Positions 1 to 64,000 of a DNA stretch of 64,000 nt are shown in pieces. Numbering within the stretch: position 1 is the first letter of the stretch; each line of letters begins with the position of its first letter. The notes under the pieces were generated by a model. That model had not been told where the DNA came from and searched no databases. It saw only the letters and a program-made list of their open reading frames with translations. The stretch lies in contig JARVJP010000009.1 in NCBI GenBank assembly GCA_029776065.1, positions 196,514 through 260,513 of the forward strand, written 5' to 3'. The position numbers were made by a program, and so were the translations under genes. Source of the stretch: Nitrososphaeria archaeon (GTDB lineage: Archaea; Thermoproteota; Nitrososphaeria; JACIWG01).

Positions 1-2
1 CA

Positions 3-227
3 ACGACCACCAAAAGTATAGGACAGATCGAATTAAGTATTCTAAAGGAGATATCTTCTGGGCCTAAAACTTCAAGAGAAGTTCAAACAAAAATAGGAAA
101 GTCGAGAGAACATACAGCAAGATTACTTAAAGAATTGTATAATAAAGGATATTTGTTAAGAGAAAGCAAAGGGAAGTATTTTATTTACTCTATTAGTGAG
201 AGGGGAAAAAGTGTTACCTTTGAATAA
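3..227 (+). CDS. Partial (5'-truncated by window) winged-helix/MarR-like DNA-binding protein C-terminus (…ELYNKGYLLRESKGKYFIYSISERGKSVTFE*)
   Basis: Open frame from the window start to TAA at 225-227. The translation has a typical wHTH recognition helix plus wing. There is no start because the gene begins outside the window. Confidence 0.45.
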   Translation, partial: TTTKSIGQIELSILKEISSGPKTSREVQTKIGKSREHTARLLKELYNKGYLLRESKGKYFIYSISERGKSVTFE

Positions 228-666
228 TAGGAGATTTTGAAAGAGAATATACCCACCCTGCTGAACTCCATTTTCTGTTAAGAAGACCACGATCTACTAA
301 ACGCATCAAGTAAGTTGATACAAGTGCGTGTTTTATTTGGGTACCGAATTGTTCTTGTGCAATTAATAATAAATCAGAGGAAGTAAACTCTCCTGTAGGA
401 AAATGTTTTTGTAAAATATCATAAAAACGTTGAAATTTGGTGTCTTTTTGCTCGTCCATTTCATATTCAGTAGAAACCGAGTTAGTTAAGAAATCATATA
501 TTTTCTTTATTTCTTGTCCTGTGGCAGGCCCCGATAACTCGATTTTAATACATTTCCCACTAAGATCTTGAAATTCAATTTTCACCTTATTAGTCCTAAC
601 AGGCATTTCTATTACAGATAAAAAGAAAACAAAGATAAATAGATAAACTGTTAACAAGTTAATCAA
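214..666 (-). CDS. Hypothetical protein with N-terminal TM helix and C-terminal winged-helix-like segment
   Basis: 150-aa ORF. The N-terminus is hydrophobic (LLTVYLFIFVFFLSVI). The C-terminus is wHTH-like (…YLMRLVDRGLLNRK…). Confidence 0.4.
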   Translation of the reverse strand: MINLLTVYLFIFVFFLSVIEMPVRTNKVKIEFQDLSGKCIKIELSGPATGQEIKKIYDFLTNSVSTEYEMDEQKDTKFQRFYDILQKHFPTGEFTSSDLLLIAQEQFGTQIKHALVSTYLMRLVDRGLLNRKWSSAGWVYSLSKSPIIQR

Positions 667-754
667 TTAGTCTAAGAAAGTTAACTAAAAAACATTGTTT
701 AACATCAAAGAAAATTTTAATGGAAAGGAAATAGTTATTTTTGTTCCAGATAGC

Positions 755-777
755 GGTTCAGTGGAAAAAAAGGGGTT
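755..777 (+). promoter_or_regulatory. Origin recognition box (ORB) repeat 1: ggttcagtggaaaaaaaggggtt
   Basis: Matches the archaeal ORB core (TCCAGTGGAAAC...GGGGT) bound by Orc1/Cdc6. Lies 345 bp upstream of orc1/cdc6. Confidence 0.7.
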
Positions 778-815
778 AAAATTAATTTATTTATCTGTTA
801 ATTGACTGGAAAAAG

Positions 816-840
816 AGTCCAGTGGAAACAAAGGGGTTCA
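816..840 (+). promoter_or_regulatory. Origin recognition box (ORB) repeat 2: agtccagtggaaacaaaggggttca
   Basis: Second direct copy of the ORB motif, ~60 bp from repeat 1. Near-identical core tccagtggaaac-aaaggggt. Confidence 0.75.
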
Positions 841-879
841 GAAAAAATTCAAAAAAGAAAAAAGATTAACAGAACAGTA

Positions 880-1075
880 CTACCCCTCTATTTCTATTAG
901 AAGAAATATAATATATGAGAAGAAAAAAGTTAATAATAATTTACAATGAAATAAAATATAATTAACATTGATTTTATTATTTATACTCGATTTACTTAAA
1001 TCGATATATTATTATGTTATTATACTTTTCTTTTTCTTTTATATTTAATTATTCCAGAAGAAATTTAGGGGTGTA
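880..1075. other. AT-rich duplex unwinding element of oriC
   Basis: About 200 bp of almost pure A/T between the ORB repeats and the orc1/cdc6 start. It sits between divergent polD-small and cdc6 genes, the classic euryarchaeal oriC context. Confidence 0.55.
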
Positions 1076-1121
1076 GTAAAAGGAATATATACTAATATAA
1101 TAAATTTAGAGGTGGATATCT

Positions 1122-2333
1122 ATGGAATCTACTTCTGTTGATGATATATTCAAACGTGCTTTAACAAGTACAAATATTTTTAAAGATCGAAGTGTTCTTC
1201 GTTCTGATTATGTTCCTGATAAATTATATTTTAGAGATGAACAAATTCGGATAATTGCTGAGACGATCTCTCCTATTCTTCATGGAGCAAGGCCTTCTAA
1301 TATTTTTCTTTATGGAAAAACAGGAACAGGAAAAACCGCTGTAGCAAAATATGTTTTTTCTAAACTTAGTCAAACAGCTATTTCTAAATCTATTTTTGTT
1401 AAACTTTCTTATGTTAATACAAGAATGGCCGGTACAGAGTATCGTGTACTTTATGAGATTGCACGAGATTTTGGAATAACAGTTCCTCATACTGGTCTTT
1501 CTATAAGTGAAATTTTTGATAGAATTTTTAAATCTGTCTCTAAAGAAAATTTTTCTGGAATAATAACTTTAGATGAGATTGACTTTTTGGTTAAAAATCA
1601 TGGAGATGACCTTTTATATGAATTAACTCGAGCTAATGAAAAACTATCTAGTGGGTTTATTTCTTTGTTAGGCATATCAAATGATTTGACTTTCAAGGAC
1701 TTCTTAGATCCTCGTGTATTAAGTAGTCTTAGTGAAGAAGAATTAGTTTTTCCTCCTTATACTGCTGAAGAATTAAAAGTGATTCTTGCTGAAAGAATTA
1801 AAATAGGTTTTCAACCCAATGTTTTTACTGATGCTGCATTAAATTTAGCTTCTGCTCTTGCTGCCTCTGAACATGGTGATGCAAGAAGGGCCGTTGATCT
1901 TGTTAGGGTTGCAGGGGAAATTGCTGAGCGTAATGGTTTAAAAAAGGTTGATGAACAACAGATTAGGGAAGCTCTTTTAAAAATTGATCAAGATCGTCTT
2001 TCTGATGCGTTAAAATCATTACCGTTACACAGTAAACTTGTAGTTTTAAGTGTTGCATCTCTTAAAGAAAGTTTGTCAACCGGGGCTGTGTACACTAATT
2101 ATTCTTTGTTCTGTAAGAGATTAAATCTTTCTGAACTGACTCCCAGGCGTATAAGTGGCCTCTTAAATGAACTTTCTATGTTAGGAATAATTTCTGCCTC
2201 TACTGTTAGTTTAGGTAGGCAAGGTAGGAGTAAAAGACCTAAATTATTAATACCATTTTCTACTATAAAAACTGTCTTCTTAAATGATCCTATTTTATTT
2301 GATGTTTTAAATATGATTGAATCTACTGGTTAA
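1122..2333 (+). CDS. cdc6: Orc1/Cdc6 replication initiator (AAA+ ATPase plus C-terminal winged helix)
   Basis: Walker A motif LYGKTGTGKT and the Orc1/Cdc6-typical N-terminus (…YVPDKLYFRDEQI…). Adjacent to the ORB repeats. GAGGTGG ribosome-binding site 8 nt upstream of the ATG. Confidence 0.9.
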   Translation: MESTSVDDIFKRALTSTNIFKDRSVLRSDYVPDKLYFRDEQIRIIAETISPILHGARPSNIFLYGKTGTGKTAVAKYVFSKLSQTAISKSIFVKLSYVNTRMAGTEYRVLYEIARDFGITVPHTGLSISEIFDRIFKSVSKENFSGIITLDEIDFLVKNHGDDLLYELTRANEKLSSGFISLLGISNDLTFKDFLDPRVLSSLSEEELVFPPYTAEELKVILAERIKIGFQPNVFTDAALNLASALAASEHGDARRAVDLVRVAGEIAERNGLKKVDEQQIREALLKIDQDRLSDALKSLPLHSKLVVLSVASLKESLSTGAVYTNYSLFCKRLNLSELTPRRISGLLNELSMLGIISASTVSLGRQGRSKRPKLLIPFSTIKTVFLNDPILFDVLNMIESTG

Positions 2334-3807
2334 TAGAGAATTGATTAAAGTCCTTTTCAAAAACCTCCATTGTACTGTGATTTAGAATCGCAGCTTTTCC
2401 TGGAGTAGGATTGATTCCTATTGATTTTTGGTGTGCTGTTTGTTCTTGGAAAGTACCTGAATTTACAATAAGAGTGTTTCTATATTTTGTAATACCAAAA
2501 ACATGGACATGCCCTGCATGAAAAATATCAGGTACATTTTCTATTACTAAGCTGTCCTCTTCTGCAGGTGCTATGGTTGTTCTTGCTCCAAAAATTGGTG
2601 CAAGATGGCGCGCTCTTAACAAAGTTCTCATAGTGCTTTCCGGCCTTGCTGTTTCTATCCCAGGGGAAAACGCTAATACATCATCTAAACTTCTTCCGTG
2701 ATATATTAGAAAGTTTATTCCATGTAATTGTATTTCAAGAGGGTTTCCAAACATTCTCACATTCTCTAACTTATATAATTCCTCGCAATATTTTCTTGGT
2801 ATTGATGGTTGTGGAAGTGCTTGTCTTGTTGCATCATGATTTCCTGGAATAATTATTATCTCTATATGTTTCGGAAACTGTTCTATATATTGTGCCACTT
2901 GCATGTACTGTTCTTTTATATCCAAAATTTCTAATTCAGCTTCTTGGTGAGGATATACACCTACTCCGTCAACAAGATCCCCTGCTATTATCACATATTT
3001 TATCTTTTTTATTATTTCTCTTTCTCCATGAAGGCCTTGAAGCCAGTGGAGAAGGTGTTCAAATACTTCCTTTTGAAAGGTTTTACTTCCTATATGTAAA
3101 TCTGATAAAAGTAAAGTGTATACTTCGGGTGCACGACTGTACGTTATTTGGTCTGGTATTTCTGGGAACTCTAACCTTGATGCATATGCTATTCCCTCTT
3201 TTATAGAAGATATATCTACTATTATCATTTGATCAGGGAGTATCTCAATCGCATTTCTATTCTGTCCATCAAGTTTGGATATGATTTTTAAATAACCTGT
3301 ATCATCTTCTATCTCTATTATGGCGTTCTCTTTTACAATTCTTTTGTCTTTTACTAGACCTGCTATTCTAATATTTTTTCTTTCTTCTTGTGCTTGATTT
3401 ATTTTTAAAATTGTCTTTTGGGACGGCCTACTACTAATTATTTTTATCATTTTATTATAGCGATCTAAGAAGTATTTTCTAAACCCGTCTATTCCTTCTA
3501 AAATTTTTGTTTGATTACCTGGATCTCTTATTACTTTTATATCTGCTTCTATATCTTCATAAACTATTTTTTCTTCTTTTAATTCTTCTTTTTTTGGAAA
3601 CAAATATTGAAAGTCTTTGTAGCTAATAAATATGTTCTCAGGGTCTTTAACTTTTTTCTCTTCAATAATTTCAGAAAAAACTTTTTTAAAATCAAGATCC
3701 TTTCTTAACATAAGAAGTTCTGAAAGCTCGGTGAAGGCTTTCGGCTCCAATTGATATCCTTTTTTTGCTAATTCATATATGATGTTTTCTATCTGCGTTG
3801 TGGACAA
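2323..3807 (-). CDS. polB: DNA polymerase II (PolD) small subunit DP1, calcineurin-like phosphoesterase
   Basis: 494 aa with a C-terminal metallophosphoesterase motif set (…GDLVDGVG…, IIIPGNHD…). The cdc6 / oriC / polD-small arrangement is conserved in Euryarchaeota. Confidence 0.85.
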   Translation of the reverse strand: MSTTQIENIIYELAKKGYQLEPKAFTELSELLMLRKDLDFKKVFSEIIEEKKVKDPENIFISYKDFQYLFPKKEELKEEKIVYEDIEADIKVIRDPGNQTKILEGIDGFRKYFLDRYNKMIKIISSRPSQKTILKINQAQEERKNIRIAGLVKDKRIVKENAIIEIEDDTGYLKIISKLDGQNRNAIEILPDQMIIVDISSIKEGIAYASRLEFPEIPDQITYSRAPEVYTLLLSDLHIGSKTFQKEVFEHLLHWLQGLHGEREIIKKIKYVIIAGDLVDGVGVYPHQEAELEILDIKEQYMQVAQYIEQFPKHIEIIIIPGNHDATRQALPQPSIPRKYCEELYKLENVRMFGNPLEIQLHGINFLIYHGRSLDDVLAFSPGIETARPESTMRTLLRARHLAPIFGARTTIAPAEEDSLVIENVPDIFHAGHVHVFGITKYRNTLIVNSGTFQEQTAHQKSIGINPTPGKAAILNHSTMEVFEKDFNQFSINQ

Positions 3808-3897
3808 CTTTATCTTGCGCTTTGTTTTAATAACTATTTTTGCTTTTATATCAACATTTTAATATTATGTCTGAACTTTGAGACGGGAGGAAAGAGT

Positions 3898-4584
3898 ATG
3901 TGCATTGGTCTTGAAGCTAAAGTCGAAGAAATCAAAAATTTATTAGAAAAAATTAAAGATATTGAATTAAAAAAGAAAACTCTCGATCTCCTTAATTTGA
4001 CAATACTAAATAAAAATTATATTTTATCTCAAGCATCAAAAAAGGTTCATCATTCTTATTTAGGTGGATTAATAGATCATACTCTTTCTACTACAAAAAT
4101 TGGTTTAGCTATTTCTGAACAACTAGAAGATATATACAGGTGCAAAGTGGATATAGATGTTGTTATCTCATCATGTCTTTTACATGACATTTTCAAACCT
4201 TTTACATATGAAGAGGGGGATAACACTGTAAATTCCCCTCTAGGGTTGTATATGGAACATTTAATTCTACTTACAATAAAATTAACACAAAATGGATTTC
4301 CTTTTAAAGTAATTCATGCAGTTGCAGCACATCATGGAGATTCAGGGCCTGTTAGGCCAGAAACACTCGAAGCTATGATAGTACATTTGGCTGATTACGT
4401 TGATTCAAAATTAAATGGCGATATACTTAGAAAGGCTAAAACAATATACCAAGAAGAGGTAAAAACAGGCACAGAACCAAAAGATATTCTGGTTGCACTT
4501 GAAATGTTCTCAAAACGTGCAGGAAAAGAAAACGAAGCAGAAAAGAAGTTCAGAGAACTTTTCTTTAATGAAAACAAAAACTAA
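3898..4584 (+). CDS. HD-domain metal-dependent phosphohydrolase
   Basis: Contains LLHDIFKP and …AHHGDSGPVRPE… (HD motif plus downstream His/Asp ligands). Confidence 0.55.
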   Translation: MCIGLEAKVEEIKNLLEKIKDIELKKKTLDLLNLTILNKNYILSQASKKVHHSYLGGLIDHTLSTTKIGLAISEQLEDIYRCKVDIDVVISSCLLHDIFKPFTYEEGDNTVNSPLGLYMEHLILLTIKLTQNGFPFKVIHAVAAHHGDSGPVRPETLEAMIVHLADYVDSKLNGDILRKAKTIYQEEVKTGTEPKDILVALEMFSKRAGKENEAEKKFRELFFNENKN

Positions 4585-4620
4585 TTAAACTTTCTAACAG
4601 GATGTATATTATGCCCTAAA

Positions 4621-4723
4621 GCCGGGGTGCCTGAGTGGCCAAAAGGGCCGGCCTCGAGATCTCCTTTACAAGATAGCCGGTAACGGCTCTACCGTTCCAG
4701 GGGTTCAAATCCCCTCCCCGGCG
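4621..4723 (+). tRNA. tRNA-Ser(CGA) with a ~16-nt intron in the anticodon loop
   Basis: Acceptor GCCGGGG/CCCCGGC. T-arm AGGGG-TTCAAAT-CCCCT. Long variable arm (ACGG..CCGT). Anticodon stem CCGGC/GCCGG interrupted after CUCGAG by atctcctttacaagat. Confidence 0.7.
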
Positions 4724-4775
4724 TTTTTGTTAATGTCAAAAGCTCTTATATTATTAAGAAATTATCTACGAACGA

Positions 4776-4859
4776 GCGGGGGTTGCCAAGCTAGGTCAAA
4801 GGCGCGAGGCTCAGAACCTCGTCCCGTAGGGGTTCGTGGGTTCAAATCCCACCCCCCGC
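4776..4859 (+). tRNA. tRNA-Leu(CAG)
   Basis: Acceptor GCGGGGG/CCCCCGC. Anticodon stem CGAGG/CCTCG with loop CTCAGAA. Long variable arm. T-arm GTGGG-TTCAAAT-CCCAC. Confidence 0.75.
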
Positions 4860-4909
4860 ACTCTTAACATTGCAAAAGCCTGATAACGTAGAAACAATAT
4901 TTATGTCAC

Positions 4910-5270
4910 GTGCAAGGTATGAAAATGCTTGTTGTTCATTATTCGAGGAGAAGGACTATGAAGAAGATAGCAGAAGCTATCGCGGGCATTTTGGGCTGTG
5001 ATATTGAAGAGGTCAGGCAGAGACGCAGGATCGAAGAAACTTACCATAATAGAAAAGATAAAGAAGCATCCTCGCATGTACGACGTCGTAGTAATTGGTA
5101 CTCCTGTTTGGAACAACACGATGTCTACGCCCATTAGAACATACATATTACAATACCGAGAGCAGTTTAAGAAAATCGCATTCTTCTGCACCCAAGAATG
5201 TTCTGAAAACGTCGCAATTAAGGACATTGAATTCTATGCAGCAAAAAGCCAGCTACATCGCTCAAACTGA
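4910..5270 (+). pseudogene. Flavodoxin-like protein, frame-disrupted (N-terminal ~30 aa in one frame, remainder in another)
   Basis: ORF 4910-5137 encodes MKMLVVHYSRRRTMKKIAEAIAGILGCDIEEV… (flavodoxin N-terminus). Overlapping ORF 4998-5270 in a different frame encodes …LKRSGRDAGSKKLTIIEKIKKHPRMYDVVVIGTPVWNNTMSTPIRTY… (flavodoxin core). The two cannot be joined without a frame change. The region is noticeably more GC-rich than its flanks. Confidence 0.55.
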
Positions 5271-5417
5271 GAAGAAAACAAGAAGTAGAGACTGAAGAAT
5301 ACATCGAAAAGATTAAGCATTTTGTCGCAAAAATAACGAGACAAGGTCGTACGCAAGCAGATTTAGACAAAAAGGTTAAACAAATATGTCTTTCAAAGTT
5401 AGTCTACGAACATTCAA

Positions 5418-5822
5418 TTGTTGAAAACTGCAGTCCGCTTTTGGTTGATGGAAATCCTTATTTCAAGCTTTAATTTCTTTGTGCTCATGAACCTCGTCTA
5501 CGAACCAAGATGGGGCGAGTTAGTGGCACATCAAATTGGCATGTCTGCAAGAATCATATATATCTTTGTTTTCGCGTATTTCTTGCTTCGTTCAGTTCGT
5601 CAGTACGATGCAAAAGATCTGGTTCATGTTGGGATTTTATGGTTGGGCTTAACATTAATATTCGAATGGGAAGGCAGTCTTGCTATAGGACGCCCTGTAG
5701 AAGAGATTTTAATTGGCTGGAACATACTCGCTGGATATATATGGCCTTATGTATTGACAGCCTATCTGTTATCAAATCTAATTGTTGGCACAACTTTGCA
5801 TCCCGACAAGAAAACAAGTTGA
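5418..5822 (+). CDS. Hypothetical integral membrane protein (4 predicted TM segments)
   Basis: 134 aa with a strongly hydrophobic periodicity. No recognisable motif. Confidence 0.4.
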   Translation: MLKTAVRFWLMEILISSFNFFVLMNLVYEPRWGELVAHQIGMSARIIYIFVFAYFLLRSVRQYDAKDLVHVGILWLGLTLIFEWEGSLAIGRPVEEILIGWNILAGYIWPYVLTAYLLSNLIVGTTLHPDKKTS

Positions 5823-6069
5823 GAAAATGGCACAAGATGAGAAGAAGGTTTGAAGGGGAAACATCTCCACGGTACAACATTCAAATCCTCTATTCCAATC
5901 CAAGAAAAATTATCGTTGAGTTTTATGTTCTTTAAAAATTCCGAGAATTTAAACCGAGGTCTAAACCTAACCCCCAAACACTAAATTTATGTCTTTAACT
6001 CTAATTGTTTTAAATGAAAAACATAGAAATAAACATAAAGCCTTTTATAAAGCTAGATAACTATGTTAT

Positions 6070-6342
6070 CTAATCACGTATGTTTTCTAAACAGCTTATT
6101 GCATCATAAATTTTTACTCTAGCGAAGATTGGTAAATTGGGGTCTTCACTGATTTCTGTTAGAATCGCTACAGCGTTCGCGGCTCTTACTCCTAGTTTAT
6201 CTTTTCCTTTTTGTAAATCTAATATTATTTCCTTTATAGTCTTCCTTATGTTTCTTGGAACAGTCACACTCTCTGATACATTTTGGAGGACTACTATTGC
6301 TTTATTAGCTCTATCTTGATTTTCTCTATTTATTAAAGACAA
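6070..6342 (-). CDS. UPF0147-family small archaeal protein
   Basis: 90 aa containing …VLQNVSESVTVPRNIRK… (the TVPRNIR signature of archaeal UPF0147 proteins). Confidence 0.5.
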   Translation of the reverse strand: MSLINRENQDRANKAIVVLQNVSESVTVPRNIRKTIKEIILDLQKGKDKLGVRAANAVAILTEISEDPNLPIFARVKIYDAISCLENIRD

Positions 6343-6422
6343 ATTTGTTCACCCAATATAAGATGGTTTATTCTTTAACCATAAATCTTTCTATTTGTCA
6401 TTTTAAATAGTTATTGCTCTTT

Positions 6423-8561
6423 CTACCTGTTATATGATTTAGTGACAATTTCTCTAATTCGTTTTGCAAGTATTTTTCCTATCCCTTTAACTTCCATGAG
6501 TTCTTTCTCTGAAGCGTTAAAAACATTTTGTAAAGTGTTAAATCTTTCAAGAAGACGATTAGCTAAAACCACGTTTACACCAGGTATCCCTGCTAGAATA
6601 TACTCTTGAACATGTTGCATATCTAGTGGTTTCTCTCCTTCTCTTATCTTTATGCTCCTTTTTCTTTCTGATTGTTCCCTTCTCGCTATGGCGTAGAGCA
6701 GTGCTGCACTCTCTCCAGTTGATTCTGTTGTTATTAGGGGTATATTAAAGTCAGTAATTATACTCGCTAAGGCGCCAAAAAAAGAACTTTGAGTAATCCT
6801 ATCTAAACTGTTTCCTTTTTCAAGAATTAATAATGGTTTTATGTATTTTTGTTTGAGTTCAATAAGCTGTGCGAAAAGTCTTCCATCTATAATTGATTCA
6901 ATAAAATCTTTAACTGTTTTCCTTTCCACACAAACTTCATCAGATAACACGAAATCTCCTACATTTAACATTTGTTCATCAAGATTAATGTTTAGTTTAC
7001 TAAGTTCTTGTTTGATGTTGTTGCTCTCCCTTTTGTCCACATATATTTTTATTGTTCCTCCATTTTGTTCTTTAATGAAATGTTCTAATGAAGCATTTTT
7101 TGATAAATCCTTCTCTGCTTCTTTTATTACTTTTTCCATTCTCCTTTTTCCCACCCAAAAAAGAACTTCTTCTTTCGTCCCTTCTATTATAAGTGCAACA
7201 ACCCTTCCTTTTTTCTTTCTACCTGTTCTACCCTTTCTTTGGATGAATCTAATCGCTTCTGATACACAGTCATAAAAGATAACTAAATTACATTCTATGA
7301 TATCTAATCCTTCCTCTCCTACTTTTGTAGCAAAAAGAATTTGTTTTTCCCCCCTATTTAATCTATTTAAGGTTTCTAGTTGTTCCTTCTGACTTTGACT
7401 GAGTTCCCCCCTTTTGCCAATTAAGAAATCCGCCTCTAAACCCCAACTTAATGCTTTCTCATACAACATCTTCGCAGTATCCTTGTAATTAGTAAACACG
7501 ATTACTCTGTCCTTTCTAGGTATGTTTGAAAGGATTTTTTTGAGTTCTAAAACTTTAGGGTGTTCCTCGCCAACTATAAGCATGCTTTTGGCAGTTTCAT
7601 ATGCTGCTTTAAAATTTATGTTGCTCTTTAACTCTATTGCGCTTCTTCCCTTCTTTAAAAATATTCTATCACAGAAGTTTATAAAGGGTTCAATACCATT
7701 TGATTCAATAATTTCTTGGCAATGATATAACCTTATCAAAGATGTAATTTTTGATTTATCCTCTAAGTTAAGTTCTCCTTTTCCTAAATTAAGTAATTCC
7801 TTAAGCGATTTGATTGGTTGATTAGAGAGAATTCCCTTTTTAACCAATTCACTTTTTATTGTATCAATAGTCTGCATAATGTCATTTCTAATCTTTATTA
7901 ATGCAGGAGTTGGTTTGATCTTTACAACTTCTATTTTTGAGCCAATAAAATATCTTCTAATTTCCAAACTATTTTCAGTAACTTTTTCTATATGTTTTAT
8001 TTTAAGTGCACTAATAATCTGTTCATAATCTTCATATTTTGTTGGAGGCGATGCTGTAAAACCAACTATGCGAATTTCTGGTTTTCTAATTAAAGCATTT
8101 CTTCCTAAAAGCGAGTAAGGATGATTACCTATCGCATGGTGCGCTTCATCAAAAATTATTGAATAAAAATTCTCTAACTTAAAAATTCCTTTTTCTAAAT
8201 CACTTAGAATAACCTCAGCTGTTGCAACTACTACATCCTTATTCCATTTCTTTTTTCTTTCTTCTAAAGTATCTTCTCCTGTTATTTCGGAAATCCTCTC
8301 TACATCTATATCTAAAACTTCTTGTAATGTTTTTGTGTGCTGCCCAACAAGAACTCGTGTAGGCGCGACCACTAAAAATCTTCTTTTCTCTTCTTTCATT
8401 AAACTTTTTGCGATGAATAAAGATGCAATAATTGTTTTTCCTAGTCCGGTAGGGGCAATTATTAGACAATTTTGATTAAGACATATATCAGACAATCGAT
8501 CTTGGTATTTTCTAAATTCCAACCTATCTTTTCTTATGAATTTAATCTGTTTAAAATCCAT
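6423..8561 (-). CDS. hef: Hef: fork-structure helicase-nuclease (SF2 helicase + ERCC4/XPF nuclease + HhH2)
   Basis: N-terminal DEAH-box helicase (APTGLGKT; FDEAHHA). C-terminal ERCC4 nuclease motif GDFVLSDEVCVERKTVKDF followed by a tandem helix-hairpin-helix (…LAGIPGVN…EVKGIGKILAKRI…). Confidence 0.85.
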   Translation of the reverse strand: MDFKQIKFIRKDRLEFRKYQDRLSDICLNQNCLIIAPTGLGKTIIASLFIAKSLMKEEKRRFLVVAPTRVLVGQHTKTLQEVLDIDVERISEITGEDTLEERKKKWNKDVVVATAEVILSDLEKGIFKLENFYSIIFDEAHHAIGNHPYSLLGRNALIRKPEIRIVGFTASPPTKYEDYEQIISALKIKHIEKVTENSLEIRRYFIGSKIEVVKIKPTPALIKIRNDIMQTIDTIKSELVKKGILSNQPIKSLKELLNLGKGELNLEDKSKITSLIRLYHCQEIIESNGIEPFINFCDRIFLKKGRSAIELKSNINFKAAYETAKSMLIVGEEHPKVLELKKILSNIPRKDRVIVFTNYKDTAKMLYEKALSWGLEADFLIGKRGELSQSQKEQLETLNRLNRGEKQILFATKVGEEGLDIIECNLVIFYDCVSEAIRFIQRKGRTGRKKKGRVVALIIEGTKEEVLFWVGKRRMEKVIKEAEKDLSKNASLEHFIKEQNGGTIKIYVDKRESNNIKQELSKLNINLDEQMLNVGDFVLSDEVCVERKTVKDFIESIIDGRLFAQLIELKQKYIKPLLILEKGNSLDRITQSSFFGALASIITDFNIPLITTESTGESAALLYAIARREQSERKRSIKIREGEKPLDMQHVQEYILAGIPGVNVVLANRLLERFNTLQNVFNASEKELMEVKGIGKILAKRIREIVTKSYNR

Positions 8562-8960
8562 ACCTTATGTTCTAGTTTTTACAGTTATGCTAACAATTAA
8601 AACTTTTATTGAAACTTATTAAGTAAGCATAGATAGAAACTTTAGAGGGGAAAGAGAACGGAAAAAGTTGTACTAGGGGAAGAAGATTTAGCCAAATATC
8701 CTTTCCTGCAAGAAGCAAGGCTAAGAATATCACAATTAGGGCTGACCCTAGAAGACCTCTCATCAGAAGAATTTGAAGCCGTTATAAAAAGGTGTGAAAT
8801 TCGAATAAAATCGTTTAAATACCCTCCCGAGCTCTATAGAGTTGACAAAGACTCCGACCTTCTATCCTTTGTCCTTGCTGTAGCAGTCATCAAGGCTAGT
8901 CAAAGAGAAGATGCTCTATTACGCTTTGCTTTTAATGAGGCTAATCGTTCAGAAGCCTTC

Positions 8961-9710
8961 TTGAAGACTGAAAACAAAAGGACCGTTACACATATAGTCA
9001 AACAATTACTCAATTTATCAATAAAAGAAATAGACCATGTAATCGGCAATAATCATTATGATTATCTAATGGACGTTAAAGAATATGTTGAACTCTCCTC
9101 AACATTTAAAAGCGATTATTGGAAAATAGTCAATAGGGTGGTTGATAACGGCTATGTCTATTTAAAGACAAATGAAGTCATAAGGCTTATTCGTGATAAA
9201 ATCAAAACAGAAATCTATAAGAGAATCAAAGAATCACCTGTTCCTAACATACCAAAGAATCTTCAATATTTAGTTGGAATCGTAAAAAATCGCCCATTGC
9301 CTAGAGCACCTCTTGAAAGTTCGCAATTAACTACTTATCCACCATGTGCAATGCGTGTTATTGCTAGATCAGAAGCTAATGAAAATCTTTCACATTTTGA
9401 GCGCTTCTTTCTAACTGCTTTCCTTCTTAAGACAGGAAAAAGTGTAGAAGATGTAATAAAGTTTTTCTCTACCTCTCCAGACTTTAATGAGAAAGTTGCC
9501 CGTTATCAAGTGGAACATATCGCTGGTTTAAAGGGTGGAAGAAAAGCATATAATGTCCCTGATTGCAAAACGTTATTTTCTCAGTCATTATGTTATAAAG
9601 ACGAATCTTGTAACGGTATATCTCACCCTCTTCAATACGGTAAACGTTATGTAAAAAGAGGTGAAAAAAGTTCTGATCGAAAAGGACACATTCCTAAAGA
9701 AGACTTTTAA
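8961..9710 (+). CDS. priL: DNA primase large subunit PriL (core and C-terminal Fe-S domain). The conserved N-terminus continues in-frame upstream to ~8646 without a canonical start codon.
   Basis: …YPPCAMRVIA…FFLTAFLLKTGKS…CKTLFSQSLCYKDESCNG… (PriL Fe-S cysteines). The in-frame upstream translation …EDLAKYPFLQEARLRISQLG… is also PriL-like. Confidence 0.75.
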   Translation: MKTENKRTVTHIVKQLLNLSIKEIDHVIGNNHYDYLMDVKEYVELSSTFKSDYWKIVNRVVDNGYVYLKTNEVIRLIRDKIKTEIYKRIKESPVPNIPKNLQYLVGIVKNRPLPRAPLESSQLTTYPPCAMRVIARSEANENLSHFERFFLTAFLLKTGKSVEDVIKFFSTSPDFNEKVARYQVEHIAGLKGGRKAYNVPDCKTLFSQSLCYKDESCNGISHPLQYGKRYVKRGEKSSDRKGHIPKEDF

Positions 9711-10845
9711 GAAATATTATTACGGTTTTATTACAAAATTAAGAGTTCCCAGCAGACTACCTGAAAGAGAAATTGGTTACTTGACTTTCTCTCCTGAAAG
9801 AATGGTTCGTCATTTAGCGCTTAAAAGCGAAGGCGAATTAAGAGCTCTTATATTGCATGAAGTTCCTAAAGCGTTATATTATTCTTCAGCATATTATGAT
9901 GACCCTTCAGCGCCAATTAATGAGAGAATATGGAAAGGCGCAGATCTAATATTCGATATCGACTTGGATCATTTACCTTACGAAGAGAATCTAATGACTT
10001 CATTTTATATATGCCCTATATGCAAAAACATGTTTGATAATCTAATAAATAAGAATTGTCCCAACTGTAATTCTCAAACTATTGAAGAAGTTAAGATCGC
10101 TACAAAGAAAGGCCTTGAATCTTGTAAAAAAGAAATAATCAAACTAACTGAAATTCTAGAAAAAGACTTTGGCCTTTTAAAGGACAATTTTTGTATTTAT
10201 TTTTCAGGAAAAAGAGGATATCATTTAACAGTAGAAGGGTCAAAATATGAAATAGCAGATCAACCCTTTAGAATCGAACTATCTGACTACTTAACTCTTA
10301 ATGGTTTTAAAATAAATAGGATTCTAAATGAAAACATTTCCATTGAACAACAGATCCACCAATTTCCGTCCCCATGGGAAAGAGGGTGGTTGGGTCGCTT
10401 CTCTAGAGAATACATTAAAAGTACTTTTAGCGATTTTATAAATCACGATGAAGACTCATTTAGAAAGATTTTGCTTTCTATTTTATCTAGCTCTAAGCAT
10501 GAAAACCTCTTATCCTCCTTAGAGTCAATAAAAAAGCGTCTAAGTGTTAAAATAGATGTAGCAGTTACAACAGATGTGCATCGAATTTTCCGAATGCCAG
10601 ACACTCTGCATGGTGGTACAGGACTAGTAAAAAAGAAAGTTGACGAAATAGACAAGTTTTCTCCTTTAACAGATGCAGTGGTTCTTTCCGATGAACCTAC
10701 TAAAATACATGTTCTTTATTCCCCAAAACTTGAATTAAAAGACACCTTTTATGGGCCATATAAGAACGAGGACATTACTCTTCCTGAATATGTCGCCACT
10801 TTTCTGGTAGCAATGGGGTTGGCCCAAACTATAGAAAATAGTTAA
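9661..10845 (+). CDS. priS: DNA primase small (catalytic) subunit PriS
   Basis: Catalytic motif …GADLIFDIDLDHL…. Internal zinc ribbon CPICKNMFDNLINKNCPNC. …RMPDTLHGGTGL…. Confidence 0.8.
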   Translation: MKKVLIEKDTFLKKTFKKYYYGFITKLRVPSRLPEREIGYLTFSPERMVRHLALKSEGELRALILHEVPKALYYSSAYYDDPSAPINERIWKGADLIFDIDLDHLPYEENLMTSFYICPICKNMFDNLINKNCPNCNSQTIEEVKIATKKGLESCKKEIIKLTEILEKDFGLLKDNFCIYFSGKRGYHLTVEGSKYEIADQPFRIELSDYLTLNGFKINRILNENISIEQQIHQFPSPWERGWLGRFSREYIKSTFSDFINHDEDSFRKILLSILSSSKHENLLSSLESIKKRLSVKIDVAVTTDVHRIFRMPDTLHGGTGLVKKKVDEIDKFSPLTDAVVLSDEPTKIHVLYSPKLELKDTFYGPYKNEDITLPEYVATFLVAMGLAQTIENS

Positions 10846-10885
10846 TAGGTGATAAAGGATAAAAGCACTATTATCTAAATCTTTA

Positions 10886-11458
10886 GTGATAAAATTAATG
10901 TCTCTAAATATAGAAGCTCTTTACGAATACCTACTTAATGAAATTCTAAACGCTGATTTGACAAAGATAGATGAATCCCTTTACGAAAATATAGCACTTT
11001 ACTTCAAAAATACTAGAAATGGAGGAAACCAAACCAACACAATAAATAATGTTCTTCTATCTGAAGAACGCTTTCTTGTGATATCTTTAATTAGAAGACT
11101 TGTAGAATTAAGATTTAAAAAAATCCTTTTGGATCCGCAAAGGAAATTATCACTTTCAAACTTGACTGCAGAAGAAACATATCTTTATGAATCCTTCAAG
11201 AGAACTTGTATTTTGATGGATCGTTTTTTGAAGAATATCGAAATGGGTAATATAAATGCACTGCAAGAGGTCAAAAAGAAAGTCATAAAAAGAGCGGTTC
11301 TAGTGAAAATACACTCTGAAATCCCTCCTTTTATGGGCGTTGATCTTCAAAAATATGGTCCTTTTGAACCAGAAGATGTCACAATTATACCTTATACTAA
11401 TATCGAACCCTTTTTAAACAAGTTATCAGTGAGCGAAGGCTGGGTAGAGCTTTCTTGA
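10886..11458 (+). CDS. GINS subunit (Gins51/Gins15-like)
   Basis: 190 aa with an alpha-helical N-terminal domain and a beta-rich C-terminus (…VLVKIHSEIPPFMGVDLQKYGPFEPEDVTIIPY…). Gins15 genes are typically co-operonic with priS in archaea. Confidence 0.5.
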   Translation: MIKLMSLNIEALYEYLLNEILNADLTKIDESLYENIALYFKNTRNGGNQTNTINNVLLSEERFLVISLIRRLVELRFKKILLDPQRKLSLSNLTAEETYLYESFKRTCILMDRFLKNIEMGNINALQEVKKKVIKRAVLVKIHSEIPPFMGVDLQKYGPFEPEDVTIIPYTNIEPFLNKLSVSEGWVELS

Positions 11459-11736
11459 AAATCCCCAAAGAAATAAAAACTTACTGCCCTAAATGTCGTT
11501 CCCACACTATACATTCTATTGCTGTTTACAAAAAAGGAAAAGAAAGGCGTTCTGCAGCAGGTGCTAGGCATCATGAACAAGACAAAAAAGGTTATGGTGG
11601 TCAAAAATTCCCTGAACTTGTCAGAACCGCCAAAACTACAAAGAAGGTTTCCCTAAAACTTAAATGCAAACAATGCAATAGAATTTTACAAAAACAAGGT
11701 ATAAGACTTAGAAAAGCAGAAATTATCGAAAAGTGA
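11455..11736 (+). CDS. rpl44e: 50S ribosomal protein L44e (eL42)
   Basis: MKIPKEIKTYCPKCRSHTIH… with a C4 zinc ribbon. Typical length 93 aa. Confidence 0.85.
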   Translation: MKIPKEIKTYCPKCRSHTIHSIAVYKKGKERRSAAGARHHEQDKKGYGGQKFPELVRTAKTTKKVSLKLKCKQCNRILQKQGIRLRKAEIIEK

Positions 11737-11742
11737 CGAACA

Positions 11743-11949
11743 ATGGTAAAAAAGGAAAAAATACTCGTCCCCAAACCTAGAAGTGCCTTCTGTGAAATAG
11801 AATGCAGTAACTGTAAGACTAGAAGGATCATCTTTTCTGCATCTACAACAACTATTAAATGTCCATCATGTAATGCACTCTTATGTGAAAGCCGAGGCGG
11901 CAAGGCAAAGATATATGGTAACATATTAAAAAGGCTAGACTCTGTATAA
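11743..11949 (+). CDS. rps27e: 30S ribosomal protein S27e (eS27)
   Basis: 68 aa, C4 zinc finger (CEIECSNC…CPSCN). Conserved L44e-S27e gene pair. Confidence 0.85.
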   Translation: MVKKEKILVPKPRSAFCEIECSNCKTRRIIFSASTTTIKCPSCNALLCESRGGKAKIYGNILKRLDSV

Positions 11950-12001
11950 ACTATTACAGTTAATTTTATTAATACATATTACAATGATGTTGTGAGTTCA
12001 A

Positions 12002-12753
12002 ATGTTCATTGCAAGAAGTGAAACGCCAGAAGAGTGGAAGGCAATTGCAGTCGCCATTTCTACTATAGTTGAAGAAGCTACATTTGAAGTAACACCCCAA
12101 GGATTAAACTTTAGAGGAATGGACCCATCACATATCGCTCTAATAGACTTAAACTGGCCCAACACCGCCTTTGAAAAATTTGAATGCACTCAACCTGTAA
12201 AAATCGGTGCAAAAATGGATGATTTTGTTAGGCTAATAAAGCGTGCTTCACCTAGTGATAAAGTCGAATTTGAAACAAAGGATGGTAGCCTTCTAATCAA
12301 ATTCTTCGATTCCTATAAAAAAGAATACTTGCTGCATTTAATTGAGCCCTATACTACTTCAACCCCTTTGCCCAAGCTCGCCTTAAATTCGAAAGTCATG
12401 ATAAAAACTAAATCCTTGGAAAAATTATTGGATGATATTCAAGTGGTTGCTGAAACAGTTACCGTCTCAGCAAAAAAAGATCAACTTATACTAGAAGGCC
12501 AAGGAGACACCGGGAACGCAAAAATAACTTTAGATAAAACGAATGAAGATCTGATATCAATTGATGTGAAGGAAGAATGTGTTGCGACCTATAGCCTATC
12601 ACACCTTCTTGATATAATTAGTTCTCTAACATCGGTATCTGAAAATAGATCGTATTGATAGAGTTTTCTACAAAAATGCCAATCAAACTAAACTTCAAAA
12701 TAGGCGCATATGGAATAGACTTTTGTTATTATCTTGCCCCAAGGATAGAATAG
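12002..12753 (+). CDS. pcn: DNA polymerase sliding clamp PCNA. The reading frame changes near 12647-12650 (C-terminal ~34 aa in the -1 frame).
   Basis: 12002-12658 encodes a PCNA-like N-terminus and core (MFIARSETPEEWKAIAVAIS…NFRGMDPSHIALIDL…). The canonical PCNA C-terminus …VLIEFSTKMPIKLNFKIGAYGIDFCYYLAPRIE* is encoded at 12649-12753 in another frame. Confidence 0.8.
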
Positions 12754-12788
12754 ATTCAAAAGTTATAACACCCTACTATTTACCTTAA

Positions 12789-13580
12789 TTGAATATGATG
12801 TCAGAAAGGGAACTAATGTTACCTGAAGAAGGTGAAGTCGTTCTAGCTACTATAACAGAGATTACTCCTTATGGTGCTTATGCAACTTTAGATGAATACA
12901 AGAATATAAAGGGATTTTTACATATTTCCGAAATTTCATCAGGTTGGGTAAAGCACATAGAAAGATTTATTCAAATTGGTCAAAAAACTATTTTAAAGGT
13001 TATTAGAATTAATAAGATTAGAAAAGAAGTTGACTTATCACTTCGAAGGCTTACTGAAGAAGAAAGACGTGACAAACTAATTCTCATAAAAAAGGAAGAG
13101 AAAAGTAAAAGCGTAATGAAAAAAGTCGCACTAGATCTACAATTATCTGAAAATCAATTTTCAAGTTATATTGGAAAAATCCTGTCAGAATACTCATCTT
13201 TGTACGCAATGATTGACTCCTTATTAGATAAAGGGCCTTCTGTTTTAACAAAACTTTCATTTCCAGAAGAATTTGCGCAAAGAGTTTATTTGACTGCTAA
13301 GGAGAAACTTTCCCCACCGCCTGTCACAATTAATGAAATTATACAACTTTCTTGTTTGGAACCGAACGGCTTAGATGTAATAAAACAAATACTTGGTTCT
13401 TTAAAGGTTGAACATGAAGATACTAAAATATCTATAAAATATGTGAGTGCACCTAACTATAGGTTATCAATAACAGCTCCGAACTATAAAATTGCTGAGC
13501 ATAGCCTAAGAAAGGTAAATGAAATTCTTCAGAAAGAATCCAAAAAGTTTAAGTGTACTTTTGCTGTGAAAAGAGTTTGA
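12789..13580 (+). CDS. eif2a: Translation initiation factor 2 alpha subunit (aIF2alpha)
   Basis: N-terminal S1 domain (…GEVVLATITEITPYGAYATLDEYKNIKGFLHISE…). 263 aa. Confidence 0.85.
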   Translation: MNMMSERELMLPEEGEVVLATITEITPYGAYATLDEYKNIKGFLHISEISSGWVKHIERFIQIGQKTILKVIRINKIRKEVDLSLRRLTEEERRDKLILIKKEEKSKSVMKKVALDLQLSENQFSSYIGKILSEYSSLYAMIDSLLDKGPSVLTKLSFPEEFAQRVYLTAKEKLSPPPVTINEIIQLSCLEPNGLDVIKQILGSLKVEHEDTKISIKYVSAPNYRLSITAPNYKIAEHSLRKVNEILQKESKKFKCTFAVKRV

Positions 13581-13748
13581 GTGTATACGAAGTCCCTACT
13601 AAGGAAATGTGTTAAATGCTCTGTTTACACGTTAAAGGAAAATTGCCCTAAATGTGGTTCAAAAACAATAATTCCACACCCTGCCAAGTTCTCTCCAGAT
13701 GACAAATATGCTTATTTAAAAGCCAAGTTGAAACATTCTAAACCTTAA
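13581..13748 (+). CDS. nop10: H/ACA RNP protein Nop10 (55 aa, GTG start, absent from the ORF track)
   Basis: VYTKSLLRKCVKCSVYTLKENCPKCGSKTIIPHPAKFSPDDKYAYLKAKLKHSKP*. This is the Nop10 zinc-ribbon plus PxxFSPxDKY motif. It lies immediately after aIF2alpha, as in most archaea. Confidence 0.75.
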   Translation: MYTKSLLRKCVKCSVYTLKENCPKCGSKTIIPHPAKFSPDDKYAYLKAKLKHSKP

Positions 13749-15825
13749 GCTTGTAGACCAATACTTGGCCGTTAGATTCGAAGGACGAACTATATTCTAG
13801 TTCAAAATATTTACTATTCTCCTTTCCTATTTTTTGATTATAAGAATGTGCAGTTATAATTTGATTGCCATATTGTATTGGTGTTGGGATAAAGGGCAAC
13901 ATTTTACCTAAGAGCGTTTCTTCCCAAAAATAATTTGTTGGCTGATTATTAACATCATCATAGTATAGTGTATAATTAAGTCCCGCGATTTTAGCCATCC
14001 AAGTAAATTTGCTTTCTTCTCCTCCTCCTCCAATTAAGTAAAGTCCCTCTTGGAATTTATGGTAGGTCACCACATAAACGACCACATAAATGTTCCTCTT
14101 ATTAGGTGCCAAATCTTTTATTATCTTGACAGCTTCCTCCTCTGAAGACAAAAACATCTTGCCCACTAAACCGACCTTGGTTGTGTTGATTGTGGCATTA
14201 TCAACTAAAGTAGTTCTATTACCTATTACTCTTATCCAATAACCATAATCCCACCACGATATTATAATTGAATCCTCTGGGGTGTTTTCTCTAATGTATG
14301 ATAATGCATCAATCCAATCTGAGCTTATAGCTTTAGTTGATAGTGATCCTGATGCTAAAGAGACAGGTTGATCTGCATATCTAATCCATATGCTACTGTT
14401 AAATACTAATATAATGATCAAAAAGGCGATAAAAATTATTTTAAAGTCGGTATTAGATACGCTTCCTCCCTTCTTTTTAGTAGAAAACTGGATTTGCTGT
14501 GTAAACAAGGATCTTATTATCACCAATATTCCTATAGCAGCGAGTATAGAAACACTGAAAGTGAGGTAAATCATCAATCTACCAAACGAAGCTGCAAAGT
14601 ACAACGCTGTTATAGCGAACATTATCGCTGATAATTTTTTGAACTCTACTTTTCTAAATATATAATATATGCTGAATCCTGCGAAGAAAAGCATTACAGA
14701 AAAGAAAGCAAAATATTCTACAGAGGTTGCTGAAGCGTGTTCAGCAACCGATTCTACTATAGGTTCTGCAGATCTTTCAAAGGGGAAAAGGACTGTCAAA
14801 TATCTTTTGGTGAGTCCTCCTACAGTTCCAAATCCTAAAAGAACAACTCCAATTAGAAAGGAGAGCAGTACAGAATAGAATTTATCTTTAATAGTTATTG
14901 AGAGAACACTTTTTTGTCTGATCATCAGTGTAAAACAACTCAGTAGTGCAGCATAAATTACAATATTAGAGGGATTTATTAGTACCATATATCCTGGTTT
15001 CTTAAACATCATGCTAATTAGAAGATTCCATACTAATAGTATAATCGCTTTTTCAAATAACGATTCATAAGATGTAACAAAGAATAGTGCAACAAAAAGA
15101 ATGATGCCTACAGTTCCAACAAAATACATAGCACCGCCCCAAATAGTCATTGAAAGTCCTAGTAAAATTCCTGCTATTGATGCTTTAATAATACTTAACA
15201 AGGTGGTTCTTTCCTCTTTTATAAAAGAAATAAGAAGGAGTAATGTAATTATTCCAAACAAATATGCAATAGGCTCTGTATCCCACCATCCAAATGCGTC
15301 TCTTGAAACTAGTGGTGGTGAAACTGCGGAAATAACTCCTGCAAATATGCCAACTGATTCTCCATCGATTTCTTTACCCAAAAAATAGATTGCTATAGAA
15401 ATGAATCCACCAATAACAACTGGCAACAAAACTAGATAATCATAAAGGCTAACATTGACTCTTAAAATGTCCCTTAAAATGATGTATGATAATGCCCCTA
15501 TATAATGAAGCCCACTAAAGGAGGTAGCAGCAACATTTCTTCCTTCAGGGTACCAAGCCATCAAGTCTATCCAATTAAAATAATCAAATAGACCACCAAA
15601 ACCCTTTTGGTCAAAACTTTTGACTATGTAATCTGTTGATAAGTATTGAAAGTAAGGGTCAAATTCGTTTATGTAGAAACCATACTTTCCTGAAAATAAT
15701 CTCGTACCTGTACTTAAAACAAAGATTATCACAATAGCGTAAATTAAAATCATCTTCTCTCTTTTTATTTCAGGTCTTTTAGGTAACCTTTCTTTAGAAA
15801 AAATTCTTTTAAGTTTTGGGTTCAT
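13738..15825 (-). CDS. aglB: Oligosaccharyltransferase AglB (STT3 family)
   Basis: 695 aa, polytopic N-terminus, and the WWDYGYW motif in the C-terminal soluble domain. Confidence 0.85.
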   Translation of the reverse strand: MNPKLKRIFSKERLPKRPEIKREKMILIYAIVIIFVLSTGTRLFSGKYGFYINEFDPYFQYLSTDYIVKSFDQKGFGGLFDYFNWIDLMAWYPEGRNVAATSFSGLHYIGALSYIILRDILRVNVSLYDYLVLLPVVIGGFISIAIYFLGKEIDGESVGIFAGVISAVSPPLVSRDAFGWWDTEPIAYLFGIITLLLLISFIKEERTTLLSIIKASIAGILLGLSMTIWGGAMYFVGTVGIILFVALFFVTSYESLFEKAIILLVWNLLISMMFKKPGYMVLINPSNIVIYAALLSCFTLMIRQKSVLSITIKDKFYSVLLSFLIGVVLLGFGTVGGLTKRYLTVLFPFERSAEPIVESVAEHASATSVEYFAFFSVMLFFAGFSIYYIFRKVEFKKLSAIMFAITALYFAASFGRLMIYLTFSVSILAAIGILVIIRSLFTQQIQFSTKKKGGSVSNTDFKIIFIAFLIIILVFNSSIWIRYADQPVSLASGSLSTKAISSDWIDALSYIRENTPEDSIIISWWDYGYWIRVIGNRTTLVDNATINTTKVGLVGKMFLSSEEEAVKIIKDLAPNKRNIYVVVYVVTYHKFQEGLYLIGGGGEESKFTWMAKIAGLNYTLYYDDVNNQPTNYFWEETLLGKMLPFIPTPIQYGNQIITAHSYNQKIGKENSKYFELEYSSSFESNGQVLVYKLKV

Positions 15826-15867
15826 GCTCTTGCCTCTACCTTAAAATGATTATAAAGTTAAAGATTT

Positions 15868-16932
15868 TCAACAGACCAATTTCAATACTTTTTCTGTATT
15901 ATAGTCTACTAACACACGTACATATCCTTGAAATAATTTTCTGACCACCACATCGTCTATATCTGCAACTAGATATCCTCTTTTAATACTAGCTAATTTT
16001 CTTTCTGTTGCTAATACTATTAGACCGTTTTTTCCAACTTCTTTTAATATCTTTGATGATATTTGTTGGTTTCCTCGACCAAGTATAATTCCTTGACCCC
16101 CTAATGGACTCACAACAATTTTTGCTTTTTTTCCTTTTATAATATCTAAAATTTGTTCCTCATTAACATCTCTTCCTACGACAGTTTTATTATATAATAT
16201 ATCTACTCCTAGAAGAGTACTTGGTTGCTTTAGTTCTTTCAATATTGCTTTAACAGTTGTACCAGGGCCTAATATGTAGTAGGTATCTTCTTCCATTTTT
16301 TCTAAAAAATATTTCACAATTCTTTTTTGATATTCCCAATCGATGTTTGATAATCCATTTTTCGTTCCTTGTATGTTCTCGAGTTTTGAAAGCGTTAAAG
16401 CATAGCCATAAATTTTAGGTTTAAATTTATTTAGCCGATAATCTGTCTCATCGACATCTATTATCTCTACTTCATCTAATTCATATTCTCCATTTAAGAA
16501 GTCAGCGAACATTCGTATTGAAGAACTTAATGTAACACAAAAAATGCCACTATACATCTTCACACCTGACGGTATTCCTATTAGAGGTACTTTATTTCTA
16601 ACAACGTTGAATATATCGCGAGCAGTACCGTCCCCCCCTACAAAAAATATGGCTTCTACACCATTTTCAAGCATTTTTTGACAAGATTTATTTGTATCCT
16701 CTCTAGTACTTATGTTACCTTTGTATTTGTAAATTACATTATAATCTATTCCTTTGTTTATGAGGTAATCCTCTCCCATTTTTAAGTTACAAGTATAAAA
16801 TCGGAAATTTCTTTTCCTTAAATTCTTAATTCCTTCTATAAATTCAAATGCCCTGATTTGTGATTTTGGTTCAACGTTTTTTACAATCGATAAAGCTATG
16901 GTCTTTTGGTCATCAGTGCCCTTTAATCCCAA
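15868..16932 (-). CDS. ATP-NAD kinase-like protein (COG3199-type, GGDGT motif)
   Basis: …FFVGGDGTARDI…. 354 aa. Distinct from the bona fide NAD kinase at 40037. Confidence 0.45.
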   Translation of the reverse strand: MGLKGTDDQKTIALSIVKNVEPKSQIRAFEFIEGIKNLRKRNFRFYTCNLKMGEDYLINKGIDYNVIYKYKGNISTREDTNKSCQKMLENGVEAIFFVGGDGTARDIFNVVRNKVPLIGIPSGVKMYSGIFCVTLSSSIRMFADFLNGEYELDEVEIIDVDETDYRLNKFKPKIYGYALTLSKLENIQGTKNGLSNIDWEYQKRIVKYFLEKMEEDTYYILGPGTTVKAILKELKQPSTLLGVDILYNKTVVGRDVNEEQILDIIKGKKAKIVVSPLGGQGIILGRGNQQISSKILKEVGKNGLIVLATERKLASIKRGYLVADIDDVVVRKLFQGYVRVLVDYNTEKVLKLVC

Positions 16933-17065
16933 TACGCCGCTTGGTTCCCTTTACGGGTCTAACCCGGCTATTGGATTAACTAAGAATCCAATCTTTCTCA
17001 TACATGTATACACTTTAGAGGTATTATTTTTAAGTCTATCTTTAATATGTCATGTGCGGTATTAT

Positions 17066-17656
17066 TTGAAGATAATAACAATAGAAGGAATAGATCAATC
17101 AGGGAAAAAGACCCAATCGAACTTAGTGGTAAGCCGACTAAAAAAAATGGGAGTAAATGCTATTAGGATCTCTTTTCCCGATTATGAAACTCCAGTAGGT
17201 CAACTAATAAAGAGAATATTATCAGAAGAGGTTCAAGTTCCAATAGAAGTCAAGCATATTCTTTTGTCTGCAAATAGATGGGAACTTAAACCAAAAATTG
17301 AACAGTTAATAAAACAACATTACATAATCGTATTTGATCGTTATTATCAATCAAATTTAGCCTATGGTATGGCTAATAACCTTCCCTTAAGTTGGTTAGA
17401 AAACTTAGATTCAGCTTTACCTCGATCAGACTTAACAATTTTAATAGACATCCTTCCGGAAGTCTCTTTTAGGAGGAAAGAAAACAATCGCGATGCCCAC
17501 GAAAAAGATATAGACTATTTGTCAAGAGTTCGAGCTTGCTTTATAGCATTAGCAAAGAGATATGATTGGGTGATTATCGATGGAGACCAATCAGTTGAAA
17601 AAGTGCATGAAAGTATTTGGCAAATAGTTTCCGAAAGATTAAAACATAACCTATAA
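17066..17656 (+). CDS. tmk: Thymidylate kinase (probable TTG start)
   Basis: P-loop (M)KIITIEGIDQSGKKTQ, then …FDRYYQSNLAYG…. The ORF-track start at 16898 adds 56 junk residues overlapping the neighbouring gene. Confidence 0.75.
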   Translation: MKIITIEGIDQSGKKTQSNLVVSRLKKMGVNAIRISFPDYETPVGQLIKRILSEEVQVPIEVKHILLSANRWELKPKIEQLIKQHYIIVFDRYYQSNLAYGMANNLPLSWLENLDSALPRSDLTILIDILPEVSFRRKENNRDAHEKDIDYLSRVRACFIALAKRYDWVIIDGDQSVEKVHESIWQIVSERLKHNL

Positions 17657-17669
17657 CTCTCCTTTCATA

Positions 17670-18959
17670 ATGGAACTGTTAGAAATTAAGGATCCTGTTC
17701 ATGGGTACATTAAGTTAACTGAATTAGAACAAAATATAATTGACACAAATGAATTTCAAAGACTAAGAAGAATAAGACAACTTTCAGGTGCACACTTCGC
17801 ATACCCAACCGCAATGCATACAAGGTTCTGTCATTCTCTAGGTGTATTGCATCTTGCTGGTTACATAGGGGATCTTTTCATTTCTAAAAAGATATTATTG
17901 AAAGATGATGTGCAAAAGATAAGGGTTGCAGCTCTTCTACATGATGTAGGTCATGGCCCATTTTCGCACTTATTTGAAGAAGTCATCTACTCTAAGAGAA
18001 ATATCACACACGAAGATCTGACTAAGAGAGTTATTAAAGAAACCATAATAAGGGATATACTTGAAAACTATGGTATAAGCTCGCAAAATATTTCTGATCT
18101 TTCGATAGGGCAGTCAAAAATGGATCCGGCCTTTATGAATGAAATTATTGGGGGTGGATTAAGCGTTGACATTATGGATTACATTCTAAGGGACGCTTAT
18201 TTTACAGGTGTAGAATATGGTAAGATAGATATAAATCGCCTGTTAAATTCATTTGATGTATGTGAAAAGGATGACCGACTGGCCTTGGACCATGCAGCAA
18301 TATACTCCCTCGAATCAATGATGTTTTCAAGATATGAAATGTTCAAAGCCGTCTACTTTCATAAAACTGTTCGCGCAGCTGAAATCATGCTTGTTCATGC
18401 TTTGTCACTTGCAGATGAAGTATTAAATTTCTCAGATCTTAAAAAAATCTCTGATCTAGTTAATTTAGATGATGAATCTATCATCTATAAAATTCTATCT
18501 TCAAATGATCCAAAACTAAAAGACTCACAATCTTTAATCCAAAACGTTTTAAATAGAAAACTTATAAAATGTGTATATGAAAAAGTTGTTCATAGAAAAG
18601 ATCCTTTAGTATATCAAATTCTCACCCAAAAAGACGTTCGTGATACGCTTATTCATTCCATAAGCTCAAAGGCCAACGTACCCGAAAGATCTATTTATGT
18701 AGATGTTCCTACCGCTCCATCCCTTCCTGTCAGTTCAAAACGTGAATCTTTGGTGGATATTTGCGTTTTTACCAGAACTAATAAAGGGAAAAATTTCTGG
18801 ACCATACCATTTCAAGAAAATGTAGTCCTCAACGCGATACACGGATATGTAGATCTGCTTAGAATATATGCTACAGCTGAATATAGGAAAAAAGTTGAAG
18901 CAGTCGTAGACAAGATATTCGGAACAAGTCACGATTTTATATCCAAACTTTCTGTTTGA
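17670..18959 (+). CDS. HD-domain dNTP triphosphohydrolase-like protein
   Basis: …TRFCHSLGVLHLAG…AALLHDVGHGPFSH… (dGTPase/SAMHD1-type HD motif). Confidence 0.7.
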   Translation: MELLEIKDPVHGYIKLTELEQNIIDTNEFQRLRRIRQLSGAHFAYPTAMHTRFCHSLGVLHLAGYIGDLFISKKILLKDDVQKIRVAALLHDVGHGPFSHLFEEVIYSKRNITHEDLTKRVIKETIIRDILENYGISSQNISDLSIGQSKMDPAFMNEIIGGGLSVDIMDYILRDAYFTGVEYGKIDINRLLNSFDVCEKDDRLALDHAAIYSLESMMFSRYEMFKAVYFHKTVRAAEIMLVHALSLADEVLNFSDLKKISDLVNLDDESIIYKILSSNDPKLKDSQSLIQNVLNRKLIKCVYEKVVHRKDPLVYQILTQKDVRDTLIHSISSKANVPERSIYVDVPTAPSLPVSSKRESLVDICVFTRTNKGKNFWTIPFQENVVLNAIHGYVDLLRIYATAEYRKKVEAVVDKIFGTSHDFISKLSV

Positions 18960-19378
18960 ACTAATTCATTTAAGTTATCTGCTAAAAGTAGTCTTCCTTC
19001 CTTCCCATTTACAGCACAATATTTGCTAAAAATTGGAATTTTTTCATACCTTATTCCATCTATTAAAGGGATATTTGAAATTGCACAACCTGCAACTAGC
19101 ATCGAATCTGCTTTATAACAGATTATTGCTCTAGGTCCAACTCCTTTCCTACCTATTGTATAAATTATGTATGCGCCTACAGTACTTCCTACCGATTCAG
19201 TGATGTAAAGAATTTTTTCCGATATCTTCTTCTTGTATAAATCACTCTTAGGATCAATCACTATTCCCGTATTCTTATCTATACCACCTAAAAAGGAGAG
19301 CGTATTTTTTGAAATCAAAATTTCCCCCATCGCCACTCCTTCAACTATTCCCCTACCTTTAAGTTGCAAAAGTACCAT
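18929..19378 (-). CDS. Phosphomevalonate dehydratase small subunit (AcnX swivel domain, DUF126)
   Basis: 149 aa, glycine-rich N-terminus (GRGIVEGVAMGE…GGID…). Paired with the upstream DUF521 gene. Confidence 0.55.
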   Translation of the reverse strand: MVLLQLKGRGIVEGVAMGEILISKNTLSFLGGIDKNTGIVIDPKSDLYKKKISEKILYITESVGSTVGAYIIYTIGRKGVGPRAIICYKADSMLVAGCAISNIPLIDGIRYEKIPIFSKYCAVNGKEGRLLLADNLNELVQTESLDIKS

Positions 19379-19381
19379 AAT

Positions 19382-20497
19382 TTACTCTGTCTCCTCTTTG
19401 ATGATTTTCTGAATTGGTTTTAAGTTAACTCTGATGTTTCTCAATCTATAGTAGTGCGCAGCTTTTACTGAATCTGTTATTATAGATTTTATCCCCTTTT
19501 CTTTAAGCAAAGGTGAAAATATAGGACAGGCATTCTTAAAGAGGAATATCCTCCTTTTATTCAAGGTTTCTTTACCAAACCTCGTTATTAGCTCATTTTG
19601 TGCCCTCTTGTTGCAAGCTATCAAACAGTCCTTTCTAAGATTTCGTTGACCCATTTTACGCACAAAATTTTCAATTTCATTGTGATTCCAATGCGGGCAT
19701 CCTAAAATAATTATTTCACCTGAATTTGCTGTACAAAGTTCGTTAAACTCTTTTTTTATATCTTCTTTTTTAATTGAATATTCATTAGTTAAATATGCTT
19801 TGGTTTTAAAATAAGAAACATTGCCTACTGCACCTAAAGCTCCACAAAAACTTTTTTTCATGATAGAATCCATTTCATTTCTCATCTTTACTGAGAAAGG
19901 TCTATCAACTAGTTTGGAAATATAATATGCATAGATCCCTGCCTCAACCTCGTTCCTAACGTCCTTAAGATCAAATTTCATAACCGTCCTTCTGTTTATT
20001 TGGCTATGTAGCCCCGAATTTATTGTCTCCCCTAATATAGCACTTGCAAGAGCACTTAACGCACTCTCTTTATTAGTGAATATACCTAAAAAAGAATTTG
20101 CATAGACTGCAGCAGAAGACTCTGCCCAAGCAACATGAGAATTTTTAATGGGTATTTGAAAATAATCAAAGGGCGCACAAGTAAAAGAATCAGTCACACC
20201 TAGTCTTAGAAAGGCGTCCATAATTTCCCTTTGCCTCTTTAAGAACTTGTCATTTATCCCAAATATGTTATCGTATATATCTGCCCCCATAGGGTTCACA
20301 GTGGTATAGACAGCAACCTTCCCTTCCTTTAAAATTTCATTTATAAAATACAAACCTTCTTCTCCTATGTTTTCATAAGAAACTCCTGACAGATGTGCAC
20401 TTGAAATTGGTATACGTTCTGATTGGTCATAAAATTTTGAAAGAGCTTTAAAAATTCTTTCAGCTACCTCCTTTGAATACGTCATATCTCTCACCAA
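19382..20497 (-). CDS. Phosphomevalonate dehydratase large subunit (AcnX/aconitase-X catalytic domain, DUF521)
   Basis: 371 aa. Gene order UbiD-like - DUF521 - DUF126 matches the archaeal trans-anhydromevalonate-phosphate branch of the mevalonate pathway. Confidence 0.55.
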   Translation of the reverse strand: MVRDMTYSKEVAERIFKALSKFYDQSERIPISSAHLSGVSYENIGEEGLYFINEILKEGKVAVYTTVNPMGADIYDNIFGINDKFLKRQREIMDAFLRLGVTDSFTCAPFDYFQIPIKNSHVAWAESSAAVYANSFLGIFTNKESALSALASAILGETINSGLHSQINRRTVMKFDLKDVRNEVEAGIYAYYISKLVDRPFSVKMRNEMDSIMKKSFCGALGAVGNVSYFKTKAYLTNEYSIKKEDIKKEFNELCTANSGEIIILGCPHWNHNEIENFVRKMGQRNLRKDCLIACNKRAQNELITRFGKETLNKRRIFLFKNACPIFSPLLKEKGIKSIITDSVKAAHYYRLRNIRVNLKPIQKIIKEETE

Positions 20498-21777
20498 GTT
20501 TTTGCTCTCCTAAATTCTCCTCTCCTATTGTTTATTGATAATGTAGCATCGAATCCTATTTTTGAAGTAAAGCCTGTTTTAAATGAAGATGGATCTAAAC
20601 TTGAACCCTTCTCGTTATGGTGAACGATTAAGCCTCTATAAGCTTGAAATCGGGTTGCAAGTGCCCATTCAACCACCCTTAAATCAAAGGGGTCTATGTC
20701 TTCATCCACAACAATTATTAATTTAATTGGATGGTTTATTTTAAAGACTTCTTCAATAACTTTTTTCCCGTCATCCTCTTCCTTTTTCTTTATACTAATT
20801 ATACTATGAAAATATGAGCACCCTCCTTCAGTCATGTTAACTTTATTAACTTCTATTCCTTTTTCCCTCAGGTTTAACATCATTTTAATTTCCTGTGGTA
20901 ATCCCATGAAAAGCATGTGTTCTTTGCTAGCAGGTAGTAATGCATGGAAAATAAAATCCTTTTCAGGTCTAAGCATCTTTTCAAAAGATATTATAGGTTC
21001 CTCCCTTACTATATCATAAGTCCCTGTTATGTCTACAAATGGGCCTTCCTCAGCTCTTTCTTTTGTATTGATTTTTCCCAACAATACTAATTCAGTTCCT
21101 TTAGGTACTCTAAGTCCATTTTCCATTTCTACTAATTCCAATCCACCATTCATAAGACTGTTTGCTATCTCGTACTCTGACACACCATAATTTGCAGAGA
21201 GAGCTGCCGCAAGAAATAATATAGGGTGCACACCAAGCAATAAAGCAACGTTTACTTCTCCTTTACTACTTTCTAATATTTTGTGTAGATGTCGAGGTAA
21301 AATACGTATAACTCCTTGTCTTTCGTTTAAAATCATTATTCTATGGATGGATAAATTCTCCTTTCCAGATTCAGGAAATTTACTCACAATTATCGAAGAA
21401 GTTAGGTAATGACCACCATCTCCCTTGTAGTACTTTGGAATAGGAAGTTTACTTAGATCGGGTGTTTTCTCAATCCAACATTTTTTTCTTGTAACCTTTT
21501 CAGGTTTTTTCGGATTCAAAAAAGCATGAATTAAAAAATCAGATAAAAATGTCTGATCTACTTTAAGTGCTTGGCTTAAGGCTTGGCGTGTAGGGCAAAG
21601 ATTACCTATTATTGCAGTATCAGGATAACCTTTTATTTTCTTAAAAAGTACTGGAGTGCTTTGATTTTGATCAAGTATTCTTGGCACTTCAAAATTCTTA
21701 TCCACTTCCTCATCAACTCTCTTTATCTTGTTTTGCACTTCTAATTCTGACAAGTACTCTCTGTAACTGTTGTTCAT
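20491..21777 (-). CDS. UbiD-family decarboxylase (probable anhydromevalonate phosphate decarboxylase)
   Basis: 428 aa containing …EGPFVDITGTYD… and other UbiD-fold motifs. First gene of the three-gene operon. Confidence 0.6.
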   Translation of the reverse strand: MNNSYREYLSELEVQNKIKRVDEEVDKNFEVPRILDQNQSTPVLFKKIKGYPDTAIIGNLCPTRQALSQALKVDQTFLSDFLIHAFLNPKKPEKVTRKKCWIEKTPDLSKLPIPKYYKGDGGHYLTSSIIVSKFPESGKENLSIHRIMILNERQGVIRILPRHLHKILESSKGEVNVALLLGVHPILFLAAALSANYGVSEYEIANSLMNGGLELVEMENGLRVPKGTELVLLGKINTKERAEEGPFVDITGTYDIVREEPIISFEKMLRPEKDFIFHALLPASKEHMLFMGLPQEIKMMLNLREKGIEVNKVNMTEGGCSYFHSIISIKKKEEDDGKKVIEEVFKINHPIKLIIVVDEDIDPFDLRVVEWALATRFQAYRGLIVHHNEKGSSLDPSSFKTGFTSKIGFDATLSINNRRGEFRRAKTW

Positions 21778-21876
21778 CAGTCTTCCTCTTTGTTGGGTAC
21801 TCTTATTAAAATATAAATTAATTCTGTCTTTTAGAGGACTTTACTTGGCGGATAAATATTAATTTTCTATTTAATA

Positions 21877-23766
21877 ATGATGGCTACATACTTTCCTTAT
21901 GAAAAATATCGTGAAGGTCAGTTAGAGTTAATGGAACATGTTGAATCTTCGATAAAGAGTAGACAGAATTTGGTTATTGAAGCTATGAGTGGATTTGGCA
22001 AAACAGTAACGGTTTTGTCTGCTGCGTTAAATATTGCTGAGAGGTTAAATCTTTCTATTTTGTATTTATGTAGGACGAAAAGAGAAATAGATCGTGTAAT
22101 CGAGGAATCAAAGAAGATACAATCTAAAAGGCACTTCAACTTTTCTTTTATTATCTCTAAACATGATTTTTGTCTACTCTATTCGAATCAAAAGCTTGAT
22201 GCTTTTTCGATCAATACACTTTGTAAGTATTCTATTTTAAATAATCTTTGTAGCTATTGGACTAACTGTAGTTTCCTAGAACAATCTGTTATCTCATCCT
22301 TGTTTTCAAATATAAATAATTTAACTTCATATCTTTCCCAGTCAAAGATACTCCGAGTTTGTCCTTATGAGATCGCAAAACGACGCTTCTTCTCTTCAAA
22401 GCTAGTCATTTTGACATACAACTGCGTTTTTAATGATCCGATTTTTAATCAAACTGAACTATTTGTATCAGAACCTTCCAAGACAATAATCATCTTGGAC
22501 GAGGCTCATAATCTTTTTAGTACAATATCAGATCAATATTCGTTTAAAATAAATGAGATCGACATTGAAAACAGTATTGGGGAGGCCTATCAACTTGGTT
22601 TTATCGATTTAGGAAGACTATTAGAACGGCTGAGCGCACTATACAATAAGATATGTTTCTTAATTGATAAGGTATCTGCTCATGATCGGTCGTTAATAAA
22701 AAACGAGATAAAAAACTTCCCCTTCGAGGGAATCAGTATTTTACACAACCTCCTTTCTAAGTACATAAAGGGGACAGTAACTACATCACTTTCATACACT
22801 CCTTATGTAATCAAAAACTTTGCTAAAATCTATACGTTCCTAAACTATCTACTCTCTTATCTTTCTTATAAGAACATCTTTATGTTGGTTGAAACAAAGA
22901 AAAACTTTCCTACATTATTTTTCATAAATGTAGATCCAACCAATCAAATAGATTCGTTCTTGAAAAGATTTTGGTCTTACATAATGATGTCCGCTACTGT
23001 CGGCTCACCTAAAGTTCATTTTTCTCTCCTTAACATGGACCCTTTGAAAACAAAATTTTACTATGTTGAACCAAATTTTTTATCACAGAATATCTCCGTT
23101 ATAATTGATAAAGGAATAACAACTAAATATAAGCAAAGGAGTCAACAGCTCTTCAGAAAAATTGCTGAAAGAATATATAATGTTTCCAAATGCGTGCCTT
23201 ATAATATTGGTATTTTCTTTTCTTCTTATGCGGTTTTACTGCCCACACTAGAAGTCTTTTCTTCCTTTAAAGTTAATAGGCCAATCTTTAAGGAATCACC
23301 AGATTTGTCCTTAAAAGATGCTAATGAACTTTGTGAAAAATTTAAGGAAAGTAAGGAAAAGGGAGGAATTCTTTTTGGCGTTCAAGGTGGCCGTTTTTCC
23401 GAAGGAGAAAACTTCCTAAATGATGAAATGCGGGCTGTTGTCATCGTAGGCCTTTCTCTTCCCCCTCCAACAAAACGATTATTTATAACAATGAGCTACA
23501 TTAAAAAGAATTACCCTCAAAATGCTTTTCTGGTTGCTATGTTAGACCCTGCTGTAAAAAAGGCTGTTCAAGCGGCGGGTAGAATTACTAGAAGTAATCT
23601 TCCATCTATTGTTTTAATGTTAGATTCACGGTTTGGATCAAGCTTAGTACTTGAAATGCTTCCTAAATGGATGAAAAGAAGGCTTATACTAACTAATCTT
23701 GATGGGTGTTTATTAGAAAGGGCATTTACACAACTTTCTCCCCATTTTTATGAACAATCGAAATAG
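21877..23766 (+). CDS. XPD/Rad3-family SF2 DNA helicase (Fe-S domain)
   Basis: Motif I (EAMSGFGKT), DEAH (IILDEAHNL), and a four-cysteine cluster region (…CKYSILNNLCSYWTNC…). Confidence 0.65.
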   Translation: MMATYFPYEKYREGQLELMEHVESSIKSRQNLVIEAMSGFGKTVTVLSAALNIAERLNLSILYLCRTKREIDRVIEESKKIQSKRHFNFSFIISKHDFCLLYSNQKLDAFSINTLCKYSILNNLCSYWTNCSFLEQSVISSLFSNINNLTSYLSQSKILRVCPYEIAKRRFFSSKLVILTYNCVFNDPIFNQTELFVSEPSKTIIILDEAHNLFSTISDQYSFKINEIDIENSIGEAYQLGFIDLGRLLERLSALYNKICFLIDKVSAHDRSLIKNEIKNFPFEGISILHNLLSKYIKGTVTTSLSYTPYVIKNFAKIYTFLNYLLSYLSYKNIFMLVETKKNFPTLFFINVDPTNQIDSFLKRFWSYIMMSATVGSPKVHFSLLNMDPLKTKFYYVEPNFLSQNISVIIDKGITTKYKQRSQQLFRKIAERIYNVSKCVPYNIGIFFSSYAVLLPTLEVFSSFKVNRPIFKESPDLSLKDANELCEKFKESKEKGGILFGVQGGRFSEGENFLNDEMRAVVIVGLSLPPPTKRLFITMSYIKKNYPQNAFLVAMLDPAVKKAVQAAGRITRSNLPSIVLMLDSRFGSSLVLEMLPKWMKRRLILTNLDGCLLERAFTQLSPHFYEQSK

Positions 23767-24343
23767 CTGAAATCCTATCCTTTTCCTTTCCCTGATTTTT
23801 TTTCATTTTTGCAGAAATAGTTGTTCTCTGTTCATTTACAAAATATATATCGAGGTCTTCAAATCTAGTTTTTAAAACTTTTTTAAGTTCCTCCGCAATT
23901 TTAAGGTTTCCTGACCCTATTTTAACAATCTTTTTACCATTTCCAATTTTACTTAATATTTTTACAATATAAAGTATTGCGTCTTCCCAAGGAGAAATAA
24001 CTTCATTTAATATTAACTTTTTTCCTAAGTAAACCGCAATACCAGTTCTTTTACCAGGATCGACGCCTAAAGATAAACAGCTCTTTTCCTTTCCAAAAAT
24101 TTTTGTAATTATTATAGCAAAGTCGGTTATTGGATCATAGGTAATGTTTTTCGTTTGAATAACTTTTTCATTATTATATTGATCTGATATGATAACATCG
24201 GAATCAGCAACGTCTTCTTCCTTTAAAATTGCATAACTGACATTTCTACTTCTTAAAACTTCTAAGATGTAATAAACTGTTCCATATTCAACCTTATCAA
24301 AGTATATTTTAATACCCAGTGAAGATTTATTTATTCCAACCAT
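23726..24343 (-). CDS. Hypothetical protein with RNase-H-like (YqgF/RuvC-like) motif
   Basis: …LSLGVDPGKRTGIAVY… resembles the first catalytic strand of RuvC/YqgF-fold nucleases. Otherwise unassignable. Confidence 0.3.
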   Translation of the reverse strand: MVGINKSSLGIKIYFDKVEYGTVYYILEVLRSRNVSYAILKEEDVADSDVIISDQYNNEKVIQTKNITYDPITDFAIIITKIFGKEKSCLSLGVDPGKRTGIAVYLGKKLILNEVISPWEDAILYIVKILSKIGNGKKIVKIGSGNLKIAEELKKVLKTRFEDLDIYFVNEQRTTISAKMKKNQGKEKDRISAISIVHKNGEKVV

Positions 24344-24361
24344 CTACCTCTCTTTACCTCT

Positions 24362-24841
24362 ATGCCAAAAAATCTTCAAACTATAAATATTAATAGTTTA
24401 TTAAAAAATCCTCCAATTACTACCTTAATTATCTATAATGACGATTCAGAAAAGCTACCGTTTATAAATAATATAATCAGATTTTCCTCCACTAAAAAAA
24501 AGCAGATAGTTTATCTCGACGCCTTTTCTATATTTTTAAGCCCAGAAAAAAAACTAGAAAATATGATCGTGATTTTTCCTAACGATATCCCTTTAAACAA
24601 TTTATTTTCAATAATGATGAACCTTTTTAAGGGGTCAATCGTAGTAATAGACTCCTATCCACAAATAATTAACATCTACTTTAGAGAAGAAAACAAGGCA
24701 GATCGATTATTCCTATACTTTCTTTCTAAAATGAAGCATACCCTACATTTACTTATATTGGTAAAAGTTGTTTCTAAAGACAAATTACCCGCATACCCTA
24801 TTTTTAATAAATTTCTTTATGATAAACTTTTGGTTTGTTAA
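24362..24841 (+). CDS. Hypothetical protein
   Basis: 159-aa ORF with no recognisable motif. Confidence 0.3.
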   Translation: MPKNLQTININSLLKNPPITTLIIYNDDSEKLPFINNIIRFSSTKKKQIVYLDAFSIFLSPEKKLENMIVIFPNDIPLNNLFSIMMNLFKGSIVVIDSYPQIINIYFREENKADRLFLYFLSKMKHTLHLLILVKVVSKDKLPAYPIFNKFLYDKLLVC

Positions 24842-24848
24842 AATCCCT

Positions 24849-25256
24849 TTAAATCAAGTATTTCTCGTAAAGGAACCATGTTCCTATTATTGTTGATAAA
24901 ATAAGTAGTATCACACCTGAAATAAAATAAAGACGCGCTGTTCTTTTGTTAAAGTTATTAGCACCTCGATAAAGTAAATAAACGCCAAAACTTCCAAATA
25001 TAAAATTAAAAAAAGCAATTGTGAATTCTGTCCATGTTTGATAGTCTTTGTATGGTGAAAATATCACCGTCGATGGAAGTTTACCTGATTCAAGGATCGT
25101 ATTAACTATTCCACCAAAGTAAATAGCAAAGTAAAGAAATACAATAATAAATAAAAAATTTTTTTTGAGTAGATCGAATTTAAAGGTTCTTCCGATCTTT
25201 ACCCATATCTGTGAAGTTCTAAAGAGCAAACCATCAATTTTTTTCTTTATGTTCAT
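24849..25256 (-). CDS. Hypothetical membrane protein (3-4 TM)
   Basis: 135 aa, hydrophobic segments. Confidence 0.35.
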   Translation of the reverse strand: MNIKKKIDGLLFRTSQIWVKIGRTFKFDLLKKNFLFIIVFLYFAIYFGGIVNTILESGKLPSTVIFSPYKDYQTWTEFTIAFFNFIFGSFGVYLLYRGANNFNKRTARLYFISGVILLILSTIIGTWFLYEKYLI

Positions 25257-25501
25257 ACGTTTGAACCTTCCATTTTTTCAGTTATTAAGTATTTAGCAAC
25301 CTCCTGCACCCATATACCATTCTCTTCATTTTTGATCAACTTCTCCAAGTATTCTTTCCAATTAAGATTCTCATACGCGTCTTTCCATGTTTGGAAATTC
25401 TTCTCTATATTAAGTAGAGCTAAAAAATGATAATTACAGAAATTATCATGTTTTTCCACTTTTCTTTTACAGATAGCACATATTTTATTATTTTTTTTCA
25501 T
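25253..25501 (-). CDS. Small Cys/His-containing hypothetical protein
   Basis: 82 aa with CAICKRKVEKHDNFCNYH (zinc-finger-like). Start overlaps the downstream gene (ATGA). Confidence 0.35.
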   Translation of the reverse strand: MKKNNKICAICKRKVEKHDNFCNYHFLALLNIEKNFQTWKDAYENLNWKEYLEKLIKNEENGIWVQEVAKYLITEKMEGSNV

Positions 25502-25507
25502 TTTTAA

Positions 25508-27628
25508 TCACTTTTTTCTGTTACATTTAATATTTGTACATAATTTCCAAGGCCTTCTCTTTCCTTTAACAATTATAATAGGCCATCCACATGTACTGCA
25601 TGTTTTGCCAGTGTTTTGTATGACCCCACTTTGTGGTAAAGGTGAAGATGCGCGACAACCATTTTTGTAGTTTGTACATCCAATAAACCTTTTTCCATTG
25701 TTTTTGTTTCTAATTATTATTAAGTTTCCATCCTTGCATTGAGGACACTTTCCTAAAATACTTTTTTCATAAAAAGTTTCTCTCAAAGCCTGTTCCAAAT
25801 CTTGTCCTACATCTTCTATGTTGAGCATTAAATCATTGATAGCTTGTAAAGTAAAGTAAAAAGTGTCTTCTAAAACTTCATTAAAAATATCGTTTCCATT
25901 CTCAATATCTTCAAGCTTTCTTTCTAGATCTCGAGTTAACTCTGTTGAAATTATCTTATTTGAATATCTAGAAAGTATTTGTATGATTTGAAATCCTAAA
26001 TTAGTTGGAGTTATACTATCTCCCATTATATACCCTCTCTTATAAAGTGTTTCTATAATTTCTGCTCTTGTTGATTTTGTTCCTAAATTTTCTTCTTCCA
26101 TTTTTTCTAATAAACTTCCATAATTATATCTAGGTGGCCTTTTGTTGAATTTTTCATTAACTATAACATTCTCTATTAAGACTTTATCGCCTACTTCTAA
26201 CGGAGGAAGTGCGCGTTCTTCACGTTCAGAATATTTTTCATAAAATACAAGCCATCCTAAATATAAGTTTCTTCCTCCACTAACTTTCCAAAAATATTTA
26301 TTCCCCACTTTAATAGAAAGTTGCATTCTTTCTTTGAACGCATTATCTCCAAAGACAGAAAAAAATCTTCTAACAATTAGATCATAAAGTTTTTTTTGAC
26401 GGCCATCTATCTCAATTGGAGGAATTTCTCCAGTTGGATATATACTTGGGTGAGCTGGATCATACTTCTCTCCTTCCTTTGGCACAAGTTTTGTTTTCAT
26501 CAAAATTGCTGCCTCTTTTTGGTATTCAGTCTGCCTCCCAAGTTCCTTTATTATTTTAAAGTAATTTATAGACGCTGGTAATTTTTGGCTATTTGTTCTT
26601 GGATAAGATATTAAGGCATTTAAGTAAAGTCTTTCTGCTATGCTTAATGTTAAACTGGGTGAAAACCCAAACAATCTAAATGCATCTTTCTGTAAGTCAC
26701 CTATGTTGAAAGGCGTCGGTGGAACGATTTGTACAGTCATCTTCCTTAATTGATCCACAACTCCCTCTTTGCCTTCGTTTTCTTCTTTAATTAGTAAAGC
26801 CTCTGATTGTGTATCGATTTTATCTTTTAAATATTCAGCATAGAATTTTCCATTGCTGGAATTGACGAATGCTTTCACCGTCCAATAAGGTTTTGTGACA
26901 AAAGACCTAATTTCAATTTCTCGGTCCACAATAAATTTTAACGTTGGCCCTTGGACTCGTCCAGTACTTATTGCTCTAACATTATTAGTTGAATGCTGTA
27001 AAGCAGAAAGTAGAACCCTTGAAAGATTAATTCCCCATATGTAATCAATTATATGTCTAGTTACTCCTGCTCTAACCAAACTAAAATCAACTCCTACTTT
27101 AAGGTGATCAAAAGCGTTAGAAACTTCCTCTTTTGTTAAAGTAGAGAATTTTGCTCTAAATACTTTCGAAGACTCAGCTTTACAACCATATCTTAATATG
27201 TTGTGCCCTATAACGCTTCCTTCAACGTCATAGTCACATGCATTTACGAATTTGCCAGCATTATTTGAAAGTGTCAATATCGCCTTTATTTTATTTGAAA
27301 TGTAATTCTTCCTCTTTTCTAGAACGTTTAAAGGATACCATGTCAAGTCAAAAATCGGAAAAACATCCCTCTTTTCTCTCGTCGTACCCAAGTTATATAA
27401 ATGGCCAACTGCTGAGCAAATAATATACTCCTCAGAGCCTCTTTTAACACGATGCACCGGGGAGTTCAATATATTAAAAGTGGTCACTTTCTCTCCAAGT
27501 GCATTAGCTATCCTTTTTGCCGCATCAGCTTTTTCACAAATCACTAAAGTGTACTTGGAAACACTATTTGCTTTTTTTGTCAAATAAGTAAAGTCCTTAT
27601 AATATTCCTTATAAAGAGTTTTATTCAA
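25508..27628 (-). CDS. topA: DNA topoisomerase I (type IA) with C-terminal zinc ribbons
   Basis: N-terminal Toprim (…LVICEKADAAKRIA…). Type IA core. C-terminus …CPQCKDGNLIII…GCTNYKNGC…CSTCGWPII…. Confidence 0.8.
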   Translation of the reverse strand: MNKTLYKEYYKDFTYLTKKANSVSKYTLVICEKADAAKRIANALGEKVTTFNILNSPVHRVKRGSEEYIICSAVGHLYNLGTTREKRDVFPIFDLTWYPLNVLEKRKNYISNKIKAILTLSNNAGKFVNACDYDVEGSVIGHNILRYGCKAESSKVFRAKFSTLTKEEVSNAFDHLKVGVDFSLVRAGVTRHIIDYIWGINLSRVLLSALQHSTNNVRAISTGRVQGPTLKFIVDREIEIRSFVTKPYWTVKAFVNSSNGKFYAEYLKDKIDTQSEALLIKEENEGKEGVVDQLRKMTVQIVPPTPFNIGDLQKDAFRLFGFSPSLTLSIAERLYLNALISYPRTNSQKLPASINYFKIIKELGRQTEYQKEAAILMKTKLVPKEGEKYDPAHPSIYPTGEIPPIEIDGRQKKLYDLIVRRFFSVFGDNAFKERMQLSIKVGNKYFWKVSGGRNLYLGWLVFYEKYSEREERALPPLEVGDKVLIENVIVNEKFNKRPPRYNYGSLLEKMEEENLGTKSTRAEIIETLYKRGYIMGDSITPTNLGFQIIQILSRYSNKIISTELTRDLERKLEDIENGNDIFNEVLEDTFYFTLQAINDLMLNIEDVGQDLEQALRETFYEKSILGKCPQCKDGNLIIIRNKNNGKRFIGCTNYKNGCRASSPLPQSGVIQNTGKTCSTCGWPIIIVKGKRRPWKLCTNIKCNRKK

Positions 27629-27925
27629 GTCTTTCTTAACCTATTTAAGTTGATCGAGATAACTTGTCAAAATTGTAAACATAAAATATATTATAATGAA
27701 AATCTTAAATCTATTTATTCTATATTAAGATTATACAACTTTCAATGCCCTAACTGCAAATCCAAGTTATTAAAAGAATATCAAGTAGCTGTGTCCAAAG
27801 GAAAGGAGACTTGAACTTCCTTAATTAAAGCACAAAGCCTTCCCATAAAATCTAACCTTTAAAATTAATTTTAAATGTTTATAAAATAACAAAAAAACTT
27901 ATTTGACTGCTAAAAGAATCTTCGT

Positions 27926-28336
27926 TTGAGGAACATGTCAAGTTATATTGTCCCTGAAGATTTGAGGTATAGTAAAGACCATGAATGGGTTCGAATTGAA
28001 GGCAGTATTGCAATTGTTGGAATAACAGATTACGCTGTAAAATCATTACATGACATTGTCTACGTGTCGTTACCAAAAATTGGTTCTACAATTCCAAAAG
28101 GACTTGTCGCTGCTACAGTTGAATCAATCAAAGCAGTATCCGAAGTGTACAATCCAATAAGTGGAACAGTCATAGAAGTGAATAAGGATTTAGAAACTAG
28201 TCCAGAGAAAATTAACGAGTCCCCATATGAAGCAGGATGGTTGTTTAAATTAAATCCAACCAATCTTAAAGAGGACATTGAAAAATTATTTTCTTCCAAG
28301 CAATACTTAGAATACTTGTCATCTTTAAAAAAGTGA
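27926..28336 (+). CDS. gcvH: Glycine cleavage system H protein / lipoyl-carrier
   Basis: …YSKDHEWVRIEGSIAIVGITDYAV…ESIKAVSEVYNPISG…. 136 aa. Confidence 0.8.
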   Translation: MRNMSSYIVPEDLRYSKDHEWVRIEGSIAIVGITDYAVKSLHDIVYVSLPKIGSTIPKGLVAATVESIKAVSEVYNPISGTVIEVNKDLETSPEKINESPYEAGWLFKLNPTNLKEDIEKLFSSKQYLEYLSSLKK

Positions 28337-28349
28337 CCCTTCAAAAAGT

Positions 28350-28638
28350 GAACATAGGCCGGCTATAACCCTTCTTTGGTGTTGATGGCATTCGACTATG
28401 CGGCCTACCCGGGCTTCGAGTAAAGGCACATCGCCCTATTTGGCCTTGCTCCGCGTGGGTCGGCCGTTTCACCCAAATGCTAGACATACTCAAAGATTAT
28501 CATAGACATCTGTCTAGACTGGTATCGTTTCTGTTCCGTTGCCAACGGTCTCCCATTGTGCTTCTCAGCACCACGCTTTTACTAGGAGGAAGGAGTTTCC
28601 ATAGGATTTCTCCCATAACCATCTGCCGGCGTATGTTC
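28350..28638 (-). ncRNA. rnpB: RNase P RNA (candidate; structured GC-rich RNA with paired termini)
   Basis: About 289 nt, much more GC-rich than the flanks. The ends are perfect inverted complements (gaacataggccggc … gccggcgtatgttc; P1). On the minus strand: GGAAACUCCUUCC near the 5' end (cf. the P4 GGAAAGUCC motif) can pair with GAAGGGUU near the 3' end leaving one bulged U. GGGUGAAACGGCCGACC matches CR-II (GGGUGAAA). ACACCAAAGAAGGGUUAU resembles the 3' P4 strand. Confidence 0.6.
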
Positions 28639-28663
28639 GATTATAGTTTTTAAATATCCCTTT

Positions 28664-29203
28664 TTAACTTTTTTCTCTTTGACTTTTTAAGAAATCGTTT
28701 TGAATTTGAACTACTTCTTTGGAACTACTCGCCATGGAATATGCTTCTAGCAACTCTTGATTTAGTTTTAATGAATTAAGTCCCCAAGAAAATATCTTTA
28801 GCAACTTTTGGGCTTCATCCTTAAATCCTATTATAAATAATGAAAAAGCTAAAGCCTCTACTGTACTTAGTTTAGTAGGCGTACCATAATTTATAGGGTT
28901 GCCTGCTACTAAATAAGGTAAAGAACGAGGCTCATACCTTTGACAGTAATTACTTAGCTTTTCCTCAGATATCTTTTTCCAACTTCCATCAAGAGCAACT
29001 ATTCCCTTTCGTTCTATAATTTTTCTATCCTCTTTGGATAGTGCCTTTTTAACATAAGGATTTAGAAATACAGCTCCATAACTTTTTCTATCTCTTTCAC
29101 TTATAAATTTTGCTAACTTAAATCTTCTCAACTTACTAGAGGTACACTTTTTTGGATCACACTCCCTTAAATGTATGATATATATGTTGACTGAGGCCAT
29201 CAT
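28664..29203 (-). CDS. Tsr3-like rRNA aminocarboxypropyltransferase (DUF367)
   Basis: …YIIHLRECDPKKCTSSKL… and …VALDGSW… resemble the Tsr3/DUF367 fold. Confidence 0.5.
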   Translation of the reverse strand: MMASVNIYIIHLRECDPKKCTSSKLRRFKLAKFISERDRKSYGAVFLNPYVKKALSKEDRKIIERKGIVALDGSWKKISEEKLSNYCQRYEPRSLPYLVAGNPINYGTPTKLSTVEALAFSLFIIGFKDEAQKLLKIFSWGLNSLKLNQELLEAYSMASSSKEVVQIQNDFLKSQREKS

Positions 29204-29260
29204 GTTATTTAAAATAGAAAAGTTTAATATTCCTTTTGTTTTTATAATATACGAATAAAA

Positions 29261-29494
29261 ATGCCATTGGCCTTTGTATTAATAAATGCGGATTTGGGGA
29301 CAGAGGAAGAATTAATTAAAGAACTTAAAAAAATAGAAGAAGTAAAAGAGGTCTATGTGGTTTATGGTGTCTATGACATTATTGCAAAAATTCAAGCAGA
29401 CACTATGGATAAAGTGAAGGACACAATAACTTGGAAGATCAGACGACTTGACAAAGTACGTTCAACACTTACGATGATTGTTGTCGAAGAATAA
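29261..29494 (+). CDS. Stand-alone RAM (Lrp/AsnC C-terminal-like) ligand-binding domain protein
   Basis: 77 aa, beta-alpha-beta-beta-alpha-beta pattern (AFVLINADLG…VKEVYVVYGVYDIIAKI…). Confidence 0.5.
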   Translation: MPLAFVLINADLGTEEELIKELKKIEEVKEVYVVYGVYDIIAKIQADTMDKVKDTITWKIRRLDKVRSTLTMIVVEE

Positions 29495-30818
29495 GGTAAT
29501 ACGACTCGCCTTAGACGACGTAGACTCCCCAACCTATGGTTGTACAACGTTTTCCTTATCGTTGATTATAAACCAGTTAATAGAAGAAAAAGTAAAGTTC
29601 TTGGATTATCCACATCTTGTTCGCCTTAACCCCAACATCCCTTGGAAGACTAGAGGAAACGGATCTGTCTCATTAACAGTGGAACACGATGATCCAGAGC
29701 ATATCTTTAGGATTGCTAAGAAAATAGTTTACAAAAGCTATGTTGAAGCAGACAAGAAATCAACTCCTGCTATTGTTTTATTTTATGGGCAAGATCTAAA
29801 TGATGAATTAATATCATTTTCTGAAGAAGCTTTGTATAAAGTTTTAAGTGTAAAAAGAGCAAAACTTCTTCTCGAAAAATATAATTTTCTCTATAAAACT
29901 TACGGCGGCGAAATCGGTCTTGTAGGCGCATTGTCTGGGTTGTCAAATACTCTAACTGAACATACTTATGAAATAATATGCTATCGTTATCCAGAAAATT
30001 ATTTAAAGCCAAGAAAAATTGACCCCTATTCAATAATTGAGATGTCCAATAAGACCTATCCTTATACGTACAATAATTATGATCCGTTAACAAATCGGAT
30101 TCTGATTACTCCACATGGTCCTGATCCAATATTTTTTGGCATCAGAGGTCTTTTTCCGAAAATACTTGTTAAAGCTTTTAATATGCTAAAAATGGAGGAA
30201 AAACCTTCACACTATGTCATATTCAAAACAAATCAAGGAACAAACTCCCATTTAAAAACATTATTTAAGATAAAAGACATTAAACCATATTATTCTGTCA
30301 AAGTTCGAGGAAAGGTTAAAACGCGTCCTATCATAAAAGAGGGCGGACATGTATTCTTTTTATTAGAAGACGAGTCTTCAAATATCACGTGCGCAGCTTA
30401 CGAACCAACTAAATCGTTTAGAAAGATCATTCTTAACCTAAGGCCTGCTGATATAATAGAAGTTGGAGGGGGTATCCGGCCTCCAACTAAGAAAGATAAT
30501 ATGACCCTAAATATAGAGTATCTTAAAGTTCTTGAACTAGCAGAAGACCTCTCATATGAGAACCCAAAGTGTTCTAAATGTGGTCGGCACATGAAATCAA
30601 TTGGGAAAGGCAAAGGTTTTAAATGTGACAAATGCAAAATAAAATCAACTACAGCAAATAAAATAGCCATTAAAAACCCAAGAAATATAAAACATGATAT
30701 ATATCTTCCCCCTCCATCTGCCCATCGTCATCTAACTAAGCCTCTTCAATACTATAGAATAGACCTAACAAAGAACTTTCTACTTGAGAAAAACCTATTT
30801 TTTAAATCATTTAAATAA
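29478..30818 (+). CDS. tiaS: tRNA(Ile2) 2-agmatinylcytidine synthetase TiaS
   Basis: N-terminus …IRLALDDVDSPTYGCTTF… (TiaS kinase-like DDxDSP…GMCTT motif). C-terminal zinc ribbon (CSKCGRHM…CDKCK). Confidence 0.65.
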   Translation: MLSKNKVIRLALDDVDSPTYGCTTFSLSLIINQLIEEKVKFLDYPHLVRLNPNIPWKTRGNGSVSLTVEHDDPEHIFRIAKKIVYKSYVEADKKSTPAIVLFYGQDLNDELISFSEEALYKVLSVKRAKLLLEKYNFLYKTYGGEIGLVGALSGLSNTLTEHTYEIICYRYPENYLKPRKIDPYSIIEMSNKTYPYTYNNYDPLTNRILITPHGPDPIFFGIRGLFPKILVKAFNMLKMEEKPSHYVIFKTNQGTNSHLKTLFKIKDIKPYYSVKVRGKVKTRPIIKEGGHVFFLLEDESSNITCAAYEPTKSFRKIILNLRPADIIEVGGGIRPPTKKDNMTLNIEYLKVLELAEDLSYENPKCSKCGRHMKSIGKGKGFKCDKCKIKSTTANKIAIKNPRNIKHDIYLPPPSAHRHLTKPLQYYRIDLTKNFLLEKNLFFKSFK

Positions 30819-30867
30819 TGGGAATAGTCAAAATATTTAAAAAGAGGGACCTTTGGTCAAAAGAAAT

Positions 30868-30942
30868 AGCGAGGTGGGGAAGCTAGGTTATCCCGGCGGG
30901 CTCATAACCCGCAGATCAGTGGTTCAAATCCACTCCTCGCTA
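30868..30942 (+). tRNA. tRNA-Met(CAU), initiator-like
   Basis: Acceptor AGCGAGG/CCTCGCT (A1:U72). Anticodon stem GCGGG/CCCGC (three G-C pairs next to the loop). Loop CTCATAA. T-arm AGTGG-TTCAAAT-CCACT. Confidence 0.7.
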
Positions 30943-30983
30943 CTTCGCACAATTTTTTTTAAAAAGATTTTCTATTATCATGT

Positions 30984-31715
30984 TTAAAAATTATTTTGTT
31001 TTTCATGTTTAAACTTCCATGCACGCTCCAAAGCCCCCACTAAATTGGTTAACAACTTAAATGGATCCTTTGATTCACAAATTGCCCTAGCCGCCCCTGT
31101 TCCATCCGCTCCAAGTTCTATGATTCTAATAATGTCCTCTTCCGTAGCCACTCCCCCTCCAAGAAGGATGTAAATGTCTTTATTCACTTTTTTTGTTATC
31201 TTAACAGATTGAATTGCGAAACTCTCCTGTTCCCTTGCAACAGATCTAAGTGTTCCTATCAAATCAGGAGGTTCGGGTACAATTATATCTGGTTTTAATA
31301 TGGCAAGAGCCCCTGCCGCATTAGGCGTATCGCACGCGACTATAGAAATTAAGTCAACTTCTTTTGCTCTTCTAATTGTTTTTTCTATTTTTGTAAGTGA
31401 AAGCTTACGTTCTGTATGATTAATGAAAACACCGGTTGCTCCTGCATCTTTTACTGCTTCAGGTAGAATAAAACCTGTTCCACGACCAGGTCTTAAAGCA
31501 TCCATGTATGGAGCAAAAACAGGAATTTCGACCTCTTTAGCAATAACTGGTACGTCTGTTAACTGGGGCATAACATAAAGATAACTATCTGTGTCTTTTG
31601 CAACTTTATCTATTATCTTAGAGATCTTTAAAGCTCTCTCACCCCATATATATGACTTAAAATTGACTCCAAATATTGGCGCATGCAACTTTGAAGTAGA
31701 CTTATTTTTTGTCAT
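30984..31715 (-). CDS. tpiA: Triosephosphate isomerase (archaeal type)
   Basis: …NFKSY…, …FINHTERK…, …VPEPPDLIGT…, …GGGV…. Archaeal TIM signature blocks. Confidence 0.75.
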   Translation of the reverse strand: MTKNKSTSKLHAPIFGVNFKSYIWGERALKISKIIDKVAKDTDSYLYVMPQLTDVPVIAKEVEIPVFAPYMDALRPGRGTGFILPEAVKDAGATGVFINHTERKLSLTKIEKTIRRAKEVDLISIVACDTPNAAGALAILKPDIIVPEPPDLIGTLRSVAREQESFAIQSVKITKKVNKDIYILLGGGVATEEDIIRIIELGADGTGAARAICESKDPFKLLTNLVGALERAWKFKHEKQNNF

Positions 31716-31782
31716 AATTCATCTATAAAGAATTTTAATTTATTTATAAAGATTTATAATATTGGCAAACAAAAAAGAGTCG

Positions 31783-32364
31783 TTAAATACCTATTAGTGA
31801 TTCAATACTTTTTCCCATTGAATTTTCAATTTCTCTTTTAAATTGAAGTATTCTAAGGTTTGTTTCATTTCCTTTTCCAAGCATTGATTCAAACTTTTCT
31901 AATGTTACCGATAGTGGCTTAATTTGATTGTCTTCTACATATTTGTCTGCTATACAGACTATTTTTTCTTCTAAGGTAGATGGAATAAAATCTCTTTCCG
32001 GCATTCCAAATTTAGTAGCATCTAGTTTACTTATTCCCCCACCAACATGTCTCTCAACTATCTTAACTATTGCCTCATCATATCCTCCTTTTCTTAAAAT
32101 TTCGCCACCTAAAAAACCATGTCTAACTGAGTGTTCTTTCGAACGTCCTATATCATGTAAAATAGATCCTTTAATAACTTCTATGTCATTGACTTTGATC
32201 CCTGATCTTTCCAAAGCATTAACAATCCTTTGTGAAATTTTTGTGACTAAAATACAATGATCTATTATGTATCGATTACATCCGTGTTTTTTAAGTTCTT
32301 CTATCCCATCTGATATTAATGTGTACGCTTTTCTAATTCTTCTTCTATTTGCTTTATTTTCCAT
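31783..32364 (-). CDS. HD-domain phosphohydrolase
   Basis: …SILHDIGRSKEH…IVERHVGGGI…. Confidence 0.5.
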   Translation of the reverse strand: MENKANRRRIRKAYTLISDGIEELKKHGCNRYIIDHCILVTKISQRIVNALERSGIKVNDIEVIKGSILHDIGRSKEHSVRHGFLGGEILRKGGYDEAIVKIVERHVGGGISKLDATKFGMPERDFIPSTLEEKIVCIADKYVEDNQIKPLSVTLEKFESMLGKGNETNLRILQFKREIENSMGKSIESLIGI

Positions 32365-32834
32365 TTTAAAGTCTCTTTAAATTCTTCATCTTTTATAAGA
32401 TTTAATGTTTTTCCACATCTTGGGCATTTAAACAAGTTTTCCATTGCTTCGACAAAAGGCATCTTCTTACATCCCACTGTTCCACAGTAATAAAATTCAT
32501 TCGTTTCTTCATATTCAAGCCTTTGCTTTAACTTTTCCAAGATCTTCCGTTTTTGGCTCTCAATAAAACTATCAGTTTGATCCCTACGTGCTTGCCATCT
32601 ATAAACAAACCATCCTTTCTTAGGGTCTCTTACTCTTATTCCTGATATAAGAGAATGGCCAAAGAGATCATATAATACGCGCCTAACAATGTTTATTTTA
32701 AGTCCTGTTGCACTTGCAATTTCTTCATCAGTAGCATTTTCATTATTTAGAAGAGCTCGTGCTACTCTAATATACTCCTCAGCTCCTAAAAGGCTTGCTG
32801 CTTTTACAAAGGAATCTTCATATTCAACTTTCAA
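32316..32834 (-). CDS. tfe: Transcription factor E (TFIIE-alpha homolog)
   Basis: N-terminal winged helix plus C-terminal zinc ribbon (…CGTVGCKKM…CPRCGKTL…). Confidence 0.75.
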   Translation of the reverse strand: MKVEYEDSFVKAASLLGAEEYIRVARALLNNENATDEEIASATGLKINIVRRVLYDLFGHSLISGIRVRDPKKGWFVYRWQARRDQTDSFIESQKRKILEKLKQRLEYEETNEFYYCGTVGCKKMPFVEAMENLFKCPRCGKTLNLIKDEEFKETLKWKIKQIEEELEKRTH

Positions 32835-33357
32835 TTACTTTCTTCCCCCTCTCCGTTGGCACAATAGTTAATTTGGCATCACTAAATTTTAAACCTATCT
32901 CTTTTCCCATATAAAATCGGTCTAAAAAGATCGCTAAAGCTGCAACTTCTGAATGAGGTTGATTTGTTATTGAAACATTAAAATCACTTAGTGTATAAAG
33001 TTCTTTAGGAACTTTTTCTGCTCCTATTACAACCAACTTCTTTCTCTTATCTTTTCTTATTTCATCTATTATTAAATCTACTGGTATTCCATACATTGTG
33101 AGGTGCACTATGATACCTTCTGTCTCCTTCCACTTTAATATAATTTCCTTCCAGTTTTTTTCAATGATTTGTGTTTCAAAGGGTCCTCCCCACATTTCTG
33201 TTACTTCATCAATTTTTTGTTTGATATCCTTTTCTATGCCAATAAATAAAATTCCTTTCGCTCCAAAAGCTCTGGCTACTAATCCAACATGAGTTGTAAT
33301 TCTTTTGTCACGTTCTGTTCGATGTCCCAGCCTGAGTACATATATTTCTTCTCGCAT
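32824..33357 (-). CDS. tRNA (cytidine56-2'-O)-methyltransferase aTrm56 (SPOUT)
   Basis: …VLRLGHRTERDKRITTHVGLVARAFGA…ITNQPHSEVAALAIFLDR…. The start at the internal Met (MREEIY…) is preferred over the ORF-track start at 33375. Confidence 0.65.
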   Translation of the reverse strand: MREEIYVLRLGHRTERDKRITTHVGLVARAFGAKGILFIGIEKDIKQKIDEVTEMWGGPFETQIIEKNWKEIILKWKETEGIIVHLTMYGIPVDLIIDEIRKDKRKKLVVIGAEKVPKELYTLSDFNVSITNQPHSEVAALAIFLDRFYMGKEIGLKFSDAKLTIVPTERGKKVIES

Positions 33358-34594
33358 ATTCAAGGTAAGCTTCAAATCTCTTTAAAACAGTTTTTCTTGC
33401 TATAACCTCAAGTAATAGGTAATTTTCAAGTTTTGTAGTTTTTGTTTTTGAATATTGTTTTAACCAATCCAAATTATTTGAAATTAAAGGTATGATAGAA
33501 TATTCAATGGCATATTCTTTCCGTTCCTCCCCAATTTTAAATTTAATCATTTTGAGTAATTCATCAATTCCATAGCCTGTTTTCGATGAGACAACAACAA
33601 AATAATCAAGTTTTTCACCTCTGAAGTATTCTTCAACTTCACCTATTTTGTTTTCAGATACTAAATCTTGTTTGTTTAAGACGATTACTACATCACTTAT
33701 TTCTATCCCCAATTCTTGTAAAATATTAAGGGAAGTCACATACTTTCTTTTTACTTCCTCGATCGGTTCACTTATATCAACTATTAATAGGACAACGTCA
33801 GCAAATTTTAACTCTTCTAGAGTTGATTTAAAAGCCTCTATCATATATGGTGGAATCTTTCTGATAAATCCTACGGTGTCAGAAATTAGAACATCTTTTC
33901 CACCTAAAACTCTTCTTGTAGTGGTTCTCAATGTAGTGAAAATTCGTTCTGAAACCGGAAGATTCTCCCCAGTTAAGAAATTAAAAAGTGAAGTCTTTCC
34001 CGCACCAGTGTATCCAGACAAAGATACTAACGGAATTCCCTTTTCTTCTCTTTGGGTTCGTTGAACCTTTCTTTGTTGTCTTATTTTAATCAACTTTCTG
34101 TTTAAGGATCCTATTTGCCTTTTGATTTGATTAATATAAACATCTACCTCATACTCTCCTAACCCAAAGAACCCTGGTTGTTCACCCATTTTTTCAAGTC
34201 TAACTTTGTCCTTTGCCCTTACCAATTCGTATCGTTGTTCCGCCAATTTTATCTGAAGTTTTGCTTCCCTTGTTAAAGCATGCTTTGTAAAAATTTGAAG
34301 AATTAATCTTTCTCTATCAATAATTTCTTTTTTCAAGACCTTTGCAAGGTTATATGCTTGGGTGCTACGTATTGTTTCATCAAAGATAACCTTGTCAATT
34401 TGTTGTTTTTCAATTATAGATATCAACTCTTCTAGTTTGCCTTTTCCTAAGCCATATTTTGCTCTTTTAAGATATCTTTGAGTTAATACGTCAACGACGT
34501 TATAACCTGCTGTAGTCGCTAGAGCTATAGCTTCTTTAATTATGTGCTGCTCTGGGTATGTAATAAGAACTACTTTTTCTCTCTCTGCTGTCAT
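33308..34594 (-). CDS. hflX: GTPase HflX
   Basis: HflX N-terminal domain plus G-domain (…VSLSGYTGAGKTSLFN…, …DTVGFI…, …NKQD…). Confidence 0.8.
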   Translation of the reverse strand: MTAEREKVVLITYPEQHIIKEAIALATTAGYNVVDVLTQRYLKRAKYGLGKGKLEELISIIEKQQIDKVIFDETIRSTQAYNLAKVLKKEIIDRERLILQIFTKHALTREAKLQIKLAEQRYELVRAKDKVRLEKMGEQPGFFGLGEYEVDVYINQIKRQIGSLNRKLIKIRQQRKVQRTQREEKGIPLVSLSGYTGAGKTSLFNFLTGENLPVSERIFTTLRTTTRRVLGGKDVLISDTVGFIRKIPPYMIEAFKSTLEELKFADVVLLIVDISEPIEEVKRKYVTSLNILQELGIEISDVVIVLNKQDLVSENKIGEVEEYFRGEKLDYFVVVSSKTGYGIDELLKMIKFKIGEERKEYAIEYSIIPLISNNLDWLKQYSKTKTTKLENYLLLEVIARKTVLKRFEAYLEYARRNICTQAGTSNRT

Positions 34595-34987
34595 TTATTC
34601 ATCCTCTGATGTTGTAAACAAGGTGATTTTAAGTGCTCTTTCTAACTTTTTACCAATTAACATGTTTGGCTTCATTCTTCCAGATTCAATAAGTTTAATC
34701 ACAGAAGCCTTCTCCTTGATTTTTTGTGCTAAATCATCTTGCGATAGTCCCATACGCTCCCTTGCTTTCTTTATTGTTGTTGCATAGTCTAAAATGACTT
34801 CCATGTCATCAATGTTTATTCGTTCTATCTTAGGTGAACTAGTTTTTACAAGTTTACTTTTCGGTTTTTCCTTCACTTCTCTTTCTGCTAAAATGGCACA
34901 ATGGCTACATACTTCGAGTATTGAGCCATCTATCATGACTCTTTTTAATCTTCCTTCAATCCTTCTTCCGCAAATTTCGCAATTCAT
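34595..34987 (-). CDS. Archaeal multiprotein bridging factor 1 (zinc ribbon + XRE HTH)
   Basis: MNCEICGRR…CSHC. Then the HTH …ARERMGLSQDDLAQKIKEKASVIKLIESG…. Confidence 0.75.
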   Translation of the reverse strand: MNCEICGRRIEGRLKRVMIDGSILEVCSHCAILAEREVKEKPKSKLVKTSSPKIERINIDDMEVILDYATTIKKARERMGLSQDDLAQKIKEKASVIKLIESGRMKPNMLIGKKLERALKITLFTTSEDE

Positions 34988-35042
34988 ATCTTGTTACCTC
35001 AAAAACTTTAAGTCAATCACTATTTTAAGAAGTGATGCTGGC

Positions 35043-35483
35043 ATGCGTAAACTAAAAGATCTCCCCTATATATTAAATTATATTTATGGTGACTCTGTTG
35101 GAGAATTATTGGATCTTAAGAACTTCAAACCACTGATTTCTAAGAGAACTGGTAAAGTAAAGCAATTATTCTATAAAGAGAAACTTTTTGCTACTTTTCG
35201 TCCTAATGGTAGTTTTGCACCTACTCCTCAAACATATAATGTTCTTTCAAAAAAAATGAAGAATAATGTTGTGACGGTTAAGGATGATGCTCTCCCACAT
35301 ATAAGAAAAGGATCCTCCATTTTTGTTCAGAATATAAAACAGATTGGAAAAAACATTCACGTTGGATCAGATGTTTTTATACTTGATTCAAAAGGGAATC
35401 TTATTGGTTTGGGTAAATCAACAATTTCTTCAAAACAAATAAAACATTTTAAATCGGGGTTGTGTGTAAAAAATAGGGGGTAA
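35043..35483 (+). CDS. PUA-domain RNA-binding protein
   Basis: ATG at 35043 is in-frame with ORF 34794-35483. The upstream part of that ORF is antisense to MBF1. C-terminal PUA-like …VKDDALPHIRKGSSIFVQNI…VFILDSKGNLIGLGKS…. Confidence 0.5.
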   Translation: MRKLKDLPYILNYIYGDSVGELLDLKNFKPLISKRTGKVKQLFYKEKLFATFRPNGSFAPTPQTYNVLSKKMKNNVVTVKDDALPHIRKGSSIFVQNIKQIGKNIHVGSDVFILDSKGNLIGLGKSTISSKQIKHFKSGLCVKNRG

Positions 35484-35487
35484 AAGG

Positions 35488-35829
35488 ATGAGCTTCAGAT
35501 TAAGCCAGAGAGATGCAAAAAGGATGATGGACAAACTCGGTTTAGCGATGAAAGAAATTCCTGGCGTTAAAGAAGTTATCATAAGGTCTATTGACAAGGA
35601 TATTATAATCCGAGGCCCCTCTGTTTCTCAAGTTAATGCCCAAGGTATGCAAATCTTCCAAGTTATGGGCGGCTCAATTGAAGAACAAAGTGTGACCAAG
35701 AAGTATAATGAAGAAGACATTTTGCTTATAGCGCAACAAACAGGTGTTACAAAAGAAGTCGCTGAAGAAGCTCTTAAAGAATCTGAGGGAGATCTTGCCC
35801 GAGCTATTCTAAAGTTGTCTTCTAAGTAA
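35488..35829 (+). CDS. nac: Nascent polypeptide-associated complex protein (NAC alpha, with UBA domain)
   Basis: NAC domain …VKEVIIRSIDKDIIIRGPSV…. C-terminal UBA …DILLIAQQTGVTKEVAEEALKESEGDLARAILKL. Confidence 0.8.
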   Translation: MSFRLSQRDAKRMMDKLGLAMKEIPGVKEVIIRSIDKDIIIRGPSVSQVNAQGMQIFQVMGGSIEEQSVTKKYNEEDILLIAQQTGVTKEVAEEALKESEGDLARAILKLSSK

Positions 35830-36246
35830 TTATCTTTTAACGAAAAGGAATATTCTAGTATTTCCTTGAAGTTCCTCAATTATCCTTTTAGTTATTAACT
35901 TTACAACATCCCTCAATCCACATCTTTTGTTTATGTCATCAAAAGAAACAAAAGGTTTTTTCTCCCTCTCATTCAGTATTTGCATCATATATGTTTTCCC
36001 AATCCCTGGTATTAATTCTAAACTATGTAGTCTAGGTGTGACTGGTAGGGCTTCATTAAAATATTTAACAAATCTTTGCTCGTTAGCTAAAACCAATTTC
36101 TCACAAACATATGTAAGTTCATTTCTTGCGTTTGGTGAGAGATCTTCAAAGTTGAGTCTTCCAAGAACACTTATTATTTTTTTTCTTCCCTCTTTCCCTA
36201 TATATATTCTCTCTCCTACCTCATAGATGACATTGTTCATCGACAA
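35830..36246 (-). CDS. COG1491/DUF655 RNA-binding protein (OB fold + HhH). The conserved N-terminus continues upstream to ~36385 without an in-frame start.
   Basis: …LELIPGIGKTYMMQIL… (HhH). The in-frame upstream translation …RERKFEEYAYLLDFIPNGRSVVIKGREGPIVQAIGEENLILLEIL is the conserved N-terminal domain of this family. Confidence 0.65.
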   Translation of the reverse strand: MSMNNVIYEVGERIYIGKEGRKKIISVLGRLNFEDLSPNARNELTYVCEKLVLANEQRFVKYFNEALPVTPRLHSLELIPGIGKTYMMQILNEREKKPFVSFDDINKRCGLRDVVKLITKRIIEELQGNTRIFLFVKR

Positions 36247-36389
36247 AATCTCTAGGAGTATTAGATTTTCTTCCCCTATAGCTTGTACTATAGGTCCTTC
36301 TCTACCTTTTATTACAACAGATCTTCCATTAGGGATAAAATCTAGTAGATAAGCGTATTCTTCAAATTTTCTTTCTCTAAAGGTAATAT

Positions 36390-36740
36390 TTACTCACCTT
36401 TACTTTTTTCTTCATTAATAATACTCAAAATTAAATTTTTCTTTTCAGTAGAGAAGATCTTCCTCCAACCTGCGATAAGAGCGTTTAATTCACCAATTGA
36501 AGTAGGTAAAATGTTTATAACTTCTATCGCTTCTTCCTCAGTTAATCCAGATTCATTAATAAGTCTATTTTTAATTTTGACTGCAGTTTTAGCATCGACT
36601 TTTGTGAATTTTGTTAGATAATCAATAGTTCTCTTTTGAATTTGATCTGCTTCTTCGACATTTACCTTTTCCAAAATCTCTTTAGCCTCAGCCATTGTTA
36701 TAGGTCTTTTAACCATCTCCTTCTTCTCCAATGATTTCAC
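36390..36740 (-). CDS. rpoF: DNA-directed RNA polymerase subunit Rpo4 (RpoF)
   Basis: 116 aa. Sits in the conserved L21e-rpoF-COG1491 gene order. Confidence 0.65.
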   Translation of the reverse strand: MKSLEKKEMVKRPITMAEAKEILEKVNVEEADQIQKRTIDYLTKFTKVDAKTAVKIKNRLINESGLTEEEAIEVINILPTSIGELNALIAGWRKIFSTEKKNLILSIINEEKSKGE

Positions 36741-36741
36741 C

Positions 36742-37029
36742 TTATGCAGATAAAGGTTTCACGTGCTCTAGCCTAGCAATAATTTTTTTAGTTTTATCTC
36801 CAACTTTAACATTGACCAAGAGTGCTCTCTTCATAACCTTCTCTACTACTCCAACTTTTCCATGATACCTTCTATGAGGCATTCCTTTAACTACTGAGGG
36901 GTTAATTTTTATTACAACTTTATCATTTACATTATAATTTCTTAATAAGTAGGATATTCCTTGCTCATCATTGGAGTCCTTAGTTAGCAGGCTCCTTGTC
37001 TTCTTTCTATATCCTCTTGATCTAGGCAT
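36742..37029 (-). CDS. rpl21e: 50S ribosomal protein L21e
   Basis: MPRSRGYRKKTRSLL…MPHRRYHGKVG…. Confidence 0.85.
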   Translation of the reverse strand: MPRSRGYRKKTRSLLTKDSNDEQGISYLLRNYNVNDKVVIKINPSVVKGMPHRRYHGKVGVVEKVMKRALLVNVKVGDKTKKIIARLEHVKPLSA

Positions 37030-37075
37030 TTATGCCCCCATCCATCTGCTTTATCTTATGTAATATAGTTTTATC

Positions 37076-37903
37076 TTAAATATCTTTTTTTTCTAATTTA
37101 TCCGTTCTAATAATCTTAAATTCTTCCCTTGATAATCTTTTGATTTCAGAGAGAACAATCTTATTTAAGTCTATACGATCATCTATCTGTCTTCTTTTTT
37201 TTGGATGAATAACTTTGATTAAGAAAGGCATCTCCAAATGTAATGCACCTTCAACGCCCATTATTATCACCTTCGCATCTTCTGCTTTAAAGTAAGTAAT
37301 AAAAAACTCTTTAATTGTTTTTTTAACTTCAACAGTTTCCTCCTTTACGAAATATCTTCCTGAATAAAATATTGGGCTAGTGATTATTTTTATTTCAAGT
37401 TCATCATTAAACGGTTCAAATATAATCTTTATGTCAGGATCAGAAAAATTAGTTTCTTTTCTTAAGTGTTCATTTAATTTTAATCCTACTTCCCGAACTA
37501 TTTCCTTGCGAAGGTTTTCCCCCCTCAGTTTGAACTTAGACTTAACCTTTTCTTCCTTTTCTATTAAGTTGATTGGAATCTTAACTCCACATAGAAAATT
37601 TTCAAATTCATACCCTTCTAACACATCTATTAACTTAATTACAATATCATCTGTTTTACTAAAAATATTTCCACATAAATCGCACTTTTGTTCTTCCATA
37701 ATGTCGAGAAGATCTTTCCAAGTGTATCCTTCTCTTTTTTTGCCTTTAATTCTGGTCATTGCAAAAAACTTTAGTAATACACCCTTCTCAGAATTTGAGA
37801 GTTCTGGTCTAAATTTAGGAAATTGTCTGCCTAAACATTTATCACACATATGAATTTCTCTTAAGATTTTTTCTGCTAAAGTAACCTCTCTTAGAGTCTT
37901 CAT
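37076..37903 (-). CDS. Pus10-like protein (N-terminal zinc/THUMP-like region; unusually short)
   Basis: …IHMCDKCLGRQF… (the CxxCLGRxF motif of tRNA pseudouridine synthase Pus10) and a second CDLCGN pair. Only 275 aa and no obvious catalytic Asp block. Confidence 0.35.
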   Translation of the reverse strand: MKTLREVTLAEKILREIHMCDKCLGRQFPKFRPELSNSEKGVLLKFFAMTRIKGKKREGYTWKDLLDIMEEQKCDLCGNIFSKTDDIVIKLIDVLEGYEFENFLCGVKIPINLIEKEEKVKSKFKLRGENLRKEIVREVGLKLNEHLRKETNFSDPDIKIIFEPFNDELEIKIITSPIFYSGRYFVKEETVEVKKTIKEFFITYFKAEDAKVIIMGVEGALHLEMPFLIKVIHPKKRRQIDDRIDLNKIVLSEIKRLSREEFKIIRTDKLEKKDI

Positions 37904-37908
37904 ATACT

Positions 37909-39225
37909 TTACCTAGCAAACCCTCTTAAGAATTTACCCTTAGTTCTTTTCATAACAACCTTCATGTCATTATATTGCTTTATCATCTCTTTGATCTCCT
38001 TCTCATTTACACCGGACCCAATAGCAATTCTTTTTATCCTTGATGCATTTAATAATTCTGGGTTTTGCCTCTCTTCCTTAGTCATTGATTGTATAACAAA
38101 CCTCCATTTTTCTAATCTTTCCTCAAGTTTGTCTGCATCTATTTTATCACTAAGCTCAGGCATTCCGGGTATTAATTCTAGAAGTTTCTTAATTGATCCA
38201 AACTTCTTAAGTTGCGATAACTGTTCGTAAAGGTCATCTATTGTCATTTTACCTGACATTAGTCTACGCACTCTTGATTCATCTGGTTCAATTTCTGCTT
38301 GTTTAACGCGTTCTAAGATGGCTTTTACATCTCCTAATCCTAAAAGCCTGCTAACAAAACGCTCTGGTACGAATCTTTCAATATCGTCTAACCCTTCTCC
38401 TGTACTTATGAAAAGGATTTTTGCTTGCGTTGAAGCAGCAGCTGCTATGGCTCCACCACCCTTTGCTGCTCCATCCAACTTTGTTATCACGATACCACCA
38501 ATCGGAGTTGCATCATGGAATGCTTTTGCTTGGGTAAAGCTTTGTTGGCCAATAGTTCCATCTATAACGAGAAGTACTAATTGAGGATTAATCTTAGAAT
38601 TTATTTCCTTCATTTCTTCAATTAATTCTCTTTCTTCCTTATGCCTCCCAGCGGTATCAACTATCACAATATTTTTAGTACTCTCAAAATGTTTCTTTCC
38701 CTCTATTGCTATTTTTATTGATTTTTTTTCATTTGGCATTCCAAATACATCGACTTTTCCTCTTTCACACATGGTTTTCAGTTGATCATATGCTCCTGGT
38801 CTAAATGTGTCTGCACATACGACTCCTACTTTGTATCCATCTTTTTGAAGGTATTTTCCTAGCTTTGCTGCAAATGTTGTTTTACCTGATCCTTGTATAC
38901 CAACTAAAAGGATGGTGTTACAAATATTTCTTGGAAATTCGATTTTGCTTTCAGTTCCTAGTATTTTTACAAGTTCATTATAAAGTAAGTTAATAATGTA
39001 ATCCCTCTTAGATAAACCTGCAGGAATATCACTTTTCAGGGCTTCTTTTTCAATTTTGGAGGTAACCTCTAAAACTATTTTCACATTTACGTCTGCTTGG
39101 AGCAGAGCTCTTTGGACATCTCGAATAAATTCTTTTACTGCTTTCTCATTAACTATATCGCTATAGATTAACTTTTTTATCGCATTTCTCAACCCTTCTT
39201 TTAATTGGTCTAGCAAAAATGTCAC
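37909..39225 (-). CDS. srp54: Signal recognition particle protein SRP54
   Basis: NG domain (…LLVGIQGSGKTTF…, …DTAGR…). Met-rich M-domain (…LLGLGDVKAI…LIPGMPE…). Confidence 0.85.
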   Translation of the reverse strand: MTFLLDQLKEGLRNAIKKLIYSDIVNEKAVKEFIRDVQRALLQADVNVKIVLEVTSKIEKEALKSDIPAGLSKRDYIINLLYNELVKILGTESKIEFPRNICNTILLVGIQGSGKTTFAAKLGKYLQKDGYKVGVVCADTFRPGAYDQLKTMCERGKVDVFGMPNEKKSIKIAIEGKKHFESTKNIVIVDTAGRHKEERELIEEMKEINSKINPQLVLLVIDGTIGQQSFTQAKAFHDATPIGGIVITKLDGAAKGGGAIAAAASTQAKILFISTGEGLDDIERFVPERFVSRLLGLGDVKAILERVKQAEIEPDESRVRRLMSGKMTIDDLYEQLSQLKKFGSIKKLLELIPGMPELSDKIDADKLEERLEKWRFVIQSMTKEERQNPELLNASRIKRIAIGSGVNEKEIKEMIKQYNDMKVVMKRTKGKFLRGFAR

Positions 39226-39486
39226 CTTAATTTAGAGTTAACAATTTTTTTGCTCATCGAACACTTATGGTTCTTACCTTTATAAATAGCATTGAGCATA
39301 TTAATAGCATATTTTCCTATATTTATCAACAAAAATGTCACTTCTCTTTCTATAATGGCATTTACGCAAGATTTAATTCTTTTAATTTACAGCTCTATTT
39401 ATTAATTATTATTAAATCGTTGAAGACTAATTAATTTTATATAGATATATATTTATATTCATAGATAATAGTGCGGGTGGAAGTTT

Positions 39487-39888
39487 TTGAGCAGGCCAGC
39501 TGATTTAGGGAGCCTTAAAGAAGGTTCTTACATAGTTATTGATGGAGAAGCTTGTAGAATTGTAGAATATGATAAAAGTAAACCTGGAAAACATGGCTCT
39601 GCAAAAGCACGCATAGTTGCAATTGGTGTTTTTGATGGAGTAAAAAGAAGTCTAGTTAGTCCTGTTGCTTCTATGGTTGAAGTTCCAATAATTGAAAAGA
39701 GAAGCGGACAAATAATCTCCATTTCAGGAGATGTTCTGCAGATAATGGATCTTGAGACATTCACAACATTTGAATTACCCTATCCCAAAGATGAGGAAAT
39801 ATCTAAACAGATCATCCAAGGCGCAGAAGTAGAATACTGGACTGTTTTAGGTAAAAGTAAGATAATGAGAGTTAAAGGTCGTTTATAA
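39487..39888 (+). CDS. eif5a: Translation initiation factor 5A (aIF5A)
   Basis: …KSKPGKHGSAKARI… (hypusination loop). 133 aa. Confidence 0.8.
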   Translation: MSRPADLGSLKEGSYIVIDGEACRIVEYDKSKPGKHGSAKARIVAIGVFDGVKRSLVSPVASMVEVPIIEKRSGQIISISGDVLQIMDLETFTTFELPYPKDEEISKQIIQGAEVEYWTVLGKSKIMRVKGRL

Positions 39889-40036
39889 AAGTGCCCTCAT
39901 AACTCATAATCATCTTCATATCGTAAATTCAGACGGCTCTTCCTTCAAATCATTGGGCACCATGCATTAATCAGGTCTAGTAAAGATAAGTTTTTCCATT
40001 CAACAATGTTTAATATCTCTTAAAAAATGGATAAGG

Positions 40037-40873
40037 TTGATAAGTTTGGTGCTAATAAAGAACGTTGCTATAACAGGTAATGTAGAGAAAATTAATGAAC
40101 AAAAAGTAGTAGATCATGTTGCCAATTCTTTCTTAAAAAATAAATTTAACATATCGACTATAAACCCTATTAAATTTAAGAATGTATCTTCATTAGACAT
40201 CAAAGAAATCGATCAAACCAACATAGATCTCCTTTGCATATTAGGTGGAGATGGCACAATAATAGGCACAATAAGAAGTTTATCTAAACAAATCCCTATT
40301 CTTGGAGTAAATGTGGGCTCCAAGGGCGTTCTAACAGACATCTTCCCCGATGAAATTGACTTAGCAATAGAGGCAATAAAGAAGAACATGTTCATTATCC
40401 AAGAACGCTTGATGCTAAAGGTAACTCTTAGAAATCAACTAGTAGAGCCCAGAGTGCTAAATGAAGCTTTTTTCTATCGACAATCTTTAACCAAATTACC
40501 TTTATATTTGATAGTTCAAGGATCCTTTTACATAAAGAAAAAGATGGATGGTCTAATAATTTCTACACCAACAGGTTCAACAGGACACTCTTTTTCGTTA
40601 AGTGGACCTATAGTCGACGAAACGTTACATGTTTTTCTATTAAACCCTGTTGGGTCAATTCAAAGACTACCTCCAATAATCGTCCCACCATCGCCTATGA
40701 AAATATCTTGTTCTGATAGAGCTGTTTTAATTCTTGATGGTCAAATAAAATACGACTTAAATAAAAATGAAGAGGTTTTAATAGAAGAAAGTGAGGAAAG
40801 AGCGAAACTCGTAAGGGTTCTTTCTGGGCGCCTCTCTCAAATCGAAAAATTAGGGTTTGATATCATTGGATAA
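40037..40873 (+). CDS. ppnK: NAD kinase
   Basis: …LCILGGDGTIIG… and …DGLIISTPTGSTGHSFSLSGPIV…. Confidence 0.8.
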   Translation: MISLVLIKNVAITGNVEKINEQKVVDHVANSFLKNKFNISTINPIKFKNVSSLDIKEIDQTNIDLLCILGGDGTIIGTIRSLSKQIPILGVNVGSKGVLTDIFPDEIDLAIEAIKKNMFIIQERLMLKVTLRNQLVEPRVLNEAFFYRQSLTKLPLYLIVQGSFYIKKKMDGLIISTPTGSTGHSFSLSGPIVDETLHVFLLNPVGSIQRLPPIIVPPSPMKISCSDRAVLILDGQIKYDLNKNEEVLIEESEERAKLVRVLSGRLSQIEKLGFDIIG

Positions 40874-41390
40874 AGTATATGTTTTAGACTCTTCTGCTTT
40901 TATATTTGGTTTCTCTACAAGTCCTCCATTAAAATCTTATACCACACAAGAGGTTGTTAAAGAAATATGTAAAAATGAATTTACAAAAACAAAAATTGAA
41001 ATATATGTTGCACAAGGTTCGATTGAAGTCATTTCTCCACCAGAAGATTTTCTAAAAAAAGTTTTAACTGTCACTCAAAATACTTCTGATTTAAAATATT
41101 TATCAAAAACAGATTTGTCGGTAATTGCTTTAGCGTTGTTTCTTAAAAAAACTTTAAATCAAAAAGTGGTTCTTGTCTCTGATGATTATGCTATTCAAAA
41201 TGCTGCCTCAATTTTAAAGATAGAATTCAAGTCACTTAAAGCAAAGGGAATCGAAAAGCAAATCATATGGGAAATATACTGCCCTGCATGCAAAAGAGTT
41301 TTCTTAAATGCAAGTATATTAAAATGTCCCTTTTGTGGGCACAAGCTAAAAAGAAAACCCAAAAGTAAACTGGCAATTACTAAAAAATAA
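40857..41390 (+). CDS. Nob1-like endonuclease (PIN domain + C-terminal zinc ribbon)
   Basis: PIN …VYVLDSSAFIF…. C-terminus …CPACKRVF…CPFCGHKL. Confidence 0.55.
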   Translation: MISLDKVYVLDSSAFIFGFSTSPPLKSYTTQEVVKEICKNEFTKTKIEIYVAQGSIEVISPPEDFLKKVLTVTQNTSDLKYLSKTDLSVIALALFLKKTLNQKVVLVSDDYAIQNAASILKIEFKSLKAKGIEKQIIWEIYCPACKRVFLNASILKCPFCGHKLKRKPKSKLAITKK

Positions 41391-41399
41391 TATTTAATA

Positions 41400-41861
41400 A
41401 TGGACAAGGAAATTAGATTAAGAATGTTACCTCCTGGTGTTTACGATAAAGACTCTGTAGACTTGTACAAAGAAATTTATGAGACATACAAAAAACTTGT
41501 CTATAAAGATGCAGGGACAATTTTAACTTTCATTGGGGTATCAAAGGAACTCAGTACAGTTTCTGATAAAATTGTAAAAAGCGTAACAATAGAAGCTTAT
41601 AAAGAAGAAGCAGATAAAACGATTCAAAGTATTTGCTCTGAAATAAAACATAAACACTCATTAAATTATATAAATATCGTTCATCTCCAAGGAGACTTTC
41701 TCCCCTCTGAGCCTATAGTATTTGTAATAATAGCCTCTAAGTCAAGAAAGGAAGCGTTTGAATCTATGAAAGAAGCGGTAGAACGCTACAAGAATGAACC
41801 CCCAATATTCAAGAAGGAAAACTATTCGGATGGTTCATCAAAATGGATTTCAAGCTCTTAA
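41400..41861 (+). CDS. MoaE-like (molybdopterin synthase large-subunit fold) protein
   Basis: 153 aa, MoaE-like pattern (…GTILTFIGVSKE…IVHLQGDFLPSEPIVFVIIASKSRKEAFE…). Confidence 0.45.
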   Translation: MDKEIRLRMLPPGVYDKDSVDLYKEIYETYKKLVYKDAGTILTFIGVSKELSTVSDKIVKSVTIEAYKEEADKTIQSICSEIKHKHSLNYINIVHLQGDFLPSEPIVFVIIASKSRKEAFESMKEAVERYKNEPPIFKKENYSDGSSKWISSS

Positions 41862-41865
41862 TGAA

Positions 41866-41955
41866 GGCCTCCGTCGGGATTTTCGAATGTTTATTTATCG
41901 AACCCGAGCCCGCGGCTCCACAGGCCACTGTGTCTACCACTACACCACGGAGGCC
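41866..41955 (-). tRNA. tRNA-His(GUG) with encoded G-1 and a 17-nt insertion (non-canonical intron) in the T-loop
   Basis: On the minus strand: G-1, acceptor GCCUCCG/CGGAGGC, discriminator C. D-arm GUGU/ACAC. Anticodon stem GUGGC/GCCGC with loop CUGUGGA. T-stem UCGGG/CCCGA enclosing UUCGA[UAAAUAAACAUUCGAAA]AU. Confidence 0.6.
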
Positions 41956-42007
41956 ACACACCAAAAGGAGAAAGAACGCTGTATTAAATTTAATCCTTTA
42001 ATAATTT

Positions 42008-42790
42008 CTATATGCTGTGAGACAGCATATTGAATCTTCCTCCATCAACTACTATTACCTGTCCGGTGATAAAATTTGACTCATCAGATGCTAAGAACAA
42101 TGCTACGTTTGCGATGTCTTGAGGCTCCCCAATCCTCCCTAATGCTGCTGCTCTAGCTAATTTATTATATATCTCATTTAACTCTTCTTCTGTTCTTCCT
42201 AAACTTAAAATTTCTGTTTTAATTAAACCAGGTGCAATTGCGTTAACATTTATATTGTATTGCCCAAGTTCAAAGGCAAGTCTTTTGGTCAGGATGTTTA
42301 TTGCTGCTTTTGAAGGCCCATATGCCACCTGTTCTCCAAAAACTGTCCCGATACTCGCAAGCGAAGATATATTAATTATCTTTCCATAATTCTGTTTTAT
42401 CATAAAACGTGCTGCCGCTTGAATACAATAATACGATCCGAGAAGATTTACACTAAGAACTCTCTCCCATTCTTCTGTGGTTCCATCTAATATTTTAGTA
42501 GGTTTCCAAACTATGCCTGCGTTATTAACAAGTACATCTATTCTCTTGAATTCTGCGCCTATTTTATTGACCATTTGAAATACTTCTTCCTTATTTGATA
42601 CATCAGCATGCGCTATCACCGCTTTTCCACCGTTCTTAATTATCTCGTTAATTACCCCTTCTGCTTTTTCTTTGTTTTTAGAATAATTGACGACTACCAA
42701 GCCCCCCTCCCGTCCGAAGGTCAACGCAATAGCTCTACCAATGCCTCTTGAAGCTCCGGTTACTATACAAATCTTATCTTTAAGTCTCAT
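42008..42790 (-). CDS. Short-chain dehydrogenase/reductase (FabG-like)
   Basis: …IVTGASRGIGRAIA…, …NNAG…, and the catalytic YxxxK (…AYGPSKAAIN…). Confidence 0.8.
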   Translation of the reverse strand: MRLKDKICIVTGASRGIGRAIALTFGREGGLVVVNYSKNKEKAEGVINEIIKNGGKAVIAHADVSNKEEVFQMVNKIGAEFKRIDVLVNNAGIVWKPTKILDGTTEEWERVLSVNLLGSYYCIQAAARFMIKQNYGKIINISSLASIGTVFGEQVAYGPSKAAINILTKRLAFELGQYNINVNAIAPGLIKTEILSLGRTEEELNEIYNKLARAAALGRIGEPQDIANVALFLASDESNFITGQVIVVDGGRFNMLSHSI

Positions 42791-42925
42791 GCTAATTATC
42801 TATTTTAAATCGAGATAAAAACTTGTCTTCTATTTCAATTTTATGAATTCTTTTAAGAAGAATCAACTTTAGAATTAAAGTTTATCTTAATCACATTAGA
42901 TGCGAGTGTTGTTGGGGGAGAAGAT

Positions 42926-44080
42926 TTGAACAAAATTATCATTTTTAACTCTGTTATTGGTACCTTTTATTCAATAAATAATGTTGCTATAACTCCCCTT
43001 CTATCCCTGTTTGCTTTAACATACTTAAATGCAACAAAAGAGGAACTTGGGTATATAATGAGCGCTTTCTTTATAGCTTCAGTTGTCTCAAAACTTATCA
43101 TAGGCTTCTTAATCAAACAGAGATATCTTTTTACTTTACAAGCATTTAGTTTATTATTAATGATCTTGTCACCGATACTTTACGTTTTCTCTGGCAACGT
43201 CTTAGGCTTTGCTTTAGTCAGAATTATCCACGGCTTTGGATTTGCTGTAATTTTTCTTTCTTGCTTAACAATTGCTACAATACTTATAGGAGAAAGGAAC
43301 GATTTCTCAATAAGTGTATTAATGACTTTTGCTGCCATTGGAATGACTCTAGCACCATTACTAAGTACAATATTCACCTTTTATTTTGATATATCTACTA
43401 CCTTTTTACTTATTTCTATAATAACTTGTTTAAGTCTTCCCTTCTCCCTTTACCTCACATCAAAGAAGAGTCTACTTTTTGATAAAGCCTCTAAAAAACT
43501 AAGTCTAAAAGAAATTACAAATTCTTTTTTCAAAGAGAAATGGTTTAAGTCTTCCTTCCTGGCCTACTTTGCCTACGCACTAATTTATGGGGCAATCACA
43601 ACTTATATCCCTCCCTATGCAAGACAAAGTTTTGGTTTTGCAGATTACCAAATTACAGCAATGTTCTTTGGTCTTTTTATTTTTACTATATTCACAAGAA
43701 TTATTTTGATAAAAAGAAATGAAAAAAGTTTTTTAAAACAAATTCTCCTCTCGTCCCTCATCTTTACAATATCTTTACTTGTCTTGCTCGGTATCATAAA
43801 AGATCCAATATTATTTGCTTTTACTTTTGTTCTAATAGGTATTGGTCATGGGTTCATCTACCCAATAGCTGCAATTTTAGTAAGTAACAGTTCTCCACCC
43901 GAGCACCGGCTAGAAGCAAATACCTTGTTTCTTATCTCATTCGACTTAGGAAATGTGATTGGACCAATGGTTGCATCATTAATGGTCTCGTTTATGCCAA
44001 TAAACCATGTTTTAATAGGGAGCGCAGTTCTTCCCACTATAATCTGGGTTTTAGTCGTTAAAAGTATCAACTCTATTTAG
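42926..44080 (+). CDS. MFS-family transporter
   Basis: 384 aa with about 12 hydrophobic segments and an MFS-like loop 2-3. Confidence 0.6.
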   Translation: MNKIIIFNSVIGTFYSINNVAITPLLSLFALTYLNATKEELGYIMSAFFIASVVSKLIIGFLIKQRYLFTLQAFSLLLMILSPILYVFSGNVLGFALVRIIHGFGFAVIFLSCLTIATILIGERNDFSISVLMTFAAIGMTLAPLLSTIFTFYFDISTTFLLISIITCLSLPFSLYLTSKKSLLFDKASKKLSLKEITNSFFKEKWFKSSFLAYFAYALIYGAITTYIPPYARQSFGFADYQITAMFFGLFIFTIFTRIILIKRNEKSFLKQILLSSLIFTISLLVLLGIIKDPILFAFTFVLIGIGHGFIYPIAAILVSNSSPPEHRLEANTLFLISFDLGNVIGPMVASLMVSFMPINHVLIGSAVLPTIIWVLVVKSINSI

Positions 44081-44134
44081 ATAAGAACTTTCCCATTCAA
44101 GGCCTTGTTTCTTAGGTCTTAAAGTCTAAGGGAA

Positions 44135-44209
44135 TGGGCCGACCAGGACTTGAACCTGGGACCTACGCCGTGTCAGAGCGTCGTCCTAACCAAGCTAGAC
44201 GATCGGCCC
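44135..44209 (-). tRNA. tRNA-Val(GAC)
   Basis: Minus strand: acceptor GGGCCGA/UCGGCCC. Anticodon loop CUGACAC. T-arm CCAGG-UUCAAGU-CCUGG. Confidence 0.7.
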
Positions 44210-44263
44210 AACTGCATCATAATCAAGTACAAGTAATAAAAATATTTTGTATAATATATGACT

Positions 44264-45328
44264 TTACTTAATAGCATCCTTATTCATTATGTTCTCCATT
44301 TCTTCTCCTCTTAGGAACCGTGCTAAGTCTTCAGCTATCATACAAGCCCCCCTATAGAACATATCATCTGATGGTCCTGCAAGATGTGGTGTGAAAGTAA
44401 TGTTGTCCAAGTGTAGGAATTTATTGTTTGGGTCACTATATATTGGTTCTTTTATGAAAACATCTAATGCAGCCCCGGCTATCTTGTTGTTAACTAGAGC
44501 TTCATATAAGGCATCTTCATCTATTATTTCCCCCCTAGCTGTATTTATTAAGAAGGCTGTTTTTTTCATTAAACTAATTTCCCTTTTACCAATCATTTTA
44601 GTGGTCTGTGGTGTTAATCTCATATGTATAGTTACAAAATCAGATTTACTAAGAAGATCGTCCAAACTTACTTTTTCTCCACCATACTGTCTAATTTTCT
44701 CCTCTGGAACAAATGGATCGTAAGCTAATATCTTCATACTAAAACCTATTGCCCTCTCAGCTACCTTTGTCCCTATCTTCCCAAATCCAACTATCCCTAT
44801 TGTTTTGCCTTTTAGTTCAGGAATTGATTTCCTCCACCTTTTAGAACTTTCAAGATAAGTTCCATTCCTAACTGCTTCAAAAGCTCTGGCTATATGTCTA
44901 ACTTCACATAGTATTAATCCCATTGTGAAATCAGCTACGGAGTCAGCGTTTCTACCCGGCGTATTTATCACAAGTATCTTCTTCTTATTTGCACCTTCTA
45001 CGTCAACATTCACCGGCGTAGATCTATTACACGCTACTAACTTGAGGTTTTTAGCTACCTCATAAACATCCTCTGTTACAGGAGCAAATTGTACGATTAA
45101 AACATCAAATTTTTCTGCCTTTTTGGCGATCTCTAAAGGGTTGCCAAAGAACTCTTTAACCCCCTTATAAGAAGGTCTCCCAATCCATAATGGGTCATCT
45201 TCTTCTAAGTCATAAAAGGTGAACTCGGCTTTTTTGTATTCTTCCCCCATCTTTTCTTTAAAAGCCATTTTCCATTGTTCTTTAGACAAAAATTTATCTG
45301 CGAAAACTAAGACTTTTAATGCCATCAA
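44264..45328 (-). CDS. D-isomer-specific 2-hydroxyacid dehydrogenase (D-3-phosphoglycerate dehydrogenase-like)
   Basis: NAD-binding …GKTIGIVGFGKIG…. Catalytic …HMRLT…, …INTARG…, …HLAG…. Confidence 0.75.
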   Translation of the reverse strand: MMALKVLVFADKFLSKEQWKMAFKEKMGEEYKKAEFTFYDLEEDDPLWIGRPSYKGVKEFFGNPLEIAKKAEKFDVLIVQFAPVTEDVYEVAKNLKLVACNRSTPVNVDVEGANKKKILVINTPGRNADSVADFTMGLILCEVRHIARAFEAVRNGTYLESSKRWRKSIPELKGKTIGIVGFGKIGTKVAERAIGFSMKILAYDPFVPEEKIRQYGGEKVSLDDLLSKSDFVTIHMRLTPQTTKMIGKREISLMKKTAFLINTARGEIIDEDALYEALVNNKIAGAALDVFIKEPIYSDPNNKFLHLDNITFTPHLAGPSDDMFYRGACMIAEDLARFLRGEEMENIMNKDAIK

Positions 45329-45799
45329 ACATCCCCAAGGAAGTTGGTCTAATTAATTTACTTATATTTCTTTAATTTTTTTTGAAAAGATACTCATCAT
45401 TATAAATGAATAAAACCGTAAATAGTTAAAAAGGGTCTAAACCTCATTTATAGAATAAAAATCAGTATCGTAGGTCAAAAGCTTAAGACGCTTCAAAAAA
45501 GGCGGAGCAACTTTTAATACACCACCTAACTAAAAGGGAACGTTTTTATTATAGTAAAATAAACTTCACATTTAGTAATAAAACTGGTATATGATTTGAT
45601 TGACCTCCCCATTTTTTATAAATTTTAAGTTACTATTGATGATTATAACTGTTTGGAAGAAAGTAAGGGCCAGCAACGTTCCATTAAAATTTATTTTAAA
45701 ATTGAGTAACCTTTACGCCACATGTTACGAAGGTTATAATAAAGATGTGGCTCGATCTATTACCTCAGTCTTCAACCTTTAAACTATGAGGGAAACAAT

Positions 45800-47317
45800 T
45801 TGTTTTTTTCTGAAAGACATTTTAAAGAATTAGTTGAAAAAGCAAATGATATGATGTACATTTTTGATCTTAAAGAAGGTTTTAAATACATAAACTCTGC
45901 CTCCACCAAAATAGTAGGTTACACACCAGAAGAACATTACGCAGACAAGGAACTAGGTTTTAAAATTATACATCCGGATGACGCTTCGAAACTCTTAAAG
46001 CTTGTCAAGGATTTGGTTGAAGAAAAAGAACCAGTAAGAATCGAACTCCGATGGATCCATAAGAATGGTAAAGTTATATGGACTGAACAGATCAACATAC
46101 CAGTGTTTGATAAAAATGGGAAAGTTATTGCCATTGAAGGTATAGCGAGGGATATAACAGATCGAAAAGAGTTAGAAGAAGAATTAAAGGCTAGTGATGA
46201 GCGCTTCCGCTTAGCTGCTGACGCTTCCCCCGACGCGATTATTTTTGTAGACTCCGATGGGAGAATCATTTTTTGGAACGAAGGTGCTGAGAAAATGTTT
46301 GGTTACACTGTTAACGAAGCGCTCCATGCATCCATATCTTTATTGATTTTGGAAAAGGATAAAACCCGCTTTATAAACTTATTAGTGTCATATGTAACGT
46401 CTGGGGAACAATTTCCAAATATACCTATATGGAAGGTTGCAAGAAAAAAGAATGGCCAGCTATTTCCTATTGAGGTGTCATTTTCAAGATGGCAACAAAT
46501 GGGTAAATTCTATTTAATGATAACTATTCGAGACATAACAGAACGGCAGATGATTGAAAACGGCCTTAGAAAGAGAACAGAAGAATTAACTGAAATCGTC
46601 GAGGAAAGGACTAGGGCATTAAAGGAAGCCGAACTTATTATGACAATAGGGCAAGTTACAGCTATGGTCGGACATGATCTAAGAAACCCACTTCAAGTCC
46701 TTGTTAACATGCTTTACTTAATAAGAAAGACGCTCAAAACCTCTCCTTATACAGATTTGGGAATTGAATATCAAAGGCGTCTTGAAGCATTCTTAATAAA
46801 AGCTCAGGAACAAATAGACTATATGAATAAAATCATATTAGATTTACAGGATTTCGGTAAATCTCTTGAACCAAAATTAGCAAATACAAACTTTAGACAA
46901 TTAGTAACAGAAGCTTTAGCTATGGTTAAAGTTCCAGAACATATTAAAATCTTAATCGATATCGGGGACAACTTTCCAAGTCTGATGATTGACCCATTTA
47001 TGCTCAAAAGAGCAATGGTCAATCTAATCAATAACGCTTTACAAGCAATGCCAAACGGAGGAAAGCTCATAATTAAAGCCTCATTAAATGGTGACACAGC
47101 CTTAATAGACGTCCAAGATACAGGTATAGGAATACCAGAAGAAAATATGAATAAGCTATTCACACCATTATTCACAACAAAGCCAAAAGGACAAGGGCTT
47201 GGTCTAGTTGTTTGTGAAAAGCTGATAAAAGCTAATGGAGGGTGGATATCAGTTAAAAGTAAAGTCGGCGTTGGAACAACCTTCTCAATAAGACTACCCC
47301 TAAAACATGGTTCCTAA
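45800..47317 (+). CDS. Sensor histidine kinase with tandem PAS domains
   Basis: PAS repeats. H-box …MVGHDLRNPLQV…. HATPase_c …NALQAMPNGG…DTGIGIPEE…GLGLVVCEKLI…. Probable TTG start. Confidence 0.75.
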   Translation: MFFSERHFKELVEKANDMMYIFDLKEGFKYINSASTKIVGYTPEEHYADKELGFKIIHPDDASKLLKLVKDLVEEKEPVRIELRWIHKNGKVIWTEQINIPVFDKNGKVIAIEGIARDITDRKELEEELKASDERFRLAADASPDAIIFVDSDGRIIFWNEGAEKMFGYTVNEALHASISLLILEKDKTRFINLLVSYVTSGEQFPNIPIWKVARKKNGQLFPIEVSFSRWQQMGKFYLMITIRDITERQMIENGLRKRTEELTEIVEERTRALKEAELIMTIGQVTAMVGHDLRNPLQVLVNMLYLIRKTLKTSPYTDLGIEYQRRLEAFLIKAQEQIDYMNKIILDLQDFGKSLEPKLANTNFRQLVTEALAMVKVPEHIKILIDIGDNFPSLMIDPFMLKRAMVNLINNALQAMPNGGKLIIKASLNGDTALIDVQDTGIGIPEENMNKLFTPLFTTKPKGQGLGLVVCEKLIKANGGWISVKSKVGVGTTFSIRLPLKHGS

Positions 47318-47438
47318 ATCCCCAGAAATCCTATCAATTAAAAGTACTAAGAGAGCAATTTATAATAGGATCAGTAAATTTTAAAGTACTAAATCTTAGA
47401 CATTATATCATTGTGTCGTCACTATAAAGAGATTGAAA

Positions 47439-47513
47439 TGCGACCGCCGGGATTTGAACCCGGGTCAGAAGCGTGGCAGGCTCCCGTCCTAGACCAGACT
47501 AGACTACGGTCGC
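47439..47513 (-). tRNA. tRNA-Gly(GCC)
   Basis: Minus strand: acceptor GCGACCG/CGGUCGC. Anticodon stem GGAGC/GCUUC with loop CUGCCAC. T-arm CCGGG-UUCAAAU-CCCGG. Confidence 0.7.
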
Positions 47514-48201
47514 ATCAACTTGTTTTATGTAGATGCTTGATGTACCATAAAACTGTCAGATGGCTATCTTTAAGTTTTTCTCCTTAAATTTAAAAGACGT
47601 GATAATTATGCTATCTTATCGTAACCTTGGATTAAATTTATTTTGAACTTTATTAATAGCTTGATTTTGCGTTTGCATGCAAGCTTTTTTGGCAATAAAA
47701 GGTTTATATTATAGATAAAAGAAGGAATAATTCAAGTTAGTTGGCATAAGAGAAAACCGAATATTCTAATCAAGTTTATCATTGGATTAATATTTTTCTC
47801 TATGATTTTACTTCTAAACTCTCTCACTTCTAACACCTCTTTACATCAAACTTTCGGCTTCTACGCCTCCGATTTAGGTCCCTTTGCTATGTTACCTGAT
47901 CTATTCACATTAGCTGCATTGATTGTTCTTCTATGTTTGACCTTCAAATATTAAAATAAGAATGGTAGTGCACTATGTATATTATGCCTATCTGTTTACA
48001 AATTGCTCCATTTTCCTTATGATCATACTCTTTTATAGTAAGAATATCCAAAGTTATAATCTACTATTTAACTCCTATTCGATTTCCAAAGCAACTTCTC
48101 CAAAATCTATTACTTACTAGTGCCTTCCATATGTGTTTAAACTTAATAACCGATTTAAAATAAAAGTTTTAAACTAAGCAACTATACAGCCCTTTTGTTA
48201 A

Positions 48202-48276
48202 GGGCCGGTAGTACAGGTTGGTAGTTATGCTCCCTTGGCATGGGAGAGGTCGTGGGTTCGAGTCCCACCCGGTCCA
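48202..48276 (+). tRNA. tRNA-Ala(GGC)
   Basis: Acceptor GGGCCGG/CCGGTCC with the G3:U70 wobble (Ala identity). Anticodon stem CTCCC/GGGAG with loop TTGGCAT. T-arm GTGGG-TTCGAGT-CCCAC. Confidence 0.65.
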
Positions 48277-48354
48277 CCTTTGCGATAAAGAATTCTATTT
48301 TAAAGAAATGCTCAACGAAAATGATTAAATGGATTAGAGATAATTTACATAAGA

Positions 48355-48984
48355 TTATGTGTAAATCAATGAAATGTACTGTCTTAAACTCGGTTGATTG
48401 TTTTCTATTTCTTTTATAAATTTGTTAAATTTAAAAGCATGAGTAATTCTGAAGATAGCAAGTTTCCTATTAAGTTTCTTTTCTAATTCTTCATCACGAT
48501 TTGATATAATTTTAAATCTGTCATAGACAACAAGCATCTTGCTCAGTTTTAGATATATATCCCTCCTAACAGAATAAATTCTATTAAGAAACTGGTTCCT
48601 ATACTGTTCGTTATCTAATAATTTAGCCAATTCCATGTCGCCCCTTATTGGAGGTGGTATCTCGTTGTCATAAAATCTCTTTATTGAGTCGAAATGGAAA
48701 TTAAAGACATTTTTTGTCTCATTAAGATAACTTATTGAAAATTTAAAAATGAGAAAAAGCCAATACTTTTCTGGTGCGTCACATTTGTCAAGGAATTCCT
48801 CTGATATCACCCTCTCATAAGTCAATAAAAGTTTATCTGGATCTTTTTGGAAATCTTCTAATAATTCTTCCAAGTTTTTTTGCACCGCCATCCAAAGCTT
48901 AGGTCTTTTTAAAACAAACTTTTTGTAAAGATCTATATGCAAGCCTTTTTCTTCAAACTCATTTTTTCGGTCCTTCTTAGACAT
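48355..48984 (-). CDS. Hypothetical protein
   Basis: 209-aa ORF with no recognisable motif. Lies between tRNA-Ala and the element boundary repeat. Confidence 0.35.
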   Translation of the reverse strand: MSKKDRKNEFEEKGLHIDLYKKFVLKRPKLWMAVQKNLEELLEDFQKDPDKLLLTYERVISEEFLDKCDAPEKYWLFLIFKFSISYLNETKNVFNFHFDSIKRFYDNEIPPPIRGDMELAKLLDNEQYRNQFLNRIYSVRRDIYLKLSKMLVVYDRFKIISNRDEELEKKLNRKLAIFRITHAFKFNKFIKEIENNQPSLRQYISLIYT

Positions 48985-49182
48985 TTACAATACTTATAAA
49001 TCATCTATATTTATATTTGAACGAATAAGATAAATTCTCCTTCCTTTAAGATTTTATTCAACGAATTTATTGGAAGCAATGCGTTTAGGGACGTGCCATT
49101 TTTATTTGAAATTATAAATTTATTTATCCTTACCACTAAATCTATACAGTATAAAAAGATGATAAAAATTATTTAAGAAAAA

Positions 49183-49197
49183 TGGGGCTAGTGGGAC
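49183..49197 (+). repeat. 15-bp direct repeat tggggctagtgggac (attR-like; copy of the tRNA-Trp 3' end)
   Basis: Exact 15-nt match to 59561-59575, which is the 3'-terminal 15 nt of tRNA-Trp. Confidence 0.7.
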
Positions 49198-49390
49198 CTA
49201 TACCAAAAAGGGTTCAAGTACGCTTTTCAGCTCTGAGATCTTTTATTAGACATCATCTAGCTATCTTTGATAACCCTTACAAGCACGAGAACTTTTATCA
49301 CTATCCTTTATTCTAATGTTTATTTTGATCGTGGTACTTAAAAGGTTTTTAAGTATGTTTGAAATAGAAATATAAAGGTGGAAAATAGAA

Positions 49391-50815
49391 GTGTTTTACG
49401 GTGGTGAAGTGTTTTACGGTGGTCAGCAAAAAACGCTTATTGGTGCAACAAATCCAGAGGAGGAATATATAGAACTAATTACTAAAGACTACAGTTTTCA
49501 GGAGGCTTTTGATGCTCTAGATAGAATAGACTGGGATTTTAAAGATTTTACAACCCAATATCTTACACATACATTCCATTCATACCCTGCTAGGTTCATA
49601 CCTCAAATACCTCTAACATTCATTAAACTATTCACAAAGGAGAAAGAAATTGTTCTAGACCCTATGTGTGGAAGTGGAACTACATTAGTGGAAGCCTTTT
49701 TGAACAATAGACATTCAATTGGTAATGACCTTAATCCACTTGCAACTTTAATAACTAAAGTAAAGACTACTTTGATCAGTGAAGATGAGTTCAGATATTT
49801 AGATAAAAGATTATCAGTTATGAAACATTACTTAGACCTAGATTACGGAAGGATTAATGAAAGAATTAATAATTTACCAAGTAGAAAAATAAGCAAGATA
49901 TTTAACAGAGTTATAATCTCAAAATTAGAAAGTATTCGTGAAACTTTGTTAGAAATTAGAGAAGAAGGATACAACGATTTATTTGATTTTGGAAGAGTTG
50001 CTTTATCTTCAGCTATCTGGTCATTAGTGGAAAATGGTGGAGGAATAGACATCGATATGATTTTCCTAAAAAAGGTAAAATCTATGCAGAATGAGATTAT
50101 GGAAATGAATAGGATTATTAAAGTCATTCCAACAGTAAAAGTGATTTGCGGAGATTCAAGGAAATTAGATGTAGACACTAATTTAACAGATTTAATAATA
50201 ACGTCTCCTCCTTATGTAAACGCTCTTGATTATTATAGAGTTCATATGTACAACATGCTTTGGCTCGGCATGGACTTTGACTTGTTTAGAAAACACGAAA
50301 TAGGAGGACATTCCCATTTTATTAATAATAGGTTTAGACTACTTTCAGAATATTTGGGCGACATGTTACGTTCGTTGATTGAGATGAATAGAGTTTTGAA
50401 AAAAAATAAATTGTGCGTAATCGTTGTCGGAAATTCAAGCTTAGAATACGAATTGATTGAAAGTCATAAGTTTTTTGCAGAAATGGGTGAAAAAATAGGA
50501 TTTAAGCCATTAAGAACAATTTTTAGAAATATTGACATAACAAAGAAATATTCAAGCACAGACATAGGAAAAATTAATGATGAATACATCCTTATTATGC
50601 AAAAAATAAATGATGCCCAGGTTACTGCGAAAAATGACAATTTTATTTCCGATATTGTAAGAGAAGAAATGATAAAATTTAGAGAACGAATAAAGGAACA
50701 TCAGGGTACTTCTATTAAAGGTAGGAAACCAACTAGAGAAAGATTATTGAAGAACGTCGATAAAATCAACGAAGCCATAGAAAAAATACCTGAAGACACA
50801 AGAATAAAGGAGTAA
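49391..50815 (+). CDS. DNA methyltransferase (N4-cytosine / N6-adenine amino-MTase family; SPPY motif)
   Basis: Motif X/I …FHSYPARFIPQIP…VLDPMCGSGTTLVEA…. Motif IV …IITSPPYVNALDYY…. Confidence 0.75.
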   Translation: MFYGGEVFYGGQQKTLIGATNPEEEYIELITKDYSFQEAFDALDRIDWDFKDFTTQYLTHTFHSYPARFIPQIPLTFIKLFTKEKEIVLDPMCGSGTTLVEAFLNNRHSIGNDLNPLATLITKVKTTLISEDEFRYLDKRLSVMKHYLDLDYGRINERINNLPSRKISKIFNRVIISKLESIRETLLEIREEGYNDLFDFGRVALSSAIWSLVENGGGIDIDMIFLKKVKSMQNEIMEMNRIIKVIPTVKVICGDSRKLDVDTNLTDLIITSPPYVNALDYYRVHMYNMLWLGMDFDLFRKHEIGGHSHFINNRFRLLSEYLGDMLRSLIEMNRVLKKNKLCVIVVGNSSLEYELIESHKFFAEMGEKIGFKPLRTIFRNIDITKKYSSTDIGKINDEYILIMQKINDAQVTAKNDNFISDIVREEMIKFRERIKEHQGTSIKGRKPTRERLLKNVDKINEAIEKIPEDTRIKE

Positions 50816-50821
50816 AACGTA

Positions 50822-51796
50822 ATGAAAGAATTTATTGGTAAAATAATATATTCAATTCTTAAAGGTCAAGACTATAGAACCTATGTTCTTGCGATAATAA
50901 ACAAAAGATTTGTCGATAAAACCCAAGAGTTAATTTCTGAAATCTATGAATATAAACAAAAAGGTGATAATTGGTTTGAAAAACTCTTGGATGACACCTT
51001 TAAAAAGAGGGGGAAGGAGAATAAATTTAGGCTTCTCTGGTTTGGTGGTTTAAACGATAAGACTGTAAAAAACATGACTGGAGGGACATCAGAAAAAGAA
51101 GTGTGTCTCGATTTAGGTAAGAAAAATATGAAGGCTTTAAGACTTTTGTTAGAAGAAGCAGAGCGCCGTGAGAACAATTTCAGTATTAGAATAATAATTA
51201 AAAAAGATCAAAATCAAATCGAATTAGATCATGTTGAAAGTCTATTTTTTATTAATATTATTTCAGCGATGAAATTAACAATTCAAGGAGGAGCTTGGAG
51301 TGAGGTAGGTAAACAAACTGAAAAGTGTCTACTTTTTGTTATATTTAATTTATTGGAAATTCCAAAAGAACACTATATTTTAACAACTGATGAGATGAAG
51401 AAAAAAGGGTTAATTGGGAATAGAGAAATTGATGCATTAGTTTTTACTAAAAACAAAGAGCCTTTAACCATTGAGTTAAAACTACTTGGAATAGGAAACC
51501 CAGAAATAGGCGATGAAGCGCTTGCTAGGAAAGTGAATTTATTCCTTATAGATAGACTCACAGACATGATGAAAAAAGAATCTGAAAAAATAGGAGTCAA
51601 GGTGATCGAGTTCAGACAAGAAAATTCATTAATGGAAATATTCAATTTTTTCAAGTTAAAAAATGTAGACTGTAAACTACCAGAGCAACTTACATCAAAA
51701 AAATTAGAAAGTCGAATAAACGAAATAATAATGGAATGGGGAGAAGAATCAGAAGATTTGAAAGTTATTAAGAAATTAAGAGACTGGACAAAATGA
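50822..51796 (+). CDS. Putative restriction endonuclease partner of the MTase (PD-(D/E)xK-like)
   Basis: Starts 7 nt after the MTase stop. Contains …EIDALVFTKNKEPLTIELKLLG… (D…ExK spacing compatible with a PD-(D/E)xK core). Confidence 0.4.
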   Translation: MKEFIGKIIYSILKGQDYRTYVLAIINKRFVDKTQELISEIYEYKQKGDNWFEKLLDDTFKKRGKENKFRLLWFGGLNDKTVKNMTGGTSEKEVCLDLGKKNMKALRLLLEEAERRENNFSIRIIIKKDQNQIELDHVESLFFINIISAMKLTIQGGAWSEVGKQTEKCLLFVIFNLLEIPKEHYILTTDEMKKKGLIGNREIDALVFTKNKEPLTIELKLLGIGNPEIGDEALARKVNLFLIDRLTDMMKKESEKIGVKVIEFRQENSLMEIFNFFKLKNVDCKLPEQLTSKKLESRINEIIMEWGEESEDLKVIKKLRDWTK

Positions 51797-52440
51797 TATT
51801 AACAAAGAGCTTTTTGCATAGATCAATTCCTAATTCAGGATACCAACATTTGCGAATTCTAATATCATTTTTTCCATAGCTTTTTTAAGTTCTGAGAACG
51901 CGGAATCTAACTGGCCATTCTTATTCTTTAAGAAATCCTCGTATGGATAGACCCAACAAACATCGTTCTTCATAAAAAGACTCTCAAGAGCAGTTTCTAG
52001 ATTGTTGTAGAGGGCCGTAGACTTTTTCTATTAAATTAATATTATTTTTAAAATTCTTAAGCTTAAATATAGAGAACATCAGTTTTATAGGTAAAATTAT
52101 TGGTAGCTACAAACTACTTTAGGAAATGAGATCAAAAGAATAAATGGCTCAACCACGGCATGGCTACTAAGCTTTAAAACACCCCAACAATATTTCTTTA
52201 TTATATACTTGTTCTAAAAATATAGGTTTTGACCAAAAAATGCTACTTATATTTAAACTTTTCGGTTGTTGGTTTAACTTAATAGAATAAGTTCAACCGA
52301 CATGAGAGCAAAGAGGTGAAAGTTCTTTTGTTGGAGTCAAATTTTGCTCCTTAACATCTTCCTATTATCCTTTTTAACTATTTTCTAATTTTTGGAAATT
52401 GTTTATATGCTACATACGACTTAACTTGTCATGGTATTGA

Positions 52441-52923
52441 ATGACTGATAACATGTTGTTGGGGCAAGCTGGAGTATATTTTGTAGCAGGTGAACTATCG
52501 AGACGAGGTTATATCGCATTAGTCACTACAAGGAATACAAAATCATACGATATATTGGCATATAATCCAGCCGCAAAAAGAAACTTGCAGTTGCAGATCA
52601 AAAGCACAAAGCAAAGACACAAAGACAGTGATAATGACGACTATATAGTATTAACAACCAATCAAGATGCTTTAGAAGAAAAACTACAAAGCATTGAAAG
52701 TTATCATGTGTTTGTCTACTTTCCTAAAGGAGGCCATCCAAGATATTTTGTTACTCCACCAAAAGAGCTACAAGATATCGTTAGGGAAGCTTGGAATGAC
52801 TACATAGAACATACAAAACATAGAAAGGGAATAGAGGATATTAAGAAGGCACAAAATCCTATAGGACCATGGATTGGGCAATTAAAGAAGTACGAAAATA
52901 GGTGGGACTTATTAGAAACCTGA
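52441..52923 (+). CDS. PD-(D/E)xK-fold nuclease-like protein (YraN/Hjc-like motif arrangement)
   Basis: …GQAGVYFVAGELSRRGYIALV…YDILAYN…LQLQIKS… (G-x-x-G-E…D…Q-x-K pattern). Confidence 0.4.
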   Translation: MTDNMLLGQAGVYFVAGELSRRGYIALVTTRNTKSYDILAYNPAAKRNLQLQIKSTKQRHKDSDNDDYIVLTTNQDALEEKLQSIESYHVFVYFPKGGHPRYFVTPPKELQDIVREAWNDYIEHTKHRKGIEDIKKAQNPIGPWIGQLKKYENRWDLLET

Positions 52924-53049
52924 CAAATTTTGTCCTTGGATTTGATTATGGACTGCTGAATATGACTTTCTTAAAGAATGAATTGCATTGTTTCATCCAA
53001 GATTTTGATCCCCCTTCATAAGACTGTGAATGTGCCAAAAAATAATATT

Positions 53050-54090
53050 TCAACTTCTGTATCTCGTTCCACCCCCAATTCCTTCACAAACCTTGTCACT
53101 ATCATTTGATAATGTCAATTTCATATTTTCTTCGAGATGTTTTAGAATGGATTCTTCACTTCTTTCAGGAAACAATTCATTAAGGTATTCTAGGTAATCA
53201 CCAAAGCCTAATGTGTAAAGTAAAACTGTTTTAGGAATTTTACTTCTACGTTTGAGATACTTGTTATATAATCTTACGTTTCGCTTCGAACAAAGGAATT
53301 TTTTTACTTCTGATAAACTTCCGAACTCTCCTTGTTCTAAACCCTCTGCTTCTGTTTTTATGCTAACAATGCTTTTTATGAGTATTCTAAATTTTCTTGC
53401 GGCCTCAATGAAGATCATCTCTCGAGGTATCGCTATGTTGTGATATCGTCTCATGAGGTCTATATGGGTTGAATGAAGAACGAGTTGGTACATTTGCCTC
53501 AATTTCTCATTATTCTTTATTATATATGCGGAACGATTGTATTTGAATAGCTGACGCTTGTAATCCTTAATTAATTTTCGTTCCTTTTCCCTAAAGGATA
53601 ATAGAACTTGAATTTCGCACATTCTGAGAAGAAAACCCACTACTCTAGTAAAAGCTAGATTGGGGTATTTGTTATTTTTCATTAATTCTAATTTATATTT
53701 TTTGAACATCGTCCTTATATCAAAATCCTCCCGTTTTGAAACAACTATAAGCCATCTTGGTGATGGAGATATTTCAGGATTTTCATCTTGTTTGAATTGC
53801 CCTGCTTCTATTCTACCAATGATTCTTTCTACTACTTCACTAAAGAAACTTTCTAAGTCTTTATAAAAGATGATTTTAGCACTCAACGGAAGTGCAAAAT
53901 ATCTTCTTGTTTTTATATCTCTCATTATTAGATTCTTATTCTGCAGACGTTTTAGACCCTCAGACAAGACATCAGTTGAAAGCCCTGTTCTATTTAACAA
54001 TTCTTTGAACCTCAACGGTTCTTTGGCGGCAAAAAGCTCTTCTAGTATCTTCTTCTCACTGCCAATAATTAACTTTTTTTTAGTTGGCAT
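53050..54090 (-). CDS. Hypothetical protein with N-terminal winged helix (element cargo)
   Basis: The internal Met (MPTKKKLIIGSEKKILEELF…LKRLQNKNLIMRDIKTRRYFALP) is preferred. The ORF-track start at 54228 adds 46 poorly coding residues. Confidence 0.4.
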   Translation of the reverse strand: MPTKKKLIIGSEKKILEELFAAKEPLRFKELLNRTGLSTDVLSEGLKRLQNKNLIMRDIKTRRYFALPLSAKIIFYKDLESFFSEVVERIIGRIEAGQFKQDENPEISPSPRWLIVVSKREDFDIRTMFKKYKLELMKNNKYPNLAFTRVVGFLLRMCEIQVLLSFREKERKLIKDYKRQLFKYNRSAYIIKNNEKLRQMYQLVLHSTHIDLMRRYHNIAIPREMIFIEAARKFRILIKSIVSIKTEAEGLEQGEFGSLSEVKKFLCSKRNVRLYNKYLKRRSKIPKTVLLYTLGFGDYLEYLNELFPERSEESILKHLEENMKLTLSNDSDKVCEGIGGGTRYRS

Positions 54091-54416
54091 TATCCAAGTA
54101 ACTTGGAAAATCGCATATAAACTTTGTATCCTTTGTCGCCTTGGAGACAGGTGAAACCTGATGCAATTAGACACTATTCTTAAAGAAGGAAAAAACATGG
54201 CATGCATAGATTTATGTTGTTCTTGCATGTTGCAAAGGATAAGGGATGTTACTACTGAGTTTTATCTTATAGAACGCTCTCATGTAAAAAATCATAATTT
54301 GTATTATGATATCAAACTACATGTTCCGTATATTATATTATGTATTATGATATCAAAATATAATAATAAGATATCAAGATATCAAACTGCATATTTTTCT
54401 TTAGGTTGTTTGGAAG

Positions 54417-54998
54417 GTGGTCTATCCTTTGGTTAAGAAGCCTGTTTTTGTTAGGATAGACCAAGAACTGTTAAAAAAGATGAGAGCAGAAGCTTTTAGG
54501 CAATATGGTAAGCTTAAAGGTTTAGCTTTAGTCTTTGAAGATGCTTTTAGAATGTATTTGGCCTCTAGGCCTGCAACATACACCGACATCATGATCCTTA
54601 CAAAAAGCACGAAAAAGAAGATCGACTATTTGATAGCCTTTTTAAAAGACCCAGAAAAAGCGCAAGTGCAATATAAGCTAGATGAGCTTAAAGAATTGAT
54701 AGGTTCACTCTTGCAAGTTGAAGATGAGAGAACCAAAATCAAATACTTAAAAAGCTTAGTAGCACAAAAGATCTTAGAAATTCACCCAGGAAACGAATAT
54801 ATAATAACCAACAAAGTCTATCCTCTACCCCAAGAAAGCCAATATTACTTGGACTCATTAAAGAAAAATGTCGACCAGCATCCCATTGTCTCCAAGAGCA
54901 CTTCTTTAGCCAAAGAACCTATCATAGAAGAGTTTAGACCTGCGTTCGACATGTTGGCAAAACAACTATCTAAGGAGGCAGGAGACCATAATGGCTAA
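54417..54998 (+). CDS. Ribbon-helix-helix (CopG/Arc-like) domain protein with unknown C-terminal extension
   Basis: N-terminus …KKPVFVRIDQELLKKMRAEAFRQYGKLKGLALVFEDAFRMYL… has the RHH beta-alpha-alpha pattern. Confidence 0.45.
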   Translation: MVYPLVKKPVFVRIDQELLKKMRAEAFRQYGKLKGLALVFEDAFRMYLASRPATYTDIMILTKSTKKKIDYLIAFLKDPEKAQVQYKLDELKELIGSLLQVEDERTKIKYLKSLVAQKILEIHPGNEYIITNKVYPLPQESQYYLDSLKKNVDQHPIVSKSTSLAKEPIIEEFRPAFDMLAKQLSKEAGDHNG

Positions 54999-55164
54999 GA
55001 CTGTTGATATTTCCGAATTGAAGAAGTTCGTCATAGAAAACATGCCCAGAGACTCTAAACTAAGAGAGCTAATATTATGTGAAAAGGATACTATGACGGT
55101 GGAGGACTTCTTATCCAAGTCAGACCTATGGTTCAAACTGCTCAAGATAGAATTCTCTAAATAA
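54991..55164 (+). CDS. Small hypothetical protein (57 aa)
   Basis: ATG overlaps the upstream stop (ATGGCTAA). Strong TAAGGAGGCAGGAG Shine-Dalgarno upstream. Below the ORF-track size cut-off. Confidence 0.35.
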   Translation: MAKTVDISELKKFVIENMPRDSKLRELILCEKDTMTVEDFLSKSDLWFKLLKIEFSK

Positions 55165-55215
55165 AGATTATTATAACCTTAAGTTACAATAAGATTCTAG
55201 AGTTGCCATTCACTA

Positions 55216-55792
55216 ATGCAGAAGCCCTATTTTTTCAAAGCTTTTATAAACTCGCAGGGCAATAATCACATTATGCCGTTTGGTAGAAATTGGAGTGAAG
55301 AGTTAGTTGCTGAATGGCTTTCACTTGACGGGTATCTTGTTGAAATAGGTCTACCAGTTGGTTCAGGAACTTCAGGTGGTAGAAAAGAAGCTGATGTTAT
55401 TGGAGCAAAGGTAATAAACAACAATCTGGAAATTATGCATGTAGAAGTAGGTTTTTTTACCTCTAAATCTCTATGCAAATTTTGAAATGATATGCAACAA
55501 GTTTAATCAAGACACTACTAATTTTATTAGAAACCATTTTAGTAAACAAATGGGTATGAATGCTTCTAATTCGACCTATAAAAAGTATTATGTCGGTATT
55601 TATTGCCCCAGTAAGCAGATTGAGCAATTAAGGCAGAAATTGGAAGATAAAGGAATAGTACTTCTAATGTTACCTGATCTTTTAGATATAATAGTAAGAA
55701 AACTCTCGAATTCATCAGCAGGCACATCACCAGAAGGCCTTTGGCTCATAAAAATGTTGGAAAACATGATATGGTGGAGGGCCATCAAATAG
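55216..55792 (+). CDS. Nuclease-like protein apparently split into two adjacent ORFs (55216-55485 and 55487-55792)
   Basis: The first ORF (…WSEELVAEWLSLDGYLVEIGLPVG…GGRKEADVIGAKV…) looks like a PD-(D/E)xK/Hjc-like N-terminal half. The second continues in a different frame after a stop. Confidence 0.3.
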
Positions 55793-56107
55793 AGACCAGT
55801 TTACTATTCCTTATTAGAGTAATATTATCTATGAATAATTAGTTCGATGTTCTGTTCAGTTTCACCTTTGAGCTTCCTCTTTAAGCTTCCTTTCGAACTC
55901 TTTCCCCAACTCTTTTTACCTTTTTTCAATCCGTGGAAATTGTAATGCGAACTAGCCCTAGGTCAAAAATCATTTTAAAGGAAGCAGCAACCACCACTTT
56001 ATGTGCTATATTGCAATCTAGTACATCGCTCTTTGTGAACCATTCTGGGTCGCTTTATAAATTGTGTAGAGATTTACCTTCATCAAATAAGGGATGAAAT
56101 TTTCTTC

Positions 56108-56323
56108 TTACAAGTTCCTAATGTATAGACCTATAACAATAAATGTACTAATAATTATGATAACTAAAGCTACATCAGCAAAAATTACCAGTAGGTCTCG
56201 TAAACCTGGTAGTAATATATTCAGTAGTTCCCCAATTGGTCTTCCTATGATCCAAATCAGCGAAAGTGAGAAGAAGATAGCTACAGAAAGCCCACTTAAA
56301 ACTATTTGGACAAGTTCAACCAT
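56108..56323 (-). CDS. Small hypothetical membrane protein (2 TM)
   Basis: 71 aa and hydrophobic. Immediately downstream of the 118-aa membrane ORF on the same strand. Confidence 0.35.
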   Translation of the reverse strand: MVELVQIVLSGLSVAIFFSLSLIWIIGRPIGELLNILLPGLRDLLVIFADVALVIIIISTFIVIGLYIRNL

Positions 56324-56329
56324 CCTACT

Positions 56330-56686
56330 TCACCATTCACTTCCTTGTTCTAAAAGAAGTTGCTTTTGTTCTATTCGGACAGTTGATGCATTATTTGCCT
56401 TAGCCACCTGCAATGCTTTCTCAACCAAGCTTACTGGAAGATCAAGATATAATAGACGTTCTTTATCTTGTGTTTCCTCTTGCTGGCTAATTTGTGAACC
56501 TACTATCCTGTAAGACCAAAGTAAAGTACCGACAACCATGGCGGGGTAAAATATCACAAGACCTAAAGCGAAAGCAATACCAGTAGAATACATTCCGATT
56601 GGATTAAAACCAAATAGCTTGCCTATGGGATCAGCTAACCAAACTGAAACCAAGATTAATGTACAGAAGAAATTTTTGAAGACCAC
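56330..56686 (-). CDS. Hypothetical membrane protein
   Basis: 118 aa. Three hydrophobic segments then a charged tail. Confidence 0.4.
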   Translation of the reverse strand: MVFKNFFCTLILVSVWLADPIGKLFGFNPIGMYSTGIAFALGLVIFYPAMVVGTLLWSYRIVGSQISQQEETQDKERLLYLDLPVSLVEKALQVAKANNASTVRIEQKQLLLEQGSEW

Positions 56687-56698
56687 AGAATGCCCAAA

Positions 56699-57751
56699 TT
56701 ATGCGTTTATGGCATCCAGTAAGTTATTGAAGGCTTTAATGAACAGGTCTATTTCATTATCTGTCAAGTCTCCTTCACGAGTACTTATAGCTGGCTGTTT
56801 TAGCCTGTCATATTTGCTTTCTAAGTCACTGACTTTTATTATTTCTTCCCTGAATCTGTCGAGAGCTTCTCTTGGCACTTCTTTTCTTGGCTCCATAAAA
56901 TTCTTTAGAATCACTAAACCGTTAGGCCATAGTGTTAGGGGACAGAACCTTCCCTTTCCTGTTACCACATAATAACAGAACGCCTGTGGTCTAGCCTTCC
57001 ACTCGTGTTTCTTTTCTGCAGCAAGCTGTTTCAGACGCTGGAAAAGTATTCTTCCAGGTGTATCGCACTTTTTCAAGAACGCTTCCTCGCTTATTGGCGC
57101 TATTTTTTCCATATCCTCCCTTCCTTCATCTTTCTTTTCAGGTGGGGCAAATGATGGTGTTCCCCTTATCATGTAAGCTATTCTACCATCTTCTATATTC
57201 ATATATTTCTCAACTATTAATGATATTACTTCGTACCCTAATGTGGTTATCCAAGTTCTAAAGTCAGACGGCTCGCTATCTATAGGAATCACTATCTTCG
57301 GCTTATCCTCTAAAATTCTTTCCACAACCTCATAAAGTCTAAGCTCGGGCATCCCATCTTCTATCAACTTCCTCTTCAAAGCCTCTTTTTTCTCAATCAA
57401 GTCTAAAGTGGTTCGCTTAATTTTTTGCTTAGTATCCTTGTTTTCAATAGCCACTATCTGCTTACTAACTTGTGATGCTATATGACTCCATAACCCATGT
57501 TCTGCAAGCTCTACTTCTACTATATACCAGCATTTGCTTGAAAAATCTATAACAATTGCTTCTGGAACTGTACCATAACCGCCTGAAGTTTGAATGATCT
57601 TTTGCGGAATATAAACAATGTCCTTGTTGAATATAGTTTCATGATGACTGTTGATTAGGGATTCTAGTTCCTGTTCGTCATCAAACTCTTTTTTTACAAA
57701 AACCTTTGAATCCACTATAATCTTCATATCAAGAAAACTACGTGACACCAT
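56699..57751 (-). CDS. Hypothetical protein (element cargo; possible nuclease-like N-terminal core)
   Basis: 350 aa. …AIVIDFSSKCWYIVEVELAEH… is reminiscent of a PD-(D/E)xK/DUF-type core, but the assignment is weak. Confidence 0.3.
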   Translation of the reverse strand: MVSRSFLDMKIIVDSKVFVKKEFDDEQELESLINSHHETIFNKDIVYIPQKIIQTSGGYGTVPEAIVIDFSSKCWYIVEVELAEHGLWSHIASQVSKQIVAIENKDTKQKIKRTTLDLIEKKEALKRKLIEDGMPELRLYEVVERILEDKPKIVIPIDSEPSDFRTWITTLGYEVISLIVEKYMNIEDGRIAYMIRGTPSFAPPEKKDEGREDMEKIAPISEEAFLKKCDTPGRILFQRLKQLAAEKKHEWKARPQAFCYYVVTGKGRFCPLTLWPNGLVILKNFMEPRKEVPREALDRFREEIIKVSDLESKYDRLKQPAISTREGDLTDNEIDLFIKAFNNLLDAINA

Positions 57752-58227
57752 ATAATAAATATTGTTCTATAAACTCGTTAGGGTCATATTTTACAAAACT
57801 TTTTTAGGTTTTAGAGGAGTTTCCTATCTTCAATAGTTTGAGCTGGTTTTTGCTTATTAGACAAGTTTAACCATTTCCTTGAACGAATGGGGATAGAATC
57901 GCATAGGGTACTGTATAGATTTTATTCTAAGGTTTATGACAACATAGGAGGAGTAGATTTCTACCCTTTTGATTATCTCGGTCGCCCACCTGACGTTGTA
58001 TCATAAGCTCTCCCTTCCTCTTGTCTATGATAAATCCAGCTCTATTTCCCAAGTTAGTTCAAAACAAACTTTCTAATAAACAGACGATCATAAGATTTGA
58101 TGATAGTAAAGTATAGAAATTGGTAAGGATTTCTTGAGAATAATTAAACAAGAGAGAAGTAATAATATCTACAGTAAAGTGTTTAAACTGCTTACGTAAC
58201 TAAAGGGTTGTGGGCATCTTTCAATTT

Positions 58228-59553
58228 CTAAAATGGAATCTTTATTATTGCTCTGTCGTTGGGTAGTTGGGCTACGAACTCCCATCCCTGAGCTATATGG
58301 TGTTCTATATCGTTTATGCTTATGACCTTCTGTCTTGCGCCATTGTTGGCCATCGCGCCGAGCAGCTTGTTTCTCGCCATCTTGTGGAGGTCTTCGTCGC
58401 TTATCGAGGACAGGTCCATCTCGTCTACTTCGTCCTGTTTGAAGCCTGCTATCAGCAGCCACTGTTTCTTGAACGCCTCCTTCATCTTCTCCTCGCTTAC
58501 GGACTCTGCTCTCGTGGTCTGCAGGAACTCTTGTGACCTCCTATAGGCCTCCCTCATGTCCTCTACGACCTGCTCTGGTAGCCTCTGCTTGTTCGTCGTA
58601 TACCTGTTCTCGATGTCTCCTTTGTGGCCCATCCAGAACGTTCTATAGTCTCTCATGACTAGGCCCTTTGACTCTGCAAGCATAAGTTGGGTGTCGAAGT
58701 ATGATCTTAGCACGTAGGGCCTCCATGGAAAACCAGCCTTTCTGATCGCACCTCTTATTATGTCCCCTATGTTTATTGCCCGAATGAAGGGCTTCATCCT
58801 CTGCTTTGGTGTAATGATCGGAGACTCTTGAGTTAACGTTTCACCCTGCCGTATCCTATCCTCCAGATAATCCTTGAGATAATCACATCCCTCTTCACTC
58901 AAAAATGTGAAGTACTGGTGTCTGGCCTTACTCAGCTCCCTTCTCACAATAACCGTTGTTGGGATCTTCTTGAACTCGACCTTACCATCCTTTACCTCCA
59001 TCTCAGGGAAGTCTCTAACTCTTAATCCATTTTGGCCAAAGTAGTCTCCTAGAACCTCTATCCTAAGGCCTGAATGTGCAACTAGAACCGATGCTAACCT
59101 TGCCTTCTTGTCACCTGATAAGAATATCTTTCTCAGTTCCTCTCTCGTGGGAACTCTTTCATCTCTAAGAGATGGCGTATCCTGCGCACCCTTAACCTTC
59201 ACAGCAACCTTTAGCTCCCTCCTGTTGAAGGAAAGCCAAGAGCGAACCGCTTTCAACACGTTAACAACATAACTTCCAGCATAACCCCTTCCCTCCATCA
59301 AACCAACATAATCCATGACCAAACCTTGTAACCGATCATCATCCAATAACACGAGCTCCTTAGGCGACAAATGATTCAGAGCACAGAAACCCCCTAACCT
59401 CCTCAAACAAACATCCGCATTAACCCTAGAACCCCTCCCAAGGTTCTCATACCACCTCCTAACATTAATATCCTCCAAAAGAAAACCATACTTTAAAGCC
59501 ATACCATATCCTAACAAGCCTTTAAATAAAAACATATCGATACTTGAACCCAA
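58228..59553 (-). CDS. int: Tyrosine recombinase / integrase of the integrated element
   Basis: 441 aa. C-terminal catalytic region has …AHSGLRIEVL… (Arg I), …VLRSYFDTQL… (His/Arg II) and …MGHKGDIENRY (Tyr). Gene is markedly GC-rich. Start lies 8 nt from the tRNA-Trp 3' end. Confidence 0.8.
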   Translation of the reverse strand: MGSSIDMFLFKGLLGYGMALKYGFLLEDINVRRWYENLGRGSRVNADVCLRRLGGFCALNHLSPKELVLLDDDRLQGLVMDYVGLMEGRGYAGSYVVNVLKAVRSWLSFNRRELKVAVKVKGAQDTPSLRDERVPTREELRKIFLSGDKKARLASVLVAHSGLRIEVLGDYFGQNGLRVRDFPEMEVKDGKVEFKKIPTTVIVRRELSKARHQYFTFLSEEGCDYLKDYLEDRIRQGETLTQESPIITPKQRMKPFIRAINIGDIIRGAIRKAGFPWRPYVLRSYFDTQLMLAESKGLVMRDYRTFWMGHKGDIENRYTTNKQRLPEQVVEDMREAYRRSQEFLQTTRAESVSEEKMKEAFKKQWLLIAGFKQDEVDEMDLSSISDEDLHKMARNKLLGAMANNGARQKVISINDIEHHIAQGWEFVAQLPNDRAIIKIPF

Positions 59554-59560
59554 AACAAGG

Positions 59561-59693
59561 TGGGGCTAGTGGGACTTGAACCCACGGCTTACGGGTATCT
59601 TCACCCAGCTCCAAAGCTACATCATCCAAGGTAGTCAGCATACCCATATTTTGTTCTGGAGCCCGTTGTCCTTCCTTGCTGGACGATAGCCCC
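59561..59693 (-). tRNA. tRNA-Trp(CCA) with a ~60-nt intron in the anticodon loop
   Basis: Minus strand: acceptor GGGGCUA/UAGCCCC. D-arm GUCC-AGCAAGGAA-GGAC. Anticodon stem ACGGG … CCCGU with loop CUCCAG|intron|A. T-arm GUGGG-UUCAAGU-CCCAC. The intron contains AUGAUGU and CUGA box-like elements. Confidence 0.65.
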
Positions 59694-59787
59694 TTCTAGC
59701 AAATCAAACCATTGATTAAGTGGAAAATAAAAGTTTTCCATCAATAAAATAAAGATTTAATTAGGAGTAATTTGAGCGTAATGTTCA

Positions 59788-59904
59788 GCCGGCCATAGTG
59801 ATGTGGGATCTACCTGGTCTCGTCAGACCCCAGAAGTCAAACCATATCACGCCTTTGCGTTAGTGATGTGCAGAAGCCATCGCGAAGCAGAGGTGCCGGC
59901 GCCT
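59788..59904 (+). rRNA. rrf: 5S rRNA-like gene (orphan)
   Basis: About 117 nt and GC-rich, with paired ends (GCCGGCC…GGUGCCGGCGCC). 5' CCAUAG. GGUCUCGUCAGACCCCAGAAGUCAAAC resembles 5S loop C/helix III (…CCGAAC..GAAGUUAAGC…). Confidence 0.5.
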
Positions 59905-59935
59905 TAAACAAAAACATAAAATGGTGTAAAAAAAG

Positions 59936-61054
59936 ATGCTCGGTCGAACTCTACAGCTTTTCCCTGTAGACCAATCACTTCTTCAGCAGATATTATCTTT
60001 AATCTTCTATGGTATATTTTTTCTTTACTTGTTTTTTGGCCAAAGTATCCAGACACAACGTGTCCTTTACTCACTATCTGGGGCGTTGAATAAGATAAAA
60101 GATGCAAGAGACAAGTCAACAAAGGAACTTCAAGAGTTTCTTCAAAAGAATGGGTATAAAGGGGACGCTACACCCCAGATTGACAAATTAATAGAGCATT
60201 TTACAATCACACCTGTTAGCATAGATCCTGCAGGACTTGTTAAGAAGATAGAGCACCTTCTAAGTGTTAGAGACGAAAGGGTTAGATACGAAGTTAAGAA
60301 GCTTTTGCCAGAAAAGGATTCTGTAACAACATCTATAATGGAGAACTTGCTAGAAATATCGACGACCCTTAACCTATACTATAAGGTTGTTCGTCATTAC
60401 TACCTTGTTGGAAAGAAAACCTCAAACTATTATCTCCTTCTTCAATTACAAATTATATTGCCTGACCTTTTAAGAGAAGTTGAAGCTTTATACTCAGCGG
60501 TTGAACCGATCAAGAGTGGTCAGCCAATAGGAGATGGAATCGGAGCTGTGGTGGCGGGGAAACTTATGCTAAACTCAGAGAAGAAACCAATCGCTCGTGA
60601 CACCATTTTTAGTGAAGTACCTTACAAAAATAGGAAACTTTATGTTATAAAGGCAGAAGGTCCTGCAGCAAATGTTGGTCAACCTGGTAACGCTATAGAA
60701 TCGCTTGTTAACAAATATGGTGTAAAGCCATCCACAATAATAATGATAGATGCTGCATTAAAGCTAGAAGGGGAAATGACTGGGGAGGTCGCTGAAGGCG
60801 TTGGTGCTGCAATCGGTGGAATTGGTGTTGACAAATATAAAATAGAGGAAATAGCCTCCTCTATGGGGATTCCCCTTTATGCTATTATTATCAAAGAATC
60901 TATAGTAGAAGCGATCACCGCCATGACTAAAGAAATAGCAGAAGCTGCATCCAAAGTTCAAAGTCGATTAGATGCCTTAATCGAATCAAATACAAAGGAG
61001 GGTGACATTGTAATGGTCGTTGGTGTTGGAAACACATTAGGAGTTGGACAATAA
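59936..61054 (+). CDS. Conserved archaeal membrane-anchored protein of unknown function (DUF1512-like)
   Basis: N-terminal TM helix, then a soluble domain with glycine-rich blocks (…GDGIGAVVAGKLM…GVGAAIGGIGVD…VVGVGNTLG). Confidence 0.45.
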   Translation: MLGRTLQLFPVDQSLLQQILSLIFYGIFFLYLFFGQSIQTQRVLYSLSGALNKIKDARDKSTKELQEFLQKNGYKGDATPQIDKLIEHFTITPVSIDPAGLVKKIEHLLSVRDERVRYEVKKLLPEKDSVTTSIMENLLEISTTLNLYYKVVRHYYLVGKKTSNYYLLLQLQIILPDLLREVEALYSAVEPIKSGQPIGDGIGAVVAGKLMLNSEKKPIARDTIFSEVPYKNRKLYVIKAEGPAANVGQPGNAIESLVNKYGVKPSTIIMIDAALKLEGEMTGEVAEGVGAAIGGIGVDKYKIEEIASSMGIPLYAIIIKESIVEAITAMTKEIAEAASKVQSRLDALIESNTKEGDIVMVVGVGNTLGVGQ

Positions 61055-61245
61055 TGTCAAGCAAGTTATTTAAAAGTCAGAAACAGTCAAAGGTAGTTAC
61101 AATAGAAGAGTGCAACTCTTGTGGTTTAAAGATGAAACGGCTATTTCAGCCAAATGACTTTATCTTTAAAGAAGGGAGTAGTTGTCAAAAATGTGGTTCA
61201 AAAACGATAATGACATCTATATATAAAGAAGAAATCAGCTCCTAG
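61054..61245 (+). CDS. Small zinc-ribbon protein (C4)
   Basis: 63 aa. CNSCG … CQKCGS. Start overlaps the upstream stop. Confidence 0.4.
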   Translation: MSSKLFKSQKQSKVVTIEECNSCGLKMKRLFQPNDFIFKEGSSCQKCGSKTIMTSIYKEEISS

Positions 61246-62147
61246 ATCGTTGTTATTATGGCACCTCTTTCAGTAACTAGTACAGTATGTTCAAACTGGC
61301 AAACCACTTGCTCTGTTGCCTCCTTCAGAACTGGATACATTCTAATAACTTTATTTTTTGCTAGGTAGTCAAGTGCTCTAAGAATCTCATTTTTGTCATA
61401 CAAGTCAGTAAACCATCTTGCTGAAAATGGTAGAGTTTTTCTCCTTTCCCAAGCCTTTTCTAAGAATTCATCTGCTACTTTATCCTTCAACCTTTTCCTT
61501 TTAATTATGCTAAATATTGCCACTCTATCTATCTCTTCGACATAAGCTGCCGCATTATTTGTTGTAAGAAATGGCTCGATCGCATAGCATCTTCCAACTC
61601 CAAATCTTCCTATGTATCCGTTAACGGGCGTATTGGGAACAGACTGGCCTGCATGAATTTGGTATTGCCCAAGCTCATGGCCTGAGAGATTCGTAATCAC
61701 TTTATACCCCATTGAAAGCGCAGACGAATGTACAATATTTCCAACTTCTCCAACACTTTCCCCCGCCCTAATCTTCTTTAATGCGAGATTTAACACCTCT
61801 ATATTTGCATTTGTCATAGTGGTGTAGTAATCGCTAAAGTTGATTGTTATCGCAGTATCAGCTATGTAACCATCTACATGAACTCCTATATCGATTTTAA
61901 CAACATCTCCATCATTAACTTCTCTATCATCTTCTAATCGTGCAGTGTCGTGTGCAGCGATTTCATTTATACAAATATTAGTTGGAAAGGCTGGTTCACC
62001 ACCAAGCTCCCTTATTCTATTCTCAATTTGATCGCATATTTCAGAATATTTGATTCCAGGCTGAATCTTCGATCTAACCTCCTTTAAAATGGTACTCGCT
62101 ATTTTACCTGCTTTTAGGTACATCTCCATTTTCTCCAACTTTCTCAT
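61242..62147 (-). CDS. map: Methionine aminopeptidase (type 2, archaeal)
   Basis: …GGEPAFPTNICINEIAAHD…DGDVVKIDIGVHVDGYIADTA…LSGHELGQYQIHAG…. Start taken at the internal MRKLEKMEMYLKAGK rather than the ORF-track start at 62252. Confidence 0.8.
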   Translation of the reverse strand: MRKLEKMEMYLKAGKIASTILKEVRSKIQPGIKYSEICDQIENRIRELGGEPAFPTNICINEIAAHDTARLEDDREVNDGDVVKIDIGVHVDGYIADTAITINFSDYYTTMTNANIEVLNLALKKIRAGESVGEVGNIVHSSALSMGYKVITNLSGHELGQYQIHAGQSVPNTPVNGYIGRFGVGRCYAIEPFLTTNNAAAYVEEIDRVAIFSIIKRKRLKDKVADEFLEKAWERRKTLPFSARWFTDLYDKNEILRALDYLAKNKVIRMYPVLKEATEQVVCQFEHTVLVTERGAIITTI

Positions 62148-62240
62148 CTTATCTTGTTTAATCGTCTTATTTCTACTTTTAGCTAACACTTTATTAAGCA
62201 ATGCATCATCCAAGTAGGTAGAGCGAAAGCTGTGAATTAG

Positions 62241-62735
62241 ATGGATAAACATTATCTATTCAAACAAGTTATTTTGGGAGGGACCTTTGATTACATACAT
62301 AAAGGGCATGTGTCTCTTCTTGAGTCGAGTTTTAATTTAGGTGAACGAGTTGTTATAGGGTTATCTTCAGATTCACTGGTAAAGAATCTAGGCAAGTATG
62401 CAAATCATAATTATAAAGTTAGATTAAAGCAACTAAACGACTTTCTAAAAAAAAGGTACAAAAATAGGGACTATACAATAGTGGAACTTAAAGACCACTA
62501 CGGCCCAGCATTAGATTATGAATCAGATGCTATAGTAGTGAGTGAAGAGACAGGTAAGTTCGCTGACGAATGTAACCTCCTAAGACGTGTAATGAGTTTT
62601 CCTCCTTTGTATAAAATTGTAGTGCCATTGCTTCTGGCAGAAGATGGTGATCGAATTTCATCGACAAGGATTAGAAATAAGGAAATCGATCCTAAAGGGC
62701 GATTTCTTTCTCGGGATCATAAAGGAATTCATTAA
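62241..62735 (+). CDS. coaD: Phosphopantetheine adenylyltransferase (archaeal PPAT)
   Basis: Nucleotidyltransferase motif …ILGGTFDYIHKGHVSLL… ((H/T)xGH). 164 aa. Confidence 0.7.
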   Translation: MDKHYLFKQVILGGTFDYIHKGHVSLLESSFNLGERVVIGLSSDSLVKNLGKYANHNYKVRLKQLNDFLKKRYKNRDYTIVELKDHYGPALDYESDAIVVSEETGKFADECNLLRRVMSFPPLYKIVVPLLLAEDGDRISSTRIRNKEIDPKGRFLSRDHKGIH

Positions 62736-63840
62736 CCTTATCCTTTGCTTTTTCCCTTTTCTCTTGAAATTCTAATAAAAATTCTTTAACCTTATTAATC
62801 AGACACATTTTATGTTCCCCACATAGGAGTTTTCCTGTACGACATTCGATTTCAATTTCATTCAATTTAATATCATCTTTTTCAAAGAAGTACTTTTCAT
62901 AGAAGAATACAGGGCATATATCTGGATTTGCCCCTCTCTTCCTCTGCTCTTCTATTGTAGGTTGTCCTCCTGTGAAAGCGTTTTTGATCTTTCTCTCTAT
63001 ATCCTTAGGTTTGTCAGTTGTGTATATCGCAGTCTCTGGAAGTGATGATGACATCTTTCCACCTTTGCTTAATGCGGGTAAGAATTTAGAATGTACCTGT
63101 GCTGGTTTATAATAACCTAACTTTTCAGCTACATCCCTTGTCATCCTCCAAAAGTTGTCTTGATCTATAGCTGCAGGGATAAGGCATGGAACTGATCTTC
63201 TAAGTTTTTCAGAGTACAAAAATGCAGGTGCTGCTTGGATAGATGGAAAAAAGATCATTCCAATATTTGTTGAATCTTCAAATCCAAAGACTGCCTTAAC
63301 AGTTGAATAGGTAATAGCCTTTGCAACTCTAATAGAAATTGGGTAAAGCTCTTGAATTTTTTTTATGTCAATTAATATTTGTGTCCTTTTTGGATCGAAT
63401 CCAATTGCAATAATATCAAGAAGGTTGTCCAAAGTCATTTTGTTAACCTCATCCATAGATAACGTATCCCGATAAAGGAACTTTTCATCGTCTGTTACTT
63501 GGAAAAGAAGCTGGGCATTAAACTGTTCTTGTAAATACTTTGTGAAATACCATGGCAAGAGATGTCCTATGTGAACTTTTCCTGAGGGGCCTCTTCCAGT
63601 ATAGAGGTAGAATCTCTCTCCCTCTTCATACTTCTTAAATATCCAGTCTAAATCTCTATGACTAAAAAAGAAGGTCCTTCTAATAAAGAAATTTATCTCT
63701 CCTGTAAACTTCTTAAAATATTCTATTATGTCATCGTCGATGTACTTTGTGCCAAATTGTTGTACAAGTCTATTGTAATCTACTTCCCCTTCTACTACCC
63801 ATGGGGTTACCTCGTTTGCACCGGTTTTTGAGTTTTGCAT
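62692..63840 (-). CDS. trpS: Tryptophanyl-tRNA synthetase
   Basis: …YTGRGPSGKVHIGHLLP… (HIGH) and …KMSSS… (KMSKS). Archaeal/eukaryotic-type TrpRS architecture. Confidence 0.8.
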   Translation of the reverse strand: MQNSKTGANEVTPWVVEGEVDYNRLVQQFGTKYIDDDIIEYFKKFTGEINFFIRRTFFFSHRDLDWIFKKYEEGERFYLYTGRGPSGKVHIGHLLPWYFTKYLQEQFNAQLLFQVTDDEKFLYRDTLSMDEVNKMTLDNLLDIIAIGFDPKRTQILIDIKKIQELYPISIRVAKAITYSTVKAVFGFEDSTNIGMIFFPSIQAAPAFLYSEKLRRSVPCLIPAAIDQDNFWRMTRDVAEKLGYYKPAQVHSKFLPALSKGGKMSSSLPETAIYTTDKPKDIERKIKNAFTGGQPTIEEQRKRGANPDICPVFFYEKYFFEKDDIKLNEIEIECRTGKLLCGEHKMCLINKVKEFLLEFQEKREKAKDKVNEFLYDPEKEIAL

Positions 63841-63847
63841 TTATGGA

Positions 63848-64000
63848 GAAGGTTTATCAAAAAGATTTAAAAACATTATGAGAACATATGGAGCAGTAGA
63901 TTTCATGGAAATCGTACTTCATCCGATCGAAGTCGAAGTGCTTAAAGCCTTAAAGAATAAGGATAGTGTAAACTTAGAAGACCTTGTTAGTTTTACAACC
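63848..64000 (+). CDS. Partial (3'-truncated by window) hypothetical protein, wHTH-like N-terminus
   Basis: MRTYGAVDFMEIVLHPIEVEVLKALKNKDSVNLEDLVSFTT… runs off the window end. Confidence 0.3.

Follow-up and report, generated by a model that had tools for sequence, protein, structure and literature searches.

A tRNA-His(GUG) gene of a Nitrososphaeria archaeon with a probable 17-nucleotide protein-spliced intron in the T-loop

Archaeal tRNA introns at non-canonical positions, the T-loop included, have long been established, and EndA cleavage followed by RtcB ligation is the established pathway by which archaeal tRNAs are spliced. The systems closest to the one considered here come from ARMAN-2, in which pre-tRNA-Cys(GCA) has a 13-nt intron at position 59/60 that is cleaved in vitro by the host endonuclease (PMC3239211), and pre-tRNA-Pro(GGG) has introns at both 53/54 and 59/60 with the strict hBHBh' form of the motif called bulge-helix-bulge (BHB) (Fujishima et al., 2011; PMC3239211). 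For the Thaumarchaeota, 107 non-canonical introns were counted in 11 genomes, an average of about 10 per genome, in genes of a kind that earlier finders had missed, and tRNAscan-SE 2.0 has a BHB model for the phylum, Thaum-BHB-noncan.cm (PMC8450103). The D-loop intron of pre-tRNA-Thr2(UGU) in Aeropyrum pernix needs neither guide RNA nor modifications for its removal, which the (alpha-beta)2 form of EndA carries out by itself (Hirata et al., 2011; PMC3241643). Location of an intron in the T arm tends to accompany EndA types of broad specificity (PMC4090602; PMC3239211).

We analysed a 64,000-nt stretch of DNA (the window) and conclude that positions 41955 to 41866 of its minus strand are very probably a functional Nitrososphaeria tRNA-His(GUG) gene with a 17-nt, protein-spliced intron at 59/60. 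The locus has its insert at the same site as the ARMAN-2 genes, the T stem likewise serving as outer helix, and like the ARMAN-2 tRNA-Pro it has the strict hBHBh' motif. The ARMAN-2 examples are Cys and Pro tRNAs of a DPANN/Micrarchaeota lineage with an epsilon2 endonuclease, whereas the window gene is a tRNA-His of the Nitrososphaeria, for which an (alpha-beta)2 enzyme is expected; cleavage of the ARMAN-2 Cys intron is a biochemical result, that of the window intron a prediction. In phylum and in class of feature the locus matches the Thaumarchaeota introns already catalogued, but its source is a Nitrososphaeria lineage that is uncultured and AT-rich (33% GC) and of which few relatives have been sequenced. 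The A. pernix intron is likewise a BHB intron at a non-standard position, but it lies in the D-loop of a tRNA from a crenarchaeal hyperthermophile, and that of the window in the T-loop.

Non-canonical BHB introns, the 59/60 site and the abundance of such introns in the Thaumarchaeota are all established already, and the window locus is a well-supported example of a known phenomenon that opens no new question. It adds a strongly covarying, strict BHB example at 59/60 from an under-sampled lineage of the Nitrososphaeria. The one aspect for which we found no match in the literature is the recurrence of the intron in tRNA-His specifically, at one position, in several archaeal phyla; we found no published statement on tRNA-His at 59/60 in particular, '59/60' being unusable as a text query. 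An initial sequence-only reading had presented the intron as a rarity informative about the lineage. The lineage of the host archaeon is indeed known for such introns, but the feature is less rare and less diagnostic than that reading implied, because 59/60 is a documented site and the same tRNA-His intron occurs in several other phyla.

The tRNA-His(GUG) gene and its predicted splice substrate

The gene and the elements assigned to it are as follows, with the evidence for each in brackets.

41866–41955, minus strand: complete pre-tRNA-His(GUG), 90 nt (direct reading; ARAGORN after removal of 17 nt; Rfam for the 5' part)
41955, 41954 and 41866, minus strand: G-1, position 1 and discriminator C73, respectively (direct reading)
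41919–41921, minus strand: anticodon GUG (direct reading and ARAGORN on the spliced form)
41897–41955, minus strand: 5' exon, 59 nt including G-1, with the 3' end ...UCGGG UUCGAU (U59) (BHB geometry; exons of syntenic relatives identical or near-identical)
41866–41879, minus strand: 3' exon, 14 nt, made up of U60, CCCGA (T stem), CGGAGGC (acceptor) and C73 (direct reading, ARAGORN, geometry)
41880–41896, minus strand: the 17-nt stretch AAAUAAACAUUCGAAAA, predicted to be an intron at 59/60 (T arm read by the 3-4-3 rule; variation between alleles with the same exons falls within it)
41899–41902, minus strand: 5' strand of the BHB central helix, U54 U55 C56 G57, exonic (pairs with 41885–41882)
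41882–41885, minus strand: 3' strand of the BHB central helix, CGAA, intronic (pairing conserved in homologues)
41896–41898, minus strand: 5' bulge, A58 U59 / A, predicted to be cut at 41897/41896 (always 3 nt, A-N-A/U, in 23 distinct genes)
41879–41881, minus strand: 3' bulge, A A / U60, predicted to be cut at 41880/41879; abuts the T stem (always 3 nt, A-N-U)
41886–41895, minus strand: inner hairpin h', AAU (41895–41893), loop AAAC, AUU (41888–41886) (covariation)
41982–41993, minus strand: TATA-box-like A/T-rich element TTAAATTTAATA, ending 27 nt upstream of G-1 (recurs in relatives)

From 41955 to 41866 the minus strand reads GGCCUCCG UG GUGU AGUGGUAG ACAC A GUGGC CUGUGGA GCCGC GGGC UCGGG UUCGAUAAAUAAACAUUCGAAAAU CCCGA CGGAGGC C. 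This comprises a 7-bp acceptor stem (GCCUCCG/CGGAGGC) topped by the G-1:C73 pair, a D stem of 4 bp, a 5-bp anticodon stem (GUGGC/GCCGC) with the loop CUGUGGA, a variable region of 4 nt and a T stem of 5 bp (UCGGG/CCCGA), whose loop has 24 nt (UUCGAUAAAUAAACAUUCGAAAAU) in place of the usual 7. CCA is absent from the gene, and TTC lies directly 3' of C73. The sequence-only reading had called a tRNA-His(GUG) with an encoded G-1 and 17 extra nucleotides inside the T-loop; the count is correct, and the identity is borne out both by direct reading and by ARAGORN on the spliced sequence. A similar A/T-rich element stands at the same distance upstream in related loci, as TTAAAATTAATATA in L001–L004 and as TTTTAATATA in L005 and L006, and it is plausible that TTAAATTTAATA is a candidate archaeal promoter of the tRNA-His gene.

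Default gene finders pass over the locus, as had been anticipated. In the window, ARAGORN at default settings called 5 other tRNAs and missed it, nor did the program make a call on the bare 90-nt precursor. Rfam at the gathering score listed 7 tRNAs, an RNase P RNA and a 5S rRNA in the window but lacked this tRNA, which was still unlisted when the entire window was searched with an E-value threshold; in a local E-value search with the Rfam tRNA model the 5' part alone (41899–41954) scored 18.4 bits, against a gathering score of 29. Once 17 nt are deleted, in any of seven registers, ARAGORN recognises a tRNA-His(gtg) of 74 nt, its acceptor stem having the 8 bp typical of tRNA-His, and excision at the bulges gives a canonical cloverleaf with a T-loop of 7 nt. 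The spliced form has the GUG anticodon, the G-1:C73 pair and the standard cloverleaf of a tRNA-His. The complete 90-mer folds better than all of 200 dinucleotide shuffles (z = -4.1).

No second tRNA-His was found within the 64-kb window by ARAGORN, Rfam or a regular-expression scan. The scan covered both strands and sought a T stem, TTCR, 3 nt, an insert, 4 nt complementary to the TTCR, 3 nt and the other strand of the T stem; it returned the tRNA-His site, an artefactual extension of that site and one match with a long gap, which lies within an ORF and has no tRNA around it. This gene is probably the only tRNA-His of the lineage, and since ARAGORN and Rfam at its gathering score both miss it, naive annotation would report a genome that lacks tRNA-His. 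A split or permuted tRNA gene, the halves of which would be found at separate loci or in reversed order, was also considered and is ruled out, since the two exons lie contiguously and in collinear order in a stretch of 90 nt.

The earlier proposal that the insert is a BHB splice substrate is supported, by a strict motif as well as by the covariation described below. In order, the precursor presents T stem, UUCG, AUA, aat-AAAC-att, CGAA, AAU and T stem, which is the strict hBHBh' arrangement with 3-4-3 spacing, and the T stem (UCGGG/CCCGA) is the outer helix h. The T-arm motif is an exact transposition of the layout at the canonical site, with positions 54–60 in the place of 32–38. As at a canonical 37/38 intron of Archaea or eukaryotes, a 5-bp stem closes a loop of 7 nt, the first four bases of which are paired with the 3' end of the intron, the 3' bulge abuts the stem and the 3' exon starts one base before it; the difference is that the window intron lies in the T arm, so that the elbow of the mature domain cannot form before splicing. 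The second UUCGA, which the sequence-only reading had taken as a partial repeat of the loop, is present but does not represent a duplication: UUCGAA is self-complementary, and the second copy, which pairs with the first, supplies the central BHB helix with its 3' strand.

The inner helix of the window allele is weak, with three A-U pairs only. By nearest-neighbour energies a 5-bp helix plus loop (-36.1 kcal/mol) is preferred over the strict motif (-32.1 kcal/mol), so the substrate may act in vivo as a relaxed hBH, a form that endonucleases of broad specificity accept (PMC3239211).

Conservation and covariation among homologues

The gene order MoaE–tRNA–SDR is kept in relatives whose MoaE proteins are 86% and 64–66% identical to that of the window, and in all of them the tRNA carries an insert, of 17, 18 or 20 nt. 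Their tRNA exons are identical or compensatorily changed, as at pair 27:43, where G-C has become A-U in L005. To look further we scanned 185,579 genomes, one per species, with a pattern that ends at A58 and is therefore agnostic to the intron. This yielded 117 stretches, which were parsed into 96 distinct tRNA-His genes, 73 of them intronless and 23 bearing an insert precisely at the 59/60 site, the latter being the window gene and 22 others. The organisms that bear the intron are labelled Nitrososphaeria/Thaumarchaeota/Nitrososphaerales, Conexivisphaera, Bathyarchaeota, Hadarchaeota, Baldrarchaeota, Woesearchaeota and other DPANN. An encoded G-1 with C73 is ordinary in this set, occurring in 92 of the 96 parsed genes (23/23 intron-bearing and 69/73 intronless).

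Inserts in the 23 genes range from 15 to 41 nt, with one of 105 nt. Both bulges are 3 nt long in every gene (A-N-A/U and A-N-U), and all but one have the four central-helix pairs. The inner helix is of 2–5 bp in most of them and its sequences are unrelated between lineages; examples are aat/att, ggcc/ggcc, cacc/ggtg, tcgg/ccga, gtcc/ggac and cgcgg/ccgcg. For covariation we used a MAFFT alignment of 20 sequences in which the structure was specified as the BHB motif. Standard pairs fill 99.6% of its cells, and all four inner-helix pairs show changes on both sides, the first being AU in 7 sequences, GC in 7, CG in 3, GU in 2 and UA in 1. None of 500 column shuffles matched either the covariation score or the percentage paired, and sliding the partners by one column reduced pairing to 67% or 56%. 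The four pairs of the central helix (UA, UA or UG, CG, GC) are kept in 20/20 homologues. Because the search pattern prescribed the T stem and the UUCG, the fact that they do not vary counts for nothing; it left free the strand on the intron side (CGAA/CGGA) and the inner helix.

In 241 million metagenome records we found no intronless allele of this clade's exons, allowing any base at position 59. The same exons with a gap of 8–38 nt were present on 12 metagenome contigs as seven distinct alleles, all of which fit the motif. In the 20 aligned sequences, base pairing is conserved by compensatory change while the intron sequence drifts, in the manner of a BHB intron. At the level of sequence evolution, these comparisons show a tRNA-His gene under purifying selection with a conserved, covarying predicted endonuclease substrate.

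Several individual loci depart from the common pattern. The 105-nt intron is in a Woesearchaeota gene (L071, JAPLZS010000014.1), and two genes labelled DPANN, L015 and L055, have introns of 41 and 29 nt at tRNA-His 59/60; in L055 the central helix contains a G57-A mismatch, and in L015 the inner helix beside the bulge is all but missing. Two Bathyarchaeota chromosomes (L063, CP070679.1, and L026, CP070759.1) and one locus labelled Promethearchaeati (L084) contain tRNA-His-like 3' parts with a normal T-loop, the upstream sequence of which fails to pair with the 3' acceptor strand. To judge by this sequence, each may have an intron or a split in its 5' half.

The distribution of the 59/60 intron could be read as a sign of an old origin, with vertical inheritance and maintenance by selection in several archaeal phyla, as opposed to independent recent gains at a hot spot. 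The basis for this is the identical position and layout of bulges and helices in all 23 genes, together with a clade that has no intronless allele. We regard such a history as rather doubtful; the identical position and layout would fit common descent or recurrent insertion alike. Were the intron old and maintained, it could serve to force modification of the T-loop (Psi54/55, Cm56, m1A58) to follow splicing, or to mask the T-arm and 3' end of the gene as an integration target.

Alternative readings and the position of the intron

An obvious concern is that the insert is never removed, and that the locus is either a pseudogene in decay or a tRNA-like RNA whose T-loop is enlarged, while a working tRNA-His gene lies elsewhere in the genome. 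Rejection of the unspliced form by ARAGORN and by Rfam at its gathering score is in keeping with this, and the portion of the genome scanned was 64 kb. However, the exons are conserved, with compensatory changes, in relatives whose neighbouring protein is only 64–66% identical; the insert evolves in a way that keeps the splice motif; the 241 million metagenome records held no intronless allele; and the window has no other tRNA-His. The D-loop/T-loop elbow is needed by every elongator tRNA, and a T-loop of 24 nt would destroy it. Taken together these observations make permanent retention of the insert very improbable. The second occurrence of UUCGA looks at first sight like a short direct repeat, which could point to a mobile-element scar or target duplication, or to a self-splicing group I or II intron in place of one of the endonuclease type. 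Yet the repeat is the self-complementary UUCGAA, its second copy being the partner of the first, and unrelated introns in homologues keep the same pairing scheme over lengths of 15 to 105 nt. Mobile-element genes are absent from the vicinity of the locus. Group I and II introns have a catalytic RNA core of hundreds of nucleotides; the insert, at 17 nt, is far below the size of any ribozyme intron, and no Rfam intron family matched at the locus. We give an origin of either kind next to no credence. An endonuclease-spliced intron is the reading that we retain.

The exact position of that intron is a finer question, on which the two other intron-bearing tRNA genes of the window are helpful.

4621–4723, plus strand: tRNA-Ser(CGA) with a 16-nt intron at 37/38 (4659–4674) (Rfam, 44.9 bits; missed by ARAGORN)
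59561–59693, minus strand: tRNA-Trp(CCA) with a 59-nt intron at 37/38 (59597–59655)

For both, U33, the anticodon and a purine at 37 are obtained with a single junction, the one in which the 3' exon starts exactly one base before the stem. The cut then lies behind the second nucleotide of a bulge of 3 nt that the pair to position 32 closes, and we used these two introns to calibrate the rule that each 3-nt bulge is cut after its second nucleotide. Applied to the T arm, the rule places the intron at 59/60, with the mature loop UUCGAUU and a predicted junction of ...GGGUUCGAU with UCCCGA. The sequence-only reading had put it at about 58/59, with the loop UUCGAAU, which is probably off by one given the strict 3-4-3 geometry.

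The 58/59 register deserves consideration, since it concerns the same intron with cuts after the first base of each bulge, by which UAAAUAAACAUUCGAAA, equal in length to the 59/60 intron, would be removed. These cuts would remain symmetric, ARAGORN again returns a tRNA-His (k=5), the mature forms predicted for the two registers fold equally well, and UUCGAAU is the commonest loop of the intronless genes (37/73). UUCGAUU is also common there, at 16/73, and because both loops are common the frequencies at N59 do not discriminate between the splice models. Allele variation is more informative. Between three alleles with identical exons (L126, L130 and L133), all differences fall in the intron loop or at the middle base of the 3' bulge (U, G and A), and the window differs from L001 by one loop base and that same middle base only; among genes with identical exons the base may be A, G, U or C. 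If the 58/59 register were true, this would be the sole variable exon position, which modestly favours 59/60, and variation of the 3' base (A/G/U) while the 5' bulge stays constant is what would be expected of an intronic nucleotide. Cutting after the first bulge base also conflicts with the canonical introns of the window, in which the 3' exon must start exactly one base before the stem, and the site named in the literature for T-loop introns is 59/60, not 58/59 (PMC3239211). We consider the 58/59 register unlikely; on the geometric rule and a few polymorphisms, the intron is probably at 59/60.

The motif of the tRNA-Ser(CGA) intron is a relaxed BHB, with a C34-A mismatch in the 4-bp helix and an inner helix that is almost absent, and compares unfavourably with the tRNA-His motif; the central helix of tRNA-Trp(CCA) also has a C34-A mismatch. 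The tRNA-Trp intron contains CUGA and AUGAUGU, which are box D'/C'-like, and a UGGAGC complementary to G31–A36 of the tRNA, and it recalls the C/D-box guide introns of euryarchaeal tRNA-Trp; the motifs are present, but no consistent order of C, D, C' and D' could be derived from this intron.

Splicing machinery, host and neighbouring genes

Under the scheme that we favour, the T stem of the precursor would act as the outer helix, U54–G57 would pair with the CGAA at the 3' end of the intron as a 4-bp central helix, A58-U59-A and A-A-U60 would form the two 3-nt bulges and the AAU-AAAC-AUU hairpin would close the intron. Each bulge would be cut behind its second base by EndA, which in this phylum is expected to be a heterotetramer of the (alpha-beta)2 type, and an RtcB-type ligase would join the exons to give a 73-nt tRNA with the T-loop UUCGAUU, releasing the intron. 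Cleavage, the exact cut sites, the type of enzyme and ligation are all steps that we infer. Neither EndA nor RtcB turned up in a Pfam search that covered all 64 non-overlapping ORFs of 90 aa or more in the window, and the enzyme type is therefore drawn from the literature for the phylum, in which Thaumarchaeota have (alpha-beta)2 EndA (PMC4090602). A T-arm intron of this kind implies an EndA of broad specificity in the lineage. The window also contains genes for two enzymes that modify the T-loop:

32824–33375, minus strand: aTrm56 (Cm56)
37076–37903, minus strand: Pus10 (Psi54/55)

With U54, U55 and C56 locked in the central BHB helix, modification by both would presumably follow splicing.

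The host is an archaeon by several features of the window: an archaeal RNase P RNA (Rfam), the two further introns at 37/38 and the MoaE gene, which ends 4 nt from the tRNA-His and whose product is 100% identical to a protein from a Nitrososphaeria archaeon MAG. Only 17 homologues of this MoaE were found among 5.8 billion proteins, the next closest being 86% identical; the source lineage is thinly sampled. The G+C content of the window is about 33%.

Other features of the window are these:

about 39899–39961, minus strand: probable archaeal sRNA of the C/D box class, flanked by the genes for aIF5A and NAD kinase
29478–30818, plus strand: TiaS (agmatidine synthase for tRNA-Ile2)
30868–30943, plus strand: tRNA with a CAU anticodon, labelled Met by ARAGORN, 50 nt downstream of TiaS
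59785–59904, plus strand: 5S rRNA gene, standing alone in a window without 16S or 23S rRNA and adjoining tRNA-Trp
49391–51796, plus strand: restriction-modification pair that consists of an N6/N4 DNA methylase and a restriction endonuclease of the CfrBI type (E = 1e-104)

The putative sRNA has a terminal stem (GGUGCCC/GGGCAC), a C box (AAUGAUU), a D' box (CUGA), a C' box (AUGAAGA) and a D-like UGAG, and its sole Rfam match, to SNORD97, is below threshold (36 bits against 45). The CAU tRNA that follows TiaS may be the substrate of that enzyme, tRNA-Ile2(CAU). The restriction-modification pair lies in the stretch of the window with the lowest G+C (0.309) and adjoins several ORFs without Pfam matches (52–59 kb), and this stretch is possibly mobile or recently acquired.

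What the first reader, a model, noticed from the sequence alone, without database searches (positions are those of the whole stretch)
49183..59575. ~10.4 kb integrated element at tRNA-Trp bounded by a 15-bp direct repeat and carrying an integrase, an R-M module and several uncharacterised nuclease/wHTH/RHH genes
The 3'-terminal 15 nt of tRNA-Trp (tggggctagtgggac, 59561-59575) recur exactly at 49183-49197. An intact tyrosine integrase (58228-59553) begins 8 nt from the tRNA 3' end. It is conspicuously more GC-rich than the host. This is the standard signature of site-specific integration into a tRNA gene with reconstitution of its 3' end. The cargo, in order, is:
- an amino-MTase (49391-50815);
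- a tightly coupled PD-(D/E)xK candidate (50822-51796);
- a YraN/Hjc-like nuclease-fold protein (52441-52923);
- a wHTH protein (53050-54090);
- an RHH protein (54417-54998);
- a split nuclease-like ORF pair (55216-55792);
- two small membrane proteins (56108-56686);
- a 350-aa unknown (56699-57751).
Apart from the MTase and integrase, none of the cargo has a confident assignment. The clustering of nuclease folds with DNA-binding regulators in a mobile island is the context in which new defence systems are usually found.
Basis: partly seen in the sequence, partly recalled or inferred. Interest (0 to 1): 0.75.

Follow-up and report, generated by a model that had tools for sequence, protein, structure and literature searches.

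The report
Integrated mobile island at tRNA-Trp
A 10.4-kb mobile DNA island, carrying its own integrase and a restriction-modification system, sits in the tRNA-Trp gene of a Nitrososphaeria archaeon; it is real and cleanly bounded, but it is an ordinary example of a known kind of archaeal element.

Summary
The last 15 nt of an intron-containing tRNA-Trp (59561-59693, minus strand) recur exactly once, at 49183-49197. An intact tyrosine integrase lies directly downstream of the tRNA.

New support for the boundaries: a perfect 11-bp inverted repeat, GGGTTCAAGTA, sits just inside both att cores. It copies the tRNA's T-arm. The same T-arm-like motif follows the tRNA in 53 of 78 related loci.

The integrase is not split by integration and has the pNOB8-type signature. 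Its family is very large and 60-83% identical. In every locus where the upstream DNA could be read it lies 50-90 nt after a tRNA gene, at least 15 tRNA species in all.

The cargo is a CfrBI-family type II R-M pair, two PD-(D/E)xK-type proteins, a frameshifted gene, a wHTH protein and small membrane proteins. None matches a known defence system other than the R-M pair, and none recurs in related elements.

Only the integrase gene is GC-rich; the cargo matches the host.

Verdict: a cryptic integrated element of the kind already catalogued in Thaumarchaeota. It is a new member of a known kind and of low to moderate interest.

The parts
49183..49197 (.). attL core: the distal copy of the 15-bp direct repeat, identical to the 3' end of tRNA-Trp
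   Evidence: One of only two matches in the window; chance expectation 0.04.
49210..49220 (+). Left inverted repeat GGGTTCAAGTA (T-arm-like), 12 nt inside attL; candidate integrase-binding site
   Evidence: One of two exact copies in the window. L096 and L069 have the same inverted copy at their far ends.
49391..50815 (+). Type II amino-DNA methyltransferase (N6_N4_Mtase); the start lies within an exact 18-bp tandem duplication
   Evidence: Pfam PF01555, E = 1.2e-20; PADLOC MTase_II, E = 2e-43. Duplication at 49388-49423.
50822..51796 (+). CfrBI-family type II restriction endonuclease
   Evidence: Pfam PF09516 RE_CfrBI, E = 1.1e-104, 349.8 bits, full profile length; PADLOC REase_II, E = 6e-41.
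52441..52923 (+). 160-aa stand-alone PD-(D/E)xK-like protein (D37 ... Q52-x-K54, an Mrr-like motif)
   Evidence: 801 cluster representatives at E < 1e-3. D37 is invariant and K54 nearly so. Members weakly hit PDDEXK_5, DUF4365 and Mrr_cat. No PADLOC family.
53050..54090 (-). 346-aa protein with an N-terminal winged helix-turn-helix; the remaining 280 aa are unknown
   Evidence: Weak hits to HxlR, GntR, MarR and Lrs14 over residues 11-60 (E = 0.006-0.04).
54291..54395 (.). Repeated GATATCAA(A) boxes between the divergent wHTH gene and the RHH-like/57-aa operon; probable operator
54417..54998 (+). 193-aa protein with an RHH-like N-terminus (pattern only); overlaps the 57-aa gene by 8 nt
   Evidence: No profile or PDB hit. 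RHH-like proteins precede the 57-aa homologue in a few related loci (L045 and L059).
54991..55164 (+). 57-aa conserved partner of the integrase; candidate excision factor or regulator
   Evidence: The only gene family besides the integrase shared among related elements: 46 loci by clustering, and 24 of 29 loci with more than 6 kb of element side. No Pfam or PDB match.
55216..55792 (+). One gene of about 190 aa broken by a frameshift in the T7 run at 55452-55458
   Evidence: Reading the sequence. Identical in an independent assembly, L115. No family hit for the fused product.
56108..56686 (-). Two small predicted membrane proteins (118 aa and 71 aa) downstream of the 350-aa gene
   Evidence: Hydrophobic segments in the translations. 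No family hits.
56699..57727 (-). 342-aa protein: an N-terminal PD-(D/E)xK nuclease fold plus a C-terminal domain
58228..59502 (-). Intact tyrosine integrase (424 aa) with the pNOB8-type signature R...YxxR...H...Y and a conserved extension of about 120 aa after the catalytic Tyr
   Evidence: Pfam PF00589, E = 6e-5; NCBIfam XerA, E = 1e-6. A1 profile against P. abyssi XerA, E = 0.002. Alignment invariants. Not split by the att site.
59519..59551 (-). Spacer between tRNA and integrase: the right inverted repeat GGGTTCAAGTA (59541-59551), then a TATA-like box TTTTTATTTAAA ahead of the integrase ATG
   Evidence: The family consensus TTTGGGTTCAGAACC...TTATA is present in 53 of 78 loci against 0.9% background.
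59561..59575 (.). attR core: the 3'-terminal 15 nt of tRNA-Trp
59561..59693 (-). Host tRNA-Trp (CCA) with an intron of about 59 nt; the integration target
   Evidence: Rfam tRNA, 51.2 bits. Orthologous tRNA with the same intron lies next to the 5S rRNA and the same genes in 8 related MAGs.

Best explanation
Window 49183-59575 is a cryptic integrated element of a Nitrososphaeria archaeon.

**How it entered.** It entered by conservative site-specific recombination. The exchange was between a 15-bp core in its circular form (attP) and the identical last 15 nt of tRNA-Trp (attB). The enzyme was its own classical, pNOB8-type tyrosine integrase, whose gene is not split by integration. The mature tRNA sequence is unchanged; only the 3' trailer is replaced.

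**Layout of attP (shown).** In attP the core is flanked by an 11-bp inverted repeat that copies the tRNA's T-arm.

**Recognition and retargeting (inferred).** These repeats, together with the T-arm in the tRNA gene, are inferred to be the integrase-binding sites. If so, near-identical integrases in this family could use many different tRNA genes simply by carrying a different core.

**Regulation (inferred).** The integrase promoter, a TATA-like box, lies between the right repeat and the start codon, so integrase binding may also regulate its own gene. The 57-aa protein at 54991-55164 is the only other gene conserved across the family. It is inferred to be the excision or directionality factor, or a regulator. 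It is expressed from an operon with an RHH-like protein behind GATATCAA operator repeats.

**Cargo.** The rest is variable cargo. The CfrBI-family R-M pair protects the host from foreign DNA and also makes loss of the island costly (inferred from what is generally known of type II R-M systems). The other cargo is two nuclease-fold proteins of unknown role, a broken gene, a wHTH protein and two small membrane proteins.
For: - Exact 15-bp direct repeat at the tRNA 3' end and 10.4 kb away, unique in the window.
- Perfect 11-bp inverted repeat just inside both cores, the only two exact copies in the window.
- The same arrangement in L096 (25-nt repeat, 5.6-kb element) and L069.
- The integrase is intact and keeps all family-invariant residues.
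- A stop codon in the core prevents any reading across attP, so the gene is not split.
- In 84 related loci the integrase lies 50-90 nt downstream of a tRNA on the same strand, with at least 15 tRNA identities.
- A conserved T-arm-like motif follows the tRNA in 53 of 78 loci, against 0.9% background.
- Integrases about 80% identical use different tRNAs.
- The 57-aa gene is in 24 of 29 loci that hold more than 6 kb of element side; no other family is in more than 7 loci.
- Seven of 8 related MAGs have tRNA-Trp in the same right-hand synteny without an integrase. One (L003) has an 83%-identical integrase at the same tRNA with different cargo, a type I HsdM.
- RE_CfrBI at E = 1e-104 next to an N6_N4 methyltransferase.
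- There are no informative hits to virus protein families, no replication or conjugation domains, and no match in IMG/VR.
- This matches the published class of thaumarchaeal cryptic integrated elements: median att length 17 bp, tRNA targets and R-M cargo (PMC6563490).
Against: - No empty site with both flanks conserved was found. The left flank of the window is not syntenic with any relative, and the nearby tRNA-Gly/tRNA-Ala pair is inverted relative to relatives.
- In most related loci no distal repeat was found within the 10 kb available. The att architecture therefore rests on three elements.
- The integrase falls below the curated Pfam and NCBIfam cut-offs, and its structure model is poor in the catalytic domain.
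- The integrase gene and the cargo differ strongly in GC (0.47 against 0.34), so the island may be a mosaic rather than one coherent element.
- Binding of the integrase to the repeats and any role for the 57-aa protein are inferences only.
Confidence: 0.85

Rival explanations
1. The island is a mosaic. A recently arrived integrase module (roughly 54.4-59.6 kb: integrase, 57-aa gene and neighbours) landed at tRNA-Trp next to, or recombined with, an older resident segment of host-like composition carrying the R-M genes. On this reading the 10.4 kb did not arrive as one piece.
For: The integrase has GC 0.469 and GC3 0.55. The R-M genes have GC 0.30-0.32 and GC3 0.26. Genes from 54417 to 57751 are intermediate at 0.34-0.38. 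The sister integrase in L003 shows the same offset from its host, whereas in other loci integrase GC tracks the host. Cargo is entirely different between the window and L003.
Against: The left inverted repeat, identical to the right one, lies 12 nt from the distal core at 49210-49220, beyond the R-M genes. The present unit that the integrase would excise therefore includes them. No internal att-like site exists at up to 3 mismatches. Modular exchange of cargo is normal for such elements and does not contradict the main explanation.
Confidence: 0.3
2. The element is a decayed, immobile remnant: a fixed genomic island whose integrase and att sites are relics.
For: One cargo gene is frameshifted. 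No replication, packaging or transfer genes were found. The region next to the island is rearranged. CCWWGG sites are not depleted in the window (29 against 35 expected).
Against: Both cores are identical at 15 of 15 positions, and both inverted repeats at 11 of 11. The integrase is full length with every family-invariant residue. The 57-aa partner is intact. The integrase's GC is not ameliorated, which argues for recent arrival.
Confidence: 0.12
3. The nuclease-fold and regulator genes (52441, 53050, 55216-55792 and 56699-56108) form one or more new anti-virus defence systems carried by the island.
Against: No PADLOC family matches any of them. None recurs in the 84 related elements. Homologues of the 342-aa protein are single genes without conserved neighbours; one lies between archaellum and NurA-HerA-Mre11-Rad50 genes. 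Its putative active site reads E-x-E-L rather than (D/E)-x-K. One candidate is frameshifted. The PD-(D/E)xK fold is also common in repair and mobile-element functions.
Confidence: 0.15
4. It is a provirus or an integrated plasmid.
For: The wHTH protein next to repeated GATATCAA boxes could in principle be an initiator with iterons. The 160-aa protein weakly matches three PHROG families of unknown function.
Against: There are no capsid, portal, terminase, primase, helicase, Rep or conjugation domains in Pfam, PHROGs or NCBIfam. The integrase family is absent from 2.9 million IMG/VR contigs, whether searched with the protein or with the profile.
Confidence: 0.05

Closest known systems
Cryptic integrated elements (CIE) of Thaumarchaeota (Krupovic et al. 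2019, PMC6563490)
   Same: Host phylum; integration into a tRNA gene, including intron-bearing ones; a short att site (15 bp here, published median 17 bp); a size of about 10 kb (published median 17 kb); the integrase as the only signature gene; cargo of R-M genes and RHH and wHTH regulators.
   Different: This element and its host MAG were not in that survey. The T-arm-like inverted repeats and the conserved 57-aa partner are not among the features I found in that paper. I read it only through term searches.
pNOB8-type (classical, type II) archaeal integrases (She et al.; reviewed in PMC8371274)
   Same: The integrase gene stays intact and lies immediately next to the reconstituted tRNA on the same strand. 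The catalytic signature is R...YxxR...Y.
   Different: The att core is 15 bp, against 40-50 bp in Sulfolobales. There is a conserved extension of about 120 aa after the catalytic tyrosine. The hosts are Nitrososphaeria and Bathyarchaeia. Direct sequence similarity to the pNOB8 integrase was not tested.
CfrBI type II restriction-modification system
   Same: The endonuclease matches RE_CfrBI over the whole profile. It is adjacent to and co-oriented with an N6/N4 amino-methyltransferase, 6 nt apart.
   Different: Archaeal, and carried on a mobile element. The recognition sequence is unknown, and CCWWGG is not depleted in the window.
Tycheposons and other tRNA-targeting islands with a tyrosine recombinase next to the tRNA (Hackl et al.; the bioRxiv preprint 10.1101/2020.12.28.424599 was listed but not read, so this comparison rests on my own knowledge)
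   Same: An integrase abutting a tRNA gene, highly variable cargo and several tRNA targets within one family.
   Different: Bacterial (Prochlorococcus), with a different recombinase lineage. No homology was tested.

Membership tests
tRNA-integrated element made by a tyrosine recombinase | Direct repeats at both ends, one of them being part of a tRNA gene | tested here: met
   An exact 15-bp repeat at 49183-49197 and 59561-59575, the latter being the 3' end of tRNA-Trp.
tRNA-integrated element made by a tyrosine recombinase | An integrase gene inside the element, next to an att site | tested here: met
   Integrase at 58228-59502, 58 nt from attR.
tRNA-integrated element made by a tyrosine recombinase | An empty target site in related genomes | tested here: inconclusive
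   Seven of 8 related MAGs have tRNA-Trp with conserved right-hand synteny and no integrase. Their left flanks differ from the window and from each other. The closest relative is only 83% identical in a flanking protein.
tRNA-integrated element made by a tyrosine recombinase | Excision to a circle (attP) and restoration of attB | not testable with these tools
   This needs read data or PCR.
Tyrosine recombinase superfamily | Catalytic R, K, (H/Y)xxR, H/W and Y in order | tested here: met
   R147, K192, Y263-x-x-R266, H293 and Y301 are invariant in 39 sequences.
Tyrosine recombinase superfamily | A significant match to curated family models or the known fold | tested here: inconclusive
   PF00589 scores 23.3 bits against a cut-off of 27.1. 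NCBIfam XerA scores 28 against 220. The A1 profile matches PDB XerA at E = 0.002. The top 33 Foldseek hits are all Cre or Tn1549 integrase, but with E >= 0.02 on a model of pLDDT 62. Many homologues carry a precomputed PF00589 hit.
pNOB8-type (classical) archaeal integrase | The gene is not interrupted by integration; att lies outside the ORF | tested here: met
   In the reconstructed circle, the reading frame upstream of the integrase is closed by the TAG inside the core.
pNOB8-type (classical) archaeal integrase | The R...YxxR...Y motif variant | tested here: met
   WRPYVLR is invariant. The motif definition is from PMC8371274.
SSV-type (suicidal) integrase | attP lies inside the integrase ORF, and the gene is split into N- and C-terminal parts on integration | tested here: not met
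CfrBI-type type II R-M | An endonuclease of the RE_CfrBI family with an adjacent DNA methyltransferase | tested here: met
   PF09516 scores 349.8 bits against a cut-off of 25. PF01555 scores 74.9 bits against a cut-off of 26.7. The genes are 6 nt apart.
CfrBI-type type II R-M | Cleavage and methylation of CCWWGG | not testable with these tools
   Only the site count is available: 29 observed against 35 expected.
Thaumarchaeal cryptic integrated element | Integrase and att sites present, but no hallmark genes of viruses, casposons or conjugative elements | tested here: met
   Pfam, PHROGs, NCBIfam and PADLOC scans. No IMG/VR match.
Known anti-phage defence systems other than R-M (PADLOC-DB) | A match of the cargo proteins to a system's protein models | tested here: not met
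   Only MTase_II and REase_II match. The remainder give nothing, or E >= 0.003 to unrelated models.

The most novel reading that the evidence does not exclude
This integrase family, thousands of members in Nitrososphaeria, Bathyarchaeia and other Thermoproteota, may recognise a generic T-arm-shaped DNA motif. That motif is present in every tRNA gene and is copied as inverted repeats in the element's attP. If so, one almost unchanged enzyme could be retargeted to any tRNA gene by swapping a 15-25-bp core. The family-specific 57-aa protein would then be a new kind of excision or directionality factor. A second, less likely novel reading is that the island's orphan nuclease-fold genes are new defence genes.
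Probability: 0.3. Interest if true: 0.55.

Novelty: new member of a known kind. Interest (0 to 1): 0.3.

Why it matters
For this genome, the result marks 10.4 kb as mobile DNA. It names the restriction system the host carries, and it flags tRNA-Trp as an integration site.

More broadly, the comparison shows that one tightly conserved integrase lineage, always paired with a small unknown protein and a T-arm-like DNA motif, is a major vehicle of variable genes in uncultured soil and sediment archaea. That gives a simple rule for finding such islands in MAGs: a tRNA, then the TTTGGGTTCAGAACC motif, then the integrase.

It also gives a testable idea of how integrases change tRNA targets.

The island itself does not change what is known about archaeal mobile elements.

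Tried and rejected
- **SSV-type split integrase.** Rejected: there is no open frame across the reconstructed attP.
- **Internal att sites or tandem elements.** There is no further copy of the core at up to 3 mismatches.
- **Island extending to tRNA-Ala (48202-48278).** No family motif or repeat follows that tRNA. The 209-aa ORF between it and attL has no hits at all.
- **Empty-site search.** The single genome-collection scan, with the flanking 372-aa protein, gave 25 loci but none with both flanks conserved.
- **Apparent 5-kb insertion in L002 relative to L001.** It is a LarBCE/CbiMQ metabolic cluster, not a mobile element.
- **Distal repeats in related loci.** Convincing only in L096 and L069.
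- **The 57-aa protein.** The word-based homologue search found only the protein itself. A profile built from 21 translated homologues hit nothing in the PDB, and Pfam scans of the 21 members found nothing either.
- **Integrase structure.** The model was poor (pLDDT 62), because the alignment is too uniform.
- **RHH and the fused split gene.** No profile or PDB support. hhalign of the split gene and of the 350-aa family against the 160-aa family was not significant.
- **Bacterial promoter and terminator scan.** Uninformative for an archaeon.
- **CCWWGG avoidance.** None.
- **Source look-up for the integrase.** P0001 was not on record. The source contig was found through P0121 instead.

Full report
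**1. What the window is**

An archaeal RNase P RNA, a 5S rRNA and several tRNAs are present. The gene right of the finding (59936-61054) has its closest relatives, at 65-83% identity, in Nitrososphaeria MAGs. Two island proteins are recorded in NCBI as hypothetical proteins of a Nitrososphaeria archaeon MAG. The window is 100% identical to contig JAVZCQ010000001.1 of GCA_038874315.1.

**2. The observation**

ARAGORN does not report a tRNA-Trp. Rfam finds a tRNA on the minus strand at 59561-59693 (51 bits). It has anticodon CCA and an insertion of about 60 nt at the anticodon loop, that is, an intron. The same tRNA with the same intron lies beside the 5S rRNA and the same downstream genes in eight related MAGs.

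The 15-mer TGGGGCTAGTGGGAC is the reverse complement of the tRNA's last 15 nt, ending at the discriminator base. It occurs exactly twice in the window, at 49183-49197 and 59561-59575. There are no further matches even at three mismatches. The listed ORFs are all present.

**3. Independent evidence for the boundaries**

Aligning the two junctions showed that the element side of each core carries the same 11-mer in opposite orientation. GGGTTCAAGTA lies at 49210-49220 (+), 12 nt from attL, and at 59541-59551 (-), 9 nt from attR. These are the only two exact copies in the window. The only close variant nearby is the T-arm of tRNA-Trp itself, GGGTTCAAGTC.

In the reconstructed circular form the layout is inverted repeat, 12 nt, 15-bp core, 9 nt, inverted repeat. 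This is the general layout expected of a tyrosine-recombinase site, although the spacing is wide.

**4. The integrase**

The ORF can be extended to a TTG 8 nt from the tRNA. However, 120 listed homologues, all of similar length, and the alignment put the start at the ATG at 59502, giving 424 aa.

In the reconstructed circle, the frame upstream of the integrase is closed by the TAG inside the core. The gene is therefore not split by integration, which excludes the SSV type.

The alignment of 39 members shows invariant R147, K192, Y263-V-L-R266, H293 and Y301. This is the R...YxxR...Y variant that defines pNOB8-type integrases (definition in PMC8371274). About 120 conserved residues follow the catalytic tyrosine, which is unusual.

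Curated models are hit only below their cut-offs: PF00589 at 23.3 bits against 27.1, and NCBIfam XerA at 28 against 220. A family profile finds P. abyssi XerA in the PDB at E = 0.002. The AlphaFold model is poor in the catalytic domain (pLDDT 62). Its best Foldseek matches are nevertheless all Cre or Tn1549 integrase, at non-significant E-values. I accept it as a tyrosine recombinase on the combined evidence.

**5. The integrase family and its architecture**

The family is very large: 2357 proteins passed E <= 0.001 among the 8000 candidates that were scored. It is also tight: the 120 best hits listed are 62-83% identical. The source names that are given are Bathyarchaeia/Bathyarchaeota, Nitrososphaeria/Nitrososphaerota or Thermoproteota. 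It is absent from IMG/VR viral contigs.

I collected 84 loci.

[quoted passage not shown] At least 15 different tRNA species are used.
- **Contig ends.** Many metagenome contigs begin at that tRNA. This is what population-level presence/absence of an element would produce.
- **Motif.** Directly after the tRNA there is a conserved motif with consensus TTTGGGTTCAGAACC. It is a palindrome that resembles a T-arm and is followed by a TTATA box. It is present at up to 3 mismatches in 53 of 78 loci, against 0.9% of random windows. The window and its sister locus L003 carry the variant GGGTT(C/T)AAGTA, which mimics the tRNA-Trp T-arm.
- **Far ends.** In the two other elements whose distal repeat lies within reach, an inverted copy of their own motif sits 5-6 nt inside the distal repeat, as in the window. 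These are L096 (25-nt exact repeat, 5.6 kb) and L069 (24-nt imperfect repeat, about 3.5 kb).
- **Target switching.** Integrases above about 85% identity use isoacceptors of the same amino acid. Pairs at 78-83% identity use different tRNAs, for example Ile and Arg, Arg and Val, Val and Ile, and Arg and Ala.

From this I infer, but have not shown, two things. The enzyme reads the T-arm-like motif. The choice of tRNA is set by the short core carried in attP.

**6. The conserved partner**

I clustered all ORFs on the element side of the loci. Exactly one family recurs: the 57-aa ORF at 54991-55164, found in 46 loci. The next most frequent family is in 7 loci.

By profile search it is present in 24 of 29 loci that hold more than 6 kb of element side. 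It usually lies within 3 kb of the integrase and often converges on it.

It has no Pfam or PDB relative. In the window it overlaps the end of the RHH-like gene by 8 nt. That gene lies behind four GATATCAA boxes, which face the divergent wHTH gene.

A small, family-specific protein that always accompanies an integrase is most simply an excision/directionality factor or a regulator. This is inference.

**7. The cargo**

- **49391-50815** is an N6/N4 amino-methyltransferase.
- **50822-51796** matches RE_CfrBI end to end at E = 1e-104. The 'PD-(D/E)xK candidate' is therefore a known type II enzyme family.
- **52441-52923** belongs to a family of about 800 cluster representatives of stand-alone 150-170-aa proteins. 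D37 is invariant and K54 nearly invariant. Members weakly hit PDDEXK_5, DUF4365 and Mrr_cat.
- **55216-55485 and 55487-55792** are one gene interrupted in a T7 run. Removing one T fuses them. An independent assembly has the identical sequence. Neither this gene nor the RHH call could be confirmed by any profile.
- **PADLOC** recognises nothing but the R-M pair.
- **Other elements.** None of the cargo is shared with the other 84 elements. The sister element in L003 carries a type I HsdM instead.

**8. Composition**

The island without the integrase has GC 0.337, identical to the rest of the window. The integrase gene has GC 0.469 and GC3 0.55. L003 shows the same offset. In 26 other loci integrase GC tracks the host.

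The pattern suggests a recently imported integrase lineage with locally sourced cargo.

**9. Relatives and the empty site**

To the right of the tRNA, synteny is conserved in all eight relatives. To the left, nothing is shared with the window.

Seven relatives have no integrase at tRNA-Trp. In the closest (L007, 83% identity), ordinary transporter genes follow the tRNA. L003 has the 83%-identical integrase in the same place.

A tRNA-Gly/tRNA-Ala pair lies 0.9 kb left of attL. It is orthologous to a pair that lies near tRNA-Trp in four relatives, but it is inverted. Two tRNAs that lie between in those relatives are missing from the window.

The element is therefore variably present. A clean before-and-after comparison was not possible.

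**10. Comparison with what is known**

Krupovic et al. (PMC6563490) describe 'cryptic integrated elements' as the main class of thaumarchaeal integrated elements. These have short att sites (median 17 bp) and tRNA targets, and the integrase is the only common gene. R-M systems and RHH and wHTH regulators are frequent cargo.

The present island fits that description in every respect tested. It is a new member of a known kind.

The family-level regularities are the T-arm-like inverted repeats, the 57-aa partner and the breadth of tRNA targets at high protein identity. I did not find them in the two papers I searched, but I did not read those papers in full.

**11. Verdict**

The finding is real, its boundaries are well supported and its mechanism is conventional. 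The suggestion of new defence systems is not supported by the available tests, though it is not excluded.

- Confidence in the main explanation: 0.85.
- Interest: 0.3.

Noticed in passing
L039, L044, L047, L054, L055, L058, L072, L075, L097, L105 and L106 (15-90 nt after the integrase stop codon): In about 12 of 77 related loci, the 3' part of a different tRNA (for example GTGGGTTCAAATCCCACCCCCCGCACCA) follows the integrase gene, and a conserved stretch follows that. It travels with the integrase whichever tRNA lies upstream. It is absent from the window and remains unexplained; it could be the fossil att site of an earlier target, or a sign of tandem elements.
   Followed up: partly
window 59601-59656 (minus strand), inside tRNA-Trp: The tRNA-Trp intron gives a weak Rfam hit to the C/D-box sRNA sR40 (17 bits, E = 0.29). 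It may encode a box C/D guide, as tRNA-Trp introns do in Euryarchaeota. Unverified.
   Followed up: no
window 4621-4723 (+): A second probable intron-containing tRNA, found by Rfam (44.9 bits) but not by ARAGORN.
   Followed up: no
window 49388-49423: An exact 18-bp tandem duplication (GAAGTGTTTTACGGTGGT, two copies) covers the start of the methyltransferase gene. It gives two alternative GTG starts and the N-terminus MFYGGEVFYGG.
   Followed up: no
window 47438-48278, compared with L001, L002, L006 and L023: The tRNA-Gly(gcc)/tRNA-Ala(ggc) pair next to the island is 97-100% identical to a pair near tRNA-Trp in relatives, but it is inverted. The tRNA-Phe and tRNA-Ala(cgc) that lie between in those relatives are missing. 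This is a rearrangement adjacent to the integration site.
   Followed up: partly
window 58228-59502; L003 7062-8354: The integrase gene is far more GC-rich than both its host and its own cargo (0.47 against 0.34). This holds only in the Trp-targeting pair; elsewhere in the family integrase GC follows the host.
   Followed up: yes
L030-L109: Many of the metagenome contigs carrying this integrase start 90-340 nt upstream of it, so assemblies break at the target tRNA.
   Followed up: partly
L002 2844-8571, compared with L001 7832-8650: A segment of about 5 kb present only in L002 between tRNA-Gly and tRNA-Phe encodes LarB/LarC/LarE-like and CbiM/CbiQ proteins. It is a variable metabolic cluster within the tRNA cluster, with no integrase.
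   Followed up: yes
window 48355-48984 (-): A 209-aa ORF lies between tRNA-Ala and attL. It has no hit in Pfam, PHROGs or NCBIfam and no counterpart in the related loci. Whether it belongs to the host or to a mobile element is unknown.
   Followed up: partly
window, whole: CCWWGG, the CfrBI site, is not under-represented: 29 sites against 35 expected. Either the enzyme has another specificity or the system arrived recently.
   Followed up: partly
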